This document shows, piece by piece, positions 1 to 64,000 of a stretch of 64,000 bases of DNA. How positions within the stretch are numbered: position 1 is the stretch's first letter; the number at the start of each line of letters is the position of its first letter. Origin of the DNA: a virus. Its lineage: Duplodnaviria > Caudoviricetes. Location of the stretch: IMG/VR virus record IMGVR_UViG_3300031992_000033, positions 1 through 64,000 of that record. The stretch is one strand, 5' to 3'. Below the pieces are notes generated by a model. It was not told the DNA's origin. It made no database searches and was given only the letters and a program-made list of their open reading frames with translations. Both the position numbers and the translations under genes were made by a program.

Positions 1-2
1 CT

Positions 3-335
3 GATGAACAGGGATTTATATTCCCCACATGTAGTTTAACTGCCAGTGAGGATGGACATCTTATTCTTACAAATAGCAGAGACAGTGGTTACAGAACAAT
101 TGTAGGGAATTGTAAGGCTGGAGAAGTTGTTACTTTAAACGGAGAGTTTGGTACTATTACAACTTCTATGCCACATCCTAATTTATATGACGACTTTAAC
201 TATGTATTTCCTAAGGTTTGGAATAAAATGAGTTCTGATGGTACTGATAATAGGACGAATATTTTTACTCTGAATTTTCCTCAGGCTACTATTAGTATAA
301 CATATAGCCCTATAAGTAAATTCGGATTAATATAA
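3..335 (+). CDS. 3' part of a distal-tail (Dit-like) protein, truncated by the window edge
   Basis: Open frame DEQGFIFPTC...DFNYVFPKV...ITYSPISKFGLI* ending at TAA 333-335, directly upstream of the large tail protein. Confidence 0.6.
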   Translation, partial: DEQGFIFPTCSLTASEDGHLILTNSRDSGYRTIVGNCKAGEVVTLNGEFGTITTSMPHPNLYDDFNYVFPKVWNKMSSDGTDNRTNIFTLNFPQATISITYSPISKFGLI

Positions 336-351
336 AGATGGGAGGGAATTT

Positions 352-3300
352 ATGGCTAATACCAATACAACATTTAAGCCTATAAAAACCCTATTTGATA
401 CTTTTAAAATAATTCTATGTAATAGAGATCATAATAAAATTGGAACAATTCAGAACGTAGACTTTTCTTCTATTCATTTAAAAGGAGAAATGGTAAATGG
501 GAACGAAGTTTCTTTCGATGTGTATTACACATTGGATGATGAGGTAGAAAAACTCTGGGATGATATAGTTGATTTTAAACTTATATATATACCAGAGATA
601 GATGACTTTCTAGAGATCACTATTACCGACTATGATTCTGAACAGAAAAAGAAAAGTATCGTAGGTGTTAGCGCTGGTATTGCAGAATTGTCTCAAACTC
701 AATTATATGGATTAGAGATAAACACTCCAGCGGATATATTAAATGATGCTGGCTACCATAGAACTATCTTTTATGATAGAGATGATCCAAAGGGATCACT
801 CTTAGATAGGGTTCTTTATAAGATTCCTCAGTACACCATTGGTCATGTTCCTGTTAGTGTGGCGGCAATGCAAAGAACATTCTCAGTAAATGATAAGAGT
901 GTGTGGGAATTTCTTTCTAAGGATGTAGCAGAAGCGTTTAATGTAATATTTGTTATAGATAACGTCAATAAGATTATTAACGTTTATGATTTATTGGTGG
1001 TATGTAATGAATGCCAAAAGAGACAGCAACCTCATTATGAGTATGGTTATTACGATGATTACGCATTGTTAAATGATTCGGATTCTAACATCTTAATCAA
1101 TTCAGATAATGAAGGATTAGTTGGTGATGATAAAATAACCGCATACAAAAGGCTTGTGTGTGAGGATTGTGGAAGTCATGACCTTGATTATTTTGGAGAA
1201 GATACTACTGTAATAGTTAAGAAAGATAATCTTACTGACGAGATACAATTAACAATAGACACCGATTCGATTAAGAACACTTTTAAACTAGAGGGCGGAG
1301 ATGATAATATGACTGCCGCTATAGTTGCTCTTAATCCAAACGGATCTGCTTATATAAATAAATTCAGTGAACTCGACATAGACGATATGCCTAATATGTT
1401 GGTCAATAAACTTAGGAAATATAATTTATTGTATGATTCCTATAAAGATGAATATGCAACTTTAATGGAAAATTATTACAACGCAATTGACAACATGTTG
1501 AAGTATAGGTCTGGGCTTATGCCTTCAGAGCCTCAGCAAACTATTACTGCGGCAACAGAAGCGGCTAAACTTACTGTAAATAATTTATCGCCCGCCGCTC
1601 TTGCCAGAGTGGGAAGTGGTACGTCTGTTGCGTCTGTTAATAATGCATTGGTTCAGTTAGCAAAGGTCTTTGTTAAGACGGGCTATGTCAAGGTAGAAGT
1701 TGATATGAAGGATAGCCCCGCAACATTTACATACGCGGGACTTGACGCCAATAATCATAACTATGGATATTGGTCTGGAAGATTTTTAGTAACTAGTTAT
1801 TCTGATAATGATGATACAGCGTATAGCCAAAGAATAACTATTTTAATCTCTGACGACTACGAAGTATATCTCGACCAGAAGATAGCAAAGAATATCGTTA
1901 GATATGATGACAAAGAAGGTAGTATTTATGAAGTACTCAAGATAACAAACCTGAATGATTTTACTAATGCGCTTACTTATTATTGTGTAAATAGACTTAT
2001 ATCTTTTAGGGATGCAATATCCAACTGCTTAAATATATTGGTACAAGAAGGACATGGTTCGCACACCACAGGAAGTGATGTAGTGGATGAATTTTACGAT
2101 GACATTTATGTACCATATCACGAGAAGTTACTTGCTGTAGAAAGAGAAATTCCTCGTAGGCAATCTGGTCTTGAAATAGACGGAAGTCCTTGTATGTTTA
2201 ATGATGGATATGGAGAGCCTTATGCCACTGCCAATGTTGACTATTGGAAGAATATGATCGGTATAATGGACGACGGATCTGTACTTCCTAATTCATTAGA
2301 AGCAAGAAAGAGAGAGATACAGGATATCTTAAATCTTGAGAAATATATAGGCGAATATTATTATAAAATTTATTGTGCATATAGGAGAGAAGAAACTTAT
2401 TCTAACTCTAATTATATTTCTAATGGTTTGGACAATGCCGAAATATTTGCCAACGCTAAAGAGTTCTTAGAGGCGGCAAATGAAGAATTATTAAAGGCAA
2501 GCACTCCTCAATATACTATTAAGTGTAACTTATTCAATTTGATATCGGCTGAAAACTATGAACACATTAAAGATAAATTTGTGCTTGGAAACTGGATAAG
2601 AGTAGAAGCGGATAATCAGATATTTAGATTGAGAATACTATCGTATTCATTAGACTTTAGTAACATTGGAACTGTTGATGTTGAGTTTTCTAATGTCACC
2701 AAGATCGGTGATATTATGACGGACGTAGAATCCATATTAAAGTCTGCAAAGAGTATGGCTACCTCTTATGGTGCTACCACAAATAAGGCTTCGGCTGGTG
2801 AAGATGCTAATAATAATCTGGATGAATTTACAAAGACGGGATTATTGTCGGCTCTCACAAACGTGAAGAATAATGTGGACGAAGAAGTTACGTTTGGTAA
2901 ATTCGGTATATATGCAAAGAGTTATGACCCCGATACTCAGTCGTATAGTCCTGAGCAATTAAGAATCACACATAATATTTTAGTGTTCTCTGATGATAAT
3001 TGGCAGACGGCTAAGGCTGCTTTGGGTAAGCACGACTTTGTATATTATGATCCTGATGACGATGAATATAAAACCGATACGAAATATGGTCTTACAGCGG
3101 AGTTTGTACAGGCTGGACACATTAGTGGTTCTAGTATTATCGGCGGTGATATTTATTCTGAGAACTATTCCGAGACTGGCAACGTAGGAACGCATATAAA
3201 TTTAAACAATGGAACATTTAAATTCGGTGGTAACAAGTTAACCTTTGATGGAACTAATCTTACTTTAAATAACGGCACTGTTACTGCAAGCAACATTACG

Positions 3301-4197
3301 GGTACTACTATCAATAATGGTAATGGTACATTCGTTGTATCTGCTGAAGGTTCAGTAACAGCCAGAGATATTACGCTGTATAATGGTGTATCGTCTGGTG
3401 GAACAATTTCTGGTAGCCAAATCTCTGGATCTACATTCAATAGTACTAATGGAAATTTCAGAGTTGAATCCGATGGTAAGATGTATTGTACTGGCGCTAC
3501 TATTAATGGTGCAATTAATAATGGTAACGGAACGTTCCAAGTTGATTTAAGCGGAAACCTTACGGCTAAAAGTGGAACTATTGGTGGTTGGAATATTAAT
3601 GATGGATATCTATCGGGTACAAACGGGAATGTTAGATTGAGCCAAACTGGAGATATATATTGTTCAATCGATAACAATGTCAAGTGGGCTATTTACAATA
3701 ATGGTTCTGCTACATTCTCAAATATTCATGCTACGGGTGGTACATTTGAAAATGTAACAATAACGGGTTATGCAACAATAACGGATTTGAACCAAATGAA
3801 CCTTACCCTTACAGGACAACTTACGGCTGCTTATGGTGAGATAGGTAACTTAACCGCTGAGAAAGCGTCTATTGCAGATCTCACTGCTGGAAATATTGTT
3901 GTTAACGATTCCGTTAATGCTCAGAACGCAACTATTGCGGGTAATCTTGATGTTAATGGTAAAATTAAGGTTAGCCAGATAGATGTTACTGGAGCAACAA
4001 TAAGCGGACACAGTGTTACATGGACATCTAGAACAGTTACTTGGTTACAAAGATTCTCTACAGAAGGCTCTTATAACAGTGCAAGTGGAGACTGGAAGTT
4101 TTCTGCTGGTGCTAGTTGGGGTGGTGGCGGCGCAAATCAACAAGGCTTTGTTGGTCACACCAAAACTATCTTCTTCTTGGGTAATAATGATGTATAA
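352..4197 (+). CDS. Large tail tip / baseplate hub (Tal-like, host-specificity) protein with C-terminal beta-repeat region
   Basis: 1281 aa, GGAGG RBS, G/T/N-rich repeats (NNGNGTFxV, SGTIGGWNI) typical of siphophage tail spikes, position after the Dit-like gene. Confidence 0.75.
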   Translation: MANTNTTFKPIKTLFDTFKIILCNRDHNKIGTIQNVDFSSIHLKGEMVNGNEVSFDVYYTLDDEVEKLWDDIVDFKLIYIPEIDDFLEITITDYDSEQKKKSIVGVSAGIAELSQTQLYGLEINTPADILNDAGYHRTIFYDRDDPKGSLLDRVLYKIPQYTIGHVPVSVAAMQRTFSVNDKSVWEFLSKDVAEAFNVIFVIDNVNKIINVYDLLVVCNECQKRQQPHYEYGYYDDYALLNDSDSNILINSDNEGLVGDDKITAYKRLVCEDCGSHDLDYFGEDTTVIVKKDNLTDEIQLTIDTDSIKNTFKLEGGDDNMTAAIVALNPNGSAYINKFSELDIDDMPNMLVNKLRKYNLLYDSYKDEYATLMENYYNAIDNMLKYRSGLMPSEPQQTITAATEAAKLTVNNLSPAALARVGSGTSVASVNNALVQLAKVFVKTGYVKVEVDMKDSPATFTYAGLDANNHNYGYWSGRFLVTSYSDNDDTAYSQRITILISDDYEVYLDQKIAKNIVRYDDKEGSIYEVLKITNLNDFTNALTYYCVNRLISFRDAISNCLNILVQEGHGSHTTGSDVVDEFYDDIYVPYHEKLLAVEREIPRRQSGLEIDGSPCMFNDGYGEPYATANVDYWKNMIGIMDDGSVLPNSLEARKREIQDILNLEKYIGEYYYKIYCAYRREETYSNSNYISNGLDNAEIFANAKEFLEAANEELLKASTPQYTIKCNLFNLISAENYEHIKDKFVLGNWIRVEADNQIFRLRILSYSLDFSNIGTVDVEFSNVTKIGDIMTDVESILKSAKSMATSYGATTNKASAGEDANNNLDEFTKTGLLSALTNVKNNVDEEVTFGKFGIYAKSYDPDTQSYSPEQLRITHNILVFSDDNWQTAKAALGKHDFVYYDPDDDEYKTDTKYGLTAEFVQAGHISGSSIIGGDIYSENYSETGNVGTHINLNNGTFKFGGNKLTFDGTNLTLNNGTVTASNITGTTINNGNGTFVVSAEGSVTARDITLYNGVSSGGTISGSQISGSTFNSTNGNFRVESDGKMYCTGATINGAINNGNGTFQVDLSGNLTAKSGTIGGWNINDGYLSGTNGNVRLSQTGDIYCSIDNNVKWAIYNNGSATFSNIHATGGTFENVTITGYATITDLNQMNLTLTGQLTAAYGEIGNLTAEKASIADLTAGNIVVNDSVNAQNATIAGNLDVNGKIKVSQIDVTGATISGHSVTWTSRTVTWLQRFSTEGSYNSASGDWKFSAGASWGGGGANQQGFVGHTKTIFFLGNNDV

Positions 4198-4219
4198 GAG
4201 AAAGGAATAAAAAGAATAT

Positions 4220-4456
4220 ATGGAAAATAAAGTAAATATCAATATCGCAACTGAAATGTTAAGACAGCAATTAGTACAGGATATTAATAATTCTGGACTT
4301 CCTATTAGTACACTCTATCTCATTGTAAATGAATTGCAATGGAAAACCGAGAAGGCGTACTACGCTGAACTTAATACTCCCGCTCAAAAAATTATTGATA
4401 AGGGCGGCGAAGGGTTGCCAATTATAGATGGTGATACACAGGAGGAGTCCGAGTGA
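4220..4456 (+). CDS. Small hypothetical protein (tail module)
   Basis: 78 aa ORF with AAGGA RBS, collinear with tail genes. Confidence 0.6.
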   Translation: MENKVNINIATEMLRQQLVQDINNSGLPISTLYLIVNELQWKTEKAYYAELNTPAQKIIDKGGEGLPIIDGDTQEESE

Positions 4457-4463
4457 CTCCTCC
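4441..4463 (+). terminator. GC-rich hairpin (terminator or processing stem)
   Basis: GGAGGAGTC-cgagt-GACTCCTCC perfect 9-bp stem over the stop codon; no U-tract. Confidence 0.35.
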
Positions 4464-4487
4464 AATAATAGAAAGGAGGAATTTTAA

Positions 4488-5048
4488 ATGCCAGTTGATA
4501 TGAATACAAGAAGATTGGATGATCATACCAATGTCCCTGAGGCAGATCCTAACGAGGAAATCACTCTTGATTCCTCCCAATTCGGAACAAGAAATATAAC
4601 CGTTGAGAATTTTACAAATCAAATTATCGGCGGAAACGATATATCTAATATAGGAGATGGAACTCCTACTGGAGCAATTGTAGAATTGGACGAAAGATTA
4701 ACAGAGGCTGAAGATACAATTGGAGATACGGACATCTCTGCTTACGCTGATGGAACTCTAACGGGAATTCTTGCTAATTTCGCAACACAAAATGTGACTA
4801 TCCCCGTGAGTGGATGGTCGGATGTTGCACCATTCTCTAACACTGTAACTGTTAGTGGAATTAGTGCATCAGATAAAATTATGTGTCTTGGATATGTTCC
4901 CTCTAATACGCCAGAGGATAACGTATTGATAGCACAGGCGACAAGTAGACTTGATTATGGTATTACGGGCAACAATAGCATCACTTGGTATGCTTTGGAA
5001 CTTAAACCCGAAATGACTGTCACTGTCGTCATTATGAAAGTGTATTAA
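4488..5048 (+). CDS. Tail fibre-associated / minor tail protein
   Basis: Repeated IGxxDISxxxDGTxTG motif and C-terminal VTIPVSGW...TVTVSGI domain typical of Firmicute phage tail proteins. Confidence 0.6.
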   Translation: MPVDMNTRRLDDHTNVPEADPNEEITLDSSQFGTRNITVENFTNQIIGGNDISNIGDGTPTGAIVELDERLTEAEDTIGDTDISAYADGTLTGILANFATQNVTIPVSGWSDVAPFSNTVTVSGISASDKIMCLGYVPSNTPEDNVLIAQATSRLDYGITGNNSITWYALELKPEMTVTVVIMKVY

Positions 5049-5049
5049 T

Positions 5050-7197
5050 ATGGGCAATGTTTTTATGTGTCAAGAAGTCCATAGACATAGTATTATTCCT
5101 AAATTCGGTATAGACATAGGACAATACGGAAATAGATGGGAAGATGTTTTTATAAAGAATATTGACTTTTCTACTATGGACGATGCAGATGATTGGAGTT
5201 ATTTGTTCAGAGATTCCAAGGCGTATGATATTGACTTAGGCGCTATGGATAGTAGCGAAGTTACTAATATGGATCATATGTTTGAAGGAGTTAATTGCGG
5301 CACATTACACCTTGCTGGATTAACAATAGGTGAAGAAGTAAGTGCCGAAAATATTTTCAGCGGAACATTTGATTCGATAGATTTTACCAATGCTAAGTTT
5401 TATAGTCTGCCCGCCAATATGTTTAATGGTGCGGTAGTAAGAAATGGAATCCAATTAAGAACACTTGACACCTCAAGGCTAACAAGTCTTAGCGGTATGT
5501 TTAGTAATTCAGAAATTGCCGCTGTGGATTTAACTGGATTAGATACGTCTAATATAACAGATATGAGTAATATGTTTTATTATGCAAATATTCCAGTTTT
5601 GCTTGGATTAAAAACGTTAGACTATTCCAAGGTAACTAATGCTTCGAACATGTTTAGCAGTGCTTCTCTAGCATCCATTGATTTGTCGGGTATTAATTTT
5701 GCGTCATTGCAAGATGCGTCTTATATGTTTTGCAATGTTCGAACTGGAGGCTCTAATATTTTAACCATCAACTTATCTAATTGTAGATTTCCATCATTAA
5801 CTAATGCGTATGAAATGTTTTATGATTATAATAAACAATCTCATTTGATATTGACTGGATCTACTTTTGTATCTAATGGATTAAATGCAGCCTATATGTT
5901 TCAATATAGAAATGAACCTAATGGATTAGACCTTTCTGGCTTCGAGAGTGTAAAAATTAATGGGTGTTATAGTATGTTCTCGGATTGTGTTTTAGGAGCA
6001 ACTGATTTTTCTGTATTAGATTTCTCAGAAATGACAAGTAATGATTGGGTATTCCAGAGATGTGAAACACCTGAGATTCATTTAAGCACCAGACTTCCTA
6101 ATGACGTTACTAGTTATTATACATGGTATATAACTTATGGGGCAAAGGCTGATAATTATATTTTTGAACTCGTATTTCCATTTAACAATTCTAGTTTGGG
6201 TTATTTATTTTATGGCGATAAAGAAGGTAGTACATTTTTGTTGGATAATAGTGAAATTTATGCCACTGGTTTAAGATACTTCGGGTACTGTAAAGAAAAT
6301 ACAACCATTACCATAGAGGATTCAATTCTGCATATAGGTGATCATGGTGATTTAGGAAGTATGCTTTATTATATGCCTCATACTAGTGAGATAGATATGG
6401 GAGGATTAGTGATTGATGGAACTGTTACGTCCTCTTCTTATTTTATGTGTTACGGAACTCCAAGAGAAATAACGCTGCCTAATACAGGAATTAAATTTAC
6501 TGGAGAACTCTATTACTTTTTATATGGTACTACTAGATGGAATGAACAGACGCAAAGAAGTGAACCTTATGATATTGTTGTAAATAATTTAGACAAATTA
6601 GACGTTAGAGGAATTACACGTATGTATAATCTGTTTTATTATTTAGACGGAACGTTTGATGTGTCTGATTGGAACACTGAGTCTTTGGTTCGAATGGAAT
6701 ATTTAATAAATTCTAGTAGTGGAAATTATAATTTAAGTAATTGGAACACTGAAAATGTAACGTATATTAATTCAATTGTAAGTTCTTCACATGGCTATTT
6801 CGATTTAAGAAATTGGGATTTATCAAATTTAACATACTTATATGGAATAAGTTTAGATGGATACGAAAATTCTTACGTTGATTTGGATGGATGGAAAGTA
6901 AGTCCTGATTTACAAGTAGGTAACTTTTATGTATTAAGTGCATATAGTAATTACACATCTTCTACCTTGAATCATATTATTTACCTACCTAATACTCTTT
7001 ATCAGCCAACATCTTATCCAAATGATTCATTTGGGTATGGTGAAAATGTAATAATAGACGTTTACACTAATGCTTCAAGCATAGAAGAACAGGGATGGAG
7101 ATTCCCTCATATATATTCTGAGTCAGAGCCATATGGTTATAGGATTCATCTTAACACAACACATGATGATTTTTTGAACGCAGTAGGAGGTGATTAA
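5050..7197 (+). CDS. BspA/DUF285-type surface-repeat (LRR-like) protein
   Basis: Many DxSxVTxMxxMF repeats (DSSEVTNMDHMF, DTSNITDMSNMF, DYSKVTNASNMF). Confidence 0.8.
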   Translation: MGNVFMCQEVHRHSIIPKFGIDIGQYGNRWEDVFIKNIDFSTMDDADDWSYLFRDSKAYDIDLGAMDSSEVTNMDHMFEGVNCGTLHLAGLTIGEEVSAENIFSGTFDSIDFTNAKFYSLPANMFNGAVVRNGIQLRTLDTSRLTSLSGMFSNSEIAAVDLTGLDTSNITDMSNMFYYANIPVLLGLKTLDYSKVTNASNMFSSASLASIDLSGINFASLQDASYMFCNVRTGGSNILTINLSNCRFPSLTNAYEMFYDYNKQSHLILTGSTFVSNGLNAAYMFQYRNEPNGLDLSGFESVKINGCYSMFSDCVLGATDFSVLDFSEMTSNDWVFQRCETPEIHLSTRLPNDVTSYYTWYITYGAKADNYIFELVFPFNNSSLGYLFYGDKEGSTFLLDNSEIYATGLRYFGYCKENTTITIEDSILHIGDHGDLGSMLYYMPHTSEIDMGGLVIDGTVTSSSYFMCYGTPREITLPNTGIKFTGELYYFLYGTTRWNEQTQRSEPYDIVVNNLDKLDVRGITRMYNLFYYLDGTFDVSDWNTESLVRMEYLINSSSGNYNLSNWNTENVTYINSIVSSSHGYFDLRNWDLSNLTYLYGISLDGYENSYVDLDGWKVSPDLQVGNFYVLSAYSNYTSSTLNHIIYLPNTLYQPTSYPNDSFGYGENVIIDVYTNASSIEEQGWRFPHIYSESEPYGYRIHLNTTHDDFLNAVGGD

Positions 7198-10100
7198 ATG
7201 GGGCAAGTCTTTTTACCCCCTCGTTCGGGAACAAATAAATTAACATTAGAAGGCTACGACCATTTAACATGGAGGCATAAATTAATTCCTTATATCCGTA
7301 CTGATAACTGCATTGATATGAGTAATATGTTTTCGGGAGAGAATTATTCTCTCCCTGAAACATTGGATATAAGAAATTTTAATACTTCACATGTAACCAC
7401 TATGCGTTCTATGTTCGATGGTTGTATATCTGAAACAATATTGGGTTTAACAAACTTTAATACCGAACTTGTTACCGATATGAGTTTCATGTTTAATAAT
7501 AGTAAGGCTACAGAATTGGATTTATCGTCTTTCGACACCTCAAGTGTTGTAACTATGAAGAACATGTTTGCTAATAGTTTAGTAGAGGATTTAGACATAA
7601 ATTCTTTTGACACATCAAGTGTAACAGATATGAGTTCCTTATTCGAAAATGTTACGGCATCATTAGATGTATCTAATTTCGACACTAGAAATGTTGAAGA
7701 CATGTGCTGTATGTTTAAAGGAACATCTGGAACAAATCTTGATCTTACCAACTTCAACACATCTAGCGTTGAGGATATGGGTGGAATGTTTAAAGATACT
7801 ACTTATGACACAATAGACGTATCTTCATTTGACACTTCTAACGTTGTCAATATGAGAGAGATGTTTAAGAATTCCACCATAGAAGATTTAGATATTTCTA
7901 ATTTTGATTTTAGCAGTGTTGAAAATATGGAAGAGATGTTTTACGGGTTAACTCTAGATTCGTTAGACTTTCCTAATTCGATAGATGTCTCAAACGTTTT
8001 AAATATTAATGAAATGTTTTGTGGTGTTACCATTGATTCATTGGATTTAAGTGGATTTGATTTTTCTTCTATCGAAACAAAGGATGGTTTATTCAATTCT
8101 TTACACACTAACACTCTTGATATATCTACTTGGGATTTAGGCGTAGGAGTTGGTACACAGGCGGGTTACGGAGAAGGCTTGTTTTATGGTGCAAATATAG
8201 ATAATATTATATTTTCTAATAGCAACGTCTTCCCTAATGGATATGATGCTCGATATATGTTTTCACACTTTATTTGTAATGGAACTTTAGATCTATCTAG
8301 TTTTCATTTTACAAATATTCACACATCAATAAGTGACACTTCAATGTTTTATGATGCACATATAAATACATTGATACTTCCAGATATGATATATGAAGAT
8401 GCTTCTATAAGACCATTTCATCAAACATCTGTGGAATTATTAGACATGAGCGGTAAAACTCTTCAATGTAATAATTCAAATGTCTTTTTTAACGGGTTAA
8501 CCGCAACACGTATTAATATGCCTAATAAAATATGTACTGGAACAGATGAGAATGCGTATTATGCAACTGGAAAGGCTAAGTATGTTGATTATTCGTCTGT
8601 AGATACAACCAATGTTTCCTACACAAGTGAGCAATGGAGCATCTTATCTGAATATATTATTAGGTATTCAAAAATATCATGGATTCCTTCTACTTTTGTA
8701 TTGGATGGAAATAGGACAATGAGCACGTATATGTCTGGAGATGTTTATACGGATGCGTTAAACTATACCGCACTTGGATGGAATAGAGAACCCGAGGGAG
8801 TGGTAGTGCATTACGGACAAACCCACGCGGATTTTGAACAAGCAATACTTAATGATGATTCTGATGAATGGGTATCTCCTTCTGGAACAGCAATATTCTT
8901 CTGTCATACACACGTACCTCTTGGTTCAGCGTTAACTATAAATCAATTTGACAATAATTATGATACCATTTATTTGGATGATGAACCTGTAGAAGAAGGA
9001 TATGTGTTTGATGAGGTAGGAGATCATTATTTAAAGATAAATGTTTATGGTTATGATTACAAACAAAAGGTGACAGTAGTTGATCACGGTAATTCATATA
9101 GTATTGTTGGCACAGTATATAAAAACTTCTGGGACAATACTAATCGATATTACAATTATAATGTTACCAATGATGTGGAATGTCGTTTATATCCTGACAA
9201 ATATTTATTTATATATCCTCTTGCAAGAATTAAAAATGATATATCAGAGTATATAACAATAAATAGTAATCCTTCTTATCAAGCCACAAAAGTTTCTGGA
9301 GTACCTTTTCAGATAAGACAACTTAATTTAAATAGCAGTTCAATGTTAACTGATATATCAGAATTAATTATTTGTTCTGCTCCATTTAATCCAGATTCTA
9401 TGTTTTATAATTGTACTAATTTATCAGACGTGTCAGTGGTAAATAAATGGACTGTAGATACTAGTTATTCATATCGGGAATATCAATATGGATATATTCA
9501 AACAAGATATAGTAGTTATAATTATTATAGAACATTTTCAAAGACGCATATTAATAGAGTTCCTAGAATATCCATAACGAGTGGATCAAGTGATACCTTT
9601 AAAGATTGTACGTATTTGAATGATATTTCAGAACTGAATTTGAACTTTACTAGCAGTAACTCAAACAACTCTATTATTTATTTTTCAGGTTTATTTAATG
9701 GTTGTAGTAATCTTGTAAACGTATCCAGATTAAAAGATAATTTCCACAAATTCATGATAATGCCTAATAATACTGGTGAGTGGACTCGCAATTATTTATC
9801 CTTAAGTGGAATGCTTAAGGGTACTGGCGTTCGCAATGCTGACTTTATTCCTGATGAAGGTTTAAATGTTATTAACATTGACAGTTTATTTGAAAATTGT
9901 GCTTCGTTAACAAACATAAATGGATTGTCGAGATTAATATGGAGAACCAATTATTACTCTGATAACATAAGTTTATACGGGGCGTTCTCAGGAACTCCAA
10001 TTACAGATTTTTCTCCTATTGCAAATTGGGATGTTCAATTTGTAAGCATTTCATTATATAGTTGTAATATGACTAGTTTATCATTTATGTCAAATTGGGA

Positions 10101-11046
10101 TCTGAGTAAATGTAGTAATTTCTCTTTTGCAAGTTGTACACATCTTACAGATATAAGCGTTTTAAATAATAAAGAAAGAACCGATGATTGGATTAATGTG
10201 AATCTATATAGTTGTTCATCTCTTACGTCATTAAATGGTTTATCAGGTTTAAAATTATCATCGGCTAACTTTGGTTATTGTACATCTTTGACATCTCTTA
10301 ATGGTTTACAAGATTGTACATTAATATTATCTTCTAGTATGTGTTCGGGATGTACTTCGTTAAGAGATATATCGGCGTTATCTTCTGCTACATTTGATTC
10401 TTCGACATATAATATTGATGGAATGTTTAATGGTTGTTCATCTCTTGTTTCTCTAGATGGTTTGGAGAACTTAGATATATCTAATATGACTAGTCTTAAT
10501 TCGGTATTTTATGGGTGTACAGCGTTGTCAGATATAGATGCAATATCGGGATGGAATCCTTATCAGGTTACAAATGTGGCATGGTTATTTGCAAATTGTA
10601 GTAGCATTACATCATTTGCTCCATTACGAAATTGGACTACGGCACAATTGACAGCGATAAATGGTGCGTTTACTGGATGTTCATCCATTACGGATCTTAC
10701 TGGACTAACGGGATTTAACATAGGACAATCAACAACTATGTCGGGATTGTTTAAAGGATGTACTTCTCTCACTGACATAACTGCAATTACAATATGGTAT
10801 GTTGCAAATGTCTATAATATGAGTGAAATGTTCTATGGATGTACGGCATTGACTTCTGTTGCTCCACTTAGAAATTGGAGGATTAGTGGATTGGGTAATA
10901 TGGAAAGAATGTTCTACAATTGTATTTCAGTATCGGATGCGGATACTTTGGAGACTTGGAAGAACGTTAAGAGTATGACCTCGGTTTCAAGAACAAATGC
11001 ATTTTATAATGTGCCTCGTCCTATACCTACGTGGGCAATAAGTTAA
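7198..11046 (+). CDS. BspA/DUF285-type LRR protein with two repeat blocks
   Basis: N-terminal LDxSxFDTSxVxxMxxMF repeats; C-terminal FxGCxSLTDIxxLxxW BspA-like LRRs; GGAGG RBS. Confidence 0.85.
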   Translation: MGQVFLPPRSGTNKLTLEGYDHLTWRHKLIPYIRTDNCIDMSNMFSGENYSLPETLDIRNFNTSHVTTMRSMFDGCISETILGLTNFNTELVTDMSFMFNNSKATELDLSSFDTSSVVTMKNMFANSLVEDLDINSFDTSSVTDMSSLFENVTASLDVSNFDTRNVEDMCCMFKGTSGTNLDLTNFNTSSVEDMGGMFKDTTYDTIDVSSFDTSNVVNMREMFKNSTIEDLDISNFDFSSVENMEEMFYGLTLDSLDFPNSIDVSNVLNINEMFCGVTIDSLDLSGFDFSSIETKDGLFNSLHTNTLDISTWDLGVGVGTQAGYGEGLFYGANIDNIIFSNSNVFPNGYDARYMFSHFICNGTLDLSSFHFTNIHTSISDTSMFYDAHINTLILPDMIYEDASIRPFHQTSVELLDMSGKTLQCNNSNVFFNGLTATRINMPNKICTGTDENAYYATGKAKYVDYSSVDTTNVSYTSEQWSILSEYIIRYSKISWIPSTFVLDGNRTMSTYMSGDVYTDALNYTALGWNREPEGVVVHYGQTHADFEQAILNDDSDEWVSPSGTAIFFCHTHVPLGSALTINQFDNNYDTIYLDDEPVEEGYVFDEVGDHYLKINVYGYDYKQKVTVVDHGNSYSIVGTVYKNFWDNTNRYYNYNVTNDVECRLYPDKYLFIYPLARIKNDISEYITINSNPSYQATKVSGVPFQIRQLNLNSSSMLTDISELIICSAPFNPDSMFYNCTNLSDVSVVNKWTVDTSYSYREYQYGYIQTRYSSYNYYRTFSKTHINRVPRISITSGSSDTFKDCTYLNDISELNLNFTSSNSNNSIIYFSGLFNGCSNLVNVSRLKDNFHKFMIMPNNTGEWTRNYLSLSGMLKGTGVRNADFIPDEGLNVINIDSLFENCASLTNINGLSRLIWRTNYYSDNISLYGAFSGTPITDFSPIANWDVQFVSISLYSCNMTSLSFMSNWDLSKCSNFSFASCTHLTDISVLNNKERTDDWINVNLYSCSSLTSLNGLSGLKLSSANFGYCTSLTSLNGLQDCTLILSSSMCSGCTSLRDISALSSATFDSSTYNIDGMFNGCSSLVSLDGLENLDISNMTSLNSVFYGCTALSDIDAISGWNPYQVTNVAWLFANCSSITSFAPLRNWTTAQLTAINGAFTGCSSITDLTGLTGFNIGQSTTMSGLFKGCTSLTDITAITIWYVANVYNMSEMFYGCTALTSVAPLRNWRISGLGNMERMFYNCISVSDADTLETWKNVKSMTSVSRTNAFYNVPRPIPTWAIS

Positions 11047-11056
11047 GGGGGCTGTT

Positions 11057-11398
11057 ATGAAGAAACGCAAAACACAAACATTTAAACAATATACAAAATC
11101 TTTTGTAACTACCATTACCATTTGTGCGATAGTATGGATTACATGGAGTTATGTACTTGCCACAATTCAATTTTTCACTAGCGGCATGACACAAACACTT
11201 GAATCACTATCTACCAATGTTTGTACTGTCATCATCGGTACAGCGCTTGGTTATATGATTAAGAGTTTTGTTGAAACGTATTGTGAAAAGAAGAGTGAAC
11301 TTGATGCTTTAAGGCACGAAGATGCTGTGAATATGCTGCGTGATGTAGACATGAATATCACTCCTGACGAGATCGTTGGGATGTACAAGAAAATATAA
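11057..11398 (+). CDS. Two-TM membrane protein (holin/antiholin-like)
   Basis: Basic N-terminus and two hydrophobic segments; follows tail genes. Confidence 0.55.
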   Translation: MKKRKTQTFKQYTKSFVTTITICAIVWITWSYVLATIQFFTSGMTQTLESLSTNVCTVIIGTALGYMIKSFVETYCEKKSELDALRHEDAVNMLRDVDMNITPDEIVGMYKKI

Positions 11399-11402
11399 AT
11401 GG

Positions 11403-11428
11403 AGGCTGGGTTAGATTGCCCAGCCTTT
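11403..11428 (+). terminator. Rho-independent terminator-like hairpin
   Basis: AGGCTGGG-ttagattg-CCCAGCCT followed by TT(AT). Confidence 0.45.
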
Positions 11429-11467
11429 ATAATAAAAAAGTCTCGGAGAAAGGAGGTAATGACATTC

Positions 11468-11773
11468 ATGGAACTATCTATGACAAGTATTATCACGGCG
11501 CTTATTGCTGCCACCGCGTCTGTTATTGTTAGCATTATCAACAACATATCACAGATGCAAAAGATCAGAGATGAACAAAGGGAAACATTTAATAGATTTA
11601 GTGCCGAAACTGGCAAGGCTATGGCTCTTACAGATGAGCGCATAAAGAACCTAACAGATGAAGTTAAGAAGCACAACTCTATTGTTGAAAGGATGTATAA
11701 GGTAGAGCAAAATCAAGCGGTATTCGAAAAAGAACTAGAGGATTTAAGAAACGATGTTAGACAAGTTAGTTAA
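11468..11773 (+). CDS. Single-TM coiled-coil protein typical of Firmicute phage lysis modules
   Basis: AAGGAGGT RBS; N-terminal TM; L..EV.KHN...ER.Y.VE motif. Confidence 0.65.
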   Translation: MELSMTSIITALIAATASVIVSIINNISQMQKIRDEQRETFNRFSAETGKAMALTDERIKNLTDEVKKHNSIVERMYKVEQNQAVFEKELEDLRNDVRQVS

Positions 11774-11981
11774 TGCAATAAATATAATTGTTGCAATAGG
11801 CAACATTGTAGATCTATTTTTATTTCCGCTTGCAATCTATCAATGGAATTGGGAACGAGGAGATCCTCGTCTCGTGCTTCTTGGCTATTTATCCATGTTT
11901 TTTATTGGATGGATGACTAGCACTTATATTATGTTTTTGTTTAAAGAAAAGAGAGGACAAAAAAATGAAGAAAATTATTGA
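11754..11981 (+). CDS. Small two-TM membrane protein
   Basis: 75 aa with two hydrophobic helices; overlaps both neighbours. Confidence 0.5.
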   Translation: MLDKLVNAINIIVAIGNIVDLFLFPLAIYQWNWERGDPRLVLLGYLSMFFIGWMTSTYIMFLFKEKRGQKNEENY

Positions 11982-12270
11982 CTGGTTTAAGAATCACATT
12001 GCAGATATTCTTATTATTCTCGGAGCAATCAGTGCTCTGCTTGTTAATTTACAGTCTGCTGGAATCGTAACTCCTTGGATTCCTATCACTATCGCTATTA
12101 TTGCGGTAATAATTGAAGTACTTAAGTACGGCATTAGCGAGAAGGCTATTAAGTTGATTACGGAGGCTGTGCTTATTATCCTTGAAGCAATACGCAATAA
12201 GGATGCAGAGGCTGTTGGAGCATCCAGTGTAGACGTTGAAGCAAGGCTTAGAAAGGCGCTTAAGAAATGA
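11965..12270 (+). CDS. Putative holin
   Basis: 101 aa, two TM segments, basic C-terminus (RLRKALKK), ATGA overlap with the next gene. Confidence 0.6.
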   Translation: MKKIIDWFKNHIADILIILGAISALLVNLQSAGIVTPWIPITIAIIAVIIEVLKYGISEKAIKLITEAVLIILEAIRNKDAEAVGASSVDVEARLRKALKK

Positions 12271-13163
12271 TAAATTATAAGGAACAGTACGGACATACCA
12301 ATTGTGCGTTTGCCGATCCTTATGACCGCCGTGATTGGAAATTTAAAGACAGTGTGTTTGCGGTATCTCCTAAAGGAATACCTGACAACTACCAGACTAA
12401 GGATTCTCCGTTTACGTACGATCAAGGTAGCACAATGATGTGTGCAGCATGTGCCTATAGTTTTATCCGCTTTTTACAGGAAAGAGAGGTGGGGCAAAGT
12501 GAACTCACTGAGCCACTGAGTCCCGCCTTTACATATTGCAATAGACCAGATGAAGAGGCTATGGAGGGAATGTATCTTAAATCTCCACTTAGAAACGGCA
12601 AGAATGGATCTATTCTATTCGCAGAGTTTCCTGACTACGGCACATTAAGTACACTTAAAATTAAATTTGATGCCAACAAAATCTCTTGGATGAAAAAGGC
12701 TAAGCCCTTTGCTATTAATTCATATTATGAATGCAATAGCCGTAAAGAGGTACAACAGGCGATAATGAATACTGGTGCTGTTCTTATTGGTATTCAGGTG
12801 TATGATTGCTTCTATGCCCCTGACAAAAACGGACATATTGATTATGATCCTAACAAAGATTATAGAAGTGATGGCGGTCATGCTTTAGCGGTGTATGGCT
12901 GGAAAACGGACAAGAACGGCAAATTGTGGTGGCTTGTCAAGAACTCTTGGGGTGAAGACTACGGCGTTAAAGGATCGTGCTGGCTGCCCGAAGAATACCC
13001 TTGGATGCAAAATGCCTATGCCGCAGTAGACAGCACAATGGAAATGAAATTCCAGCAGTATATGGAAAAATTCTACGGAGATGGAAAAGAGGTAGAATCC
13101 TCTTTTTTTAATTTTGTGAAGAAACTGATTATAAAGATAAAATTATTCTTTGGAATAAAATAA
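12267..13163 (+). CDS. Papain-family (C1) cysteine peptidase
   Basis: DQGSTMMCAA (oxyanion Q, catalytic C), GGHALAVYGW (H), VKNSWG (N). Confidence 0.9.
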   Translation: MINYKEQYGHTNCAFADPYDRRDWKFKDSVFAVSPKGIPDNYQTKDSPFTYDQGSTMMCAACAYSFIRFLQEREVGQSELTEPLSPAFTYCNRPDEEAMEGMYLKSPLRNGKNGSILFAEFPDYGTLSTLKIKFDANKISWMKKAKPFAINSYYECNSRKEVQQAIMNTGAVLIGIQVYDCFYAPDKNGHIDYDPNKDYRSDGGHALAVYGWKTDKNGKLWWLVKNSWGEDYGVKGSCWLPEEYPWMQNAYAAVDSTMEMKFQQYMEKFYGDGKEVESSFFNFVKKLIIKIKLFFGIK

Positions 13164-13166
13164 ATT

Positions 13167-13200
13167 AATGCCATAGTCAATTACGACTATGGCATTTTTT
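13167..13200. terminator. Terminator at the convergence of + strand and - strand transcription
   Basis: AATGCCATAGTC-aattac-GACTATGGCATT 12-bp stem plus T-tract. Confidence 0.85.
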
Positions 13201-13207
13201 GTGAGAG

Positions 13208-13600
13208 TTAGTTTTGCTCTCCAAGTATTTTATTAAACGCAACTGCTACATCATAAGGTATTGTGTTCATCTGCTTTATCTTGTATAATACTTGTGCCGC
13301 AAATCTTTTCTTGTTTACCTCTTCATCATCAATGTATGATTCGCGGGGTGTACAAAATTCTCTCTTCTGATCTTCATTAAGATCCCAAAGATAAAAGAAA
13401 CCAGAATGTGAACCATAATCAATTACCAAAACATCCATATTGTTATCAAAATTAACATTATAATATCTAACAGACGCACGATTTCTTATATAGTTATAAA
13501 CGTCTTGAATTGTCTCGGGTTCATAAATTACTTCTAATTCTTTAATTGTGGGATCTACTGGATCTCTTGGATAGTATCTTTCTTCAAATGCGAGTTTCAT
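13208..13600 (-). CDS. Hypothetical protein
   Basis: 130 aa, AAGGAG RBS. Confidence 0.65.
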   Translation of the reverse strand: MKLAFEERYYPRDPVDPTIKELEVIYEPETIQDVYNYIRNRASVRYYNVNFDNNMDVLVIDYGSHSGFFYLWDLNEDQKREFCTPRESYIDDEEVNKKRFAAQVLYKIKQMNTIPYDVAVAFNKILGEQN

Positions 13601-13617
13601 TATTTATTGTCTCCTTT

Positions 13618-15927
13618 TTATGTCTTATATCCTCTCATCTTTTGACTGTGCTTATAGCGATCCTCTACCTCTGCTTGCTTGCCAAGGTTAAACGCTGTCT
13701 TATAATCTCCTGTTAAATACCCTGTTACCCTACGCAATCTATCAATGTGTTTACTGCCACACTGAGGACATTCTTCGTCTATAAGTCCAGTGTAACCACA
13801 ATCTCTACATAAGTCGTTTGGTACGTTTACAGCGAAATAAGGAATGTCATGATCCATAGCATAGTTTACTACAGTTTCAAGTGCCTGTATATTATCAATA
13901 ACTGCCGCGTCAAATTCAACATAGGTAATGCATCCCGCCGAACTATACCCCGTCAATTGACTTTCAATATCAATCTTCTCAAACGGAGATATCTCTTTCC
14001 ATACGGGAACGTGTATTGAATTAGTGAAATAATCTCTGTCAGACACATTAGGAATCTTTCCGTATTTAGCCTGAAACTTCTTCATAGCGGTATAACAAAG
14101 ATTTTCTGCGGGAGTCATATATACACCGAAATTAAGTTTATACTCTTCTTTAAATTCAGCGCAACGATCCTTAAATAACTGCTCAATCTGTTTTGCAAGA
14201 ACCATTCCTTCTTCTGTTGTATGGTCACAACCAATAAGAATCTGTAAAGTTTCTGCAAGTCCTATCTGTCCTATAGCAAGAGTCCCATGTTTAAGTGCGC
14301 TACGAATACCTTCTTCGGGTACGTATCCAGCCATAATATTATTCTCATACATAAACTTTGCGGACGCTGGATCTTGACTACATATATAATCAAAACGCTC
14401 AATAAGTATATCCTTAGCATCATGGATCATTTTGTCAAGAGAAAGCATAAATATATTCATTAAATTTAAATTAAATGTTGCCTCTTCCATTTTATTTTTA
14501 AATTCAAATCTTTCCTTCTCTTTTTCGAAAAATTCCCTTGCCTCCATTGCTATTGTAGGAAGAATAATAGTTACAGGGCAGATATTTCCTCTACCATCTT
14601 TGAGTTGACCAAAACCATTAATATCGTATCCATTAGCGGTTCTGCATCCCATGGTGCTAAAGAATGTCCTAGGGTCATTCCTATCATATCCAGCATTTCC
14701 ACTCCAATCACAATTAGCATAGTTTGGATATAATCTCTTTGCCGTGGACTTAAGTGCTAATTTATATAAGTCGTAGTTAGGATCTCCCTCTTTTCTATTA
14801 ACGCCTCTCATAAGTTGGAAGATGCCGCAAGGGAAGATACTTGTTTTATGATATTTGCCCACACCTTTAATACTACCCTCAAGAAGAGCCTTGACGATCA
14901 TTCTACCCTCAGGTAATGTGCAAGTTCCATAGTTAATTGAGGTGAACGGCAATTGATTTCCGCTTCGAGATTGGAGAGTGTTAAGGTTATGATACATCGC
15001 TTCGACTGCTTGATACGTTTCCTTAATTGTCATATCCATAGCGTATTGATATGCTTTGGTAAACATCTTATATTCTGGGGCATCAATACTCATTTCTTCT
15101 ACAGATCTCCAAGTATCTATAACCCCATCACTTGTTTCTTTAGATATACTTGCATTTTCTATATAATACATTCCATCTTTGAAATGTTTTCTAAAACTTT
15201 TTCTCACATATGGAATCATCGTCCAGTCTAAATGACTTGCTGATACGCCGCCAAACTGCTGTAATGATTGTAACTGGAAGATTACGGCAACTAATTGAAA
15301 GGCTGTGCTAACGCTATTAGCGGGACGTATATCTGCCTGTCTCGTATTAAATCCATTTGCGAGTAGATCATCGAAGGGAATAGTAAGGCAATTATGATTT
15401 CCTACAGGATAATTATCAAGGTCGTGAGTGTAAATTTCATTGTTTAAATGTCTTAATCTAGCCTTATCAGACATAAGATAATCAAGCGCATATTTTTTCA
15501 TAAGTACACTTTCGGCTTCTCCTTTACGTCCTCCGAAAGATTTTTCATCGACATTAGCGTTTTGATTGTCTACGCTTGAAGCCATAATCTTACGCGTGAC
15601 TTCTTTCATAAAGTCTGCGTTATATTCTCTAGATCGTGTTCTTTTATTTCTATACAGAATATACTTCTTTGCCACGTCCTTATAACGCGACGCCATAAGT
15701 TTATTCTCAATTATATCCTGTATTTCCTCCACAGATAACATCTTGTGATCCTTAACATTCCAAGAATCATAACTTAATTTTTCAATGCTGTCTGCTACCT
15801 GATCAGCAAACTTAACAAACTCGTCGGTAACTTCTCCCCTTGCGCCCTCAAAGGCTTTTTCCATAGCAGCAGTTATCTTTCTTTTATCGAACTCCTGTTC
15901 TCTCCCATCACGCTTAATTAGTTTCAT
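13618..15927 (-). CDS. nrdD: Anaerobic (class III) ribonucleoside-triphosphate reductase
   Basis: N-terminal ATP cone (IKRDG..FD..KI), NCLT, MGCR, TPAENL, YFTNS, C-terminal CxxC..CxxC and RRVTGYL glycyl-radical motif. Confidence 0.97.
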   Translation of the reverse strand: MKLIKRDGREQEFDKRKITAAMEKAFEGARGEVTDEFVKFADQVADSIEKLSYDSWNVKDHKMLSVEEIQDIIENKLMASRYKDVAKKYILYRNKRTRSREYNADFMKEVTRKIMASSVDNQNANVDEKSFGGRKGEAESVLMKKYALDYLMSDKARLRHLNNEIYTHDLDNYPVGNHNCLTIPFDDLLANGFNTRQADIRPANSVSTAFQLVAVIFQLQSLQQFGGVSASHLDWTMIPYVRKSFRKHFKDGMYYIENASISKETSDGVIDTWRSVEEMSIDAPEYKMFTKAYQYAMDMTIKETYQAVEAMYHNLNTLQSRSGNQLPFTSINYGTCTLPEGRMIVKALLEGSIKGVGKYHKTSIFPCGIFQLMRGVNRKEGDPNYDLYKLALKSTAKRLYPNYANCDWSGNAGYDRNDPRTFFSTMGCRTANGYDINGFGQLKDGRGNICPVTIILPTIAMEAREFFEKEKERFEFKNKMEEATFNLNLMNIFMLSLDKMIHDAKDILIERFDYICSQDPASAKFMYENNIMAGYVPEEGIRSALKHGTLAIGQIGLAETLQILIGCDHTTEEGMVLAKQIEQLFKDRCAEFKEEYKLNFGVYMTPAENLCYTAMKKFQAKYGKIPNVSDRDYFTNSIHVPVWKEISPFEKIDIESQLTGYSSAGCITYVEFDAAVIDNIQALETVVNYAMDHDIPYFAVNVPNDLCRDCGYTGLIDEECPQCGSKHIDRLRRVTGYLTGDYKTAFNLGKQAEVEDRYKHSQKMRGYKT

Positions 15928-16013
15928 CCATAGCAGCCTCCTTCAATTAATTATATCCTTTTCGTCCGTATATTCTTCTGGATTGTATATCCCAGTATTC
16001 CTAATTAGATAAA

Positions 16014-16042
16014 GATAGGGCGAGATTTTCTCCCGCCCTATC
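16014..16042 (-). terminator. Hairpin in the nrdD upstream region
   Basis: Minus strand GATAGGGCG...CGCCCTATC followed by TTTAT. Confidence 0.5.
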
Positions 16043-16183
16043 GGAGGAACAAGTCAATAATATAGATTTAACATTGTGTGTTTTGTCAAGTTCTAATGGC
16101 TTTGACCCTTTTCCTAAAAATCTTGTTCCCTATGTCTTCCGACACTATTATAATAACATATTTCAACCCAAAAGTCAAGTGTT

Positions 16184-17731
16184 TTAGATAGGAAATGTGG
16201 TAATAATTACTGACCCATGAAACCTATCGTAATATCCCTGACAACACTGCGCTCTTCTTGCCTGATTCTGAGCGCTTTGATCGGCGGGTTTTTCAAACTG
16301 GAGGAGGACAATATTGCTTGCCTCTGCCACTGACTTAGCGGCAAAAAGACCTTTCCACACTCCCGCGTATTTTGTCTGCAATTCCTGTGTAAGATATGTC
16401 AACTGAAGATTGATATCGCAAATTGACATTTTACACTGTTTTGCGAGATTAAGAAGTCCTTGCTTTCTTGTGTAATATGTCCACTGAGCAAGTCCATAGC
16501 CAGCACCATCATGTACAAAGTTCTTATATGTCCCGTTGTCAACGGCTGCGGTGTACTGTTTATCATCCATGCCTAACGACTTCTCAAATGAGTTCTGTAA
16601 ATTATTAGGTCTAATCGCACTCTCCATAGAAATGTTGCCGATTAAACCAGCCACACCATACTCAGGCATTCCCAACGTCCTGAAGAAATCCCAAAACGCC
16701 TTTGAATAATCGGCGTAAGGATCGGGTGGATTATAGGGTGAAGGAATAGGCGTAGGGATAGGCTGAGGCTGTCCGCCATCCAGCACGTTAATGGTGTTCA
16801 TATCGCAGTTACCCGTTACTGGGATACCATGTTTACTCTGGAAATCCCTTACAGCATTTGTAGTTGCTGGACCATACGATCCATCAACAGCAAGTCCATA
16901 CTTATAAGTATTAAGTTGCCACTGAATCCACTTAACAGATTCCCCCTTAGAGCCACTATTTACAGGGCTAGTGGGTTTCTTGTAAGGATTTGTGGGTGTA
17001 GGCAGAGGCGCGGGCTGCTCGCCATTAAGACGCCTATTTACTTCTAAACAGATATTTCCCATGAGCGCCTTTAAATACGGACCACAACACGCGGTTGCCG
17101 CAAAATCGGAGTGGATCGTAACATTGCATCCGTTCACATGATTTACCCTGTTGTTCTTGTTATTAGAATAAACAAGTTGTTTAATACCATTACGCTTACA
17201 AACATCTACTACGAGATCAATAGTCTTTGCAAGAGCGGCATCTGATACAGTCCAATAGGGAGCAAGTGTATCATTTGCTACTTCGATTGTACACGCACGG
17301 AAATCATTATACTTACTACTGGACGTGAAGGCTCTATTTTCTTCTCCTACGTAGCCAGCACATCTTCCGTCCGTGCCAACTCCGTAATTAGAAGAACCTT
17401 GACGGCTAGGATTAGCAAAGATTTTACCACAAGTTTCCACTGTAAGATTGCCAGCCATGTGGTGAATGGTAATTGTGTCAAGTTTGTTATTCTTTACTCC
17501 GTATTGAGCCGCACTTGATCTGGGATGATAATTAGGGCTTTTAATAATTACGTCACAAAGGGGAGAGAAAACATCGTTTGTAGCGCCGACAATTGCATCT
17601 CCGTATGCGCCTACGATTAATTCTTCTCCTTCTTCAAGACCATTGCTGAGTTCTTCAAGGGCTGTATCGGGTATCATTTCTACGCCCATAATAAGTTCAG
17701 CACTCTCAAGATCTTTTTCTTTAATCTTCAT
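16184..17731 (-). CDS. Endolysin/cell-wall hydrolase: Amidase_2 + PG-binding_1 + phage tail lysozyme-like domain
   Basis: ITIHHMAG...SSNYGV...TIEVAN...HSDFAATACCG; GESVKWIQWQL..VDGSYGPAT..AVRDFQ; GLIGNISMES...GYGLAQWT...FEKPAD. Confidence 0.9.
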   Translation of the reverse strand: MKIKEKDLESAELIMGVEMIPDTALEELSNGLEEGEELIVGAYGDAIVGATNDVFSPLCDVIIKSPNYHPRSSAAQYGVKNNKLDTITIHHMAGNLTVETCGKIFANPSRQGSSNYGVGTDGRCAGYVGEENRAFTSSSKYNDFRACTIEVANDTLAPYWTVSDAALAKTIDLVVDVCKRNGIKQLVYSNNKNNRVNHVNGCNVTIHSDFAATACCGPYLKALMGNICLEVNRRLNGEQPAPLPTPTNPYKKPTSPVNSGSKGESVKWIQWQLNTYKYGLAVDGSYGPATTNAVRDFQSKHGIPVTGNCDMNTINVLDGGQPQPIPTPIPSPYNPPDPYADYSKAFWDFFRTLGMPEYGVAGLIGNISMESAIRPNNLQNSFEKSLGMDDKQYTAAVDNGTYKNFVHDGAGYGLAQWTYYTRKQGLLNLAKQCKMSICDINLQLTYLTQELQTKYAGVWKGLFAAKSVAEASNIVLLQFEKPADQSAQNQARRAQCCQGYYDRFHGSVIITTFPI

Positions 17732-18335
17732 CTATTTCCTCCTTTGGTATTGATTCTTTTAAAAAAGTCATCAGGCTCTGATCAAATCCGAGCACATCAG
17801 AAACTTCCTCAAACAACTTACCAAGACTAGACCTATCCATTATAGCAATGTCTATATCTCCGTCTACGTCGTTACCGCTCTCAATGGTTTTGCCATATAA
17901 GATATCGTCGTCAACCGAAAAAGGTCTAACCCATAATGATTCAAAACGAATTTCCCCATCGACATATGTGCCAACTGGTATGAGTAAATCATCAACAAAA
18001 AACTTGGCTCTGTAGGGGTCGAGGTTCTTGTTGTTTCTAACGGCAACAATCCAGTCGGGAGTATATGATTCCTCAACAGCATTAGCGAGTTTGTTCATAT
18101 CTTCCGTAACATCATCATATACTTCAACTACCATATCCACCGTACATCTTATTGTGGTTAAACCAAAAGGAAGTATTGTCATTTTGTCGTCAGCAACAAT
18201 CCCGTAACATTTAATACACATGCCACACTGTGTATCTATGTAACAATATCCTATGATATATTTATTATCATCAGTTTTAATTTTTATAAAGTGCCCAACT
18301 ATTTCTCTGAAATTGTATTCATTAATTGGTTTCAT
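17721..18335 (-). CDS. Hypothetical protein
   Basis: GGAGG RBS before MKPINEY; ATGA overlap with the upstream gene. Confidence 0.65.
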   Translation of the reverse strand: MKPINEYNFREIVGHFIKIKTDDNKYIIGYCYIDTQCGMCIKCYGIVADDKMTILPFGLTTIRCTVDMVVEVYDDVTEDMNKLANAVEESYTPDWIVAVRNNKNLDPYRAKFFVDDLLIPVGTYVDGEIRFESLWVRPFSVDDDILYGKTIESGNDVDGDIDIAIMDRSSLGKLFEEVSDVLGFDQSLMTFLKESIPKEEIDED

Positions 18336-18655
18336 AATACCTCCGTTGTACATAGTGTACCATTATCTGCTAATACTGTTAGATTTAAATCTATCTCCGC
18401 GTCGCGAGATTCAATGAGGCGTATATCATCACGGCAATATATCGGACTAGATTCTAATGTTATATCTACGCTATTTAAAAAGCATTTTTGAGTAACTACT
18501 ATCCCTCTTCTTGGATCTTTTATCTTAAGATAGAAAGGTTCATAACCTATTTGCATACAAGTTAAATCAAAATAACTAGTTCCGCAGTAAGGACATTTAT
18601 TTAATTTAACATCATATGGTGCTCCGCAATTGGGACAGTTTCGATTTTCTGCCAT
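18332..18655 (-). CDS. Zinc-ribbon protein
   Basis: CPNCGAP...CPYCGTSY. Confidence 0.7.
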   Translation of the reverse strand: MAENRNCPNCGAPYDVKLNKCPYCGTSYFDLTCMQIGYEPFYLKIKDPRRGIVVTQKCFLNSVDITLESSPIYCRDDIRLIESRDAEIDLNLTVLADNGTLCTTEVL

Positions 18656-18680
18656 AATTCATCCTTTCTTGGCACTTATT

Positions 18681-18709
18681 ATTATATCATATTGACACAT
18701 CTATGTCAA
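18681..18709 (-). promoter_or_regulatory. sigmaA-type promoter
   Basis: TTGACA-17-TATAAT with TG extension. Confidence 0.8.
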
Positions 18710-21700
18710 GTTTTGTGGCGTGTAACAGGAGTTATTTTACTTATAATTGTTTCTGTTTCGCCAGTCTTTTCAAACTTGGGCTTGTGGGTCTTCGGATCTT
18801 CTCCAATCTTGCGCCACTTAGGAGATTCGGTGTACTCGTCCACCTTAAATACATCACCCTTTTCTATGTTATAATGCTTGTCAATTTTAATCTTCGTAGA
18901 TGTGCCGTCGCAAATCTGATACAGGGTTAAAATGTTATTGTTATATCCTTCCACATCGCAAACATAATAATACTGAGGCTTGGCATCAGGGATCACAGTA
19001 TTAACATATCCGAGATATTCTCTTTCATAATCCATTTTTTCGAACGGACTTGTGGGAATGTGCTCACGTTTTGTTGTCCAGTACTTAAGTATTCCTATTA
19101 TGTTTACGCCTGAGTATTGTTTCTCTGTAACTTTTTCTGAATAGGCGGCAATCATGCTGGCAGTTAATCCTAACTCCGCCTCTTCTTTAGATTCACGCTT
19201 GATAGTCTTTCTCTTGCGGAATTTCTCCCACTTGGTTTCTATATCTATCAAGTCGTTAATATCTCCGAACTCAGAAAAGTAATTAAGATATATAAGTATC
19301 TTGACTTGTCTGGTGTCTGCCGACGTATTTGCGGTTATATCTTCGAGAACGTCTATAAAGTCCTCGTATTGATGATCGCGCAAATTATATAATTCTTGAG
19401 AAACCTTTTCAGACATGTAGGTTATAGATGATATTCCTTTATATATTGCGCCCTCTTCCAGACTGAAAGAGTAATCTCCTAAGGAGTGTCTGAATTTAGG
19501 ATTATGTATAGGGATATCTTGCTTTGCCGCATACTGCGTAAGCGCCTGAGTTTTTTCCACATTGTCCTTGTTAATATTAAGAGAACAAGTAAGGAACTGT
19601 AAGGGATAATAATAGCGTAACCAGCCGCACGCATAACCCTCATAACTGTATGGCTCACTGTGATTAAGCGAGAAGAGATAATCAGACGCATCAATTATTA
19701 CTTGCAGAAACGCTGTGATCGCCTGTTCAGCCTCTTCCTTTGACATGCCGTACTTCTTTCCCATAGTAACTACAAACCCGTCTATATAATGCGACGTGTT
19801 ACCATTAAGATAACCACCATCTCTTATAACTGGAATTGCTCCCTCAGTACCAGTTTTTTTTGCGAACATACGTCTTACAACGTCAGCCTCGCCCATTGTA
19901 AATCCACAATATTGATTCAGGAACTCAATGATCTGGCACTGGAATACGAGATAGCCAAATGTGGGTTTAAGGAATTCATCTATAGCATCGTTGCCGCTCT
20001 TTCTTACAACTCCATTTGCTAGGTCGTCACGATATGATGCACCAGCGGGACGAATTGCTGAGTTGCCAATGGTGAGCAACATCATTCTGTCTACGTTCTC
20101 GTCAATCTCTTTAAACTTCTTAATGTTTTCATCAGCAAGAAGTTTCTTAATGTAGCGATCTCCCGTAGAACCTTCCCACTGGAATATACCTACAGTATCG
20201 TCACGTATAGAATTCCAAACATCGACATCGGTTATGTCCATATTGTCTGGATACAACATGTCTATACCAGCCGCTCTACAAGTATCGGAGATAACCTGAA
20301 TAGTATCAAGTTTAAGCAGATCAAGTTTGACGTAGTTCAATCCGTCAATCTCTTTCATGTATATCTGAGATACTGGAAAGGGATCTGTTGAGGTAGTACA
20401 AATACCTATTCTGTCGTCTAATGAATAGGGCGACACGATCATGCCGCAAGGATGATTACCCATGCTTACAATAACGCCCTTGCATATATCAACGTACTTA
20501 AATACTTCGGGGTATTTCTGTCTAGCCTTTTCTTCCGACTTTTCAAAAAGCGCAAGCACTTCGTCGGTGATCTTCATATAGTTTCCGCCAGCCTTATCAA
20601 TGGCGTCCTGTAAATCAGCGGGCATTGATACATCCATATCTCGACCATCATGACCTTCTATACGTTCCATATATTCGTCATATTTTTTCTGCATCTTAGG
20701 ACTCAGTATTGTTCTTAAATCTTCAACTCTATACAAGCCCCTTACCACGTCGCGAATAGCGCCTTTGTCCGCAATGGTGTTGAAGGTAATTATATCGCTA
20801 CAATATAGTCCGTGATGGTTAAACACATAGTCCTTAACTTCATCTATTCTATTAGGCGGAAAGTCGGTATCGATATCGGACAGACTTACTCTTTCTACGT
20901 TCATAAAACGTTCGAAATTAAGTTTATGTTTAATGCTGTCCATCTCTGTAATACCCAGTAACCAAGCGCATATAGATCCGTTTACAGATCCACGACCATA
21001 GCCTATCTGGATATTATTTTCACGACACCAAGTACAAATATCTTCCATAAGAAGCATGAAGTCTATTGCGCCATTGTGCTCATATGCCTTAAGTTCGTAC
21101 TTAACTCTGTCGGCGTATTCGTCCCTGTTGGGAAACTTGTCTACTCCACGGCGCTTGATACCTTCTTTGATTTTTTGAATAAATGTAGCCTTGGGGTTGT
21201 CCCACAGATGAGGGTATTTATAACTCCTGTCAAGTGTAAACTCTTCTATCCTGTCAGCCATTGCGTTTGTGTTTTCAATAGCCTGTAATACCACATCCAT
21301 AGGCAATGAGTTCTGCTTTTCATATGCAGCCACAAGTTCATCATATGTCTTAAACACAAGATCCCATTCTTCTTCATCAGAAAATCTAATGTTTTTAGCC
21401 CTCTGTAATACTAAACGAGCCTCTGCATGCTCTGCATTAAGAGAGTGCGTGTCAGTTCCAGCGATAAGTGGAATGCCGCATTCTTTAGACATTTTATAGA
21501 GATACTGATTATATTCTATTTGCTCCTGTACATTGTGGTGTTGAATTTCAAAATAACATCTATCTTTATTTGCAATGAAAAAGTTTAAAAATCTTTTCTT
21601 AAAATTATCATTACCTTTAGAAAGTGGAGAAGCAAGACAAGCCGATGTAATAATAAGATTGTCGCTGGTTTGTTCCAGTTCCTCCATAGATATACGGGGA

Positions 21701-22053
21701 TTATAATAATAGTGATTATCTTTACGATTAAAAGACCTCGACGACAACTTATTTAATTCTAATACGCCATCATAATTTTTCGCAATAACAATAACGTGAC
21801 AGTTATCCTTGATCTTTTCTTCAAGGGTTTCTGTCACATAAAATTCTTCGGCGTGAATATACTTCATTCCCGCCGCTTCAATATGTTCTTTCTTTTTTAC
21901 CCATCCCATTACTGAGCCGTGTTCAGATATTGCAAGAGCCTTCATGCCACATTCTTTGGCACGATCTATATACTGGTCAAATTTAGTAACAGAATCAACG
22001 GATGTTACGCAAGTGCTAATATCTGAGTGGCAATGATAAATTGTATAGTTCAT
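18706..22053 (-). CDS. dnaE: DNA polymerase III alpha subunit (family C)
   Basis: PHP domain (HCHS, SEHG, GTDTH), GRGSVNGS, FERFMN.ER.SLSDIDTDF, KLDLL, FSLNHS. Confidence 0.95.
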   Translation of the reverse strand: MNYTIYHCHSDISTCVTSVDSVTKFDQYIDRAKECGMKALAISEHGSVMGWVKKKEHIEAAGMKYIHAEEFYVTETLEEKIKDNCHVIVIAKNYDGVLELNKLSSRSFNRKDNHYYYNPRISMEELEQTSDNLIITSACLASPLSKGNDNFKKRFLNFFIANKDRCYFEIQHHNVQEQIEYNQYLYKMSKECGIPLIAGTDTHSLNAEHAEARLVLQRAKNIRFSDEEEWDLVFKTYDELVAAYEKQNSLPMDVVLQAIENTNAMADRIEEFTLDRSYKYPHLWDNPKATFIQKIKEGIKRRGVDKFPNRDEYADRVKYELKAYEHNGAIDFMLLMEDICTWCRENNIQIGYGRGSVNGSICAWLLGITEMDSIKHKLNFERFMNVERVSLSDIDTDFPPNRIDEVKDYVFNHHGLYCSDIITFNTIADKGAIRDVVRGLYRVEDLRTILSPKMQKKYDEYMERIEGHDGRDMDVSMPADLQDAIDKAGGNYMKITDEVLALFEKSEEKARQKYPEVFKYVDICKGVIVSMGNHPCGMIVSPYSLDDRIGICTTSTDPFPVSQIYMKEIDGLNYVKLDLLKLDTIQVISDTCRAAGIDMLYPDNMDITDVDVWNSIRDDTVGIFQWEGSTGDRYIKKLLADENIKKFKEIDENVDRMMLLTIGNSAIRPAGASYRDDLANGVVRKSGNDAIDEFLKPTFGYLVFQCQIIEFLNQYCGFTMGEADVVRRMFAKKTGTEGAIPVIRDGGYLNGNTSHYIDGFVVTMGKKYGMSKEEAEQAITAFLQVIIDASDYLFSLNHSEPYSYEGYACGWLRYYYPLQFLTCSLNINKDNVEKTQALTQYAAKQDIPIHNPKFRHSLGDYSFSLEEGAIYKGISSITYMSEKVSQELYNLRDHQYEDFIDVLEDITANTSADTRQVKILIYLNYFSEFGDINDLIDIETKWEKFRKRKTIKRESKEEAELGLTASMIAAYSEKVTEKQYSGVNIIGILKYWTTKREHIPTSPFEKMDYEREYLGYVNTVIPDAKPQYYYVCDVEGYNNNILTLYQICDGTSTKIKIDKHYNIEKGDVFKVDEYTESPKWRKIGEDPKTHKPKFEKTGETETIISKITPVTRHKT

Positions 22054-22063
22054 ATTACTCTCC

Positions 22064-22106
22064 TTGTCTTACGCACAAGACAGGATGCGTCTTGTGCGTA
22101 AGACAA
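22064..22106. repeat. Perfect 18-bp inverted repeat between the dnaE promoter and RBS
   Basis: TTGTCTTACGCACAAGAC-aggatgc-GTCTTGTGCGTAAGACAA. Confidence 0.9.
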
Positions 22107-22134
22107 TTATATCATATATCTTTCTCTATGTCAA
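22106..22134 (-). promoter_or_regulatory. sigmaA-type promoter of dnaE
   Basis: TTGACA-17-TATAAT with TG extension. Confidence 0.8.
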
Positions 22135-22279
22135 TTAGTTTTCTTTTTAATTTCGCCCTTCTCTGTCTTCGCTCTTTCTTCTTCCACTCGTCCCATCCTT
22201 CAGGATGATTGTGAGAAGAACAGCAACGTTTTTTAATGAATCGATCAAGAAAAGTTTCCTTCTTAGTTGTTCTCTCCAT
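22112..22279 (-). CDS. Small basic hypothetical protein (55 aa, not in ORF track)
   Basis: MERTTKKETFLDRFIKKRCC...KRKLIDIEKDI*. Confidence 0.45.
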   Translation of the reverse strand: MERTTKKETFLDRFIKKRCCSSHNHPEGWDEWKKKERRQRRAKLKRKLIDIEKDI

Positions 22280-22457
22280 TTAATTCCGCCAATCTTTTAT
22301 TAACGATATCTTCAATCGATACGAAATTTTCTACAGGCTCAGAACGAGGAATGCTGAGTGAATATGCCATGCCGTCCTGATCATAAAAAGACACCTTGAT
22401 ATCGTGTATTCCTTTAACTTTGTTACTATCTGTATAAAATGTTATAACGTGCTTCAT
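22263..22457 (-). CDS. Hypothetical protein
   Basis: 64 aa, ATGA overlap, GGAGG RBS. Confidence 0.55.
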   Translation of the reverse strand: MKHVITFYTDSNKVKGIHDIKVSFYDQDGMAYSLSIPRSEPVENFVSIEDIVNKRLAELNGENN

Positions 22458-23086
22458 TCTTCCTCCGTAATCTCCTTCATGTAAGGGAGTCCTTTAAGAA
22501 CATCTACAAACTGATTCCACTCTATCATCTTATGTCCAGTGCGCTGACGAATCATATTAATCGCGTTCTCATAATTCATTGTCACAGTGGCTCTAAGATT
22601 ATATCCCATAGGAAGAAGATCGATAATGGCTCTCCAGTATTTCTTTTCCTGAGTTTCATTGAAAAGATTTCTAAGTCTTTCAAGTTCTTCTAGTACAATG
22701 TCGAATACCTCTTTAGTTCTTCCGCCAACTTCATCTATTCCTTCAGTAGAAAAATCGTCAGGTGTAAATTCCTTTACGTGAATGCGGTGCATCTTAGAAC
22801 AAGAATCACGGGTTACGTTAATTTTATAAGTATCAAATTCAGCCCACCATGTTTGATTACATGTAATGTCCATGCTAATAAATATCTGGCGAAGATATTT
22901 GCGATGTTCTGATCCGCCCTTATAAAGTTTTTTCATTAATGCAAGGTCGGCATTGCCTATCTCAAATCGGCTTGGGTTATCCGAATCAAACCAACTATCA
23001 CTCTTATCCCAACTGTTCATAGGGTTGCGAAGCCCTCGGATTGCTCCTTTAAAATTAAATACTTCAACATGTTCTATTCTTATCAT
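22454..23086 (-). CDS. Divergent ThyX-like (flavin-dependent thymidylate synthase fold) protein
   Basis: AIRG.RNP.NSW..SDS, EH.K.LRQI, S.S.MH, LLP.GYN, NYE....RQR..H...EW..F match a phage ThyX-like family; canonical RHRx7S motif absent. Confidence 0.65.
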   Translation of the reverse strand: MIRIEHVEVFNFKGAIRGLRNPMNSWDKSDSWFDSDNPSRFEIGNADLALMKKLYKGGSEHRKYLRQIFISMDITCNQTWWAEFDTYKINVTRDSCSKMHRIHVKEFTPDDFSTEGIDEVGGRTKEVFDIVLEELERLRNLFNETQEKKYWRAIIDLLPMGYNLRATVTMNYENAINMIRQRTGHKMIEWNQFVDVLKGLPYMKEITEEE

Positions 23087-23672
23087 ACTTCTTCACCTCA
23101 AACCTCCCATACTGATTACCAATAAATTTTTGCAAACCATTTTCATATGAATGCAATGTATTATCACTGTAAGTACACCACTCTAAATTCTCCACTCTGT
23201 TATCATTTTTAACACCATTCTTATGGTTAACACATGGTAAATCATTTGGATTTGGAATAAAGCACTTTGCCATAACTCTATGTGACTGCTCTGTACTATT
23301 ATCGCCTGTGTTTATCCACAAATAATCATTGTTATCTGTTCTTTGTTTCATTATTGTACAATTTCGAATGGTAATAAACTGTCCTGTTGGAAAAACTAAT
23401 ATACCTTTATATAATACAGCATTATCTAATTTCAAGTTATTAACTTGACAACATTCTTTTATCTTTCGAATTTTTCTATAACTTAATTCCAAAATGGCAT
23501 CAAATTCTGTTGCAACTGTTATATAAGGTTTTGAATGTAACTCATATCCATATTTGTTTTTATGATAACCTTTGTCCTGATAATGATTAAATAGATGTTT
23601 TAGTAATTCTAATTCCATGCCTCTGATAGCATGTTTAAATCCCCATACATCGACTTCTTCAATTTTAATCAT
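23064..23672 (-). CDS. HNH homing endonuclease with a ThyX-like N-terminal 19 aa
   Basis: HRVMAKCFIPNPNDLPCVNHKNGVKNDNRVENLEWCTYSDNTLH (HNH_3 motif). Confidence 0.9.
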   Translation of the reverse strand: MIKIEEVDVWGFKHAIRGMELELLKHLFNHYQDKGYHKNKYGYELHSKPYITVATEFDAILELSYRKIRKIKECCQVNNLKLDNAVLYKGILVFPTGQFITIRNCTIMKQRTDNNDYLWINTGDNSTEQSHRVMAKCFIPNPNDLPCVNHKNGVKNDNRVENLEWCTYSDNTLHSYENGLQKFIGNQYGRFEVKKYDKNRTC

Positions 23673-23838
23673 TAACCTTTTCCTCTTCCCTATTGTGCAT
23701 CTTTCTAAATATATCGCTCATAGTCTCGCTAACATTGTGATAACCATTGCGCCTAATTATCTGATTACGAATTACAGTGCGTGCCCACTTTCTATTATAT
23801 ACGGGTGTGGGATTGTAGTCTGTCCTGTTCTTAGTCAT
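23665..23838 (-). CDS. Small hypothetical protein (57 aa, not in ORF track)
   Basis: MTKNRTDYNPTP...; AGGAGG RBS, TAATG coupling. Confidence 0.5.
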   Translation of the reverse strand: MTKNRTDYNPTPVYNRKWARTVIRNQIIRRNGYHNVSETMSDIFRKMHNREEEKVND

Positions 23839-23984
23839 TATTCTTCCTCCTTCTCGCCCTTGATTCGCTTAAACATCTTTCTTGCACGAATCTTCTGGAC
23901 GTTTGCAGCAAAAAATCTACCAAAATTTTCATGCTGCCTATACGATCTAGAACTCCTCTGCTTATGCTTGTTTGCTGTTGCCAT
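23838..23984 (-). CDS. Small basic protein (48 aa, not in ORF track)
   Basis: MATANKHKQRSSRSYRQH...; AGGAGG RBS. Confidence 0.5.
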   Translation of the reverse strand: MATANKHKQRSSRSYRQHENFGRFFAANVQKIRARKMFKRIKGEKEEE

Positions 23985-24019
23985 AATTATCCCTCCTAAA
24001 CTTGTTTATATAATATTAC

Positions 24020-24193
24020 TTAAAGAAGTTTTAAACACTTCAAAGCATATTCAACTCCGCGCCAATAATCATCATCGAAATGATACGCTTTGTATTCACT
24101 AAGCAAAGATAATGCTTGCTCTTCCAACGTGCGCTCATGATCTGATACGCAAGGAAATATTTCTTCAACTTTTTTCACTTCCCATTTATTCAT
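24020..24193 (-). CDS. Small hypothetical protein (57 aa, not in ORF track)
   Basis: MNKWEVKKVEEIFPC...YALKCLKLL*. Confidence 0.4.
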   Translation of the reverse strand: MNKWEVKKVEEIFPCVSDHERTLEEQALSLLSEYKAYHFDDDYWRGVEYALKCLKLL

Positions 24194-24221
24194 TTCGTCT
24201 CTATCCTCATGAATTGTGTGC

Positions 24222-24371
24222 TTACCGCATTTCCATCCTCATGAATTGTGTTAGCCAATTTGGTACTGCTCCAACTGTTGCATCATAATACTTACCACTT
24301 AATGTATATACGCCATATATAAGTAATATAATCAATGTAATGCGAATAAAACAACTAATTGTCTTCCTCAT
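24222..24371 (-). CDS. Small membrane protein
   Basis: GAGGAGG RBS before MRKTISCF; one TM helix. Confidence 0.5.
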   Translation of the reverse strand: MRKTISCFIRITLIILLIYGVYTLSGKYYDATVGAVPNWLTQFMRMEMR

Positions 24372-24534
24372 CTGATTCCTCCTCGTCAAGAGGTACTCGG
24401 TATTCAATTTCAGCATGACAATGTCCACATACACAGATCTGGACTATACCCTCCCCTTCATATCCGAAGTCCTCAAAACTAAAATCATTTTGCCAGACTA
24501 CTGCTCTGTGTCCACAATGAAAACATTCATACAT
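24355..24534 (-). CDS. Small Zn-finger protein
   Basis: CFHCG...C.CGHC; RBS-supported start MYECF. Confidence 0.6.
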   Translation of the reverse strand: MYECFHCGHRAVVWQNDFSFEDFGYEGEGIVQICVCGHCHAEIEYRVPLDEEESDEEDN

Positions 24535-24739
24535 CTTTCTCTTCCTCCGTTTTGTCAACTTCTATAAAATCTTCACAATCCTCAACGACGGACTTAATGG
24601 GTATCAATGCGGTGGTAAAAACATTATTTTTCATTTGTATTCCCTGTGGGGTTTGTATTGGAATATTTATTTGAAACCCCACAGTTGGTGGTGGTATTAG
24701 ACCATCAGGTAGATTAAAGATTGCTTTGTAATATTTCAC
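24527..24739 (-). CDS. Hypothetical protein
   Basis: GTG start after AAGGAG. Confidence 0.55.
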   Translation of the reverse strand: MKYYKAIFNLPDGLIPPPTVGFQINIPIQTPQGIQMKNNVFTTALIPIKSVVEDCEDFIEVDKTEEEKDV

Positions 24740-24750
24740 TCTTCTTCTCC

Positions 24751-25935
24751 TTAATGCGCCTTGAAGTTATATATAGGTCTGATATTGTCAACAATGTCTA
24801 CAGTGTCCTGTATATTCTTAACAATTTCGTCCATAGGCTTATAGACCGCGGGTGCTTCGTCAATAGTAGACTCTACAACTGAAGTGGAATAAATGCCTTG
24901 CATAGATTCCTTGAAGTCTTCGAGAGACAAAGCGTCCTTTGCGGCAGACCTAGAGAGTATTCTTCCCGCACCATGAGGCGCAGAATAATTCCAGTCAGGA
25001 TTACCCTTGCCAATACAAATAAGAGATCCGTCGCGCATATTCATAGGGATGATAACCCTCTCTCCTTTACGTGCTGAGATAGAACCCTTACGTAAAATCA
25101 TATCGTCCATATTTATGTAGTTGTGGATTGTATCGAAAGACTCAACCTCTGTGAGATTGGTAGCCTCAAGAATAATGTTGGCAATTGTTCTACGATTAAG
25201 TTTAGCATAATCTTGAGCAATTGACATATCGTGAATGTACTCTGTGAAAGTGTCTCCTTCTATATAGCAGAGATCATCGGGGATCGATTGTTTCTGCATC
25301 TTAAGAATCTTTATAGTGTTTTCAATATCTCTTTCCTTGCCCTCGGCTTTTAGACGCTTAATGGTAGCATCAATTTTTGCTCCAATTTCGTTGTTACGAA
25401 GAGCATTGATACCAGCCCTCTGATAATGTTTACATACCTCAATTCCAAGATGACGAGAGCCAGTATGAATTACTAGCCAATAGTTCCCATTAACATCCTT
25501 ATCTACTTCAATGAAGTGGTTGCCGCCACCGAGTGACCCAATAGATTTATCGGCATGATCTATGTCTATAGGTGCAATAATATCCTTAAGTGGTTCATAT
25601 TTGACAATCGCTCGCTCGTGAATTGAAAATCCAGAAGGGACTTTTTCGTTGATTATGGTGTCAAGTTTTTTTAAATCAACATTGCCGTCAAGTCTTACAG
25701 CCAACATTCCGCATCCAATATCAACGCCGACTAGATTAGGAACAACCTTATCTCTAAGTTGGATTGTTGTACCAACAACACATCCAGCCCCAGCGTGACA
25801 GTCGGGCATAATTCTAGTCTGACAGTCCTCCATATAAGGCATATTCATTAACTGGATAACCTGAGAAATTGTTTCTGAATCAATGTTGTCAGTAAACACT
25901 TTAGCCGTATTATATTTTCCTGTTAACTCTAACAT
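24751..25935 (-). CDS. rtcB: RtcB RNA ligase (2',3'-cyclic/3'-phosphate to 5'-OH)
   Basis: MPDCHAG, GVDIGCG, SLGGGNHFIE, HTGSR, HNY, RKG, SAPHGAGR, DEAPAVYK. Confidence 0.97.
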   Translation of the reverse strand: MLELTGKYNTAKVFTDNIDSETISQVIQLMNMPYMEDCQTRIMPDCHAGAGCVVGTTIQLRDKVVPNLVGVDIGCGMLAVRLDGNVDLKKLDTIINEKVPSGFSIHERAIVKYEPLKDIIAPIDIDHADKSIGSLGGGNHFIEVDKDVNGNYWLVIHTGSRHLGIEVCKHYQRAGINALRNNEIGAKIDATIKRLKAEGKERDIENTIKILKMQKQSIPDDLCYIEGDTFTEYIHDMSIAQDYAKLNRRTIANIILEATNLTEVESFDTIHNYINMDDMILRKGSISARKGERVIIPMNMRDGSLICIGKGNPDWNYSAPHGAGRILSRSAAKDALSLEDFKESMQGIYSTSVVESTIDEAPAVYKPMDEIVKNIQDTVDIVDNIRPIYNFKAH

Positions 25936-25967
25936 ATTTTCCCCTTTATTCTTTTATAATACCATAG

Positions 25968-26041
25968 TCGGAATAGCGGGATTTGAACCCACAACCTCGT
26001 GCACCCAAGGCACGCCGTCTGCCAAATTGACGTATATTCCG
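25968..26041 (-). tRNA. tRNA-Pro(TGG)
   Basis: Cloverleaf; CGTGC-CT TGG GT-GCACG; GGTTCAAATCC; no encoded CCA. Confidence 0.92.
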
Positions 26042-26045
26042 ATAA

Positions 26046-26117
26046 CGAGACTGGGGGACTCGAACCCCTATCTGCGATTTTGGAGATCGCCATGCTATCC
26101 AATTACACCATCATCCC
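26046..26117 (-). tRNA. tRNA-Trp(CCA), imperfect acceptor stem
   Basis: GCGAT-CT CCA AA-ATCGC; T loop TTCGAGT; acceptor stem needs a bulge. Confidence 0.75.
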
Positions 26118-26121
26118 ATAG

Positions 26122-26194
26122 TGAGACATGAGGGACTTGAACCCTCGACATCGCGATTAAAAGTCGCGTGCTCTACCAACTGAGCCAATGTCTC
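26122..26194 (-). tRNA. tRNA-Lys(TTT)
   Basis: GAGACAT/ATGTCTC acceptor; CGCGA-CT TTT AA-TCGCG. Confidence 0.95.
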
Positions 26195-26205
26195 AAAAAT
26201 AAGTC

Positions 26206-26352
26206 TAATGCGGGTGAGGACTCGAACCTCACACGAGCCGATATCTGCTCAGATTAGTGGGATTTGAACCGCTTTGCCCCTTACTGCCATCAGTCTTTAA
26301 CTACGGGGTTTTCCTAACATTTCTCTGCGTATACCATTTTCGCCACCGCATT
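26206..26352 (-). ncRNA. tRNA-Leu-like RNA with anticodon arm replaced by a ~70-nt insert (copy 1)
   Basis: AATGCGG/CCGCATT acceptor, TGGCGAAAATGGTATACGC D arm, GAGC..GCTC variable arm, GTGAGGTTCGAGTCCTCAC T arm. Confidence 0.7.
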
Positions 26353-26413
26353 AGTAAGACTTGTTGTTATTGGTGTCTTACAACCTCAATTTCATATTAT
26401 GGGCTTTTCCCAA

Positions 26414-26485
26414 CAGGGGATATAGGAATCGAACCTATCTCTCTTGAGTCAAAGTCAAGCGTACTAACCGATGTACTAATCCCCT
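26414..26485 (-). tRNA. tRNA-Gln(TTG)
   Basis: AGGGGAT/ATCCCCT; CTTGA-CT TTG AC-TCAAG. Confidence 0.92.
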
Positions 26486-26494
26486 ATAATATTT

Positions 26495-26642
26495 ATCCGT
26501 GAGAGGGATTCGAACCCCACACGAGCGACCTAGCCAACCATAAAACCTCGCTCCCACTTGTCCTGTTGTATCTTATATGATCAACAGTTTATACTCACAT
26601 AAGAAATGGTTGATGTGCGTCTGCCAATTCCGCCATCACGGA
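26495..26642 (-). ncRNA. tRNA-Leu-like RNA with anticodon arm replaced by a ~60-nt insert (copy 2)
   Basis: TCCGTGA/TCACGGA acceptor, TGGCGGAATTGGCAGACGC D arm, GAGCGA..TCGCTC arm, GGGGTTCGAATCCCTC T arm. Confidence 0.7.
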
Positions 26643-26645
26643 TAA

Positions 26646-26720
26646 AGGCGGGAGTAGGACTCGAACCTACATTCTCTTGGTCATGAGCCAAGTGAGCATC
26701 CATTTGCTCGTCACCCCGCT
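26646..26720 (-). tRNA. tRNA-Met(CAT), initiator-like (1:72 mismatch)
   Basis: AGCGGGG/TCCCGCC; CTTGG-CT CAT GA-CCAAG; 2 extra nt before the D stem. Confidence 0.8.
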
Positions 26721-26940
26721 ATAATAAAATAAGCAGCAGCCGTTGTGTTCATTCACTTCTACTACTGCGCCCCAAACGTGTGAGTTTATTAATCACGTCA
26801 GGGTTTAGGACGAATAGAGAAACTCAAACTCTATCCCACCGAGGTATACATCCCTCGTTCCACCGATACTATCCTTGGATTATCCAAACGCTCTGGGCTT
26901 AATAGCCTATTTATACTCGCCCAGACGAGTTATTTTAACT

Positions 26941-27054
26941 AACAGCCGAGGTACTGCCCCTCTATTTTTGTATTACCTACTAACATTAACTTATCCTAGG
27001 TTGCTAATGCCTTCAGACTTTCTATAAGAAAGTTCCATCTTATACTGGACTGTC
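26941..27054 (-). ncRNA. tRNA-like structured RNA with variant T loop (GGCAGTA)
   Basis: GACAGTC/GGCTGTT terminal stem, GAGG-GGCAGTA-CCTC arm, two internal hairpins; 5' end adjacent to a promoter. Confidence 0.5.
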
Positions 27055-27057
27055 TTT

Positions 27058-27086
27058 ATATTATCACACTTTTACTATTTTATCAA
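27058..27086 (-). promoter_or_regulatory. sigmaA-type promoter inside the tRNA array
   Basis: TTGATA-17-TAATAT with TG extension. Confidence 0.6.
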
Positions 27087-27094
27087 GAGGGAAA

Positions 27095-27167
27095 TGACCG
27101 CGGAGGGGATCGAACCCTCGACAACTTGATTAAAAGTCAAGTACTCTACCAACTGAGTTACGCAGTC
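27095..27167 (-). tRNA. tRNA-Lys(TTT), second copy
   Basis: GACTGCG/CGCGGTC; CTTGA-CT TTT AA-TCAAG. Confidence 0.95.
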
Positions 27168-27193
27168 TGATATTATTTATTCCTCTCCCGCAA

Positions 27194-27264
27194 TTGGAAT
27201 AGTGGGACTCGAACCCTACTCTTCCCTCTAATCTGAGGGCGTGCTGCTGTTACACTATATTCCT
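27194..27264 (-). ncRNA. tRNA-like RNA / pseudo-tRNA with a 6-nt anticodon loop
   Basis: Acceptor, D and T arms present; CCCTC-AGATTA-GAGGG; D loop AACAGCA lacks GG. Confidence 0.6.
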
Positions 27265-27388
27265 AACGAATTATTAGCCCCTTTGCCACGAGTCTCTTGT
27301 GTACATCAAGATTTTTTAATTTGCTAATAAACTCATTTGTGGTTATCTTTCTAATAATCCGTCAGCATCGCTTGCAATCAATGCTGAG

Positions 27389-27472
27389 TGCTACCAGCGA
27401 GACTTGAACTCGCAAGGGATTGCTCCCGTTCGCTCTTAAGGCGAGTGTGTATACCAATTTCACCATGGTAGC
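27389..27472 (-). tRNA. tRNA-Leu(TAA)
   Basis: GCTACCA/TGGTAGC; TCGC-CT TAA GA-GCGA; long variable arm. Confidence 0.92.
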
Positions 27473-27548
27473 AAAATCTATTTACACATAGCACATAGCC
27501 CTCATCAGATACTAGATATTCATCAGATAAAAAACTTGGTTTTAACAT
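27473..27548 (-). pseudogene. 5' remnant of a NUMOD4-type (HNH) endonuclease gene
   Basis: GGAGG RBS + MLKPSFLSDEYLVSDEGYV (NUMOD4-like YxVSxxGxV); frame runs into tRNA-Leu. Confidence 0.4.
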
Positions 27549-27569
27549 ATGTTCCTCCGTTTTTATAAA

Positions 27570-27639
27570 TGCCCTCCAACAGATTTGAACTGAAATCTTA
27601 GGAATAAATTCCTACATCCGACCATTAGACGAAAAGGGC
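27570..27639 (-). ncRNA. Glu-like pseudo-tRNA without a valid anticodon loop
   Basis: GCCCTTT/GGAGGGC, GTCTAATGGTCGGAT D arm, TAGGA-ATTTAT-TCCTA 6-nt loop, GTTCAAATC T loop. Confidence 0.6.
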
Positions 27640-27780
27640 ATGGGCAGTTCCGATAAAGAAGATATTAAATCCAGTCTCATTACGTTCTCACCGCTGGTTG
27701 TGAGCAACTTTTCTCGGCATTTTCATTCTTTCTGAGGCGTTCTGCTTACTCTCAGATCAGTTTGGTGCTACCAAACACCG

Positions 27781-27852
27781 TGACTTGGACGGGACTCGAA
27801 CCCATGTCTCTGCCGTGAGAGGGCAGCATCTTAGCCTCTTGACTACCAAGCC
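27781..27852 (-). tRNA. tRNA-Glu(CTC)
   Basis: GGCTTGG/CCAAGTC; CTGCC-CT CTC AC-GGCAG. Confidence 0.92.
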
Positions 27853-28014
27853 GATAGGAATTTTCCATATGACAAAGATTCCTGAACTTTACCATATGAG
27901 TCAGAGTTCTCTATTAACTCTGCCGCTCTCTAAAGCACCACCATAGCCTTTTCATAGTCCTCGGTTTTAGTACGAGACGGGAATTGAGAGGTGGCAAGAA
28001 ACCCTTACTTCGAG

Positions 28015-28102
28015 TGATCTAGGAAGGAATCGAACCTCCACTAGCGATAAGACCTAACGCCGTTCTACGCGCTTAAAATATCTTCCATTAAACTACTAGA
28101 CC
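28015..28102 (-). ncRNA. tRNA-like RNA with expanded D loop and degenerate anticodon arm
   Basis: GGTCTAG/CTAGATC acceptor, GGAGGTTCGATTCCTTC T arm, ~24-nt D loop, loop AG GTC TT. Confidence 0.55.
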
Positions 28103-28111
28103 AATGAACGG

Positions 28112-28251
28112 GTGGCAACCTTTATCGTCTACCATAGTACTCATGATCTCCGAATGGGAATCGTTCTATCCCCAAGACATTTCAACCCCAAAGAAATATC
28201 CAAAAGTAAGTGTATCTCGCTCTTCTTCTGCGCCCATTCTTTTGTTGCCAC
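28112..28251 (-). ncRNA. Candidate rod-shaped structured ncRNA
   Basis: Nested helices GTGGCAAC/GTTGCCAC, GAATGGG/CCCATTC, GGATATTTC/GAAATGTCT. Confidence 0.45.
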
Positions 28252-28274
28252 AAGGTATCTGGGAATCACCTAAG

Positions 28275-28357
28275 TGGGCAGAGTTGGACTCGAACCAACG
28301 TTGTTTCTAGTGTGGTGGATTTACAGTCCACTGCAATCGCCGCTATGCTATCTACCC
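28275..28357 (-). tRNA. tRNA-Tyr(GTA)
   Basis: GGGTAGA/TCTGCCC; GTGGA-CT GTA AA-TCCAC; long variable region. Confidence 0.9.
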
Positions 28358-28477
28358 TTATTCCTTTAGAGGCTTTCAATAAAAGCATCAAAGGATTCTT
28401 TAGTCCAGCAAGGATCAACATCTGCTATTCTGTTAATTCCAGTTAATCATAACGCATCTCCTTAATTTAATCTTAAA

Positions 28478-28549
28478 TAACTGGTAGGGGAATCGAACCC
28501 CTGTTATCGCCGTGAAGGGGCGATGTCTTAGCCGCTTGACCAACCAGTC
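28478..28549 (-). tRNA. tRNA-Glu(TTC) with C at position 33
   Basis: GACTGGT/ACCAGTT; TCGCC-CC TTC AC-GGCGA. Confidence 0.88.
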
Positions 28550-28554
28550 GGAAA

Positions 28555-28633
28555 AGGACACTTTGTGGATTTGAACCACGTAATCTGATTTACAGTCAAA
28601 TGTTAACCAAAATTGATTTGCTGTGAGCGTCCC
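28555..28633 (-). ncRNA. ACAGCAA-motif RNA carrying a Tyr(GUA) anticodon arm and a T arm
   Basis: GGGACGCTC-ACAGCAA...TTTGA-CT GTA AA-TCAGA..GTGG-TTCAAAT-CCAC..AGTGTCCT. Confidence 0.8.
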
Positions 28634-28776
28634 AAGTGTTGTAAACTAGTATATACTCGCGAGATTACCTAGAAGCGTTCCGCCAATTCTTTGCATCATT
28701 GACAACGTGCTCAACGTATAGTCTATTCTGCTACCTGACTACTAGGGATAGGCTTCACCGCGCCTATAGACGGGCG

Positions 28777-28849
28777 AGCCGCCGAAGGGAATCGAACCCC
28801 TAACCCACTGATTACAAATCAGTTACTCTGCCAATTGAGCCACGGCGGC
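28777..28849 (-). tRNA. tRNA-Thr(TGT)
   Basis: GCCGCCG/CGGCGGC; ACTGA-TT TGT AA-TCAGT. Confidence 0.95.
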
Positions 28850-28959
28850 TGAGACATATTTTCAAAGGCGACTTCACGCTAATCGCCTACGGCACATCCA
28901 AGTTTTAGCCTGACGTTTCCGTCACTGGGAAACTTTACATTTGCTCTCATAACCTTGCA

Positions 28960-29032
28960 CTCCTCGAGTAGGACTCGAACCTACGACCTATTGGTTAACA
29001 GCCAACCGCTCTACCGACTGAGCCATCGAGGA
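28960..29032 (-). tRNA. tRNA-Asn(GTT)
   Basis: TCCTCGA/TCGAGGA; GTTGG-CT GTT AA-CCAAT. Confidence 0.95.
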
Positions 29033-29039
29033 TCATTAT

Positions 29040-29075
29040 AAAAGTTAATAGGGGCATTGTAAAAATACCCCTATT
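29040..29075 (-). terminator. Terminator-like hairpin after the DUF2828 gene
   Basis: Minus strand AATAGGGGTATT...AATGCCCCTATT then AACTTTT. Confidence 0.6.
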
Positions 29076-29085
29076 TGTTTTTGAA

Positions 29086-30564
29086 TTACGCTATGGTGAT
29101 GGGAAGATACCTCTCAGAATTGAGTGTCTTAAGCATTGCCTCTACGGGAGTCATGTTGAGACAGTCAATCAAATTCTTGAAGGTAGATGTGGAATGACCT
29201 GAAACAAGTTGTACGCCCTTCCTGTTGCTGTCTGAATGGAAAACATCGTGTCTGCTGTTTACATTCCAGAATACTACATTAGGGATCTCATATCCATGTG
29301 ATGCAAACAAAGCCTTTACCTCGTCATAGAAGAGCCAATCTCTATTGGAGCACTGATTAATCTCCATGTCAGTAATAACCGTAATGGCTACAGGCATTTC
29401 CTCAGAAGGGATATTGTACTTGATGGCAATGTCAAGCACTTTTTCAAATGCTTTATAAAGATCGGTGGAAAAGCCCCAATTCGACTCTGATATATCGTAT
29501 ATCTTTTGCGCGAGAGTTTCTCCCTCAATATTTATAAGGGTTGGATTGTCACTAAAGGTCATAAAGAGATTATGAAATGCTCCCTTGTTTCTTTCTGCAA
29601 AATACATTGCAAGACCAATAGAACTTGCCATAGGTCTACCCATCATAGATCCAGACACATCCGCCATAACAAGGACGTTACCGCTCTCAACATAGTTAGG
29701 AAGTTGTCTCCACTGTGCCTCGAGTACGTCAGCGTCAGAAGGATTAAGATTAATGCTATATCCATTAAAATATTTCTCGACGATATCATAAGGATACAGT
29801 GTTGCACTATTAATCTTCTCCTCGCCCTTAAGAGCGCTCTGTACATAATCGCTAAAGCGCTCACCATCATGACGTGCAAACGCGCTTCTGTAGATCATCA
29901 TAGCCCTACTGGGAACTTCCGAGTACTTAATCTTATCCCACTGATTGGTAGACATATAACTCTCTACAATGTTAATGCGTCTGCGCATATTTCTAAGAAT
30001 ACGCTTAAACACCTTGACCTTATAGCCAAGTTTAATCGCGGTGAGAATACCAAGTTTGCGGGTCTTTGCAGAAGATGCATCAGGAGTCTTGATCCACTTT
30101 GCAAGCAAGGAAATGGCGTTGCCATCTTCGAGATTTGCAAGATCCTCTTCGAACTGTGTCTTCATTGCCGCCCACATCTTATCCTCAAGGGGAGTGCCGA
30201 CGAAGCAATAGAGATCATCGTATCTTCCGTATACACCAATAAGATCCATGTTGTTGATGATTGCTTCGGGATGATAGGTGGCAGCATATGCCAAGAGGTG
30301 ACGAACCACATCTCTTTCTCCAAGTCCACCCCTTACGTCTCTTGCGTAGAAAATAGTCTTTACGGCAAGAAGAGGGTTCTCTTTATATGCCTCAGAGAAC
30401 AGAATTTCTGCTCTGGTATAATCGATGCGATCCTCGTTACGAAGCGCACCAATTACGGAATAAAAATTGAGGCAAGCATCGCCAGTTGACTTAATTGCGT
30501 ATGCGCCATTTTCGGTACGTGTGCCATTCTCTTCTCTCTTCATTGCTTCTGCAAAACTATTCAT
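29086..30564 (-). CDS. DUF2828-family protein (helical domain + vWA; TROVE/Ro60-like architecture)
   Basis: TENGA..STG, RDVRGGLGER, YGRYDDL, SLLAKW, VPSRAM, KINSATLYPYDIV, MIDAS DVSGSM, TFS, TDME, VFWN; AAGGAG RBS before MNSF. Confidence 0.85.
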   Translation of the reverse strand: MNSFAEAMKREENGTRTENGAYAIKSTGDACLNFYSVIGALRNEDRIDYTRAEILFSEAYKENPLLAVKTIFYARDVRGGLGERDVVRHLLAYAATYHPEAIINNMDLIGVYGRYDDLYCFVGTPLEDKMWAAMKTQFEEDLANLEDGNAISLLAKWIKTPDASSAKTRKLGILTAIKLGYKVKVFKRILRNMRRRINIVESYMSTNQWDKIKYSEVPSRAMMIYRSAFARHDGERFSDYVQSALKGEEKINSATLYPYDIVEKYFNGYSINLNPSDADVLEAQWRQLPNYVESGNVLVMADVSGSMMGRPMASSIGLAMYFAERNKGAFHNLFMTFSDNPTLINIEGETLAQKIYDISESNWGFSTDLYKAFEKVLDIAIKYNIPSEEMPVAITVITDMEINQCSNRDWLFYDEVKALFASHGYEIPNVVFWNVNSRHDVFHSDSNRKGVQLVSGHSTSTFKNLIDCLNMTPVEAMLKTLNSERYLPITIA

Positions 30565-30590
30565 CTCTTTTCTCCTTTTCTTCATTAAAC

Positions 30591-30654
30591 ATGACTCATT
30601 TTTTCTCGTTACTATATGCGATAGAGTTTATTTTAACGTTGCTGTATGAGTCAC
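30591..30654 (-). ncRNA. ACAGCAA-motif RNA, adjacent to the DUF2828 start
   Basis: GTGACTCAT-ACAGCAA-CGTTA..CTAT/ATAG..TAACG..ATGAGTCAT. Confidence 0.75.
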
Positions 30655-30661
30655 AAGTTAC

Positions 30662-30740
30662 ATGATACCTTACATTCAATGGCAAAAAGTGTTTAAAATA
30701 ACTATTTGTTCAGATAGGATGTGTTTGCTGTAAGTATCAC
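30662..30740 (-). ncRNA. ACAGCAA-motif RNA
   Basis: GTGATACTT-ACAGCAA..CTAT-CTGAACAA-ATAG..AGGTATCAT. Confidence 0.75.
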
Positions 30741-30744
30741 TAAA

Positions 30745-30860
30745 TGGGAAGGGCGGGACTCGAACCCACAACCCACGGATTACCAGTCAATGTTTTCTGC
30801 TGTTTATATCCCCGTCAGGACATCTTTTTTACGTCGCTCTACCTTTTGAGCTACCTTCCC
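30745..30860 (-). ncRNA. tRNA-Thr(GGT)-like chimera with a permuted ACAGCAG module in the anticodon stem
   Basis: GGGAAGG/CCTTCCC acceptor, canonical D and T arms, ACG[43-nt insert]GA-CT GGT AA-TCCGT. Confidence 0.8.
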
Positions 30861-30863
30861 CAA

Positions 30864-30937
30864 CGACCCAAGGGAGACTTGAACTCCCGACCTCTTGCGT
30901 GACAGGCAAGCGTTCTAACCAACTGAACTATTGAGCC
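30864..30937 (-). tRNA. tRNA-Asp(GTC)
   Basis: GGCTCAA/TTGGGTC; CTTGC-CT GTC AC-GCAAG. Confidence 0.95.
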
Positions 30938-30943
30938 ACTTTT

Positions 30944-31004
30944 ATGACGCGTATAGGGTGTATAATTAACAGTTATATCCTCGAATAATTGCTGTATGCG
31001 TCAC
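30944..31004 (-). ncRNA. ACAGCAA-motif RNA carrying an Asn(GUU) anticodon stem-loop
   Basis: GTGACGCAT-ACAGCAA..TATAA-CT GTT AA-TTATA..ACGCGTCAT. Confidence 0.8.
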
Positions 31005-31015
31005 ATTCTTTTTAT

Positions 31016-31044
31016 ATTATATCATATTGTTTTCACTTTGTCAA
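31016..31044 (-). promoter_or_regulatory. sigmaA-type promoter of the ACAGCAA-RNA/DUF2828 unit
   Basis: TTGACA-17-TATAAT with TG extension; predicted start ~31009, just before the first motif RNA. Confidence 0.85.
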
Positions 31045-31052
31045 GTGGAAAA

Positions 31053-31127
31053 TTGCAGAGACGGGATTTGAACCCGTGATCTTCAGGATATGAGCCTGAC
31101 GAGATAACCAACCTTCTCTACTCTGCG
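31053..31127 (-). tRNA. Initiator tRNA-fMet(CAT)
   Basis: C1:A72 mismatch (CGCAGAG/CTCTGCA); TCAGG-CT CAT AT-CCTGA. Confidence 0.9.
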
Positions 31128-31167
31128 TCGTGCAAGCAACACATTCGTATTGCTTGACTATGTAAAT

Positions 31168-31196
31168 ATTATATCACATTTGCATCTAAATGTCAA
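31168..31196 (-). promoter_or_regulatory. sigmaA-type promoter at the head of the tRNA array
   Basis: TTGACA-17-TATAAT with TG extension; -35 lies within the gmk 3' end. Confidence 0.85.
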
Positions 31197-31746
31197 GTAC
31201 TATGTTGTTAAATTTTTCTTTTAATTCATTTATAGTGCCGACATTTCTAATTACGTAATCGCAATGGGTATTGATTTTATCGGGTGAAAACTTTATGTTA
31301 TCGTCCTTCAATCTTCTGCGCCACTCGGTTTCATCAAAAGAACCACGAGACATAGCCCACGCTGTTCTTTGTAAGTTGCTTACTTTTATATATACAACAC
31401 GGACTTGATCTCCATAAATTTCTTTAAATGCCGCAGCGCCTTGCAAGTCCAGAATTACTATATAGTTTTTGTCTGGATCAAGATCCTGTTTTTCCATTCC
31501 ATAAAACCAAGTGTCAGGAACATTGTTTACAAGTGTGTTGTACGTGCGGTATTCAATAAATTTATTGTCTCTAAGTTTCTCTTCGAACTCTTCTTTAGAA
31601 ATGAAGTAATACTCTCTACCATTTTCTTCCCCCACCCTCATTGGACGAGAAGTGGTGGAAATCAATGGTGTATATCCGTCCTTAACGAGTTCTTTAAAGA
31701 GGCTGTCTTTACCGCTTGCTGATTTACCACAAATTACAATTATCAT
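31186..31746 (-). CDS. gmk: Guanylate kinase-like nucleotide kinase
   Basis: GKSASGKD P-loop, TTSRPMRVGEENGREYYF, FIEY, WFYG. Confidence 0.9.
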   Translation of the reverse strand: MIIVICGKSASGKDSLFKELVKDGYTPLISTTSRPMRVGEENGREYYFISKEEFEEKLRDNKFIEYRTYNTLVNNVPDTWFYGMEKQDLDPDKNYIVILDLQGAAAFKEIYGDQVRVVYIKVSNLQRTAWAMSRGSFDETEWRRRLKDDNIKFSPDKINTHCDYVIRNVGTINELKEKFNNIVLDI

Positions 31747-31769
31747 TATATATCCATCTCCTCTTTTTG

Positions 31770-31970
31770 TCAACCCTTATTTCGATGATTAAATCTAATG
31801 GAGGTTACTGCGTAGTCTACACGCTTAATTGCGTTAACCCTGTTGCTTATTTGTTTATTCTGTTCTAGGTAACTATTATACTGTCTACATCCACAATGAC
31901 ATCCACATCTTCTTTTGGTGCAACCTTGACAAGGAGATTTGCTGGTAGATAAACCATCACTCACTCTCAT
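31770..31970 (-). CDS. Small Cys-rich protein
   Basis: PCQGCTKR..GCH..C..Y motif; GAGGT RBS. Confidence 0.6.
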   Translation of the reverse strand: MRVSDGLSTSKSPCQGCTKRRCGCHCGCRQYNSYLEQNKQISNRVNAIKRVDYAVTSIRFNHRNKG

Positions 31971-31978
31971 ATGTTACC

Positions 31979-33049
31979 TCAGAATAGCGAATCGTCGTCA
32001 TTGTCGTCCGACTTTACAAACGTAGAACAATAGTCCTTATAATATGGACACTTAGAACTATGACCGCATAATGCAGAACAGAAATAACTATCATTCTTTA
32101 TGTCTTTGGGTGGATAATTCTTTTCGTCTTGACCACGATCCTTGTAAGACTTAATCTGTTTGTCCACATATTCTAGTGTCTCATCAATAACACATTGATT
32201 ATAATCATAGTAACGGACATACTGCTTAACTTCAAACTGGTCTCTTAGTTCCGCTGGAAGTCCAGCAAGTGAGTTTTCTTGCACAGCCTGATCAACTAAT
32301 AGGTCTAATTCAATCTCGTCGATATTGACCGCCTGAGGAGGATCTAGAAGGTATGGGCGTATTTGTGATACATAATTACGCCACTCACAAATTTTTTCCT
32401 TGGTCTTTCCATTCTTCTGTTTCCAACTTACCACGCAGTACTTAAGCATAACCCATGCTAACTTATTGATCTTGTATCCCTCTTGCTCTTTGGCTTTAGC
32501 ATAAAGAACCAACTGTCTTCCCGCCTCAATAAGATGATCCCCTTTGAATTGACTACTCGTTTTCCAGTCGAATATACTGATGACCTTATTTTCTTCATCA
32601 TCGATTCTTGTTAAATCAATATACCCCTGTACATAATCATCATCCGAAACCTTATAGATAACTAACCGCTCTGTTTCAAATTTTCCATCAGGCACTTGAA
32701 AGTTCTGACAGAAATTTGTCATATTCTTTATCCAGTTATCACGAATTGATGTGCCGCCATTGCGATCCTTGGGAAAATCAAGTCCTATTATATCTAAGTC
32801 TTCAATACTGTTGTTTAGATTTTTTATAAGCACATCTGTTGGCGTACTATTATCTATGATATCCTGTAAGGTATCATGCATAACAGATCCAAGAGCAGCC
32901 CATATATTATCCTCGCCTCTGTCTTTAAGGACATATGTTATATACGCTGAGTAAGGACACTGGTCAAGAGTGTTAAGTCTAGAGATCGAGTAGATATTCT
33001 TTCCTTGCTCTCTTAATTCAGTCAACCTTGCGTCTTCTATTCGTTCCAT
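31979..33049 (-). CDS. PD-(D/E)XK exonuclease (RecB/AddB/Cas4-like)
   Basis: SISRL...CP, GSVMH, ETER, GYIDL, FDWKTS, QLVLY, C-terminal C..LC...C. Confidence 0.85.
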   Translation of the reverse strand: MERIEDARLTELREQGKNIYSISRLNTLDQCPYSAYITYVLKDRGEDNIWAALGSVMHDTLQDIIDNSTPTDVLIKNLNNSIEDLDIIGLDFPKDRNGGTSIRDNWIKNMTNFCQNFQVPDGKFETERLVIYKVSDDDYVQGYIDLTRIDDEENKVISIFDWKTSSQFKGDHLIEAGRQLVLYAKAKEQEGYKINKLAWVMLKYCVVSWKQKNGKTKEKICEWRNYVSQIRPYLLDPPQAVNIDEIELDLLVDQAVQENSLAGLPAELRDQFEVKQYVRYYDYNQCVIDETLEYVDKQIKSYKDRGQDEKNYPPKDIKNDSYFCSALCGHSSKCPYYKDYCSTFVKSDDNDDDSLF

Positions 33050-33332
33050 TACTCCTCTCCTTTTTAGTTATACTTATAGGAAATCCTGTATTTGGATTTC
33101 TGTATACGATATATTTATCGGTATCATATCCTTCGTATCTAAGTTTGCGCAACATTACGCCAGAAGTAATGCCACATATATCACCAAAAAAATCATCTGA
33201 TAAAACATCTTCTTCAATCTCGATCATTGCGTTAATATTATTTCTTTCTACGGCAAACTGATAGTCTGCCGCAATTTGTTTTAAATATCCAATTATTAAA
33301 TTGCAATAACCGATATCACATATGTTTCCCAT
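33018..33332 (-). CDS. Hypothetical protein
   Basis: AAGGAGG RBS before MGNICD. Confidence 0.55.
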   Translation of the reverse strand: MGNICDIGYCNLIIGYLKQIAADYQFAVERNNINAMIEIEEDVLSDDFFGDICGITSGVMLRKLRYEGYDTDKYIVYRNPNTGFPISITKKERSNGTNRRRKVD

Positions 33333-33343
33333 TTTTCCTCCTT

Positions 33344-34369
33344 TCACTGCAATTTTATTAAACAGTTTTTTGACATCTGTTCAAATACGTATCGTCCGTG
33401 ATCGGAGGGACTATCTTTAGAGCCATGATTTAGATAATAGCCATCTTTGTCAAAAATATAAAACACATTATTCTTCATAATATGATTATCTACTATTAAC
33501 TTTTCGGCGTCATATCTGATGGAATCTTCATCAATCCCCTCATCATAGGCTAACACAATATTCTTAGCACCAAAACTTTTAATATAGTGCGCTTGCGTAC
33601 TGCTTATGCAATGTCCACCAACAGCAACTGCGGTAGGACATCCAAAACTATACATCTGCTGTACGGACTTCTCTGCCTCTAAAACTACCAGAGTGTTTTT
33701 GTTTACTATTGAGTGGTAGTTGATATGATATCCATACACTATACTTGTTTTAGGATAAGGAAGTGAAGCATAAAAGCGTTCGTCTTTAGGACATAGCGGA
33801 TCATTACTCCTATTCTTACATCCTATTAACATCCCTGAATAATCATATATTGGAGTGGCAATTGAATTGTTTTCAAGATCCATGCGCACTCCAAATAATT
33901 CTTGTGTTTGAAAATCTACACCATCTTCAAAATACTTTTGAGACAAAGCATCGGGTGGTGGCAAAGCAGACTCTGGATAATATGTAAAATTGGGTGTGTA
34001 ATTACCCAGCATATCCTTTTTCACTTGCTTATAGAATCCACCAAAAGGAAGTTCTATCTTTATATTTTCGTCGTATCCACACCAATACGCTATCTTTTTA
34101 ATTGCTGAAGGAAACGAGCAGTTGGTTTCATCCATTACAAGCGTGAAGATATTTCCTGAATTGTTGCGTGTCATCATCTTGTAATTAAGACTATCTAACC
34201 ATACCAACAATCCGTTTTTATTGTCGCCACCTTTACGACACATCGATAGATAATTCTGGGTAGGATGATATTTAATAGTGTCCGTATCTATGCCTATGTT
34301 CTCAAGAATTTTAACCACTTCATCTTCTTTATCTCGAAGAAATTCCTTAAGATTTGCAGCATCGATCAA
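33344..34369 (-). CDS. DNA primase (TOPRIM)
   Basis: PIYDYSG.LIG.K.R, VLEAEKSV, LAYDEG, KDSPSD; lies downstream of DnaB. Confidence 0.8.
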   Translation of the reverse strand: MIDAANLKEFLRDKEDEVVKILENIGIDTDTIKYHPTQNYLSMCRKGGDNKNGLLVWLDSLNYKMMTRNNSGNIFTLVMDETNCSFPSAIKKIAYWCGYDENIKIELPFGGFYKQVKKDMLGNYTPNFTYYPESALPPPDALSQKYFEDGVDFQTQELFGVRMDLENNSIATPIYDYSGMLIGCKNRSNDPLCPKDERFYASLPYPKTSIVYGYHINYHSIVNKNTLVVLEAEKSVQQMYSFGCPTAVAVGGHCISSTQAHYIKSFGAKNIVLAYDEGIDEDSIRYDAEKLIVDNHIMKNNVFYIFDKDGYYLNHGSKDSPSDHGRYVFEQMSKNCLIKLQ

Positions 34370-35484
34370 CCTTCATCACCCCTTAATTCGATGTAAAATT
34401 TGAGTGTTTGGAGTAAATAATCCATATCCTCTTTTGTTGTAGTGTTACCTATTGAGATACGTATCGAGGATTCTGCTTGCTCTTCAGTTAAACCTATAGC
34501 CGTAAGGACATGTGATGGCTTGTCGCTGTGTGTATTACATGCACTACCAGATGAAACATATATATCATTTTGCGATAAAAATTCTACGAGTTCTTCGCCT
34601 CTGATATTCATAAAACAGATGCTGAGATTTCCGTCGTAGTGATTTGTTTCACCATTGTTTATAGAATAAATTATATTACTATTGGCAAGTTGCGCAACAA
34701 AATATCTGTTGATTTCTGAGATATGTTTGCTGTTTTCCTTAATGTGTTCTATTGCTTCTTTAAGTGCCGCCGCCATTGCCATAATACCACACACATTCTC
34801 AGTGCCTGATCTAAATTCGTTTTCCTGTCCGCCACCAAGCGTAAGAGGTGGAACGTGAAAACCCTTTCTTATATAGATAAAACCAACGCCTTTGGGCGCA
34901 CCAAACTTATGTCCGCTCGCAGTAAGCATGTCAACACCAAGTGCGTGACAATCTATGGGAATATGCCCCACCGCCTGAGTGGCATCTGTATGCGTGACAC
35001 CCTTATGTTTTCTGACTATCTTGACAATGTCAGCAACTGGCTGAATGTAACCAATCTCATTATTAAGCAACATAATTGAAACTAGATCGTTTGTGTCCAG
35101 TGCACACCTAAGGTCGTTCATATCTATGCCGCCATCATATCCAACCTTAACTATGTAATTGTTGTCAGGATATAATGAAGTTAGATTAAGAACTGAATGA
35201 TGTTCAGTTTCAGCAGTAATAAATCTACCTCTTACTATCTTCATGCCGCCCTGAATAGCAATGTTGTTACCCTCAGTAGCGCCACTAGTAAAATAAATCT
35301 CCTCAGGATCAGCGCCAATGCAACGCGCAATATCTGCGCGTGCATTTTCAATCGCCACCCTAACTTCTCTAGCGCCAAGATAAGCCGCCGAAGGATTATA
35401 GTATTCGTCCATATAGAAATTTACTGCATCTTTTGCCGCCTGTACTACGGGCGTAGTTGCCGCATAATCAAGATATACTCTCAT
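34366..35484 (-). CDS. iscS: Cysteine desulfurase (IscS/NifS family)
   Basis: YLDYAATTP, FTSGATEGNN, NNEIG, HTDATQ, SGHKFGAPKG (PLP Lys), SSGSAC (catalytic Cys). Confidence 0.95.
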   Translation of the reverse strand: MRVYLDYAATTPVVQAAKDAVNFYMDEYYNPSAAYLGAREVRVAIENARADIARCIGADPEEIYFTSGATEGNNIAIQGGMKIVRGRFITAETEHHSVLNLTSLYPDNNYIVKVGYDGGIDMNDLRCALDTNDLVSIMLLNNEIGYIQPVADIVKIVRKHKGVTHTDATQAVGHIPIDCHALGVDMLTASGHKFGAPKGVGFIYIRKGFHVPPLTLGGGQENEFRSGTENVCGIMAMAAALKEAIEHIKENSKHISEINRYFVAQLANSNIIYSINNGETNHYDGNLSICFMNIRGEELVEFLSQNDIYVSSGSACNTHSDKPSHVLTAIGLTEEQAESSIRISIGNTTTKEDMDYLLQTLKFYIELRGDEG

Positions 35485-35505
35485 ATCAGAATCCTTTCGT
35501 TTAAT

Positions 35506-35534
35506 ATTATATCACACATTTGTATTTTTGTCAA
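35506..35534 (-). promoter_or_regulatory. sigmaA-type promoter of iscS
   Basis: TTGACA-17-TATAAT with TG extension. Confidence 0.85.
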
Positions 35535-37004
35535 TTAACGACTTCTTGAGAAGTTATCAAACGCTACGTCTATCCAGCCAATCTCTTTCATCCTCATAAA
35601 TGCCATATCAAACTGTACGCAAATCTGTGGTGAGACTTCGCCCGATCTGTTCTTAGGCACAAAGAGAATTATGTAGTGCTTCTCAGGATCAAGGTCAAGT
35701 AATACTTTGATTTTCTTTCCGTCTTCTGTGGTACGATAGTTGTAGGGGTGCAAGTCCTCATACTCATTGTTGAATACAGGACGGAACATAATACATGCGT
35801 GACATGTTTCAGCAATGCCTCTTGACTTACCAATGGAACTAAGATCGAGATACTTTCTTGTGAGAGAATCAGGCGCTAACTGGAATGTACATACCAAAGC
35901 AACCTTGGTTTTCTTTGCCATCTGGAACAGTGTCTCAGCGCATGCGGAAAATTCTGCCCACGCTCTTTCCGACGCTCCGTCTGCGGGCTTAAGCACATCA
36001 TAAATTACTATAGGATAACCAATCTTTGAATACTTAGTGATAATCTTACGTACTGCCGCTGTGCTGTAATCCTGAAGTTCTACAAATCTTACATGCCCCT
36101 TAAGATTTTTGAGCCAATTTGCCGCCTTTCTAAGACCTTCTTTTTGTTCAGGTGTAAAATGTCCAAGACCTATCTTCTTTCTGTTTAACTTCAACTCCTT
36201 ACCATTGAATTCGGGATTATTAAATAGTGCATAAGTGAGCATAAGTTGGCGATACTCTTTACAAGTCTGCTCGTTGCTAATAACAAGAACGTTGCGACCC
36301 TCTTCCAGATTTTTCATAATGATAATAGGGACAGATCCACTTGTTTTACCCTGTCCTATGGGAGCACCAAGCAAGGTCATTGTCCCCGCATGTAAACCAC
36401 CAAGCATATAATTAAGTGTATTAAGTCCGAGAGGATATCCCTGTTCAGCGCCCGTATCAAGTTCTTCTATGAAAGCATCGTTGTCTTCGTTGACATCTTC
36501 CGTATGGATCTTTTCTACGCCAGCAACCATACAATCACTTATCTGGTACTCGATATAGTCATAACATTCTTCGGCTGTCATATTCTTAAACTTGCCAACC
36601 TCTTTAATAGACATAAGACCCTTGAGATATAACTTAGTGATAAAGTTATTTTTCGCAAGGCTGTCATAATATGTTTCAACGTTATTCTCGTTGACAAGCG
36701 CAAGCATTTCGTGTAGTGTACCCAAGCCGCCATACTCGTCGAATTTCTTTTTAGCAAGATTCTTATCGGAGAGGTAGGTAACGATAGCCATATCGTCGAA
36801 CGTATTATATCCAGCCCTTTCAAGTCCAAGAGCAAGTCCATAATAGAATTTGCCAGCATCGGTCAGAATATCATCTTCGTCTGCTATCTTTTCCTTGTAT
36901 AATCCAATGAGGTCTGGATCTTTATAAAGACTAATAATGAAATTACATTCTGTTTCTTGCCTACCCTCAGTTAATTCCTGAGGTAAGTCTTTAATATTTG
37001 TCAT
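35535..37004 (-). CDS. dnaB: Replicative DnaB-like helicase
   Basis: Walker A APIGQGKT, ISNEQ, IYDVLK, TFQL, KNRSG. Confidence 0.85.
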   Translation of the reverse strand: MTNIKDLPQELTEGRQETECNFIISLYKDPDLIGLYKEKIADEDDILTDAGKFYYGLALGLERAGYNTFDDMAIVTYLSDKNLAKKKFDEYGGLGTLHEMLALVNENNVETYYDSLAKNNFITKLYLKGLMSIKEVGKFKNMTAEECYDYIEYQISDCMVAGVEKIHTEDVNEDNDAFIEELDTGAEQGYPLGLNTLNYMLGGLHAGTMTLLGAPIGQGKTSGSVPIIIMKNLEEGRNVLVISNEQTCKEYRQLMLTYALFNNPEFNGKELKLNRKKIGLGHFTPEQKEGLRKAANWLKNLKGHVRFVELQDYSTAAVRKIITKYSKIGYPIVIYDVLKPADGASERAWAEFSACAETLFQMAKKTKVALVCTFQLAPDSLTRKYLDLSSIGKSRGIAETCHACIMFRPVFNNEYEDLHPYNYRTTEDGKKIKVLLDLDPEKHYIILFVPKNRSGEVSPQICVQFDMAFMRMKEIGWIDVAFDNFSRSR

Positions 37005-37513
37005 GTGTAATTATTCTCCTGTAAAAACTTTGATATATCATGAATCTCTCCACGATTTGTTGGTGCTTGCATTGACTCTACTTCCTCAGAAGTTATTGCA
37101 TTGTTGGAAATGTGTTGTAATTTTTGCTCCTTATCCATCTTCTTCTTAACATCATTTATACTGTTTGTTATGATAGCCATTACATAAGATACTCTGTTGT
37201 ATTCTGAAGCAAAATCTTTATGACTAATAGAATAAACTATATCAGCACGCTTGCTAATAATAGTCTGTAAAACGACTTTGTAACCATAGTAACTATATTC
37301 TTTCAGTTTCTTAGGCACAATTGTAGGGAACTTTTGCCCGTCCGAATATCCCAAAATGTTCCCTAACTCTTCGAGACATTTCTGGCGGTACATCTTCTCG
37401 TCCGAAATGCATTTAAAAGCCTCCGCCGATGAGTAGTACTTACCATTGGAGGCTTTATATGCTTCGTTCGAGGGGACGAGTTCGCCAGTATCTTGACACT
37501 TAACATTTCTCAT
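37001..37513 (-). CDS. Replication-module protein upstream of the helicase (possible loader)
   Basis: 170 aa, ATG/TGA overlap with dnaB; position as in SPbeta-like modules. Confidence 0.55.
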   Translation of the reverse strand: MRNVKCQDTGELVPSNEAYKASNGKYYSSAEAFKCISDEKMYRQKCLEELGNILGYSDGQKFPTIVPKKLKEYSYYGYKVVLQTIISKRADIVYSISHKDFASEYNRVSYVMAIITNSINDVKKKMDKEQKLQHISNNAITSEEVESMQAPTNRGEIHDISKFLQENNYT

Positions 37514-37525
37514 CCCCCGATCTCC

Positions 37526-37735
37526 TTAATTCTTCTTAATTAAATCTCTATTTACAAGTGAAATGGTAACGCTATTATCTGCCTCAACAATTGTAGAGAA
37601 TACCTCTCTACTCAGAATACCTCTCGTTGTATCATCCTTGCATCCCTTGTCAAGCAGAATCTTTTCTCCGTCTTTAATCGTGATCTTCTGATCCTTCGCT
37701 CTGAGTACCCTCAACTGATCGTCTAACTTCATCAT
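37526..37735 (-). CDS. Hypothetical protein
   Basis: AAGGAG RBS before MMKLDD. Confidence 0.5.
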   Translation of the reverse strand: MMKLDDQLRVLRAKDQKITIKDGEKILLDKGCKDDTTRGILSREVFSTIVEADNSVTISLVNRDLIKKN

Positions 37736-37979
37736 CGTTATCTCCTTTACATACCTTGAATCCGTAACTCTGGTCGTACCCAATAGATTTGAGCACCTCT
37801 TTGAGTTCGGTCATTTCATTTTCATCTTTAATTTTCATCATTACAACACCGCTCTCCATAAATGCGTTGATCCCGCGAGCCGACAGTTTTTTAACTGCCG
37901 ACTCTTTAACGGTTTCTTCGCGCACGTATGCGACTGGTGCTTTTTCTTCGGTTTCTATAACCTTCTTTTTTCTAGCCAT
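37674..37979 (-). CDS. Hypothetical protein
   Basis: TAATG coupling to the upstream ATPase. Confidence 0.55.
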   Translation of the reverse strand: MARKKKVIETEEKAPVAYVREETVKESAVKKLSARGINAFMESGVVMMKIKDENEMTELKEVLKSIGYDQSYGFKVCKGDNDDEVRRSVEGTQSEGSEDHD

Positions 37980-39109
37980 TAGCCAACTCCGAGAATATCC
38001 GCTGCCTCCTGAAGCATATCAAGTGTGAACTCTTCCTTGTCCTTGAAACTCTTAAGTCCCTTGCTCTTAAGGAAGTCCTTAATCTTTGCCTTAGTGTCAT
38101 CGTCCATGCCGTTGCAAGCGCCCTTGATCTTTTCGTAAAGTTCCTCGAACTTTTCAGCATTGGCTTCAGCATTCTTCTTGTCCTCAGAGTACTTCTTTGC
38201 CGCCGCTTCTTTAGCAGCCTCTCTAGCCTTTGCTTCTTTCTCAATCTCAGCATCAGACTTGCCGCCCTTGCGCTTTTCGTTGTTGATAGCGTCTCTCATA
38301 GCGGCGATAAACTCATCTGCATCAAATGAGATTCTGTCTACAATATCTGCAAAACGAGATCCCGAATCAACAGAATATGTGTCGTCTCTGAATGAGATAA
38401 TACGGCTTTCCTTGACAGTCTTATTAATCTCGATGTCCTTCTTTGTGACAACATTCTGTCTGCCAGTCTTTTCCTTTACGATTTCTCTGTCAATATAAGC
38501 GAGAGCAACAAAGTGCATCTTGTTCTTAATAACATTGAAATACTTCTGGGTAGTATCAGCAGTAAGTTTTGAGAAGGTTTCCTGAGTAGCGGGATCAATT
38601 ATGTCGCTTCTCTTAACGTGTCCAATGATGATGGAACTTACGCCAACCTTCTTGAGTTCCCAAATGGCATCCACGATAAGATTAGCAGCAAAATCCTGAC
38701 CCTTACCAAATCCGCCCCATGCGCTATTGATTGTGTCTGCTCTCTTATCGGGATGTGTCTTATTCCACTGGCGAATCGACTCAGCCTCTGCAAGAAGAAT
38801 AAGTTCGTCAAGGGTGTCAAAGATAACAACCTTGAGTTCCTTATAGTCGGACTCCTTATTTTCAACGATATCATCTACAACATCAACGAGTTTTGCCCAG
38901 TCCTCGATAGGCTCGGATACAATACCTTCGATAGCAGACGCACCCTCTTCACGACCAATGTCAAGATGAATGTAGCCATCACTTCCTACGAGTTTCTCGC
39001 ACATCTCCTTGGCGATAGTAGTTTTACCGATCTTAGACTCACCAAGGATGCAAATGTTATAATCGAGGGGATTAGTACTAATCTCCATCTTCTTACCAAA
39101 TTTTCCCAT
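37979..39109 (-). CDS. AAA_24/Sak4-like P-loop ATPase
   Basis: GESKIGKTT, VIFDTLD, WGGFGKG, IIGH, SGSRF. Confidence 0.8.
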   Translation of the reverse strand: MGKFGKKMEISTNPLDYNICILGESKIGKTTIAKEMCEKLVGSDGYIHLDIGREEGASAIEGIVSEPIEDWAKLVDVVDDIVENKESDYKELKVVIFDTLDELILLAEAESIRQWNKTHPDKRADTINSAWGGFGKGQDFAANLIVDAIWELKKVGVSSIIIGHVKRSDIIDPATQETFSKLTADTTQKYFNVIKNKMHFVALAYIDREIVKEKTGRQNVVTKKDIEINKTVKESRIISFRDDTYSVDSGSRFADIVDRISFDADEFIAAMRDAINNEKRKGGKSDAEIEKEAKAREAAKEAAAKKYSEDKKNAEANAEKFEELYEKIKGACNGMDDDTKAKIKDFLKSKGLKSFKDKEEFTLDMLQEAADILGVG

Positions 39110-39136
39110 ATTGTCATCTCCTTTTATTCACATGTA

Positions 39137-40246
39137 TTAATTAAATAAGTCCACGTCATCATCGTCAGAATCTTTATCATTCTTCTTAGTCTCTTCGGGC
39201 TTATTCATAAATACATCGTCCTCGGATTCAGCCTGAGAAGGAACGTAGATGTTGTCCTCAAATGTCTCAATGCTGTCCTTAAGCGCTACGCATCCGTCTG
39301 CAAACTCGTCTCTGATATCAAAGTCAACAAGTTTATATTCAACCTTGACATTGCCGTAGATATTACCCTTAGGCTTAAAATCATCGAGGGTCTTAAAGCC
39401 AAGTTCGATAGCAGTTCTCTGGTTTTCGGTAAGTTCACTCTCATCAAAAGGAATTTCTTCCTGTCCCCTGATATAAGAGATATTAGCGCTGGTCTTATAA
39501 ACCTTCTTTGACTTAAGATTGTTTACAATGTTGCCGTTTTCATATGCAAGTCCGATCTGTGCAAGACGATAGTTGACGATAGCCACATGCTTTTCGTTCT
39601 CCCAATCAATCTTACTGCAATCAAAAACAAGAGTACGCTCAACATACATCTTCTTCTTATTTGTGCTTATATACTCCTCAGTATATCCGTTAATGTAGAT
39701 CTTGTGCTCACTCTTCCAATCTGCTGTATCAATGCTGTCCTTAGTAAAGAAGAACTCGCCGTAAATATTCAGACCAGTCTTAGCATCGTCGTCTGCAATA
39801 AAAACACTCTGGACAGTGAATCTGTCGCGAGGCTTATCCTTGTAAAAATCTCTACTAGCCTGACCAGTTACAACAACCTTCTTCCCGTCAAGTTCGTGAA
39901 TGTTATCCTTGATATAATTTGCAACATCAAAGTCGGCAATGAACTCCTTTCTTTCGTCCTTAATGAAGTTCATAACATTCTTTGAACGTACTGACTTAAG
40001 AACTCCCTCGCTATTGCGATCTTCCCAGTCAATCTCGATCTGCTCGTCATTGACATCATAGGTCTTGATCTTGTCTCTTTCCATGCCAAAGACTTCAACG
40101 TACCCCCTATTATTCTTTGTGGAGGCAACAGAGAACGATACACTCGTGTATGGATCTCCGTTTTTTGTTTTGCCGCTACGATCAAAATAACCCTTGGCAT
40201 TAGGATCGGTTACGGCATGCGCGTTACCAATAAACTTAAATCTCAT
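39137..40246 (-). CDS. Putative single-stranded DNA-binding protein
   Basis: Acidic tail with terminal aromatic residue (DSDDDDVDLFN); first gene of the replication operon; start MRFKF after RBS. Confidence 0.55.
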   Translation of the reverse strand: MRFKFIGNAHAVTDPNAKGYFDRSGKTKNGDPYTSVSFSVASTKNNRGYVEVFGMERDKIKTYDVNDEQIEIDWEDRNSEGVLKSVRSKNVMNFIKDERKEFIADFDVANYIKDNIHELDGKKVVVTGQASRDFYKDKPRDRFTVQSVFIADDDAKTGLNIYGEFFFTKDSIDTADWKSEHKIYINGYTEEYISTNKKKMYVERTLVFDCSKIDWENEKHVAIVNYRLAQIGLAYENGNIVNNLKSKKVYKTSANISYIRGQEEIPFDESELTENQRTAIELGFKTLDDFKPKGNIYGNVKVEYKLVDFDIRDEFADGCVALKDSIETFEDNIYVPSQAESEDDVFMNKPEETKKNDKDSDDDDVDLFN

Positions 40247-40307
40247 TCCTTTTTTCCTTTCTGTGAAAAATGATAAGTTAATAACACCCATGGGGGTGTC
40301 TAATGAT

Positions 40308-40336
40308 ATAATATCACAACAAGAAGATAATGTCAA
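40308..40336 (-). promoter_or_regulatory. sigmaA-type promoter of the replication operon
   Basis: TTGACA-17-TATTAT with TG extension. Confidence 0.75.
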
Positions 40337-40576
40337 GAGGAACATGAAATTATCTTCGTTGTAATATTCAGTAATGTGAGAAGTGGAATGTTAGCGCCAG
40401 AGTTCAGCGCCAGTTTCGAACGAAAAAATAATTTTATTTACTCATACTTTTTCTTATATACTTGTGTTCTGTACGTTTGATATCTATACTCTACCTACCG
40501 CTTAACTCTATAAGTATTTCTTTTACTTATTTTATTTACTCCACGGTCACAGTATAGCATATTCTGTTCTAATCAG

Positions 40577-40605
40577 ATGATATCATATTTTGAGACATTT
40601 GTCAA
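40577..40605 (-). promoter_or_regulatory. sigmaA-type promoter firing into a non-coding region
   Basis: TTGACA-17-TATCAT with TG extension. Confidence 0.65.
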
Positions 40606-40637
40606 GCCTAAAAAATATAGTTGTAAAAAATAAACAA

Positions 40638-40838
40638 TTATAACTTTTCTCTTTTGTGAAAAGTATCTATACTGAAAGATCCGCTTCTGGGTCTCATGTC
40701 TCGGTTTTCCCAGTTGGTGGGGTTAGTTGCGTACTCTACGACGGCAGCCTCTTCTTCGGTGAGGTAAATAAATCCGTCAGACCAATCATCTGCAAATAAT
40801 GATACAGGATACCAGTATCTCTTTTTGTTTTCTGACAT
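40638..40838 (-). CDS. Hypothetical protein
   Basis: AAGGAG RBS, own promoter. Confidence 0.55.
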   Translation of the reverse strand: MSENKKRYWYPVSLFADDWSDGFIYLTEEEAAVVEYATNPTNWENRDMRPRSGSFSIDTFHKREKL

Positions 40839-40870
40839 ATAATATAGAACTCCTTAACGTTTATTACACC

Positions 40871-40899
40871 ATTATATCATATTTGCTTAGATTTATCAA
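40871..40899 (-). promoter_or_regulatory. sigmaA-type promoter
   Basis: TTGATA-17-TATAAT with TG extension. Confidence 0.75.
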
Positions 40900-41044
40900 G
40901 AGGCTGCCTACGCTCAATACAACGTCCATCACAAAGCAAACAATACAGTTTGTTGCGAGGCTTATCTTCTTCTGTGTTCCAACGTTCACACTTATTACAA
41001 GAGTCATAATATGTAGGTTTCAGGAATGGCTTATTAGATTCCAT
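40877..41044 (-). CDS. Small Cys-containing protein (55 aa, not in ORF track)
   Basis: MESNKPFLKP..CNKC..CLLC..C; GAGG RBS. Confidence 0.45.
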   Translation of the reverse strand: MESNKPFLKPTYYDSCNKCERWNTEEDKPRNKLYCLLCDGRCIERRQPLDKSKQI

Positions 41045-41047
41045 CTA

Positions 41048-41431
41048 TTATTCTTCCTCTTCAAAAAATGACACAGGATCAAACCACTTATCTTTAATGA
41101 TGTTGCCGATTATTTTTATGGGGGAATTACCCCTTTTCATTGCCACACGAACATATTTGCCCTTAATGTCATTAAATTTTTCACAGCCAAGAATATCCAT
41201 AATTCGCATAATATATTCCATACCCTTGTTTGTACCGACAAAATCTTTCGCGCCAACATAACCGTGCCCCAGACAATATCCGCCATAAACTACGTATCCA
41301 GAATTAAAAGAAATTCCCATCGCTAATGTTATGCATCCATGATCAGCCATTGAAAGATCTACGTAGTCAATAAAACCATTCTCTATTTCGTATCCCTGTT
41401 GTATTAATTCTTTTTCTGTATAATTATGCAT
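41048..41431 (-). CDS. Hypothetical phage protein
   Basis: DHG...YGGY.LG...IMRIMD..G...IGNII.DKWF; GAGGTG RBS. Confidence 0.65.
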   Translation of the reverse strand: MHNYTEKELIQQGYEIENGFIDYVDLSMADHGCITLAMGISFNSGYVVYGGYCLGHGYVGAKDFVGTNKGMEYIMRIMDILGCEKFNDIKGKYVRVAMKRGNSPIKIIGNIIKDKWFDPVSFFEEEE

Positions 41432-41441
41432 CTTTCACCTC

Positions 41442-41975
41442 TCAATGTTTCTTGTTGTACATCTGATTAAAGTGGATAACTTCGTCCGCCGTTCTGGGAC
41501 AGAAATCAAGAATATCAACACCGACGTTATAAGCGTTAGGAATGCTCTTCATAATCCTATAAGCATCGTTGTCAATATTATTGTGGATGTGTCCATAGAA
41601 ATGCAATGCCCCTCTAAAATACCCGTTCCATTCAACGATAGGATAATGGAATAATACAATCTTTCTTGCTCCGTCTTCCACTTCTTTGTATGATCCTACC
41701 CACTCACAGAGTGACTTCATTTCGGGCGTAATTTTATCGTGATTACCAACGATAATATACTTTTTTCCTTTTAACTGTTTCAGATAATCTTCGCCATTAG
41801 TCCTGTTTTTGAAATTAAAATCACCAAGAATATAAACCTCATCGTTATTTTTTACGACGGCGTTCCACTTATTCTTTATTACTTCATCCATTTCTTCTAC
41901 CGATTTGAATGGACGATTACAATGCTTCATGATATTCTCATGTCCAAAATGAGTGTCACTTATATAGTATTTCAT
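41442..41975 (-). CDS. Calcineurin-like metallophosphoesterase
   Basis: SDTHFGH, LGDF, GNHD, FHYP, GHIH, NVGVD. Confidence 0.9.
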   Translation of the reverse strand: MKYYISDTHFGHENIMKHCNRPFKSVEEMDEVIKNKWNAVVKNNDEVYILGDFNFKNRTNGEDYLKQLKGKKYIIVGNHDKITPEMKSLCEWVGSYKEVEDGARKIVLFHYPIVEWNGYFRGALHFYGHIHNNIDNDAYRIMKSIPNAYNVGVDILDFCPRTADEVIHFNQMYNKKH

Positions 41976-42066
41976 AACCTCCCCTTCTTATCAATTATAA
42001 ATGCTACAGTTATAAATATTATTGCCAAAGACTGGAGCAGATCTATCATAGAATTTGCTGTCATTT

Positions 42067-42375
42067 TTATCCTCCTATTGCCATTGTTCTTAAATAATGT
42101 ATTTCATCTAATGCACTTGCTATTTCGTCTTTATGCTTCTTTTCTAACTCTCTAATGTCAATGGTTATTCCATGAACCAGCCGCAATCTAGATGTGTGTA
42201 TTTGACTTAACACATCCGTTAATACGCTTTTTGATAAACTTGCCCACACTAGTTTATCTCCCGCCATCAACTTCCAGTAAGTATGTCCCCATATTCCCCT
42301 ATCTGGAATAATAACTAGATCCACATCGTCAGGTATTGCCGCCTCTTTTGTATTTTTAAAATGAACATAAAACAT
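42067..42375 (-). CDS. Hypothetical protein
   Basis: ORF in a collinear array. Confidence 0.55.
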   Translation of the reverse strand: MFYVHFKNTKEAAIPDDVDLVIIPDRGIWGHTYWKLMAGDKLVWASLSKSVLTDVLSQIHTSRLRLVHGITIDIRELEKKHKDEIASALDEIHYLRTMAIGG

Positions 42376-42378
42376 ATT

Positions 42379-42564
42379 CTACTTATCTTCCCTCCACTCG
42401 AAGTATTTACATCTATTCCAATAGTTACATTCTTTATCAAAACGTGGACTATTGTCGTTTCTACAATAGCCGTTAGAATAGATGCTTGTTGGTTTTATCC
42501 AATGCTTGCAGTGCTCACATTTGATGTTTGACTTCTTTGTCTTGTCTACAGGACGCTTATTCAT
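42379..42564 (-). CDS. Small Cys-rich protein
   Basis: CEHCKHW...C...C..F. Confidence 0.6.
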   Translation of the reverse strand: MNKRPVDKTKKSNIKCEHCKHWIKPTSIYSNGYCRNDNSPRFDKECNYWNRCKYFEWREDK

Positions 42565-42806
42565 TCCTCCTCCTCGATCTTAACATATCCATACATCTCA
42601 GGGTTTCGTTTAAATGTTGCGCTAGTGACAGATAAAACAGATAAATATGCAAGCAATAAAATTATAACGACAATCATACCAGCGATACAGCCGCCTTCGA
42701 AACCAAACATCGGATCGTTAGCATTTAATGCCCCGATAATCAGAACAAATGCCGTGACAATTATTAACAATACAATGAACACACCAAAAATTGTAAATCC
42801 CGTCAT
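42561..42806 (-). CDS. Two-TM membrane protein
   Basis: Two hydrophobic helices; GGAGG RBS. Confidence 0.6.
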   Translation of the reverse strand: MTGFTIFGVFIVLLIIVTAFVLIIGALNANDPMFGFEGGCIAGMIVVIILLLAYLSVLSVTSATFKRNPEMYGYVKIEEEE

Positions 42807-42807
42807 A

Positions 42808-43011
42808 TTATTTTTCCTCCGTTCCTATTATGGCATCAATAATTGCCAAACAATCCTCATACTCAGAAACATTCCTGTCATCATACTCGGACATTTTCCT
42901 TTCTATTGCCTCCTCGATCCTGTCAATCTTTTCTTCCCAATCTTTACAGGCTTGTTCATATCCACTATCATAGCCCGCCATAAATGCGGCGCGTGAATCT
43001 TTTTTAATCAT
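42808..43011 (-). CDS. Hypothetical protein
   Basis: TAATG coupling. Confidence 0.55.
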   Translation of the reverse strand: MIKKDSRAAFMAGYDSGYEQACKDWEEKIDRIEEAIERKMSEYDDRNVSEYEDCLAIIDAIIGTEEK

Positions 43012-43271
43012 TATTTATCCTCACTTTCCGTATTTGCTTCTATGATTGTATCAGCGCTTTTTAAACAACCTATTGCAAAGTCATCCCATTCATCAGTCCA
43101 TTCACCAAATTCTTTTATTGTAGCATCTGCGTCAATTAATCTTCCATGTCCTTTTGGAAGTAGAGTGCCCGCTTCAATAGCATTTACTGTACAGAAACTT
43201 GTTTTGCCTGTATGTAAGATATTCTGATATTCATCTTCAGGTATTCTAATTACTAATTCTATATTTGCCAT
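43011..43271 (-). CDS. Modular small phage protein (PKGHGRLIDAD family)
   Basis: ELVI.IPE..Y...GT.LPKGHGRLIDAD...TIIEA..ESEDK. Confidence 0.65.
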   Translation of the reverse strand: MANIELVIRIPEDEYQNILHTGKTSFCTVNAIEAGTLLPKGHGRLIDADATIKEFGEWTDEWDDFAIGCLKSADTIIEANTESEDK

Positions 43272-43504
43272 ATCTACTTCCTACTTATTTCTGATCATTT
43301 GTTTCTCTCTTAAGCCAGCGCTCAACGCATCTAGCAGCGGTATAATCCAACGGATAAAGCCCAGTCATAAAGTACAGCCACTCAGCATTATCACAGTTTC
43401 TGCGCCACTTCTTAGCCTGTCTCTTATTCATATGCTTTGGTCTTCTCATTTAATGTCTCCTTATATTTAAAATGGTGAGTCAGAACCATTTCCAACTCAC
43501 CAGT

Positions 43505-43533
43505 ATAATATCATGTTTTAAATGATTTGTCAA
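43505..43533 (-). promoter_or_regulatory. sigmaA-type promoter
   Basis: TTGACA-17-TATTAT with TG extension; followed by inverted repeat TGGTGAGT/ACTCACCA (43473-43502). Confidence 0.75.
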
Positions 43534-43538
43534 TATTT

Positions 43539-43850
43539 TTATTCTTTTGCGGTTTCGATAATAGTAACTGATCCTTCCCAGACTCCGAAAACAGTATCCG
43601 CTTTGAATACATGTGTCTCAGGCTCTTCATCGTCTCGCATTGGACGGGTAAGATACCAGAGATCATCTTCTTTCCACGTAATCTCTTCGAGTTTTTCTCC
43701 CGCCTCAAGGACAATTTCCATATCTCCGCCGTAATTTCTAGCCCTATTCTGGGAACTACTACATCTTGCAAAGGCTACTATTATTATAACTACAATAGCA
43801 ATTATAGTCAGTGTTCCCATAAAGTTATCAACACTTCCTCTGTTGTTCAT
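43539..43850 (-). CDS. Membrane-anchored phage protein
   Basis: TM helix then AR.YGG...L..GEKL..ITWK..DLWYLTRPM. Confidence 0.65.
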   Translation of the reverse strand: MNNRGSVDNFMGTLTIIAIVVIIIVAFARCSSSQNRARNYGGDMEIVLEAGEKLEEITWKEDDLWYLTRPMRDDEEPETHVFKADTVFGVWEGSVTIIETAKE

Positions 43851-44383
43851 GATTCCCTCCTTATAACTTCTAGAAGTACATCACATTCCTCTTCGGTAAT
43901 TCTACTTGAATCGATAACTACTTCGTTCAGGTCAATGTATTTAAGCGACTCTACATAGTCGCGATCATGAAACCAGTTTGTCCAAGGACTTTCAAGGTAA
44001 TGCTTTTCGTGATACACTTTCTTGTTCCATTCGGCAACATCCTTAATCACATCTGATCTGGACACGCTTTCATATTCAGAGTTAATTACTTCGATTCTTT
44101 TTAGAAGAGATTCATACTGGATTTGTGCCTCGTTAATTGAGACCTTATCATTAATATGAACAACACAGATTTCAAGAACGCAAACGCAAATGATACAGGC
44201 AAGAACAACACTCATTAGAGTATAAGCAAAATTAATTAAGTCTAGATTTATCACAAAAGTTATTTTGCCTATCTTAATATCGATATCTCTGTAACAATAA
44301 GATTGCTGTAATCTTATTGCCGTTCTTATTGATACTACAGTACAAAGTATAAATGCCGCAAACAAGAGTAGAATTATTATCAT
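43847..44383 (-). CDS. Membrane protein
   Basis: Two TM segments; SPWTNWF motif. Confidence 0.6.
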   Translation of the reverse strand: MIIILLLFAAFILCTVVSIRTAIRLQQSYCYRDIDIKIGKITFVINLDLINFAYTLMSVVLACIICVCVLEICVVHINDKVSINEAQIQYESLLKRIEVINSEYESVSRSDVIKDVAEWNKKVYHEKHYLESPWTNWFHDRDYVESLKYIDLNEVVIDSSRITEEECDVLLEVIRRES

Positions 44384-44694
44384 CTATTTCCTTCCTCCTT
44401 ATTGACCTTCTCTCTTCTTGCCTTTAGTAGAGATCCGTCCGAAAGTTTAACCTTAGCGTCGCCACAATAAATCTTAGCCCAGTTAATATGTTTCCTGTAA
44501 TGATACTTCTCAGGTTCATCAGTATCTATTGCCGACTTAAACACGCAATCTACAAGTATGCCCGAGGGCGTGTCGCCCAGATATGTACAATACAGAACCC
44601 TTCGTGCGCCGTAATAAGGCTCTTCAAATAGGTTTCTACTAAGCCTTACTCTTTCTCCAATCTCAAGTCCACTCTTCATCCAACCTCTACTCAT
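44380..44694 (-). CDS. Hypothetical protein
   Basis: AAGGAG RBS, ATGA overlap. Confidence 0.6.
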   Translation of the reverse strand: MSRGWMKSGLEIGERVRLSRNLFEEPYYGARRVLYCTYLGDTPSGILVDCVFKSAIDTDEPEKYHYRKHINWAKIYCGDAKVKLSDGSLLKARREKVNKEEGNR

Positions 44695-44709
44695 TTGTTT
44701 TGCTCTCCT

Positions 44710-44952
44710 TTACCACAGAATAGTTACACATCCATTAATATTTGAAAACCTAACATCATAGCCAATCGATCTTAGATATTGTACAATATCTGCCATATAC
44801 TCCAATTCGTTGCCTGAAAATTCATACCTTATATGGAAACAACCATCCATTGCATTTTTGGCAATTTTTTCAGAAATTGCCGATATATAGGGTTCAACCT
44901 TATGAAACAGTTGTTGTTTGGCTATAGAACTAGCCTCATTTGCAGTCAGCAT
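44710..44952 (-). CDS. Hypothetical protein (MLTAxEA family; resembles 52236-52472)
   Basis: MLTANEA...I......G......L...GY.V......W pattern. Confidence 0.6.
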   Translation of the reverse strand: MLTANEASSIAKQQLFHKVEPYISAISEKIAKNAMDGCFHIRYEFSGNELEYMADIVQYLRSIGYDVRFSNINGCVTILW

Positions 44953-45377
44953 AATCCCTCTCTTTCTGCCAGATGCTTGGCTCTCATATCTAATGCGCAC
45001 TTAAGGCATTGCTCATAAGTCTTATTTCTTTCGCACACCTTTATTCTCAGGGTCGTAATTGCTCTGTATGTGGTAGGGATTTTGTTCTCAATAATACCAT
45101 CTTCCATTATGTCTGGATATTCTATCTTATATCTTTCACTACCTAACAATGATCCGTCTGGGGTAAATTCAAACTCCCAATAATACTGTGTATTTTTCTC
45201 TAGGGTTTCAAGATCCTCAATGGTGATCGTATCTATCTCCCACGTTTCAACGCAAGGAGTACACCATCGTGTTGTGTGCAATTCTGCATATTTGTGAGCC
45301 ATATTTACGTCGCTAAAAATTGCATCGATTTGGTAGTTAGAATATTCACCGCTTGTTACTAGATATATCTTTTGCAT
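44946..45377 (-). CDS. Hypothetical phage protein
   Basis: KIYLVTSGEYSNYQIDAIFS; GGAGG RBS. Confidence 0.65.
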   Translation of the reverse strand: MQKIYLVTSGEYSNYQIDAIFSDVNMAHKYAELHTTRWCTPCVETWEIDTITIEDLETLEKNTQYYWEFEFTPDGSLLGSERYKIEYPDIMEDGIIENKIPTTYRAITTLRIKVCERNKTYEQCLKCALDMRAKHLAEREGLC

Positions 45378-45402
45378 GTCTGCCCTCCTTTATTGTAAGG
45401 CA

Positions 45403-45431
45403 ACTATATCACATATATCACGATTTGTCAA
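45403..45431 (-). promoter_or_regulatory. sigmaA-type promoter
   Basis: TTGACA-17-TATAGT with TG extension. Confidence 0.7.
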
Positions 45432-45669
45432 GCGTTTCTCTTACATATATTTCTAGGCAGTTATTTTCCTTGTCTATATAGATACTATCATAATTGGCGT
45501 CCTTATATAAATACATTTCTGCAATATACCATGGCACGTCGAGGACACTTCCAAAATATATTTCCTCCTCTTCTCCATAATGTTCGGAGGTTTCTAAATA
45601 TGCATCCATCTGGAATATCCTAACATTTGTTAAAAAATCGATGTACCCTATAATCTCTCTAAGTTTCAT
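45418..45669 (-). CDS. Hypothetical protein
   Basis: AAGGAG RBS, ATGA overlap. Confidence 0.6.
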   Translation of the reverse strand: MKLREIIGYIDFLTNVRIFQMDAYLETSEHYGEEEEIYFGSVLDVPWYIAEMYLYKDANYDSIYIDKENNCLEIYVRETLDKS

Positions 45670-45851
45670 TCTGTCTCCTTCTCTGCCTTACGACAATGCT
45701 CTATTACGTCATGTGCCCATGTTGTGTAATAAAATGGGCACTCGGTTTTTACACAGTCACCAAACTCGGTTATATCTTTTGCAAAGTTTTTCACATAGCC
45801 CTCAGTATATTCGGGCTTATGAATTACTCTTGTCTGATACGGACATTTCAT
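45666..45851 (-). CDS. Small Cys-containing protein
   Basis: MKCPY...FGDC....CPFY...C. Confidence 0.6.
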   Translation of the reverse strand: MKCPYQTRVIHKPEYTEGYVKNFAKDITEFGDCVKTECPFYYTTWAHDVIEHCRKAEKETE

Positions 45852-45857
45852 TCAGAT

Positions 45858-46238
45858 CTACCTCCTATCTCTTCTATTAAATTCACGTATTGTTTCTTTA
45901 CCAATCACCGCTTTGTTGCCACATTTAGGACACACTTTATATTTTACATTATATTCAACATCTGCAATCTCATCGTTGTCACCATAACCACAATCGCTAT
46001 ACACAACGACTCCATAGTTGATTTCTTTATTAATCTCTTCTTTCCAAGCGTTCCTAAGATAGTATTTATTACATTTACTACAAAAATAATACTTTTTATA
46101 TAATCTAGATCTATATTCATTACGTAATTCCAACAGTGCTGATTCCGCCCTATCAATTTCATCAAAAACTTTATCATTATCTACAGGAAAATTTTCAAAT
46201 AAAGGTTTAAATAGTTTCTTATATTCTTTTTTATTCAT
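45858..46238 (-). CDS. Zn-ribbon protein
   Basis: CSKC...CPKCG. Confidence 0.6.
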   Translation of the reverse strand: MNKKEYKKLFKPLFENFPVDNDKVFDEIDRAESALLELRNEYRSRLYKKYYFCSKCNKYYLRNAWKEEINKEINYGVVVYSDCGYGDNDEIADVEYNVKYKVCPKCGNKAVIGKETIREFNRRDRR

Positions 46239-46242
46239 AATA

Positions 46243-46593
46243 CTATATCTCCTCACTCTCTACCTTGTAGGGTTTAGGTGCGGGCATCCACGCTATAACC
46301 TCATAAGGACATATATTCCCGTCCCCATCATTCCACGTTTCTCCGTCATAGCCGACGGGATAGTGTAATATATTTTCAAATTCTTCCTGTGTTAAAATGT
46401 TTGTGTCCCAAACTGTAACCAAACACGCATAAGGTTCTTTGGGTAATTCTCCCGATGATACGGGTGTCCACTCTCTATTATTCTCTTCGAGTAAGGATAT
46501 AGCCATGTCGCAAAATTCTGGTAACTTGTCGAAGTCTATTGTATAGTTATTCTTTAAGGCGTTGGCAAAGTTAACATACTCTTCTCTCGTCAT
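46243..46593 (-). CDS. DUF551-like modular protein
   Basis: EWTPVS..LP...VIAWMPAPKPY. Confidence 0.7.
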   Translation of the reverse strand: MTREEYVNFANALKNNYTIDFDKLPEFCDMAISLLEENNREWTPVSSGELPKEPYACLVTVWDTNILTQEEFENILHYPVGYDGETWNDGDGNICPYEVIAWMPAPKPYKVESEEI

Positions 46594-47003
46594 TCGCTCA
46601 CCCCTCTCATATCCGATCCGCAGTTAGGGCAAAAGTTCTTATACTTCGAGAAGTTAAAGATTCCGCAGTTAGAACAAAGTTTTCTGCCACCTTTAAACTC
46701 TGCTTTCCACTCTCCCTTGTTCTCGGATAAAGCCGATATAGCCATATCAAGAGCATATTGAAATTCGATGTCCTCATTACTTCCGATAAGGTCAAATCCT
46801 TTTAATTTTTTGACTGCTTCTTCTTTGGTCATTCTCCGCTCCTTATCTAATACATTAATAAATACATAGCCTTTTTCAGACGTTACGTTCTCACTTCCTT
46901 TTTCAACCCACTCGATAACCTTGTTATGATATGGGTCAAATATCTGCACAATATTATCTTCGGGCATATCATTTAATGCTTCTTTAAGTTCCTTTACTGT
47001 CAT
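46590..47003 (-). CDS. Modular protein with C-terminal Zn ribbon (probable fusion of two cassettes)
   Basis: MTVKEL...; internal RBS+ATG at 46832; KGEW..CSNCG..FCPNCGSDMR. Confidence 0.65.
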   Translation of the reverse strand: MTVKELKEALNDMPEDNIVQIFDPYHNKVIEWVEKGSENVTSEKGYVFINVLDKERRMTKEEAVKKLKGFDLIGSNEDIEFQYALDMAISALSENKGEWKAEFKGGRKLCSNCGIFNFSKYKNFCPNCGSDMRGVSE

Positions 47004-47164
47004 TCATTCACCTCATATTCATCTACTGTTGTGTATATAAATACTCTTGTCGGCATGTGTGATGTGTCTACTTCAATTCTGGCGTCATATCCGTTATCTA
47101 CAAGTGCTCTGAATACATTCATTCTGTCCGAGTGATCCTTAATTTCAAACCTTACTATCTTCAT
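47000..47164 (-). CDS. Hypothetical protein
   Basis: ATGA overlap, start MKIVRFE. Confidence 0.5.
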   Translation of the reverse strand: MKIVRFEIKDHSDRMNVFRALVDNGYDARIEVDTSHMPTRVFIYTTVDEYEVNE

Positions 47165-47370
47165 TTCTTCATCGCCTCTCTCAAATCTCTTAACTCTTTC
47201 AGCCAATTTCCTAACTGCTCGGCTACTTCTGCTCTTTCTCTCCACTTGGTTTCCTCTGCCAGATAAACACCCTCGTCTGTGTGGTGAATTGCAGCCATAG
47301 AGTATGCGTGCTCCGCTTTGCTTTCATATATAGTTATTGTTTCATTAAGGTCTAGGATCATTTCATTCAC
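47161..47370 (-). CDS. Hypothetical phage protein
   Basis: C-terminal AE..EQL..WLKELR motif. Confidence 0.6.
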   Translation of the reverse strand: MNEMILDLNETITIYESKAEHAYSMAAIHHTDEGVYLAEETKWRERAEVAEQLGNWLKELRDLREAMKK

Positions 47371-47383
47371 CCCTTCTACTCGC

Positions 47384-47665
47384 TCATGTATTTCTCATAT
47401 CAGCCCCACAATTAGGACAGAAATTATATCCGTTATCATACGGAGTTCCCTCGATTAAGTTAAATTCTTCGCCACAATAAGAGCACTCATAGACATTCCA
47501 TTCCTCATGTTCAGGATAAATCTTAATCCAACGTGCGTGAATATTTGCTCTCACATCAGCAGTTGGTGCTTCATTAACAATTTGATGAAACAATTTTTGA
47601 ATATAAGGAGATATGAGTCCAAACTTATATCCACTTAATTCTGTTGCGTCTATATATCTACTCAT
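47384..47665 (-). CDS. Modular Zn-ribbon protein
   Basis: MSRYIDA...APTADV...W..CSYCG..FCPNCGADMR. Confidence 0.7.
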   Translation of the reverse strand: MSRYIDATELSGYKFGLISPYIQKLFHQIVNEAPTADVRANIHARWIKIYPEHEEWNVYECSYCGEEFNLIEGTPYDNGYNFCPNCGADMRNT

Positions 47666-47668
47666 TTT

Positions 47669-47959
47669 TTACTCCATAGATTTCTTAAAAGTCTCAAACG
47701 ATTCGGCTATTGACTTTTTAGTGTCCTTTGTCCCCTCCTCATAGCCTAACTTGTACGCATTCTGGATTGCGTCAGTATCGGTTAAGACATTAATAAGTTC
47801 GTTTAATTCTTCCATAGTAAGCATTATATTTGCAAGTATAAATTTTCCCTCGCAAAAAGTTCTATGCTCACGCAAATGTTTCAACGCACATTCTCGCATA
47901 TACATATGCCGATCAAACACAATCTTGCTCTCGTCTCTCATACCACTCCCATTTGCCAT
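47669..47959 (-). CDS. Hypothetical protein
   Basis: ORF in the array. Confidence 0.55.
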   Translation of the reverse strand: MANGSGMRDESKIVFDRHMYMRECALKHLREHRTFCEGKFILANIMLTMEELNELINVLTDTDAIQNAYKLGYEEGTKDTKKSIAESFETFKKSME

Positions 47960-48198
47960 TCACCTATTTCTCTTAATTCTGCTCTAGCATCTGCCAAATC
48001 CTCTTTAAGTCCTCTTAAAACATCTTCGGCATTTTCTAACTTGATCCGCAAAGTTTTATTCTCTGCTTCAAGTGCGGCTATGTCAACAGAAGGTAAATCG
48101 TCAACATCCTGTGGAAATATAACCACAACGTCTCCACACGATTGATACATCTTTTGTGCTAAATTAAGCACGTCCTCTTTCTTGATATATTCACTCAT
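47938..48198 (-). CDS. Modular protein (MSEYIKKE family, coiled-coil C-terminus)
   Basis: MSEYIKKEDV...LPSVD. Confidence 0.6.
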   Translation of the reverse strand: MSEYIKKEDVLNLAQKMYQSCGDVVVIFPQDVDDLPSVDIAALEAENKTLRIKLENAEDVLRGLKEDLADARAELREIGEWQMGVV

Positions 48199-48399
48199 TC
48201 ACTCGTCTCCCCTTTTATAAGATTCGGATTCAGCATCAAGTTCTAATGACTGATTGGCAAGTTTTTTACCAGCCACTCGATCTTTCTTATGGTACATTGC
48301 ATAGCGTTTTAAACGAAAGAGTGATCCTTTTTCTCCGCCTCTATCAAGAGCAGTGTGTGAACATTTCTTTTTCTTATTAAGACTGGTCATATTAAACAC
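48199..48399 (-). CDS. Small basic hypothetical protein
   Basis: ORF in the array. Confidence 0.45.
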   Translation of the reverse strand: MFNMTSLNKKKKCSHTALDRGGEKGSLFRLKRYAMYHKKDRVAGKKLANQSLELDAESESYKRGDE

Positions 48400-48652
48400 C
48401 CCTCATATCCGCACCACACGAACAACAAAAATTTTCTTTGCGTAACTCTGCTCTGCCGCATTCCGAGCAAATATATGGTGGGTCAATGAACTGATTTTCG
48501 GGTGCGTTTTTTATCCATTCCCCTTTCGGTCTTTCCTCAGTCGTTGGTATTCGGTCAATTTCTCTTTCGGCTATTTCATAAACTCGGCTTTTGTCCGTAG
48601 AGTAACAATCTCTCAATCGGCGTTTTAATACAAATTTTTCTGCTTTTGTCAT
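48392..48652 (-). CDS. Modular Zn-ribbon protein
   Basis: ERPKGEWI..CSECG..FCCSCGADMRG; ATGA overlap. Confidence 0.65.
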   Translation of the reverse strand: MTKAEKFVLKRRLRDCYSTDKSRVYEIAEREIDRIPTTEERPKGEWIKNAPENQFIDPPYICSECGRAELRKENFCCSCGADMRGV

Positions 48653-48945
48653 TCCACACCGCCTTTCTCTCCTTCGGGTAAATCCCAAAAATACGGCGTT
48701 TCGTGGGATAGTGAGCATATATACATCGGGTCTTTGCTCTTAAAAAGGCATTTATCACACTTTTTCCCGTCACAATATTCCTTTATTGCCCTTGCACAGT
48801 CCATAATGTCTGCGGAAGGCTTTTCATATACTATGTTATACGCACCCAATAAGCCATTAACTGAGTCGGGATTTCTCTGTACGCTTGGTTCTTTTGCCAA
48901 CTTAAGAATATCGTCTATTACTTCTTCTCTGCTGATTAAGTCCAT
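48649..48945 (-). CDS. Modular protein (MDLISR N-terminus, Cys-rich C-terminus)
   Basis: MDLISRE...PSAD..IKEYC...C..C.F. Confidence 0.6.
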   Translation of the reverse strand: MDLISREEVIDDILKLAKEPSVQRNPDSVNGLLGAYNIVYEKPSADIMDCARAIKEYCDGKKCDKCLFKSKDPMYICSLSHETPYFWDLPEGEKGGVE

Positions 48946-49155
48946 TTACTTACCACCTTTCCACCATTCATCAAAAGATTCCGCACAAGCCTTGCATAAA
49001 GTGCTGGGTTCATAACGACCACGATCAGTGTTCCATATTGTAAGTAAATTTCTGCTTTTAAATCTTTTTATTAGCAAATCAAATTTGGAATGGTGAAAAC
49101 TATCTGTTTCTTTCCCGCATCTGTCGCAGTAATACTTTTCGACAATTCTAACCAT
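48946..49155 (-). CDS. Zn-finger protein
   Basis: CDRCGKE...LCKAC..F..W. Confidence 0.65.
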   Translation of the reverse strand: MVRIVEKYYCDRCGKETDSFHHSKFDLLIKRFKSRNLLTIWNTDRGRYEPSTLCKACAESFDEWWKGGK

Positions 49156-49401
49156 TTACTTATCCTCCTCTGTTTTGTAAGGTGATATCTCATTTTCCTC
49201 TAATAGTTCAGGTAGTTTATCTAGTTCTACCTCTGTGATATCAAATTGACTATCAAAATAAATTGCTTGCTTTACGGCGCGAGCGCACCAGTCTTCTGCG
49301 GCTTCTTTTGAGAGGTTGCATCCGATTATTTCTGTGACCAGTGGGTCATTCTCGAAAGAAGTGTGTATTTCAAATATACGAGTTATTATGTATGCTTTCA
49401 T
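49156..49401 (-). CDS. Hypothetical protein
   Basis: AGGAG RBS. Confidence 0.6.
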   Translation of the reverse strand: MKAYIITRIFEIHTSFENDPLVTEIIGCNLSKEAAEDWCARAVKQAIYFDSQFDITEVELDKLPELLEENEISPYKTEEDK

Positions 49402-49422
49402 TAACGTTTCTCCTGTTTTATA

Positions 49423-49920
49423 TCAGATCAAAGAGTCTTTGATTTCTTTAATTCTATTTTCAAGCATTGTGATCTCTTCCAATTTCTCCTCACGACTTTT
49501 CATTTCTCGATATGCACGACAATTTTCGAGGGCTTCGGATATCCAAGAGTTGTCTGGACGATAAAATAATTCCATGGGGATTGATATGCTGCTAATTATA
49601 TGAGTAAAAACAAGATTGTCGTTGTAAACACATACATCGACAAAATCAATAGAATCTAGAAAATTTCTAATTGTTGTATGTGATACTTCTATTCCCAGAA
49701 ATTCACATATACTGGATTCATCATATTCAAATATATATTTAAATTTTTCGTTATACGAATCAATAATAGACTGAAGTAAATGCTCTGCCAAACTGATTAC
49801 ATGCTTCTTATATTCCATATTTTCAGCACGCAAATCGCTAATTGATTCTTCAAACTCGTCTATCTTATTATGTATTTCTTTTGATGATATAATAAATTTC
49901 TGGATCACATCGCTTTCCAT
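49423..49920 (-). CDS. Hypothetical coiled-coil protein
   Basis: GGAGG RBS and TAATG coupling at MESDVIQ. Confidence 0.55.
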   Translation of the reverse strand: MESDVIQKFIISSKEIHNKIDEFEESISDLRAENMEYKKHVISLAEHLLQSIIDSYNEKFKYIFEYDESSICEFLGIEVSHTTIRNFLDSIDFVDVCVYNDNLVFTHIISSISIPMELFYRPDNSWISEALENCRAYREMKSREEKLEEITMLENRIKEIKDSLI

Positions 49921-50081
49921 TAAAAGAATCCTCCCCACTTAAGAAGTGCTACCTGAATAATAATTGAAACAGTAGTAGCAATCCAATTTGTTTTCTGAGG
50001 TTTGCCATCATTGTAAAGTGCTGATACAAAACCTATTGTAAGTAAAACAATCATAATTACCTGAGGTGCGCCATAATTCAT
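49920..50081 (-). CDS. Small two-TM protein (53 aa, not in ORF track)
   Basis: MNYGAPQVIMIV...LLKWGGFF*; AAGGAGG RBS. Confidence 0.55.
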   Translation of the reverse strand: MNYGAPQVIMIVLLTIGFVSALYNDGKPQKTNWIATTVSIIIQVALLKWGGFF

Positions 50082-50165
50082 ATATTAATCCTCCTTATTC
50101 CAGTGTCGCCATAAACCACATACCAATCAAAAATCCTATCATAATTCCCGCTATAAATACTATGA

Positions 50166-50456
50166 TCATGTCCATTTCTTTAACCTCTCAATTATTTCAT
50201 CCGCAGTTAAACAGCCAGCCACTACATCCGATTCTCTTTCTTTGTCGGTCATAATATTTCCAGCAATTTCTAACAGTCCACGTTCGTATCCATAACTGCC
50301 GTATTGACAGATCGCGTCCCAAAGACACTCCCCGTTCGAATTAAACACAGCAACAGAGTGTCTTCCATAAGGGTGATACTCGTCATATGTGTGTACGATA
50401 TAGTTATTGTCCTGTAAATACTTAGTTAACTTTTTGAGTTCGTCAAGATTTTCCAC
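50166..50456 (-). CDS. Hypothetical phage protein
   Basis: WDAIC..GSYGYERGLLEI.G motif. Confidence 0.65.
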   Translation of the reverse strand: MENLDELKKLTKYLQDNNYIVHTYDEYHPYGRHSVAVFNSNGECLWDAICQYGSYGYERGLLEIAGNIMTDKERESDVVAGCLTADEIIERLKKWT

Positions 50457-50471
50457 GCACTATTCCTCCTT

Positions 50472-50885
50472 TTAAAAGTATATTGGTCTAGGCTGATCGC
50501 ACTCTTCGTATCTAGCATATCCTACTAAACCTTTTGTTGAACTCAGAGTGTTAACCCATTCAATAAAATGATCAATTTCATTGTCGTAGTTTTTAATATT
50601 GAAGCGAACAGAAAGTTGATATGCATTAGAAGGTTCATCACTATATTCACTGTCGATAAAATATAGATGTTCTAGCGTACTATGTGGTTCAAAATCAAAA
50701 TAAGCAGATCCGCCCCTGAGCATTCCCGCCCACCTAGTAGTACGGAATAAAGCGAACTCCTTCTGTTTAGAATTCAACATTTCGTAATCAGCAATGCCGT
50801 GACACATCGCGTCCAGAACGGCAATATCATCTTTATCAGCCTTATCAATAATACAACTTAGATAGCACATTGTGTACATTCCCAT
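50472..50885 (-). CDS. Hypothetical phage protein
   Basis: MGMYT...RW...GSAYF...IKNYDNEI..F..W...GY.RYEE. Confidence 0.65.
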   Translation of the reverse strand: MGMYTMCYLSCIIDKADKDDIAVLDAMCHGIADYEMLNSKQKEFALFRTTRWAGMLRGGSAYFDFEPHSTLEHLYFIDSEYSDEPSNAYQLSVRFNIKNYDNEIDHFIEWVNTLSSTKGLVGYARYEECDQPRPIYF

Positions 50886-50920
50886 AAACTATTCCTCCCT
50901 TTGCAATTAACATACACTAT

Positions 50921-51115
50921 TTAATCAAATTTGTCAATACCCTTGTCTGCACCTTTATATTCCTCATTCCACCAAGTTTCACAGTGGCAACCACCATCCA
51001 ACTCCTCATAATAAGGACATTGTGATCCATCATGATCTTCAGGACAATTTAAAATGCCGAACTCTGTGTCTGGTTTGAATCCAAATATGCTTTCAAATTT
51101 TTCCAAATTAGTCAT
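50921..51115 (-). CDS. Small hypothetical protein
   Basis: MTNLEKF..IFG...C....WWNEEYK. Confidence 0.55.
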   Translation of the reverse strand: MTNLEKFESIFGFKPDTEFGILNCPEDHDGSQCPYYEELDGGCHCETWWNEEYKGADKGIDKFD

Positions 51116-51116
51116 A

Positions 51117-51809
51117 TCATTGTCCTCTAAATGATGTTTTTGTATCAAATCCATGCATAATTATCTTATCATCATTGGTCGCACCCAGTGGTTCTGTTCG
51201 CTCTGCCTCGGTCTTAAGCAACGAGAAGTGTTCCTCGATAGCAACAAAAATCTCCAAGGGATCGATTATACTGGATATGCCGCAAGCCTTAAGAAGTGGA
51301 GGCTGATACTCCTTGACATACTTCTTTGTGGTATAGTCCCACGTTCTGCAATATTCATCACATATTCTGGCACAACCATAATCATTAACTCGGATTGTCT
51401 CCTTGATCTTGTCCATGTGCTTAACAGCAATCTCTTCGATAACTCCATGTGTATATATGCTGTCATATATCTTCCACACAGGAACTGTGATAGCATAAAG
51501 GGAGATTAACTCTCTCTCCTTAGAATAATCTGACCACTTACTTAAAACCTTGAGGTCATAGTTCTTGGGTATCTCATGTGTCGCCCAACGCCCCTTTTCC
51601 TTTTCGGTGATCGTGGCTAAAATAAGCCAGTATGTTGCGCCGCAATGTAACAAGAGTAGATACTTGTCAGTTCTGTCGTTATAAAGTGACAGCGCATGAC
51701 ACACATCTTCCTTGGTTAATACATGCGAACCTCTGCGATCAAACACTATAGGATCTGTATAGTTCTGTAAATAATCGTAGTAGTCGTACTGGCTATCAAT
51801 TATTCTCAT
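51117..51809 (-). CDS. Hypothetical phage protein
   Basis: MRIID..YDYYDY...NDDKII.HGFD.KTSFR. Confidence 0.7.
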   Translation of the reverse strand: MRIIDSQYDYYDYLQNYTDPIVFDRRGSHVLTKEDVCHALSLYNDRTDKYLLLLHCGATYWLILATITEKEKGRWATHEIPKNYDLKVLSKWSDYSKERELISLYAITVPVWKIYDSIYTHGVIEEIAVKHMDKIKETIRVNDYGCARICDEYCRTWDYTTKKYVKEYQPPLLKACGISSIIDPLEIFVAIEEHFSLLKTEAERTEPLGATNDDKIIMHGFDTKTSFRGQ

Positions 51810-51947
51810 GATGCTTATCTGCCTCCACTGCTTATCTCTTTAAAATCTCTCGTGCAATTTCAATAACAATTTTCTTAAACCACTCGAACTGCATAAAGAA
51901 TTTGTAGGTAATCTTGTGAGTAACAATGAATTTAACTACTTTGAATT

Positions 51948-52214
51948 TTACCCTAAATGCCATATATTTGTCAACCTCCATTTTAAATATTTAAACGGAT
52001 GCCCTTTGAATATTACTTTCCTTACAAACTTATTATTAAGTTTACAATTAGATAGAACGGCGTGGAATGTTACACTATTAGTAAGAAATCTCTTTGTGTC
52101 GCCAACAGAAGACTCAGGCTCTTTAATTTCTGTAATGTTGCCCAGAGAATGAACTTCTCCTGTTTCACTATTTATAAAAGTTAGAACAAGTGGTTCTGTT
52201 GGTTTAAAATTCAT
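51948..52214 (-). CDS. Hypothetical protein
   Basis: GGGAG RBS. Confidence 0.5.
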   Translation of the reverse strand: MNFKPTEPLVLTFINSETGEVHSLGNITEIKEPESSVGDTKRFLTNSVTFHAVLSNCKLNNKFVRKVIFKGHPFKYLKWRLTNIWHLG

Positions 52215-52235
52215 CGTTGTTTCTCCCTTCTGTTA

Positions 52236-52472
52236 TTATTCCCAACTCACAATAAGTCCCACGCAGTCGCTGGTTACTATATATCCCTTTTTTCTACAAG
52301 CCTTGGTGATCATCTTTGACATTGCCTCACCATAATTCCCGTAGATTCTTATCGCACTATCTCCTTCTTTGCTCGCGCTTTCTATCCTATCAGAAATTCT
52401 TGCTAGTACATCATCAATTTGATTATTACAGTAAGTCATTACGTTTTTTCTTGCCTCCGCTGCCGTTATCAT
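52236..52472 (-). CDS. Hypothetical protein (MITAAEAR family)
   Basis: GAGGAGG RBS; C-terminal GY.V.....VSW. Confidence 0.6.
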   Translation of the reverse strand: MITAAEARKNVMTYCNNQIDDVLARISDRIESASKEGDSAIRIYGNYGEAMSKMITKACRKKGYIVTSDCVGLIVSWE

Positions 52473-52473
52473 A

Positions 52474-52731
52474 TCAGTCCTCCTCTATAAATAAAACTGT
52501 TATCTCTTTTCTATTACTGCTTGACGGATTTGCAACAAGTGTTCTTCCCGATATCTTCTGTGCGTAATCCCTTACAGCATCTTCAAAGGTTCTTCCATTG
52601 CCAAACTCGCCTATTAAAAAACCGCCATCCTTTATGTATGCGAAGTTTTCAAAACATACTCCTATCTTATTATCTGGCAGTTCCCAAACTTCCAAGCGAT
52701 CAATCTTTAGCATATCTTTTAAAAGTTTCAT
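52474..52731 (-). CDS. Hypothetical protein
   Basis: GGAGG RBS. Confidence 0.6.
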   Translation of the reverse strand: MKLLKDMLKIDRLEVWELPDNKIGVCFENFAYIKDGGFLIGEFGNGRTFEDAVRDYAQKISGRTLVANPSSSNRKEITVLFIEED

Positions 52732-53104
52732 TTCGCCAATCCTCCACTAATTCTACCTGAGCATCGTTAACTGCTATCCAGTCATCTGGATCTCCGTCGA
52801 TGGGTTCAATTGACATTACGTAATGTTTAGATCCGTCATCGAATACAAGATAAGGTTCTGGGGAACACAGGATAACTTTATACAACTCGCCTCCGCACCT
52901 AACAGTGTGTCCCACCCAAGGATTGAACATTCCAGAAGTCAGTTCATCCAACTTCATTACCGCTATTATGCTCACAACTTCGTCATGTAATTCAGAAGCC
53001 ATTGATAGTATTTCCCATTTACTGTCAATGTAACGTTGGATTTCTTCTTCCACTTCTTTAAAATTGTCTAGTAGTGAAAAAGTTTTAGTATATATCTTTA
53101 TCAT
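52700..53104 (-). CDS. Hypothetical protein
   Basis: ATGA overlap with the upstream gene. Confidence 0.5.
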   Translation of the reverse strand: MIKIYTKTFSLLDNFKEVEEEIQRYIDSKWEILSMASELHDEVVSIIAVMKLDELTSGMFNPWVGHTVRCGGELYKVILCSPEPYLVFDDGSKHYVMSIEPIDGDPDDWIAVNDAQVELVEDWRNETFKRYAKD

Positions 53105-53292
53105 CTTTTCCATATTTCCTTTCCGCAACAAGGACATACGCATATATAAGTTCCTTCACCCCTTTGCATAGCCATTGAGGGTGCGTATCTCCACTCAGTA
53201 TGATCAGCCACAAATACACAGCCGCACTTGTCGCATTCAAATTCTACGCCACCATTAGCCTTGTTCGGATCGCCTAGTTTAATTATCTTCAT
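53101..53292 (-). CDS. Zn-ribbon protein
   Basis: MKIIK.G...F.C.KCGCVF.A...CPCCG. Confidence 0.65.
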   Translation of the reverse strand: MKIIKLGDPNKANGGVEFECDKCGCVFVADHTEWRYAPSMAMQRGEGTYICVCPCCGKEIWKR

Positions 53293-53305
53293 TATGATAC
53301 CTCCC

Positions 53306-53605
53306 TTAGCAACGCAGTCCGTTGCTGTCGTATTTATCTACCTCGTATTCACTAAATTGTATTTCGTTTTTATGTTTGTCGTAAAATATTTCAGGATCAA
53401 CAGGAATAACTTTTGCATGAGGATTTAAGTCGTACATTATTCCAGTCGATAATTTGGTTGCAAAGTCTCCCCAATGATCGGGGCTACAGATTTTGTGGGT
53501 TTTTATGTATAGTTCATTGTTGTATTCAAAATACTCGCCCACTTTAATATCTTCAAAACGCTGGGATTCGTATTCGATTTTTAATACACGTTCAGAAATC
53601 CTCAT
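53306..53605 (-). CDS. Hypothetical protein
   Basis: F.DI..GE.F......YIK motif. Confidence 0.55.
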   Translation of the reverse strand: MRISERVLKIEYESQRFEDIKVGEYFEYNNELYIKTHKICSPDHWGDFATKLSTGIMYDLNPHAKVIPVDPEIFYDKHKNEIQFSEYEVDKYDSNGLRC

Positions 53606-53608
53606 ATA

Positions 53609-53884
53609 TTATTCACTCCTTCCGTTTATTACACACTCAATGTCGGTTAGTGCCAGTATGCAATATCCCTCGGCTACTCCGTATTCACCATTGCCGTGAT
53701 GGATATAATCGATCTTGGCTTCAATATAGTTTCCTGTGTAACGACTCTGGTATGGATTCCATTCTTTGAGAATCAACTTATCTCCGACGTGGAAGTCTCT
53801 ATCATCCTTCCTTATCTCAAAGTTCTTGCCCTCAAACATGATATCCATAAAATAATCATGAAGTATTTTAAGTTCGTGCGTCAT
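53609..53884 (-). CDS. DUF3850 / ASCH (PUA-like) domain protein
   Basis: HELKI..YF..I..G.K.FEIRKDDRDFHVGDKLILKEW..YTG. Confidence 0.85.
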   Translation of the reverse strand: MTHELKILHDYFMDIMFEGKNFEIRKDDRDFHVGDKLILKEWNPYQSRYTGNYIEAKIDYIHHGNGEYGVAEGYCILALTDIECVINGRSE

Positions 53885-54185
53885 TCCTCTTCTCCTTTGT
53901 TTGCCTCATGTCCGCTCCACAATTAGGGCAAAAGTTGTAAAACACAGGCGTATAATCGTCGTTTAACTTCTGTTTAATTTCTTCATCGCAGTTTGAACAA
54001 ATAGCCCACAGTTCATCAATGTCGGTATGTGAGACGAACCATTCTCCTTTATCCTCTACGGGTGGAATAGAATCGATGCACTTTGTTAATTCTTCCCAGT
54101 CCTTAGCCGATAACCAAAAACAAGTATTTGCTATTGCATTTATAACTGCCTGTCTACAGATTAAATCCCCTCTATTCTCTTCCAT
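53868..54185 (-). CDS. Modular Zn-ribbon protein
   Basis: DLICRQAV...PPVEDKGEW..CSNC..FCPNCGADMR. Confidence 0.7.
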   Translation of the reverse strand: MEENRGDLICRQAVINAIANTCFWLSAKDWEELTKCIDSIPPVEDKGEWFVSHTDIDELWAICSNCDEEIKQKLNDDYTPVFYNFCPNCGADMRQTKEKRNDART

Positions 54186-54315
54186 TGTTACTCCTTATCT
54201 TTATTTGCCTTACACTCTGGGTCATTTAAGAACAGTATTTCTTTGCCGCATTCTTTTTCATGATTGTATATGCACTCTGTGTGATTGCAAGTAATGATTA
54301 GGTTTACATCTTGGC

Positions 54316-54630
54316 TCATTCGTTTACCTCACTTCCTTCATAGGGTTTAGGCAAAGGCATCCATGCCGTAACTGTGTTATCTTCTGTGTAATGTTCCAAT
54401 CTAAGAAATTTTCCTTCGACAAATGCAGCCTGATGCGTTCTCATAATCCCCGCATATTTATGAGTTACAAGTACATGGCATAAACCATGTCCTTTTGTCT
54501 TTGTTTCTTCGGGTAGTTTCCCCGACGAGATGGGTATCCAGTCTTCCTTAAGTACTTTAAAGGCTTCTTCGGTTTCATCGCAATGCTGGCAACGATCATA
54601 TATAATTTGCAATGCTTCTTCTTTAGTCAT
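54316..54630 (-). CDS. DUF551-like modular protein
   Basis: MTKEEAL...WIPISS..LP...VTAWMPLPKPY. Confidence 0.7.
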   Translation of the reverse strand: MTKEEALQIIYDRCQHCDETEEAFKVLKEDWIPISSGKLPEETKTKGHGLCHVLVTHKYAGIMRTHQAAFVEGKFLRLEHYTEDNTVTAWMPLPKPYEGSEVNE

Positions 54631-54830
54631 TTCTTATCCTCTCCGCATGTGTCATATATAATGATGAACGCTTGGTCTGACCATCCGTGTCCGCCATTAG
54701 GGACTTTTGTTTCTATGACATTTAAGACCTTATATCCCCACTTTTTCTGTACTACTTCCAACATCTTTTCAAGTTCTTCTGAAACGGGTCTTTCGAGGAA
54801 TATCTGCCTTACTGTTTCTGATCCGATCAT
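54627..54830 (-). CDS. Hypothetical protein
   Basis: GGAGG RBS, ATGA overlap. Confidence 0.55.
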   Translation of the reverse strand: MIGSETVRQIFLERPVSEELEKMLEVVQKKWGYKVLNVIETKVPNGGHGWSDQAFIIIYDTCGEDKK

Positions 54831-54843
54831 TTACTTACCCTCC

Positions 54844-55116
54844 TTATTCAGAATCCATTTCCTTCAAGATCTTGCTCTTAAGATGCTCCATGTTTCTTTT
54901 CTTCTTCTGCAACTCAGCAATTTCCTTGTCTATGCTATTAGTGGACAGAAGTTTTATCAGATATTTCTTCCAACTTCTTTTTGGACAGTGATATATTTCA
55001 CACGCTCCCTCGTTATCAAAACCCAACAGATGTTGAGTTGCATAATGGGGACTAATATCTTCTACTGTATATTTACCTGATTCGTACAAAGACACACGCA
55101 CCATTTCACGACTCAT
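54844..55116 (-). CDS. Hypothetical protein
   Basis: GGAGG RBS. Confidence 0.55.
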   Translation of the reverse strand: MSREMVRVSLYESGKYTVEDISPHYATQHLLGFDNEGACEIYHCPKRSWKKYLIKLLSTNSIDKEIAELQKKKRNMEHLKSKILKEMDSE

Positions 55117-55293
55117 TTACTCTGCCTCCTTAACACTAGATGTATAAGTCCGTTCGAGATATGCGTTTATATAGAAGACCACATCCTTAAGCCATCCTCT
55201 GTCGGGACATTCTCTGATTACGGCATCGGCTACAGTAAAGGGCGTTGCTCCGTTTCCTAGTATCAGTTTGTTTTCTACAATAATATTTTCCAT
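55117..55293 (-). CDS. Hypothetical protein
   Basis: AAAGTGAGG RBS before MENIIVE. Confidence 0.5.
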   Translation of the reverse strand: MENIIVENKLILGNGATPFTVADAVIRECPDRGWLKDVVFYINAYLERTYTSSVKEAE

Positions 55294-55313
55294 TTCATTC
55301 CTCACTTTCTGCC

Positions 55314-55418
55314 TTATAAGCCTATAAAGTAACCCAAAATACAAGTGAAAAAGACTCCGATAAAGAAACCAATTAAACACCATATCTGCCTTACAAAGTT
55401 TAAATCATCTTTTTTCAT
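55314..55418 (-). CDS. Single-TM peptide (34 aa, not in ORF track)
   Basis: MKKDDLNFVRQIWCLIGFFIGVFFTCILGYFIGL*. Confidence 0.45.
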   Translation of the reverse strand: MKKDDLNFVRQIWCLIGFFIGVFFTCILGYFIGL

Positions 55419-55445
55419 CTTTTATCTCACTTTCTGCTGATTAAA

Positions 55446-55928
55446 TCACTCATTCGGATTTACCTCTCTTTTGTAAAAAGAATCCCACCACTCTTTATGA
55501 CTATCCTTTTTATGCCCTAACAGTTCCTCGGTAGTCCAACCTTTAAATGCATCTTTCGGCATCTCAGTCACTCCTTCAAACATATGAGTCAAATCGTATG
55601 AGTATGCTTCCTTATAAGGCTCGGGTTCAAAGTACGGCATATATGCTATGATAGAATCTCCATCATCCAAAGCCCAACCTTCCTCATCATCCCAATGTTC
55701 GTGATATGTATCCCACCCAATATGGGATATCGCACGATCTCCATTCTTATACTTGAATGTTACCCAATATGCTCCATTCTTGGGTATCTCATCAATGCTT
55801 GAGATTGGTATCCATTCCTCTTTGTTCTCTGCGGACGGCAACTCATAGATAGCCTTATATAAGTCTTTGCCGAAATACTTCATTTGGAGCAATTCAAGAA
55901 CCGCCTGTCTGCTGATCAAATCACTCAT
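55446..55928 (-). CDS. Modular DUF551-like protein (MSDLISRQA N-terminus)
   Basis: LPSAENKEEWIPIS...IIAYMP..PEPY. Confidence 0.7.
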   Translation of the reverse strand: MSDLISRQAVLELLQMKYFGKDLYKAIYELPSAENKEEWIPISSIDEIPKNGAYWVTFKYKNGDRAISHIGWDTYHEHWDDEEGWALDDGDSIIAYMPYFEPEPYKEAYSYDLTHMFEGVTEMPKDAFKGWTTEELLGHKKDSHKEWWDSFYKREVNPNE

Positions 55929-55986
55929 TTTGCTTTACCTCTCCTTTGTAAAAAGAATCCCACCACTCTTTATGACTATCCTTTTT
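55470..55986. repeat. 42-bp exact direct repeat (55470-55511 and 55945-55986)
   Basis: TTTGTAAAAAGAATCCCACCACTCTTTATGACTATCCTTTTT twice; encodes KKDSHKEWWDSFYK in two adjacent genes. Confidence 0.95.
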
Positions 55987-56211
55987 TGTGACTTTTCGTG
56001 CATTCCTTACTGTGTCCTCACTTTCTGCCAACTTCTTTATGTGGCTTACTTTGAAAGATATATTGCCGATATAAAAATATTTGGGCTTACGGAAGTCATG
56101 CTTTGCTGAAAATTCATCTGCGTATCCCAACTTGCCCCATGCCCAAGTTCCGCTATGAAAGAGTACACAGACATTCTTTCCGACAAGTTTCATAAGTTCT
56201 GCGTGCTTCAT
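55921..56211 (-). CDS. Hypothetical protein
   Basis: GAGGAGG RBS. Confidence 0.6.
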   Translation of the reverse strand: MKHAELMKLVGKNVCVLFHSGTWAWGKLGYADEFSAKHDFRKPKYFYIGNISFKVSHIKKLAESEDTVRNARKVTKKDSHKEWWDSFYKGEVKQNE

Positions 56212-56447
56212 AGATCCTCCTCATTAAGACACTCTTTTCTCCACTTATATATTAAGTACTCAAGTCCCTCTGCATAAAGACATTTACCAGCCTTCATTGC
56301 CTCATGCTCAATCCACTCAACAGGGATTGCCTCTATAACTTCGGCGTTGAAAATCTCCGTGTCGCTTACCACGGCGACATCTTGAACTACAGGATTATAA
56401 CGACGTAAATATATTCTCTTTAACTTATTTGAATCGATTAGTCTCAT
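56208..56447 (-). CDS. Modular protein (MRLID family)
   Basis: MRLID...EAIPVEWI. Confidence 0.6.
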   Translation of the reverse strand: MRLIDSNKLKRIYLRRYNPVVQDVAVVSDTEIFNAEVIEAIPVEWIEHEAMKAGKCLYAEGLEYLIYKWRKECLNEEDL

Positions 56448-56455
56448 GTGTTCTC

Positions 56456-56677
56456 CTAGTATGTCATATACTTTGATAGGTTATTGATTTGTTTTTTCAA
56501 TGCTGGATCTGAAATTATTTGTAATACGTCTGATAATTCTACGAATGTGCGATGTCTATTTGGACATGTGCTGCAAACGTTACTTCTTCCCATAGCATCG
56601 TCACATTTATATTGATGAATATATTTCTGGCAATGAGATTCAAGTGGTTCTATTTCTTCTTCTGAATAGACATTCAT
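56456..56677 (-). CDS. Hypothetical protein
   Basis: AAGGAG RBS before MNVYS. Confidence 0.5.
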   Translation of the reverse strand: MNVYSEEEIEPLESHCQKYIHQYKCDDAMGRSNVCSTCPNRHRTFVELSDVLQIISDPALKKQINNLSKYMTY

Positions 56678-56712
56678 ACTTATCACTCCTTCTCCTGTTT
56701 GCAATCGACCCT

Positions 56713-57204
56713 TTATCGTACGTGGTTGTTTATGTAGCGGTTACAATTAGGGCAGTAAAACGGCGCAAATGCTGTGGTTTCGAGTATGTGTCCACACCCT
56801 GAGCATATGTACTTTTTGTCCTCAGTTTGCATCCAATTTGCGCGATTTCGGTTGTCCCGCCAGAATTTTATATCGTCTAATGTAAAGAGTAATTTGCCTG
56901 ACTCGGCGTGTAGTATACCCCACCTTTTGTCGTATCCATATTTGACTTCGAACTTAGTGTAGGGGGAGATCATTTTTGTCGTTAGATAGTAGTGCTGGGG
57001 CGCTGTGCAGATAAGTTTGTCACCTTCTCTTTTGATGGGACAGAGAGGTGCTGATATCCAGTTTGGCTCACATGATTTATAGAAATCCAGTGTGTCTTTA
57101 TCGCGCTGATCCTGTGCGGAATGTTGTGCAGAATACCCGAGTGCTACTATGCTCCCGTATATGAGGTAGATCAGACAGAAAACTATGCTTGTTAGTAGGA
57201 ACAT
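56713..57204 (-). CDS. Membrane-anchored protein with C-terminal Zn ribbon
   Basis: GGGAGGTG RBS before MFLLTS; TM helix; W...CSGCG..YCPNC. Confidence 0.6.
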   Translation of the reverse strand: MFLLTSIVFCLIYLIYGSIVALGYSAQHSAQDQRDKDTLDFYKSCEPNWISAPLCPIKREGDKLICTAPQHYYLTTKMISPYTKFEVKYGYDKRWGILHAESGKLLFTLDDIKFWRDNRNRANWMQTEDKKYICSGCGHILETTAFAPFYCPNCNRYINNHVR

Positions 57205-57222
57205 TTTCTCACCTCCCTTCGT

Positions 57223-57251
57223 ATTGTAGCATATGCGCTGAAATGTGTCAA
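57223..57251 (-). promoter_or_regulatory. sigmaA-type promoter
   Basis: TTGACA-17-TACAAT with TG extension. Confidence 0.75.
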
Positions 57252-57330
57252 GCGCCAGTATTTGTGGGCAATGTGGATAAGTTGGGGATACTGCGTAACT
57301 ATGTGTGAAAGCGTTTTGACTACACATCAC

Positions 57331-57415
57331 AATAATTTTGTATTAATTCGAAATAATTTTATTATAATTTTGATATCATTTTGATATCATTTATGTAATA
57401 TTTAAACAAAAAACT
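57331..57415. repeat. Very AT-rich repeat patch next to the recombinase (att/binding-site candidate)
   Basis: ATAATTTT x3; tandem TTTTGATATCA x2 (57368-57389). Confidence 0.55.
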
Positions 57416-58348
57416 TTATAAAATTTTGTTAATTATTTCCATACCCTTACGCGCCTCCTGATCGTCTGTAGATATGTACCTTTGCGTGGTAGATGCATAG
57501 CGGTGTCCCACCGCACGTCTGACAAACTCTATGTCGTGTGTCTTGTCGTACAGGATAGAGCAGTACCCACCCCTGACCTTGTGTGGACTAAGTTTATTGC
57601 CAGAGTATTTCTTGGTCACGTACCGCACAGTGTCGTGTGAGATCCTGTCGCCATCTCTGGACACAAACAGGGCATCGGTTTTCTTTTGACGTGCGTCAAG
57701 TAAATTACCCCTATCCTCAAGCCACTCGTTTAAGATTGTTACAGTCTTGTCGGACAAATATATACTTCTCTTGGTGTTTCCCTTCTCTATGACAACAATG
57801 TGGTCGCCATCTAGATCACTCACGTCTATAGATGTTAGGGCTGTCTCACGTATGCCAGTCTCTATAAGGATAGCCAGCATAAGCCTGTCTCGGTTACGTA
57901 GGGTGATCCCGCCAGCATATCCATAGCGCTGCTTATCTTCTGATACGGCAGCGGTAATCTGTGTAAAGTCTTTCGCAGTTACCTTAACTGGCGCATGTGT
58001 ATCGTTGTTTCTGCTACGTGAGATCCCCGACATGAAGTTGATCGGCGTGATTCCCTCGTTGTACAGATAAGTACAGAACGAATTTAATGTGTACCAGACA
58101 GATGTTCGGTAAGTATCGGTCACATCTTTCTCACGCAATTCTGTCATGTAGGATATTACACCCTCACGAGTAAGTTCGTAACCAGATAGAAAAGCCTTTA
58201 CCTTCTGTATGCGATCCCGTCTGGTCACGGCGGTGAGACCACTCGCCCGCATAAGTTCGTTCCAAAGTCTAATTTCGGACGGACTATCCTGTAGGCTACG
58301 GGCGATGGTCTTCTCTATGTTTTGTTCGTTTTCCTTTCTACCGCTCAT
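57416..58348 (-). CDS. Tyrosine recombinase (XerC/D / integrase family)
   Basis: ETGIR (R), EKG (K), PHKVR (HxxR), VGH, TTQRY (Y). Confidence 0.92.
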   Translation of the reverse strand: MSGRKENEQNIEKTIARSLQDSPSEIRLWNELMRASGLTAVTRRDRIQKVKAFLSGYELTREGVISYMTELREKDVTDTYRTSVWYTLNSFCTYLYNEGITPINFMSGISRSRNNDTHAPVKVTAKDFTQITAAVSEDKQRYGYAGGITLRNRDRLMLAILIETGIRETALTSIDVSDLDGDHIVVIEKGNTKRSIYLSDKTVTILNEWLEDRGNLLDARQKKTDALFVSRDGDRISHDTVRYVTKKYSGNKLSPHKVRGGYCSILYDKTHDIEFVRRAVGHRYASTTQRYISTDDQEARKGMEIINKIL

Positions 58349-58357
58349 GTCTCTCCG

Positions 58358-59122
58358 TTAGATGTGGCAGTCAACCACAACAAGTTCCATGTTGTCATCA
58401 AGGTTGTCAATGAATCTCTCCATGAAGTGCAGATCCCAGTCAAGAGATTCCTCGGCAGTTTCAGAACTCATTCCGAACCAGCCCATCTCACCTTTCTCGT
58501 GCCACTCGCCGTCAGGAGTAACAACCGCAAAGAATATAGGCAAGGAATGGATCTTCGCATAGTTTTCCTTAGTCTTGTAGGATTCGCGGAGATAGTCAGG
58601 ATTGTAGATGGTGAAGAAGTCGTCCTTGTTTTCGCCTTCCTTAAGGGGTGCGCCCTCAACCGCTACTTCATACCATCTGAGGGAGTGATCATATCTTTCC
58701 TTGTTGATGTCAAGGTTAAGTTCCTTTACAAGTCCTCCGTCTACCTCTTCGCCTTCCTTTGTGAGGAGACTACCAGACCATCTGCCGCCTACCACCCACC
58801 AATCCCACTTAGACTTGGGGTTGTAAGTAGTAAGTTCATTACCATCTTCATCATAGTCGCGGCAGTTGTCGTACTCCGCATCATAGAACTGCTGGTCGGT
58901 CTCTGCGTCAAGGAAACGCTGCTGGTAATCGCTGATCTCTATGTCGGGCTTCTCCTTAATTCTCTCAAGAAGTGTTTCCTTGTACGCCTTGGCTTCTTCG
59001 ATCATCTCCTGTTTGGTGCGATCAATGCGAGGTTCTACGGCAAGGTTTTCGCTGTAGGGTTCAAGCATTGCTTCGAGATTTGCGTCCTGATCCTTGATAA
59101 CTAATACTGCGTAATGACTCAT
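58358..59122 (-). CDS. Acidic hypothetical phage protein
   Basis: MSHY.V.V, NPKSKWDWW..GGRW, AVVTPDGEW.E.G.MGWFG, VVDCHI. Confidence 0.7.
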   Translation of the reverse strand: MSHYAVLVIKDQDANLEAMLEPYSENLAVEPRIDRTKQEMIEEAKAYKETLLERIKEKPDIEISDYQQRFLDAETDQQFYDAEYDNCRDYDEDGNELTTYNPKSKWDWWVVGGRWSGSLLTKEGEEVDGGLVKELNLDINKERYDHSLRWYEVAVEGAPLKEGENKDDFFTIYNPDYLRESYKTKENYAKIHSLPIFFAVVTPDGEWHEKGEMGWFGMSSETAEESLDWDLHFMERFIDNLDDNMELVVVDCHI

Positions 59123-59134
59123 GTGTTTTCCTCC

Positions 59135-59650
59135 TTAGTTTAAACCATTTTCTTTCCTTAAGTTTGCAAGTTCCATTTCGTGCTGAGCCTTGAGTTCCGT
59201 TGCGCTTATCAGTTTGGCATTTAAGTTAGCAATGGAATTAAGTGTCTCCTGTATATACTTTTCGTCCTGTTTTATCGTATACTTCTTCCACCTAATAGAC
59301 TGATACTTCTCCACTGCTGGGGAATGGCTTGGACTCTGCTCATGTGCAACATTATTATACCTCGTGTTGAGCAGATTTGTAAAGTCTATTTTTATATTTG
59401 CTGGATCGCCCCAATGGATCTTACTTCCACGCACATTGCTACCCCAGTAAATACACCAGCGCTGACCCTTGTCATAGTGTCCGCTATAGAAAGCATAGCA
59501 GTAGCGGTAAGTAGAACTGCTACTAACGTGATAGTAACCATCTACCTTATTGATTTTGTAGCCAGCGTCCTCGACAATCTTATGCGCCTCCTTCGCATCC
59601 TTTTTATATTTATTGGTGATCACTTGGATGATAGCCTCATTGAGTGTCAT
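59135..59650 (-). CDS. Hypothetical protein
   Basis: AAGGAG RBS. Confidence 0.6.
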   Translation of the reverse strand: MTLNEAIIQVITNKYKKDAKEAHKIVEDAGYKINKVDGYYHVSSSSTYRYCYAFYSGHYDKGQRWCIYWGSNVRGSKIHWGDPANIKIDFTNLLNTRYNNVAHEQSPSHSPAVEKYQSIRWKKYTIKQDEKYIQETLNSIANLNAKLISATELKAQHEMELANLRKENGLN

Positions 59651-59842
59651 AAGTACTCCTTTCTGAGTTTATCCAACTCTTTAGATTGCTGTGATCTTAA
59701 CTTCTCTTTCTTACCTTTAAATACTGATCCGCATGGGACTGCTGGTACTTCTGTTCCATCGGGTAACGTCCAGCCTGACCAACGTGGTACATCCTTAGTT
59801 TTCTTTTTCATCACTTCTCCTTATACGTAAGTAAAAGTCTAT

Positions 59843-60187
59843 TTACGCAATTGTTTTACCGATAAGATAGCCCCTGACTAGGCACATCACCTCACATTCT
59901 GCGTCTTCAGGTTTGATACGACTACTCCACGTCTCTCCTTCTACCGCTATTCCCAGCGTAGAATCAACATTGCTCCATACGTAGATGGACTCACGAGACA
60001 GACCAGCCCTTCTTACGAGATCATTTAACTTGGCTACCATATTATTCCTGTCGCCTACGATCTTCCTTGTTGCCTCGTACTCTTCTTCCGTAAGGTAACT
60101 GTAACTGAAAAGAAACTCTTCCCTTGTTAATTTCCAGTAGTCCACCATCTTTTCCATATCATTAGCAAAATCCATACACGCCTCCAA
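59843..60187 (-). CDS. Hypothetical protein
   Basis: EKM.D...LT.EEFL.SYSYLTEEEY motif; start uncertain. Confidence 0.55.
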   Translation of the reverse strand: MEACMDFANDMEKMVDYWKLTREEFLFSYSYLTEEEYEATRKIVGDRNNMVAKLNDLVRRAGLSRESIYVWSNVDSTLGIAVEGETWSSRIKPEDAECEVMCLVRGYLIGKTIA

Positions 60188-60219
60188 GTATATACCACTT
60201 TGTTTATCTTGCCAAGCCC

Positions 60220-60450
60220 TTATACTGTTTCCTCCGTTATATAAATAGTGATCTCGTGTGACTGGAATATAATACTACTGACCACATGATTTGTCAAGAC
60301 CCTACTTATAGAATCTTTTCCGTTGTACTGTCCTAAGACATTCTCATCCTCGTCTCTGATCAGCACATTAAGATTGTTGTCTATTAAAGACAGAACATCT
60401 CCCAGCGAAGTTCTCCTTGAATTGCAACCATAATTTGATCTAAGATTCAT
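60220..60450 (-). CDS. Hypothetical protein
   Basis: GAGGAGG RBS before MNLRSN. Confidence 0.55.
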   Translation of the reverse strand: MNLRSNYGCNSRRTSLGDVLSLIDNNLNVLIRDEDENVLGQYNGKDSISRVLTNHVVSSIIFQSHEITIYITEETV

Positions 60451-60535
60451 ATGTATACCTCCTCTTAAAAAAGGGCAGACTATCCCGTACACTGTAAATT
60501 CTAATGTTAGGGATTTAGTTTGTAATTAGATTAGA

Positions 60536-60931
60536 TTAGATGTTGTATCCTCTCTTGCGAAGTTCATCCAAAAGATCGTCGTCAGATATATCCGACAGAT
60601 CGTAGATTGTCTTGCCATCCTGTTCTACCCACTCACCGTCCTGAAGTGTGATCCTCCAGTGAGCGTCGTCTTCTCCAACATAGTCGATGTATCCCTTGGT
60701 AATATACTTGGTCAAGATATTAAGATCGCGATAAACTTCTTCCTCGTAGTACTTCTGATCTTCCGCAGACAGGCTGATTCTATTTTCTTTCACATCGATC
60801 ATCTTGCTTGCTGTGAGTCTGCTTACCTCAATCGTATGCGCACCATTTGTATTAAGATCGTAGTTGAGTAAAAGTAAGTCAACTCCACCCTTAAGTGTGC
60901 ATTCACCATATCCACTGGCATAATATCCCAT
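60536..60931 (-). CDS. Hypothetical protein
   Basis: MGY...G.G...GEDD..WR; GAGG RBS. Confidence 0.65.
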   Translation of the reverse strand: MGYYASGYGECTLKGGVDLLLLNYDLNTNGAHTIEVSRLTASKMIDVKENRISLSAEDQKYYEEEVYRDLNILTKYITKGYIDYVGEDDAHWRITLQDGEWVEQDGKTIYDLSDISDDDLLDELRKRGYNI

Positions 60932-60962
60932 AATTAACCTCTCTTTCTTTTCTTACGCAATT

Positions 60963-60991
60963 GTTATACCATAAATAGAAGGACTTGTCAA
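60963..60991 (-). promoter_or_regulatory. sigmaA-type promoter
   Basis: TTGACA-17-TATAAC with TG extension; -35 overlaps the upstream stop codon. Confidence 0.65.
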
Positions 60992-61203
60992 TCCTCCCAT
61001 TCATCCTCTGATTTTCTTTCGATCTCTCCTTCGTGCAATGAGCCGAAGGTGTAGCCGTTATCATAGGACAGGATGACAAGATCGTCGTCGTCGTAATTCC
61101 TAAGTACGTTGCGAAGTTCTCCCACAGTCATTGCCTCATCTGCAATATCCTGTATTGAATAAGCCTCGTGTCTTGCGTCAAATACTACTGCGTCTCTACT
61201 CAT
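60988..61203 (-). CDS. Hypothetical phage protein
   Basis: MTVGEL...L..YD.D..V.LS.DNGYTFG. Confidence 0.6.
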   Translation of the reverse strand: MSRDAVVFDARHEAYSIQDIADEAMTVGELRNVLRNYDDDDLVILSYDNGYTFGSLHEGEIERKSEDEWED

Positions 61204-61205
61204 AA

Positions 61206-61499
61206 TTAATCCTCCTTTAATAAGTACATGATATAATAATCACAGACTTCCGTATCCAGCCCGTTTATCTTCTCGTACCTATCGTCCAGTGCCATTCTAA
61301 CTACCTGACGATAATCTGTCAAGCACTTGTCACATCTCGTTCCGATCCAGCGCACAACATCGTAGGTATCATTGCGATCAATACCCCACTCGTGATTGCC
61401 CCATACACGAAGATGCAGATTAACTACGCTGCCATCTACTTTACGTTCTACCTTCTTAACGTTGACACAACCATAACCTTGCCAGTGTTTTACTCTCAT
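61206..61499 (-). CDS. Hypothetical protein
   Basis: AAGGAGG RBS. Confidence 0.6.
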   Translation of the reverse strand: MRVKHWQGYGCVNVKKVERKVDGSVVNLHLRVWGNHEWGIDRNDTYDVVRWIGTRCDKCLTDYRQVVRMALDDRYEKINGLDTEVCDYYIMYLLKED

Positions 61500-61513
61500 A
61501 GTTTATTACCTCC

Positions 61514-61717
61514 TTAATTCCAGTAGTCGATGATTTCTTTCTTTGTGATCCCTATGGTATCAAGAATGCAGTACAGGAAATCTGCACCTTCATCTGTAAG
61601 AGTACCATCGAACCAAACGAATTCGGGCTGGTGTTTAGCATAGTCTATTATGTTATCAATTAGTCTCATGCCGACAGCCCCGATAGTAAAGTGATCATTG
61701 ATGTATTCCAGCAGCAT
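61514..61717 (-). CDS. Hypothetical protein
   Basis: AGGGGG RBS. Confidence 0.55.
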   Translation of the reverse strand: MLLEYINDHFTIGAVGMRLIDNIIDYAKHQPEFVWFDGTLTDEGADFLYCILDTIGITKKEIIDYWN

Positions 61718-61721
61718 AGCA

Positions 61722-62111
61722 TTACCCCCTTACTACAACATAAACCTTGTTTCCTACGGCGCGGATATCATACACAGGCTCTTCCGCAAGATTGCCATCT
61801 TTTCCGTCTCCTCTTATTACCTCTTCTCCGTTATTTTTAATCATTCCGATCTCGTCAAGATATCTGTTGAGGATGATGACGTTGCCGCTAAGGTAATCCA
61901 TAATACAACCAAGGGTTAATTCTGATTCGGTATTTACTGTTATAGTACAAGCGCTCTGATCATTATCATAACGCATTACTATAACTTCATAATTGGGGAG
62001 CATCACATCGCTTACATCCTCATCTTCTGATAACGTTTTTCCCATCTCATTATATATTGTAATATGATCACAGTCTGACACAAAATTTAATACCTCTCTT
62101 AATTTCTTCAT
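61722..62111 (-). CDS. Hypothetical protein
   Basis: AAGGAGG RBS before MKKLRE. Confidence 0.55.
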   Translation of the reverse strand: MKKLREVLNFVSDCDHITIYNEMGKTLSEDEDVSDVMLPNYEVIVMRYDNDQSACTITVNTESELTLGCIMDYLSGNVIILNRYLDEIGMIKNNGEEVIRGDGKDGNLAEEPVYDIRAVGNKVYVVVRG

Positions 62112-62161
62112 AACCAAATCCTCCTTACTTTTTTCATTGTAAACTATAATGATTTACTTTG

Positions 62162-62470
62162 TCAACAGTCAATTACTATACGATGAATCACGCTGATGAA
62201 TCCATTGGGACAACGATGGAAGTGTATCCAGTATGTGAACGCCTGTCCTGTACAGTCATATGGCGTCCATACATAACACCTTCCTAATTCTTCCCAAAGC
62301 AATTCTTTTATTTCATCATCAGAGTAATCCTCGGAATCATAGAATCCAAACTCATACCAGCCGCCGTCCCTGTCGTACACTCTGTGAAGACCGTCCATGA
62401 GTGACGCTGGCAGATCTACACAATGCTGCTTGAACAACTTTTTAAGGATTCTCTTAGTTTGCTTTGTCAT
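62162..62470 (-). CDS. Hypothetical protein
   Basis: AGGAGG RBS before MTKQTK; PYDCTGQ.FT motif. Confidence 0.6.
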   Translation of the reverse strand: MTKQTKRILKKLFKQHCVDLPASLMDGLHRVYDRDGGWYEFGFYDSEDYSDDEIKELLWEELGRCYVWTPYDCTGQAFTYWIHFHRCPNGFISVIHRIVIDC

Positions 62471-62492
62471 AAACTTAACCCTCCTGTGTTGA

Positions 62493-62741
62493 TTAACGAT
62501 CTGTGATTCTAATTTCCTCAAGAGCGTATTCTTTAAGTTCGTTATACTCTTTCTCTGTAATCTCCACGACTTCGAAATAATTATTCATGTCGGGATTCAT
62601 ATTAAACGCGAATACACTTATAACATCGCCTACAAGATCGTTAACAGTTTTGCCGTCTTTACAAACGGCTACTGCTGGTACTATATTTGCCTTTGGTACA
62701 ATCTTAAAGTGCTTGTTGTGATCCTCATTTACTTTTGCCAT
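62493..62741 (-). CDS. Hypothetical protein
   Basis: AGGAGG RBS. Confidence 0.55.
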   Translation of the reverse strand: MAKVNEDHNKHFKIVPKANIVPAVAVCKDGKTVNDLVGDVISVFAFNMNPDMNNYFEVVEITEKEYNELKEYALEEIRITDR

Positions 62742-62745
62742 AAAC

Positions 62746-62958
62746 TTAATCCTCCTGTATCTTCATTATTGAGTCGCCGTTCAATCTGCCCATTGAATCA
62801 TCGACGTAAGCAATATCGCCCTTCTTACTGAAGCAACGTATAGTTCCTATTGCCAAAGTAGAGCGGACAGATGTCTTGTATGAGCAGTTTACCTTTCTGC
62901 TTTCCGCATAAACTACTTTGTCACCAACTTTTAATTCTACTCCTCTGATATCTTTCAT
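62746..62958 (-). CDS. Small SH3-like phage protein
   Basis: MKDIRGVELKVGDKVVY. Confidence 0.55.
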   Translation of the reverse strand: MKDIRGVELKVGDKVVYAESRKVNCSYKTSVRSTLAIGTIRCFSKKGDIAYVDDSMGRLNGDSIMKIQED

Positions 62959-63203
62959 AGTGTAATTACCTCCGCAGTTTTCTTATACACATCGAGACAG
63001 TAACGCGCCTGACAGCCGCAGCCAGCCACTGAACAAGTGGCTATTGCTGGACAGTCGGTGATCCTTTTCTTTGGAAACATCTTGCGGTATTTGTTGTAGT
63101 GCTGCGCACATAAATAACTCCAGCAAATACCAAGTTCGTTGTCCTCTTCGGCGTCAATGCAGTTGTCGAAATGGATTCCTTCATACCAAAGCGTCTTTCC
63201 CAT
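62955..63203 (-). CDS. Cys-rich hypothetical protein
   Basis: WS.LC..H...C.V.GC...A.Y. Confidence 0.55.
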   Translation of the reverse strand: MGKTLWYEGIHFDNCIDAEEDNELGICWSYLCAQHYNKYRKMFPKKRITDCPAIATCSVAGCGCQARYCLDVYKKTAEVITL

Positions 63204-63207
63204 AAGT

Positions 63208-63408
63208 TTACCTCACTTTTAAATTGTACTGTTTGATCAGATCGTAGAGTGTAGTCTGTGCTGGATGATTAGTTGGCATCGAAAGTATTTCATTACCGCG
63301 CTTATAAATGCGATGATTGCCCGCCTGTCTATGAAATTCAAATCCGTTATCAGCCAGCAGTTTCTTGAACTCTCGCACACTCCACGTTCCGTTGTGCATA
63401 CGAGCCAT
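63208..63408 (-). CDS. HicA-family (dsRBD-like) RNase/toxin
   Basis: REFKKLL.DNGF...RQ.GNH.IYK.....SMP..H; GGAGG RBS. Confidence 0.75.
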   Translation of the reverse strand: MARMHNGTWSVREFKKLLADNGFEFHRQAGNHRIYKRGNEILSMPTNHPAQTTLYDLIKQYNLKVR

Positions 63409-63409
63409 A

Positions 63410-63721
63410 TTAATCCTCCTCTCCATAATCAAGATCGAGATTCTTTGCGGTGAATTTGAATTCATTAGGATTGAAAGTGACGGGCAGTTCGTATATCCTG
63501 TCTTCAATAATTCTGCCGTGATCATCTGTTATTACTGCGGCATATACTACTCCGTCATAATCATATGCCACTTCAACATTTTGGTCATAGAATTCTCTGA
63601 ACTCAATCATCAAGAAGTCCCAGTAATTATCCCTCTCGTCCTCATAATCTACAAGGAACTGTTTCATAGCGGCTTCGTATTCAGTTTCTGTCATCTTAAT
63701 AATTCTAATTTCAGGTCTCAT
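63410..63721 (-). CDS. Acidic hypothetical protein
   Basis: AAGGAGG RBS. Confidence 0.55.
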   Translation of the reverse strand: MRPEIRIIKMTETEYEAAMKQFLVDYEDERDNYWDFLMIEFREFYDQNVEVAYDYDGVVYAAVITDDHGRIIEDRIYELPVTFNPNEFKFTAKNLDLDYGEED

Positions 63722-63735
63722 CGTTTTTGTCCTCC

Positions 63736-63999
63736 TTATCTTTCTATTAGTGTAGGGTTAATCTGGTGATACTTAGAACTGGGCTTACGATCTCTGATCT
63801 CAATTTCATCAAAAGCCCACGCGCCTACGATTTCCATACAAGTGCCGCTATAGTCTCCGCCTCCAAGTCCATTGCCGCACGCGGTAAGAATAGGCAGTGG
63901 ATGTATGCACCAAATTGATTCGTGCTTGACACCTTCGCCGTCAGTCCATGATTCCTTCCACTGGTTTGCCTTATAGTACTCGTCAAAGTTAATGTACTG
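63736..63999 (-). CDS. 3' part of a hypothetical phage protein, truncated by the window edge
   Basis: ...IHPLPILTACGNGLGGGDY...VGAWAFD...*. Confidence 0.6.
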   Translation of the reverse strand, partial: QYINFDEYYKANQWKESWTDGEGVKHESIWCIHPLPILTACGNGLGGGDYSGTCMEIVGAWAFDEIEIRDRKPSSKYHQINPTLIER

Positions 64000-64000
64000 T

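Follow-up and report, generated by a model that had tools for sequence, protein, structure and literature searches.

The question raised by this locus is what an RNA with an anticodon arm and a T arm, and with no D stem, is doing in a phage tRNA array that also contains a normal tRNA-Tyr. We analyzed a window of 64,000 nucleotides taken from the start of a virus record of 123,669 bp (estimated to be 98% complete). A first-pass annotation of this DNA had described positions 28555-28633 as a tRNA mimic whose D stem is replaced by ACAGCAA. We conclude that the 28633-28555 RNA (written in the direction of the minus strand) belongs to a conserved family and is probably a small, tRNA-derived RNA that does not decode, and that, by analogy with Y RNAs, it would be the partner of a Ro60-like protein.

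A tRNA-like RNA in a phage tRNA array

Reading the minus strand from 28633 to 28555, we recovered the parts listed in the first-pass annotation: a D-loop-like stretch, a Tyr-type anticodon arm and a T arm, with neither a D stem nor the long variable arm. The bases after the end helix have no complement in the RNA that could form a D stem. The two ends pair in a closing (clamp) helix of 8 bp, two of which are G-U (GGGACGCU with AGUGUCCU). The clamp helix and the adjacent single-stranded ACAGCAA would together form what we call the handle. The parts are as follows.

28555-28633, minus strand: the whole tRNA-mimic handle RNA, 79 bases (from the sequence, covariance model R1 and the Rfam tRNA model)
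28626-28633, minus strand: 5' strand of the closing (clamp) helix, GGGACGCU, partner of 28555-28562
28625, minus strand: spacer C, a single base between the 5' strand of the clamp and ACAGCAA
28618-28624, minus strand: single-stranded handle 7-mer ACAGCAA, with little or no variation in three family alignments and enriched in the window
28603-28609, minus strand: D-loop-like UGGUUAA, with GG as at tRNA positions 18-19 and no D stem
28583-28601, minus strand: anticodon-arm mimic, 6 bp, 28601-28596 with 28588-28583
28589-28595, minus strand: anticodon-type loop CUGUAAA, 7 nt, with GUA at 28593-28591
28580-28582, minus strand: UAC between the anticodon-like arm and the T arm
28565-28579, minus strand: T-arm mimic GUGG / UUCAAAU / CCAC, with a 4-bp stem
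28563-28564, minus strand: linker AA from the T arm to the 3' strand of the closing helix
28555-28562, minus strand: 3' strand of the closing helix, AGUGUCCU, partner of 28626-28633

Several of these parts are those of a tRNA. The anticodon-type loop has 7 nt, U33 and a purine at 37, and the T loop is of the UUCRANY type. The UGGUUAA is embedded in an A/U-rich stretch. The RNA does not encode CCA; after the closing helix come UUUCC and tRNA-Glu, which starts at 28549, five bases 3' of the RNA. ACAGCAA occurs 21 times in the 64-kb window compared to 8.4 times expected, and no shuffle reached 21.

The Rfam tRNA model (RF00005) matched 28557-28616 with 33.1 bits (gathering score 29), in an alignment that relies on weak A/U acceptor pairing and not on the end helix that co-varies in the family (see below). 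No Rfam family other than tRNA matched the RNA, and YrlA (RF02553) gave no match on it at E up to 10. The first-pass annotation had proposed ARAGORN as a check on the mimic. Its bacterial mode did not call the RNA, and its metazoan-mitochondrial mode reported a 'D-loop mtRNA-Tyr(gta)' with a D-replacement loop. A fold of the element obtained with ARAGORN at lowered thresholds was meaningless, and we discarded it.

The RNA lies in a tRNA array that runs from 31127 to 25967 on the minus strand and comprises 15 ARAGORN calls and a pistol ribozyme. Other features in and around this array are listed here, together with tRNA-like genes from related viral contigs (L001-L003).

30944-31004, minus strand: handle RNA copy A, with Asn-type loop CUGUUAA (R1 22.2 bits)
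30746-30862, minus strand: tRNA-like gene with a hairpin-closed (permuted) handle as an insert
30661-30740, minus strand: handle RNA copy B (R1 29.3 bits; RF01414 16.2 bits)
30590-30654, minus strand: handle RNA copy C, in the 5' leader of the DUF2828 gene (R1 29.2 bits; RF01414 15.0 bits)
29086-30585, minus strand: gene for a DUF2828 + DUF7788 protein, 499 aa (Pfam E 5e-40 and 2e-38)
29047-29075, minus strand: terminator-like hairpin after the DUF2828 stop codon (found by consensus scan only)
29035-29063, minus strand: sigma-70-like promoter, 11/12 matches, overlapping the terminator-like hairpin (found by consensus scan only)
24751-25935, minus strand: gene for an RtcB RNA ligase, at the far end of the same tRNA array (Pfam PF01139, E 2e-61)
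L001 3659-3776; L002 1195-1315, 1373-1489 and 1494-1620; L003 1570-1690: tRNA-like genes of relatives with the permuted handle

The 28633-28555 RNA starts 453 nt past the stop codon of the DUF2828 gene, on the same strand. The annotated location, downstream of the DUF2828 terminator and among tRNAs, is borne out: upstream are the hairpin (29075-29047) and tRNA-Thr, which ends 142 nt from the RNA, and downstream is tRNA-Glu. The 142-nt spacer (28634-28775) is not unusual in structure (z +1.18). The promoter at 29063-29035, as identified by its consensus, would drive tRNA-Asn, tRNA-Thr, the 28633-28555 RNA and tRNA-Glu.

Normal versions of the mimicked tRNAs are close by. A normal tRNA-Tyr(gta) is at 28274-28357, 198 nt from the 28633-28555 RNA (about 200 nt in the first-pass annotation, which had it right), and a normal tRNA-Asn(gtt) is at 28960-29032. 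The 7-nt loop of tRNA-Tyr is identical to that of the 28633-28555 RNA. Likewise, the 7-nt loop of tRNA-Asn is identical to that of copy A, the duplication of the Asn loop that had been noted before. In both cases the stems are unrelated.

Four copies of the handle have a free closing helix (the 28633-28555 RNA and copies A, B and C), all within 2.5 kb and on one strand. Copy A sits directly after a consensus promoter (31044-31016). The handle RNAs of this phage have a common 5' half: a helix strand G-K-G-A-Y, 1-2 bases, and ACAGCAA. We found no further convincing copy elsewhere in the whole phage genome.

We also noted several other elements in this array and in related arrays. The permuted-handle insert (stem, short loop, stem, two bases, 7-mer) is present in complete tRNA-like genes in L001, L002 and L003 as well, and the arrangement is kept in relatives at ~60% protein identity. 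The pistol self-cleaving ribozyme (RF02679, 63.6 bits; 26868-26930, minus strand) is ~1 kb from the RtcB gene, and its cleavage would leave ends of the kind that RtcB joins. ARAGORN called a tRNA at 28014-28102 (minus strand; Rfam tRNA 37.6 bits) with a 4-base anticodon (agaa) and an identity that the tool left unassigned; its anticodon loop may be 8 nt. Two stretches on the minus strand, 27570-27639 and 27194-27264, gave weak matches to the tRNA model (32.1 and 29.0 bits, respectively) and no ARAGORN call, and could be more tRNA-like oddities of the array. In L001, an int-alpA RNA (RF02996, 55 bits) is at 5902-5973, just after tRNA-Cys and downstream of the DUF2828 gene.

A family of RNAs with a common layout and varying anticodon loops

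We place the 28633-28555 RNA in the T-arm class of a previously undescribed, Y-RNA-like family, and it is typical of that class. We scanned IMG/VR for ACAGCAA followed 34-48 nt later by the core of a T loop. There were 116 matches, and 47 of these, of which 28 were distinct, had a closing helix of 7 perfect pairs at the expected position. The sequences of the end helix differ freely among the 47 elements. The family has at least 31 distinct relatives of the 28633-28555 RNA with the same layout, and in most members a GG with A/U-rich bases recurs at the place of the D loop. Searches of the literature (DUF2828, Ro-like phage proteins, tRNA decoys) found no description of these RNAs, and a search of the Atlas added no eukaryotic relatives.

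We built a covariance model, R1, from 23 relatives and left out the copy in the window. This model matched the 28633-28555 RNA over its full length with 54.6 bits (E 2e-9), the best match in the 64 kb and inside the range of the other members (45.9-85.6 bits). Copies A-C ranked next (22-29 bits), through the handle alone. Over 131 sources, R1 gave 57 matches at E up to 1e-5, with scores of 43-86 bits.

The helices of the family co-vary. In the 32-row alignment from the first R1 search, 94.8% of the pairing cells in the end helix and T stem were paired compared to 71% in shuffles, and both sides had changed in 96 cells compared to 27 in shuffles; these counts come from an alignment that was fitted to the model. 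Sliding the partner strand, as a control, dropped pairing in the same alignment to 30-50%. Both sides had changed at all 8 pairs of the closing helix across the 32 members. In the T stem, co-variation is seen at the outer two pairs, and the inner two are G-C in every member. The seeds of R1 had been picked for a perfect closing helix, that is, pairing of the end helix is partly built in, whereas no selection had been made on the T stem. RNAalifold on a plain MAFFT alignment recovered both the end helix and the T stem. In the MAFFT alignments, however, the anticodon-like arm and the 3' clamp strand were misplaced, and we therefore counted that arm in each sequence against shuffles and assessed the other helices in the model-based alignment.

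Counted in this way, 20 of the 31 distinct members had a 7-nt loop of the form Y-U-NNN-R, compared to 7% of shuffles. The mean stem score of the anticodon-like arm was 4.9 (3.2 in shuffles), so its stems exceed the length expected by chance, and the sequences of the stem differ between members. Among 213 handle elements of all kinds, the Y-U-NNN-R signature was present in 64 of 152 hairpins, compared to 8.5% of shuffles.

Which anticodon loop is displayed varies. The commonest loop in the T-arm class is CUGCAAA, of the Cys type, one transition from the CUGUAAA in the window. Other loops in this class are of the Met, Leu, Ser, Gly and His types, and some lack U33. Even among 20 near-identical contigs with the RNA in the leader of the gene, the loop was CUAAAAA in 14 and CUGCAAA in 6. 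That is, a real anticodon loop is displayed, and the Tyr identity is not conserved. This variation in loop identity argues against decoding and also against a story specific to GUN anticodons. The first-pass annotation had suggested cleavage assays with nucleases of the colicin E5 type, which target GUN anticodons; we found no special support for a link to these nucleases, as neither Tyr nor GUN is a trait of the family. We rejected a GUN-specific target as a family property since loops of the Cys, Met, Leu, Ser, Gly and Lys types are as common or commoner.

As a separate observation, loops in the T-arm class are mostly NNA-A-A, as in tRNAs that carry i6A37, and loops in the small class are mostly NNU-A-A, as in tRNAs that carry t6A37.

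The comparison of relatives also revises the description of the element. A tRNA mimic with ACAGCAA in place of the D stem fits both the copy in the window and its at least 31 distinct relatives. ACAGCAA and the end helix are, though, a single conserved module, and what would be the acceptor stem of a tRNA is the clamp of that module.

The DUF2828 gene and a proposed role for the RNA

The family is tightly linked to the DUF2828 gene. In the pieces of sequence that we fetched around the 47 elements from the pattern scan, a DUF2828 homolog was on the same strand for 35 and on the opposite strand for none, and 12 pieces had no such gene. Only 704 of 50,697 phage records (~1.4%) have a DUF2828-type gene. 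Handle RNAs of the simple kind, on the strand of the gene, flank it in phages that infect Bacillus, Listeria, Staphylococcus, Enterococcus, Mycobacterium (cluster L), Aeromonas, Salmonella and Campylobacter. No handle was seen within 2.5 kb of one DUF2828 locus, that of a Klebsiella jumbo phage.

The position of the RNA relative to the gene is not fixed. Upstream members of the family lie 77 nt to 3.9 kb from the gene and downstream members 62 nt to 2.2 kb, and they are often inside tRNA arrays. The claim that the motif is not only an element of 5' untranslated regions is thus upheld. In the 20 near-identical contigs, the RNA does end in the leader, 77-78 nt before the start codon of the DUF2828 gene.

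Genes for RNA ligation and end healing are also found nearby. RtcB or another RNA ligase is encoded near the DUF2828 gene in the window, in Listeria phage P100plus and in Klebsiella phage fENko-Kae01. In Enterococcus phage H1, a cyclic-phosphate processing gene and a phosphoesterase gene are near the DUF2828 gene. Bacillus phage Tsamsa has an RNA of the same class as the 28633-28555 RNA at L005 1869-1954. Upstream of its DUF2828 gene, two handle RNAs are separated by ~300 nt without an annotated gene (L005 2510-2830), a stretch that may hold a larger RNA.

The DUF2828 protein encoded in the window is predicted to have a Ro60-like fold. Searches of the PDB with the protein sequence and with profiles found nothing useful, and the link to Ro60 is by fold only. 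We made an AlphaFold2 model from an alignment of 23 sequences (pLDDT 84, pTM 0.86). The top 13 fold matches of this model in the PDB were all Ro60/TROVE proteins, over the full length (E 1e-8 to 2e-5, TM 0.49-0.62), including Ro60 from Xenopus and human, Rsr from Deinococcus and Ro60 from the Thermus phage phiLo. Ordinary vWA domains matched only at E above 5e-3. The vWA metal site, DxSxS, is intact, and D309, S311 and S313 are invariant in the DUF2828 alignment. Some database records already name such proteins 'Ro-like RNA binding protein'.

Animals, some bacteria and a few phages are known to have Ro60 and Y RNAs, and this precedent suggests how the system could work. Ro60 binds the end helix of a Y RNA, and the DUF2828 protein may bind the handle similarly. 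The tRNA body without a D stem (the D-loop GG, the arm with a 7-nt anticodon loop and the T arm) would then be displayed on the protein. The 28633-28555 RNA would be transcribed with the neighboring tRNAs from the promoter at 29063-29035 and probably excised during tRNA processing. The particle would most likely act in a conflict between phage and host over tRNAs. It could show a tRNA look-alike to host factors directed at anticodon loops and serve as bait or decoy for nucleases. It could also recruit enzymes that handle or repair tRNAs, as Y RNAs tether partners to Ro60.

These proposals differ in strength. The RNA family is conserved and co-varying, tightly linked to a gene for a protein with a predicted Ro60 fold, and recurrently near tRNA arrays and genes for RNA ligases or end-healing enzymes. 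Based on the precedent of Ro60 and Y RNAs, we infer that the handle is a binding site, that the RNA is processed, and that the body is shown to something that recognizes tRNAs, as a decoy or adaptor. We think it quite likely that the 28633-28555 RNA is a partner RNA of the DUF2828 protein. A role for the RNA in tRNA damage or defense has perhaps a little less than an even chance. Faithful copies of anticodon loops, several per phage, favor bait, decoy or adaptor over a housekeeping role. That the RNA is specifically a decoy is doubtful, and the way in which loop identities vary and drift across the family argues against a decoy for one fixed nuclease.

Could the RNA instead be a working D-armless tRNA-Tyr, comparable to the D-armless tRNAs of mitochondria, that undergoes processing and CCA addition, is charged and reads UAY codons? 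Its canonical anticodon and T loops, its location in a tRNA array, the Rfam score above threshold and the mitochondrial-mode call of tRNA-Tyr(gta) all fit. Bacterial TyrRS, however, uses the long variable arm of tRNA-Tyr, which this RNA lacks, and ARAGORN in its bacterial mode rejects the RNA. Neither an invariant ACAGCAA nor linkage to one protein gene is a property of tRNAs. In addition, a normal tRNA-Tyr is 198 nt away, relatives have 0-9 nt between the T arm and the end helix, loop identity drifts even between close relatives, and some loops lack U33. We therefore regard a working tRNA-Tyr as highly improbable, and the first-pass proposal that the mimics are not needed for decoding is plausible. 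The RNA could also be a decaying pseudogene with no function of its own: degenerate copies do occur in phage tRNA arrays, and the weak tRNA-like matches at 27570-27639 and 27194-27264 are nearby. Yet dozens of unrelated contigs have this architecture, the 7-mer is invariant among them and three helices show compensatory changes, and the stems and T arm of the 28633-28555 RNA are unlike those of the tRNA-Tyr of this phage. Decay is an extremely unlikely explanation.

The handle could also be a signal for processing, stability or autoregulation and not the anchor of a stable particle, for example an operator by which the DUF2828 protein represses its own mRNA with other copies titrating the protein, and the tRNA-like body could serve only for folding or for cutting by RNase P and RNase Z. 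The leader position of the RNA in the 20 contigs and of copy C in the window would suit an operator, and the 28633-28555 RNA abuts tRNA-Glu, so that tRNA processing enzymes would set its ends. But many copies are downstream or kilobases away and have their own promoters, conserved anticodon-type loops with co-varying stems are superfluous for a mere operator, and binding of the handle by a protein would still be required. We consider this explanation unlikely. It is also conceivable that the RNAs are sponges or substrate mimics for enzymes that modify anticodon loops (i6A37-type for the T-arm class and t6A37-type for the small class) and so change host tRNA modification during infection. The two loop patterns agree with this (Cys, Tyr, Leu and Ser-UGA in the T-arm class; Lys, Asn, Met and Ser-GCU in the small class). 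The pattern was recognized after the fact, though, from small counts and with exceptions in the T-arm class (Gly, His, Met), and it leaves the link to RNA ligases unexplained; we find this explanation very unlikely. The reading that we favor is that of a Y-RNA-like partner of the DUF2828 protein.

The ACAGCAA-handle RNA family is new here, uncatalogued as of our searches of Rfam and the literature; Ro60-Y RNA systems were already known. Our findings point to a second branch of the Ro60 fold, unrelated in sequence, in ~1.4% of sequenced phage records. This branch comes with its own RNA handle and with modular tRNA look-alikes, some of which copy exact anticodon loops. The purpose of the tRNA-like parts of Y RNAs can thereby be tested in convenient phage-host pairs, such as those of Bacillus, Listeria, Staphylococcus and Mycobacterium. 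The system also has a link to genes for tRNA repair, and it bears on anticodon nucleases, which are now of interest as defenses against phages. There is also a use in annotation: handle elements are now missed or are called odd or pseudo tRNAs.

Comparison with known RNA systems

The 28633-28555 RNA is like a tRNA (RF00005) in its anticodon arm, T arm, D-loop GG, location in a tRNA array and score above the Rfam threshold. It is unlike a tRNA in that there is no D stem, the end helix co-varies as part of the handle, relatives have a linker between T arm and end helix, and the RNA is linked to a protein gene.

The handle has the same design and the same 7-mer as the Class I RNAs of Dictyostelia, whose RF01414 consensus runs from an end helix of 6 bp through CUUACAGCAA and a variable body to the 3' strand and CUG. 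Weak full-length matches to RF01414 fall exactly on copies B and C in the window (15-16 bits compared to a gathering score of 41.5). There was no match to RF01414 on the 28633-28555 RNA, and a weak one at 104584-104640 of the genome, at a distance from the DUF2828 locus, is probably due to chance. With their 6-bp end helix and 11-nt motif, Class I RNAs measure 42-65 nt, and they were reported to be unique to Dictyostelia (Kjellin et al. 2021, PMC7919456). In contrast to the handle RNAs, they are eukaryotic, have no tRNA parts, and have an RRM protein as their known direct binder. We treat the likeness as one of shared design and not of membership. The shared handle offers a clue to the Class I RNAs of social amoebae, which are unexplained. 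A much broader notion is that the handle and the Ro60-like DUF2828 protein are an old, unrecognized kind of ribonucleoprotein, present in many phage lineages and, through the Class I handle, in eukaryotes. In phages, the handle would be a universal adaptor by which interchangeable parts of tRNAs (anticodon arms or whole tRNA bodies) are loaded onto the protein as programmable decoys or sensors of anticodon-directed host nucleases, with the 28633-28555 RNA as a cartridge of the Tyr/Cys type. We consider this notion rather unlikely.

Some DUF2828-adjacent handle RNAs are like YrlA (RF02553) in having a permuted tRNA domain (T arm, acceptor-like hairpin, D arm). [quoted passage not shown] Phage Lumos likewise has three handle RNAs (L014 3996-4252) after a 'Ro-like' gene. 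In both phages, the middle RNA has the permuted tRNA domain of the YrlA type and the outer RNAs have loops of the Ser-GCU or Cys type. Versions with a permuted tRNA are also found in phages of Bacillus and Salmonella and in other mycobacteriophages. The 28633-28555 RNA differs from YrlA in that it is in tRNA order (D loop, anticodon arm, T arm) and has its two ends at the acceptor position, whereas YrlA has no anticodon arm.

The closest comparison is with Yrn1 and other Y RNAs. In bacteria and in 22 phages, Y RNAs with a GNCGAA motif and a domain that resembles tRNA are encoded next to genes for TROVE-domain Ro60 proteins (Chen et al. 2014, PMC4201824). The Ro60 of phage phiLo binds two RNAs with a CGAA motif (Yrl1/2) and also host PNPase (PMC12135203). 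In Salmonella, Ro60, Y RNA and RtcB are in one operon and respond to damaged tRNA (PMC7790460). Unlike in Y RNA systems, the protein here belongs to Pfam DUF2828/DUF7788 and is not TROVE by sequence, and there are several differently built copies of the RNA per phage. ACAGCAA stands in place of the GNCGAA/CGAA (GGUCCGA-like) motif of Ro60-bound Y RNAs (PMC4201824, PMC12135203), and the anticodon-type loop has 7 nt in the 28633-28555 RNA and 6 nt in Yrn1. As with Yrn1 and other Y RNAs, a small RNA is beside, and on the strand of, a gene for a protein with a predicted ring-shaped TROVE+vWA fold, its ends close in a helix next to a short conserved motif (the protein contact in Y RNAs), and its body mimics a tRNA. 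Yrn1 of Deinococcus radiodurans has D-loop features without a D arm, an anticodon-like arm and a T arm, and no variable arm (PMC4201824), and this layout is also the layout of the 28633-28555 RNA.

What the first reader, a model, noticed from the sequence alone, without database searches (positions are those of the whole stretch)
30745..30860. Circularly permuted ACAGCA module grafted into the anticodon stem of an otherwise complete tRNA-Thr(GGU)
Seen: acceptor (GGGAAGG/CCTTCCC), D arm and T arm are canonical. The 5' strand of the anticodon stem is split as ACG-[TAAAAAAG ATGTCCT gacg GGGATAT AA ACAGCAG AAAACATT]-GA, followed by CT GGT AA TCCGT. Removing the 43-nt insert restores a perfect ACGGA/TCCGT stem. 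The insert has the same parts as the free motif RNAs (A-rich linker, 3' stem strand, 5' stem strand GGGAY, 9-nt spacing, ACAGCA) in permuted order, closed by a 4-nt loop. Inference: the module works as a structure independent of the RNA ends. The molecule is either a tRNA with a docking handle for the DUF2828 protein or a precursor whose insert is excised and religated, with RtcB encoded nearby.
Basis: partly seen in the sequence, partly recalled or inferred. Interest (0 to 1): 0.88.

Follow-up and report, generated by a model that had tools for sequence, protein, structure and literature searches.

The report
tRNA-shaped RNA carrying Ro60-type handle
A phage gene that looks like a threonine tRNA with 43 extra bases in its anticodon stem is most likely not a tRNA awaiting splicing: it belongs to a conserved, uncatalogued family of tRNA look-alikes whose insert is probably a docking handle for a Ro60-like ring protein encoded next door.

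Summary
On the minus strand, 30745-30860 encodes a 116-nt RNA with intact acceptor, D and T arms. A 43-nt insert splits the 5' strand of the anticodon stem (ACG|GA). Removing it in silico gives a 73-nt tRNA-Thr(GGU).

The insert is a conserved module: a 7-bp hairpin, then ACAGCA exactly 9 nt from the start of its 3' arm. It is a hairpin-closed circular permutation of the free "handle" RNAs nearby.

A model built without this copy scores it at 91 bits; ordinary tRNAs score 55 or less. I found 148 such RNAs in 80 phage loci, with strong covariation. Of 75 assessable loci found by RNA pattern alone, 73 have a DUF2828 gene within 900 nt. That protein folds like Ro60 (TROVE ring plus vWA).

Best reading: an unspliced, tRNA-shaped Y-RNA analogue, an inside-out YrlA, that docks the Ro60-like protein. 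Splicing by RtcB is not supported. "Anticodons" differ between close relatives, the nearest orthologue has a non-canonical loop, three of five complete relatives lack RtcB, and no splicing endonuclease is encoded.

No binding or expression data exist. The scan has met this system before on other DNA (at least 214 genomes), including the embedded form.

The parts
30745..30860 (-). 116-nt tRNA-shaped RNA gene with handle module (whole element)
   Evidence: Leave-out covariance model R2 gives 91.1 bits, E about 1e-21. Model R1 gives 96 bits. Sequence read.
30854..30860 (-). Acceptor stem, 5' strand (GGGAAGG); pairs with 30746-30752
   Evidence: Acceptor helix is 100% paired across 28 representatives, with 6 of 7 pairs showing changes on both sides.
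30836..30851 (-). D arm (GCTC-AAAAGGTA-GAGC) with A14, A15, G18, G19
   Evidence: A15 pairs with U48 (Levitt pair), which covaries A:U / G:C in 88 of 96 family members.
30832..30834 (-). Proximal part of the anticodon stem, 5' strand (ACG, tRNA positions 27-29); pairs with CGT at 30775-30777
   Evidence: The orthologue has GCG/CGC, a compensatory change. A 3+2 split is the commonest arrangement in the family (36 of 96).
30789..30831 (-). 43-nt insert: A-rich linker, hairpin, AA, ACAGCAG, AAAACATT
   Evidence: In-silico removal gives a 73-nt tRNA.
30806..30823 (-). Handle hairpin P3: ATGTCCT / GACG loop / GGGATAT (7 bp)
   Evidence: P3 is 97% paired, with 6 of 7 pairs showing changes on both sides. 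RNAalifold recovers it independently. The TCCT/GGGA variant covaries with TCAT/GTGA.
30797..30803 (-). Conserved single-stranded core ACAGCAG (family consensus ACAGCAA), 9 nt after the start of the hairpin's 3' arm
   Evidence: The last base deviates from the near-invariant A.
30775..30788 (-). Distal anticodon stem GA/TC, 7-nt loop CTGGTAA, and the 3' strand TCCGT
   Evidence: 89 of 96 family members have a 5-bp (split) stem plus a 7-nt loop here, against 6.8% in shuffles. 73 have U33/R37, against 1.1%.
30745..30774 (-). Variable loop GGGTT, T arm GTGGG-TTCGAGT-CCCGC, acceptor 3' strand CCTTCCC, discriminator A; no encoded CCA
   Evidence: T stem 100% paired, 4 of 5 pairs with changes on both sides.
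29086..30564 (-). DUF2828 + DUF7788 gene: Ro60-like protein (TROVE-like ring plus vWA with an intact DxSxS MIDAS motif), the presumed partner
   Evidence: Pfam. AF2 model with pLDDT 84.6. The top 12 Foldseek PDB hits are all Ro60/Rsr/TROVE over the full length. D302, S304 and S306 are invariant.
30942..31006 (-). Free handle RNA 1, just downstream of a 12/12 promoter and upstream of tRNA-Asp
30660..30742 (-). Free handle RNA 2, starting 3-4 nt after the tRNA-shaped RNA
30589..30656 (-). Free handle RNA 3, ending about 25 nt before the start codon of the Ro60-like gene
31016..31044 (-). Sigma-70-type promoter TTGACA-17-TATAAT (12/12, TG-extended) that probably drives the RNA-protein operon
30863..30938 (-). 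Ordinary tRNA-Asp(GUC), 2-3 nt upstream of the element in the same transcript
29047..29075 (-). Terminator-like hairpin after the Ro60-like gene
24751..25935 (-). RtcB RNA ligase at the far end of the tRNA array (context; the link to this RNA is not conserved)

Best explanation
The element is a stable, unspliced non-coding RNA: a genuine tRNA L-shape (open 7-bp acceptor stem, D and T arms, Levitt pair, anticodon-type loop). A small 'handle' branches from the 5' strand of its anticodon stem between positions 29 and 30.

The handle is a 7-bp helix with conserved G(U/G)GA / UC(A/C)U ends, plus single-stranded ACAGCAA 9 nt along. It is the same module that closes the free small RNAs beside it, here closed by a tetraloop instead of by the RNA ends.

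Shown: the RNA family is real, structured and conserved; it travels with the DUF2828 gene; and that protein is predicted to fold like Ro60.

Inferred:
- The handle is the binding site of the Ro60-like ring, as the conserved stem of Y RNAs is for Ro60.
- The tRNA body is the effector or tether module, as in YrlA. It would present a tRNA shape and an anticodon-like loop to tRNA-handling proteins, such as processing or repair enzymes or host tRNA-cleaving nucleases during infection.
- The RNA is cut out of a promoter-driven polycistron (handle RNA, tRNA-Asp, this RNA, two handle RNAs, Ro60-like mRNA) by RNase P and 3' trimming at its tRNA-like ends.

In topology it is an inside-out YrlA.
For: - Family membership without circularity: model R2, built from 35 copies in other loci, scores the window copy 91.1 bits. 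The window's tRNAs score 55 or less.
- Structure: 95% of cells paired, 21 of 26 pairs changed on both sides, 0 of 500 shuffles as good. RNAalifold independently recovers the acceptor, D, P3 and T helices, with 19 of 22 pairs compensatory.
- tRNA tertiary signature: U8 95/96, A14 95/96, and the 15:48 Levitt pair switches between A:U (55) and G:C (33).
- Handle identity: a fixed 9-nt offset in 57/57 embedded and 199/200 free copies. The module's core positions are invariant columns, like those of the T loop.
- Linkage, starting from the RNA: 73 of 80 loci found by RNA pattern alone have the DUF2828 gene within 900 nt (median 337). Five of the seven misses are cut off by the locus end.
- Protein: the AF2 model (pLDDT 84.6) matches Ro60/Rsr/phage Ro60 over its full length (E 2.6e-8 to 3e-4, TM 0.49-0.59). 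All 12 top listed hits are Ro60-type. The MIDAS residues are invariant.
- Precedent: Ro60 binds Y RNAs encoded next to it, and YrlA Y RNAs carry a tRNA-like domain (PMC4201824; bioRxiv 10.1101/312249). A phage Ro60 binds phage-encoded Y-like RNAs (PMC12135203).
- Against a decoding role: the loop triplet differs between near relatives with the same body, and the syntenic orthologue L090:5784-5901 has the loop CAAGGGG.
Against: - There is no binding, expression or processing evidence; the protein-RNA contact is inferred from linkage and analogy.
- For this single copy, nearest-neighbour folding prefers another structure by 10 kcal/mol. In it the hairpin is replaced by GACGU-AAAAAAG-AUGUC, and ACGGG inside the insert pairs with UCCGU.
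- The window copy has ACAGCAG, not the near-invariant ACAGCAA.
- The window copy lacks the short helix that brings the insert's two ends together in many relatives (my reading).
- The handle sequence differs from the known Ro60 site (GNCGAAN0-1G in bacteria, GGUCCGA in vertebrates). DUF2828 does not match Pfam TROVE by sequence.
- The well-kept U33/R37 loop in 73 of 96 members shows that the anticodon loop matters for something this explanation does not specify.
- One handle-tagged RNA (L157) has no Ro60-like gene within 6 kb.
Confidence: 0.68

Rival explanations
1. Intron-like precursor. The 43-nt handle is cut out at both junctions, RtcB (phage or host) joins the halves, and a functional tRNA-Thr(GGU) plus a free or circular handle RNA result. 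The handle might serve as the recognition tag for the cutting machinery.
For: - Removing the insert restores a perfect 5-bp anticodon stem and a canonical loop, and ARAGORN then calls tRNA-Thr.
- The split stem is maintained by compensatory changes across the family (ACG|GA, GCG|AC, ATG|CC, GTA|CC, CG|TCC).
- RtcB is encoded 4.8 kb away on the same strand.
- 73 of 96 members keep a U33/R37 loop.
Against: - The syntenic orthologue would yield a tRNA with the loop CAAGGGG, which lacks U33.
- 19 of 78 in-silico products are 'tRNA-Ser' with a short variable arm, while a real phage tRNA-Ser(GCU) in L090 is 92 nt. Several have A34 anticodons.
- RNAs with the same body carry different triplets.
- RtcB is missing from 3 of 5 complete related genomes and from 78 of 80 RNA-anchored loci.
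- The 98%-complete phage genome has no EndA-type endonuclease.
- 43 nt is far too short for a group I intron (established knowledge).
- The module is among the best conserved parts of the molecule and also exists as about 200 stand-alone genes.
Confidence: 0.08
2. A working decoding tRNA-Thr(GGU) that keeps the handle permanently. It would be charged and used on the ribosome while also tagged for the Ro60-like protein.
For: The acceptor stem, D and T arms, tertiary-pair nucleotides and a canonical CU-GGU-AA loop are all present. The phage otherwise carries only tRNA-Thr(UGU).
Against: - The anticodon is not conserved in the orthologue or within body clusters.
- A 43-nt branch in the middle of the anticodon stem would be expected to clash with the ribosomal decoding and P sites (inference from established ribosome-tRNA structures).
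- tRNA finders reject the element as it stands.
Confidence: 0.04
3. Processing punctuation only. The tRNA shape merely recruits RNase P and RNase Z to cut the neighbouring handle RNAs and the mRNA out of the polycistron, and the embedded handle has no role of its own.
For: The element sits 2-4 nt from its neighbours in a promoter-driven array. Ordinary tRNAs play this role in many operons (established knowledge).
Against: An ordinary tRNA (tRNA-Asp) already does this job next door. The embedded handle keeps its helix by covariation, with the exact 9-nt offset, in 148 copies. That would not be maintained if it were functionless.
Confidence: 0.05
4. Decaying tRNA pseudogene with a chance insertion.
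For: The core has one deviating base (ACAGCAG), and single-sequence folding does not favour the hairpin.
Against: Covariation in every helix, the orthologue with compensatory changes, the 91-bit leave-out score and the tight gene linkage all argue against decay.
Confidence: 0.01

Closest known systems
YrlA-type Y RNAs with Ro60/Rsr in bacteria and phages (Rfam RF02553; Chen et al. 2014, PMC4201824; Wang et al. 2018, bioRxiv 10.1101/312249)
   Same: A small RNA encoded beside the gene of a Ro60-fold protein. It is modular: one part is a conserved protein-binding stem and the other a close tRNA mimic with D and T arms and a covarying Levitt pair. The protein-binding part sits on the anticodon-stem side. 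An RtcB repair ligase is nearby, as in the Salmonella rsr-yrlBA-rtcBA operon.
   Different: - Opposite topology. YrlA has its ends in the Ro60-binding stem, a loop-closed acceptor stem, and the T arm 5' of the D arm. Here the acceptor stem is open, the arm order is that of a real tRNA, and the handle is hairpin-closed.
- The handle branches from the anticodon stem and an anticodon-type loop is kept.
- The motif is different (ACAGCAA, not GNCGAAN0-1G).
- The protein is Pfam DUF2828/DUF7788, not TROVE.
- The Rfam YrlA model gives only 20.9 bits against a cut-off of 69.
Class I non-coding RNAs of dictyostelid social amoebae (Kjellin et al. 2021, PMC7919456)
   Same: The handle design is shared: a short stem, then a conserved single-stranded motif ending in ACAGCAA that begins 9 nt from the 5'-terminal G. 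Examples are GTTGACCTT-ACAGCAA, and the motif CCTTACAGCAA at position 6. An A-rich tract precedes the 3' strand, which ends in TG (sequences in the paper's supplementary code files). The phage free handle RNAs have the same offset and a ...TCATG/...TCCTG end.
   Different: - Class I RNAs are about 60-nt eukaryotic RNAs with their own DUSE promoter, are reported only in Dictyostelia, and are known to bind the RRM protein Rnp1A.
- None is described as embedded in a tRNA.
- Homology was not tested here; the resemblance rests on motif and spacing only.
Archaeal and eukaryal intron-containing or permuted pre-tRNAs (bulge-helix-bulge introns at non-canonical positions; RtcB ligation)
   Same: An insert in the anticodon stem whose removal restores a canonical tRNA, with an RtcB-family ligase encoded nearby.
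   Different: - No splicing endonuclease gene in the phage.
- The insert is the conserved part, and it also exists on its own.
- The products would often be non-functional.
Thermus phage phiLo Ro60 with Yrl1/Yrl2 (PMC12135203; PDB 9KOP, 9L5Y)
   Same: A phage-encoded Ro60-fold protein with partner RNAs encoded just upstream. 9L5Y and 9KOP are among the top structural matches of the window's protein.
   Different: The phiLo RNAs are classical stem-bulge-stem Y RNAs with a CGAA motif and no tRNA body or ACAGCAA.

Membership tests
Handle-tagged (helix + ACAGCAA) RNAs beside DUF2828/Ro60-like genes, tRNA-embedded subclass (uncatalogued; defined here) | Scores with a covariance model of the family built without it | tested here: met
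   R2 gives 91.1 bits, E about 1e-21; ordinary tRNAs score 55 bits or less.
Handle-tagged (helix + ACAGCAA) RNAs beside DUF2828/Ro60-like genes, tRNA-embedded subclass (uncatalogued; defined here) | 7-bp helix with G(T/G)GA...TC(A/C)T ends and ACAGCAA exactly 9 nt from the first G | tested here: met
   GGGATATAA then ACAGCAG. The offset is 9, as in 57/57 embedded and 199/200 free copies. The last core base is G instead of A.
Handle-tagged (helix + ACAGCAA) RNAs beside DUF2828/Ro60-like genes, tRNA-embedded subclass (uncatalogued; defined here) | Encoded next to a DUF2828/DUF7788 gene | tested here: met
   The gene starts 181 nt downstream on the same strand. 73 of 75 assessable RNA-first loci show the same linkage.
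Handle-tagged (helix + ACAGCAA) RNAs beside DUF2828/Ro60-like genes, tRNA-embedded subclass (uncatalogued; defined here) | The handle binds the Ro60-like protein | not testable with these tools
   Needs EMSA, RIP or a structure.
YrlA (Rfam RF02553) | Reaches the Rfam gathering score | tested here: not met
   20.9 bits against 69, E 0.73, and the match spans parts of two genes.
YrlA (Rfam RF02553) | 5' and 3' ends pair to form the Ro60-binding stem; the acceptor stem is closed by a loop; the T arm lies 5' of the D arm | tested here: not met
   Here the ends form a 7-bp acceptor stem, D precedes T, and the handle is hairpin-closed (definition).
YrlA (Rfam RF02553) | GNCGAAN0-1G motif in the 5' strand of the stem | tested here: not met
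   The motif is absent from the 116 nt read. The conserved motif is ACAGCAA.
YrlA (Rfam RF02553) | tRNA-like domain with tRNA tertiary pairs, next to a Ro60-fold protein gene | tested here: met
   Levitt pair covariation, U8, A14 and GG. The protein matches the Ro60 fold, although Pfam calls it DUF2828, not TROVE.
Canonical decoding tRNA (Rfam RF00005 / ARAGORN) | Recognised by tRNA finders; contiguous 5-bp anticodon stem | tested here: not met
   Not called. It is called only after in-silico deletion of 43 nt.
Canonical decoding tRNA (Rfam RF00005 / ARAGORN) | Anticodon and identity conserved among orthologues | tested here: not met
   The orthologue's loop is CAAGGGG. Triplets differ within body clusters.
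Canonical decoding tRNA (Rfam RF00005 / ARAGORN) | Aminoacylation and use on the ribosome | not testable with these tools
   Needs acid-gel or ribosome-association assays.
Intron-containing pre-tRNA (group I, or EndA/BHB with RtcB) | Self-splicing intron of sufficient size, or a splicing endonuclease available | tested here: not met
   The insert is 43 nt. There is no PF01974 match in the 98%-complete genome, while four archaeal controls ring. A host enzyme cannot be excluded.
Intron-containing pre-tRNA (group I, or EndA/BHB with RtcB) | Ligase co-occurs with the interrupted tRNA | tested here: inconclusive
   RtcB is present here and in syntenic L090. It is absent from 3 of 5 complete related genomes. 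Many hosts have their own RtcB.
Intron-containing pre-tRNA (group I, or EndA/BHB with RtcB) | A ligated mature form exists in vivo | not testable with these tools
   Needs RNA sequencing or northern blots.
Dictyostelid Class I RNAs | Short stem joining the RNA's own ends, with an 11-nt motif (CCUUACAGCAA) next to the 5' strand, in an RNA of about 60 nt | tested here: not met
   In this element the stem is hairpin-closed inside a 116-nt tRNA shape. Only ACAGCA and the 9-nt offset are shared. The window's free copies fit the design better.

The most novel reading that the evidence does not exclude
The handle is a protein-guided, removable tag, making the RNA a 'pro-tRNA'. While the Ro60-like ring holds the handle, the molecule is inert or acts as bait. 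Under some condition, such as tRNA damage by host anticodon nucleases, the handle is cut out at the ACG|...|GA junctions. RtcB then seals the anticodon stem, releasing a fresh tRNA and a free handle RNA. This would be a tRNA splicing pathway in a bacterial virus that uses neither a group I intron nor a known splicing endonuclease.
Probability: 0.08. Interest if true: 0.85.

Novelty: new variant of a known kind. Interest (0 to 1): 0.7.

Why it matters
- Ro60 and its Y RNAs are a classic but still poorly understood RNA-surveillance particle. Here a second, sequence-unrelated-looking branch of the same protein fold (the uncharacterised DUF2828 family, also present in plants and other eukaryotes) appears with its own RNA partners.
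- These partners matched no family in Rfam 15, and none of my paper searches found a description of them.
- The tRNA-embedded form shows that the handle is a portable module. It works whether closed by the RNA ends or by a loop, and it hangs a complete tRNA shape, including an anticodon-type loop, on the protein.
- This gives a direct, testable entry to three questions: what Y-RNA-like particles do with tRNA shapes; what the particle does in the phage-host contest over tRNAs; and possibly what the long-unexplained Class I RNAs of social amoebae do, since they share the same helix-plus-ACAGCAA design.
- It is also a practical warning: such genes are missed by tRNA finders, or would be mis-annotated as intron-containing tRNAs.

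Tried and rejected
- Rfam at permissive thresholds found nothing for the insert. The only non-tRNA hits were chance-level, including YrlA at 20.9 bits.
- Nucleotide search against the phage records found only short tRNA matches and two unannotated faecal phage fragments covering the gene.
- A profile search of the protein alignment against PDB sequences did not find Ro60 (best hit a vWA 'conserved protein', E 3e-4). Only the fold comparison did.
- A paper search for 'DUF2828' returned only incidental mentions in plant and tardigrade papers.
- A text search for the 11-nt Class I motif returned only primer-type matches. The motif was confirmed from the supplementary files instead.
- Single-sequence MFE folding does not support the drawn hairpin. 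I treat this as a caveat rather than a refutation, because the orthologue's MFE does contain the hairpin and covariation supports it.
- A Thg1-like gene seen next to RtcB in L090 was looked for in this phage and not found.
- Group I intron: rejected on size. Pseudogene or chance: rejected on covariation. A cis-regulatory leader as the sole role: rejected because the element has tRNA ends and lies 181 nt upstream of the gene's start, with two other RNAs in between.

Full report
**What is there.** Read on the minus strand, 30860 to 30745 is a 116-nt element. In order it contains:
- acceptor GGGAAGG, then TA
- D arm GCTC-AAAAGGTA-GAGC, then G
- ACG
- a 43-nt insert: TAAAAAAG, ATGTCCT, GACG, GGGATAT, AA, ACAGCAG, AAAACATT
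- GA, loop CTGGTAA, TCCGT
- variable loop GGGTT
- T arm GTGGG-TTCGAGT-CCCGC
- acceptor strand CCTTCCC and discriminator A

ARAGORN and the Rfam tRNA model tRNAs in the window but not this element. When the 43 nt are removed in silico, ARAGORN calls a 73-nt tRNA-Thr(ggt).

**Setting.** The window is the first 64 kb of a 123.7-kb virus record rated 98% complete. Its closest relatives come from human faecal samples and viral metagenome contigs. On the minus strand the order is:
- a 12/12 sigma-70-type promoter (31044-31016)
- a free handle RNA
- tRNA-Asp
- this element
- two more free handle RNAs
- a 492-aa DUF2828 + DUF7788 gene (30564-29086)
- a terminator-like hairpin
- a long tRNA array containing a pistol ribozyme
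- RtcB (25935-24751)

Neighbouring RNAs are only 2-4 nt apart, so RNase P and 3' trimming at the tRNA-type ends would release them all (inference).

**The element belongs to a large conserved family.** I used DUF2828 homologues to fetch 80 viral loci. A simple structural scan found tRNA-shaped genes of 109-127 nt beside almost all of them. Each had the same hairpin + ACAGCAA element where the anticodon arm should be.
- A covariance model found 148 copies scoring above 68 bits in 80 loci, up to four per locus. Ordinary tRNAs stay at 55 bits or below.
- On 28 representatives, 95% of cells are paired and 21 of 26 pairs change on both sides. No shuffle out of 500 does as well. The acceptor and T stems are 100% paired and the handle hairpin 97%.
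- RNAalifold, without my structure, returns the same four helices.
- A second model built only from other loci, with no window copy and no nearest relative, scores the window copy 91.1 bits. Membership is therefore not circular.
- The family keeps tRNA tertiary signatures: U8, A14, GG in the D loop, and a 15:48 Levitt pair that switches between A:U and G:C. The window has A15:U48. Chen et al. used the same argument for YrlA.

**The permutation is real.** In free handle RNAs the 5' end G(T/G)GAYNN pairs with a 3' end NNRTC(A/C)T followed by G, and ACAGCAA follows the 5' strand. In the embedded form the two strands are joined by a 4-nt loop, and the rest of the RNA (here a whole tRNA) takes the place of the free RNAs' variable middle.
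- The distance from the first G to ACAGCAA is exactly 9 nt in 57/57 embedded and 199/200 free copies.
- GTGA goes with TCAT and GGGA with TCCT. The window's GGGA/TCCT is the commoner variant among free copies.
- An A-rich linker precedes the strand that corresponds to the free RNAs' 3' strand in the embedded consensus, and in some free copies.

**The split anticodon stem is also a family feature.** Of 96 distinct embedded RNAs, 89 have a fully paired 5-bp stem and a 7-nt loop immediately 5' of the variable loop. The 5' strand is contiguous, or split 2+3 or 3+2 by the insert. Shuffled controls give 6.8%. Seventy-three have U33 and a purine at 37, against 1.1% in controls.
- In 11 of the 89 the stem simply encloses the whole insert, so they have no separate anticodon hairpin.
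- The window's 3+2 split is the commonest type, and the split helix covaries: ACG|GA, GCG|AC, ATG|CC, GTA|CC, CG|TCC, CG|CGC.

So the RNA is built as a three-way junction. It keeps an anticodon-type loop on display while the handle branches off.

**It is not a decoding tRNA-Thr.** The syntenic closest relative is L090: same gene order, with a Ro60-like protein 70% identical. It has the orthologue at 5784-5901, with compensatory changes in the proximal stem and the hairpin, but the loop is CAAGGGG.
- Within groups that share the same acceptor stem the triplet varies: GGA/GGU/GAU in one group, UAC/AAC in another.
- Nineteen of 78 in-silico 'spliced' products would be tRNA-Ser with a short variable arm, although a real tRNA-Ser(GCU) in L090 is 92 nt. 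Several carry A34.

The loop shape is under selection; the codon meaning is not.

**The partner protein is a Ro60 relative.** Pfam gives only DUF2828 and DUF7788, and profile-to-PDB sequence search misses Ro60.
- An AlphaFold model (pLDDT 84.6, pTM 0.86) matches Xenopus and human Ro60, Deinococcus Rsr and the Thermus phage phiLo Ro60 over the full length. All 12 top listed hits are Ro60-type, with E 2.6e-8 to 3e-4 and TM 0.49-0.59. Isolated vWA domains follow.
- The vWA MIDAS residues are invariant in the family.
- Starting from the RNA alone, an exact-pattern scan of the viral collection returned 80 loci. Seventy-three have this gene within 900 nt (median 337), and five of the seven misses are cut by the locus end.
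- Of the two real exceptions, one is a handle-tagged acceptor/T minihelix in a tRNA array and one looks like chance inside a coding region.

**How it most likely works.** This follows the precedent of Ro60 with Y RNAs: a conserved stem binds the ring and a second module tethers an effector. YrlA's second module is a close tRNA mimic. By analogy, the handle would dock the Ro60-like ring, and the tRNA body would present a tRNA shape to tRNA-handling proteins.
- Shown: the family, its structure, its linkage to the gene, and the protein's fold.
- Inferred: binding, processing, and the effector.
- Topology: the RNA is an inside-out YrlA. YrlA has its ends in the Ro60 stem and a loop-closed acceptor; this RNA has an open acceptor and a loop-closed handle.
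- What the displayed anticodon-type loop is for remains open. A bait or sensor role for tRNA-cleaving host nucleases, with RtcB repair, is attractive but untested.

**Splicing.** The excision idea is not excluded but has little support.
- The phage has no EndA-type endonuclease.
- RtcB is absent from three of five complete related genomes that carry the RNA and the protein, and is within reach in only 2 of 80 RNA-anchored loci.
- Many products would be non-functional.
- The insert is among the best conserved parts of the molecule and also exists as stand-alone genes.

**Caveats for this copy.**
- Energy-based folding prefers an alternative by 10 kcal/mol and gives the hairpin pairs a probability of 0.03. 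The orthologue's MFE does contain the hairpin.
- The core reads ACAGCAG, not ACAGCAA.
- The short helix that closes the insert in many relatives is not evident here.

**Comparison with the known.** The element is not a member of Rfam YrlA: it scores 20.9 bits against 69, and its topology and motif differ. Paper searches on DUF2828 and on Ro60/Y RNA/YrlA in phages found no description of this RNA family or of DUF2828 as a Ro60 relative. By motif, the closest published RNAs are the dictyostelid Class I RNAs. Their curated sequences start with G, run 9 nt to ACAGCAA (motif CCTTACAGCAA at position 6), have an A-rich tract and end in a complementary strand plus TG. This is the same design as the phage free handles. 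Homology was not tested.

**Earlier notes of this scan.** Notes on this same window reach the same general reading. The word index lists 289 notes in at least 214 genomes on the DUF2828/ACAGCAA system. Five of them concern tRNAs with the handle embedded, and all were judged to be unspliced mimics. I reached my reading before consulting them. The Class I lead came from them, and I checked it in the paper's supplement.

Noticed in passing
window 26206-26352 and 26495-26642 (minus): Two tRNA-like RNAs of about 147 nt with 7-bp acceptor stems, Leu/Ser-type D arms and T arms. Each has a 60-70-nt insert, without the ACAGCAA handle, where the anticodon arm should be. They score weakly with the family model (27 and 23 bits). 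Another note of this scan already lists them.
   Followed up: no
window 26868-26930 (minus): A pistol self-cleaving ribozyme (63.6 bits against a cut-off of 34.5) sits inside the tRNA array, between tRNA genes. Its 2',3'-cyclic phosphate and 5'-OH products are the end types that RtcB joins.
   Followed up: no
window 27194-27264, 27570-27639, 28015-28102, 28557-28616 (minus): Several tRNA bodies score at or just above the Rfam tRNA cut-off and have odd anticodon loops; ARAGORN reads a 4-nt 'anticodon' agaa at 28014-28102. The 28553-28635 RNA carries a free handle plus a T arm and the loop CTGTAAA.
   Followed up: partly
window 30942-31006 (minus) and L090:5911-5980: The free handle RNA upstream of tRNA-Asp contains a small hairpin with an anticodon-type loop: CTGTTAA here and CTGTAAA in the orthologue. 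These are Asn- and Tyr-like triplets. So even the free handle RNAs display anticodon-loop look-alikes whose triplet drifts.
   Followed up: partly
L090:13308-13473 (and beyond): In the syntenic relative a Thg1-family gene (tRNA 5'-end repair or guanylyltransferase type) follows RtcB. The window's own genome has no Thg1 match.
   Followed up: yes
L157:6020-6160: A handle-tagged RNA that seems to consist only of an acceptor stem, the handle and a T arm (no D arm). It lies in a tRNA array with no Ro60-like gene within 6 kb, which suggests that handles are grafted onto varied tRNA parts.
   Followed up: partly
L090:9180-9255: An otherwise normal phage tRNA-Pro(AGG) has C rather than U at position 33 of the anticodon loop (TCAGGGT). 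This may be an example of a phage tRNA with an altered loop.
   Followed up: no
window 31168-31196 and 31016-31044 (minus): Two perfect 12/12 TG-extended TTGACA-17-TATAAT promoters lie 150 nt apart. One is in front of tRNA-Met and one in front of the first handle RNA.
   Followed up: partly
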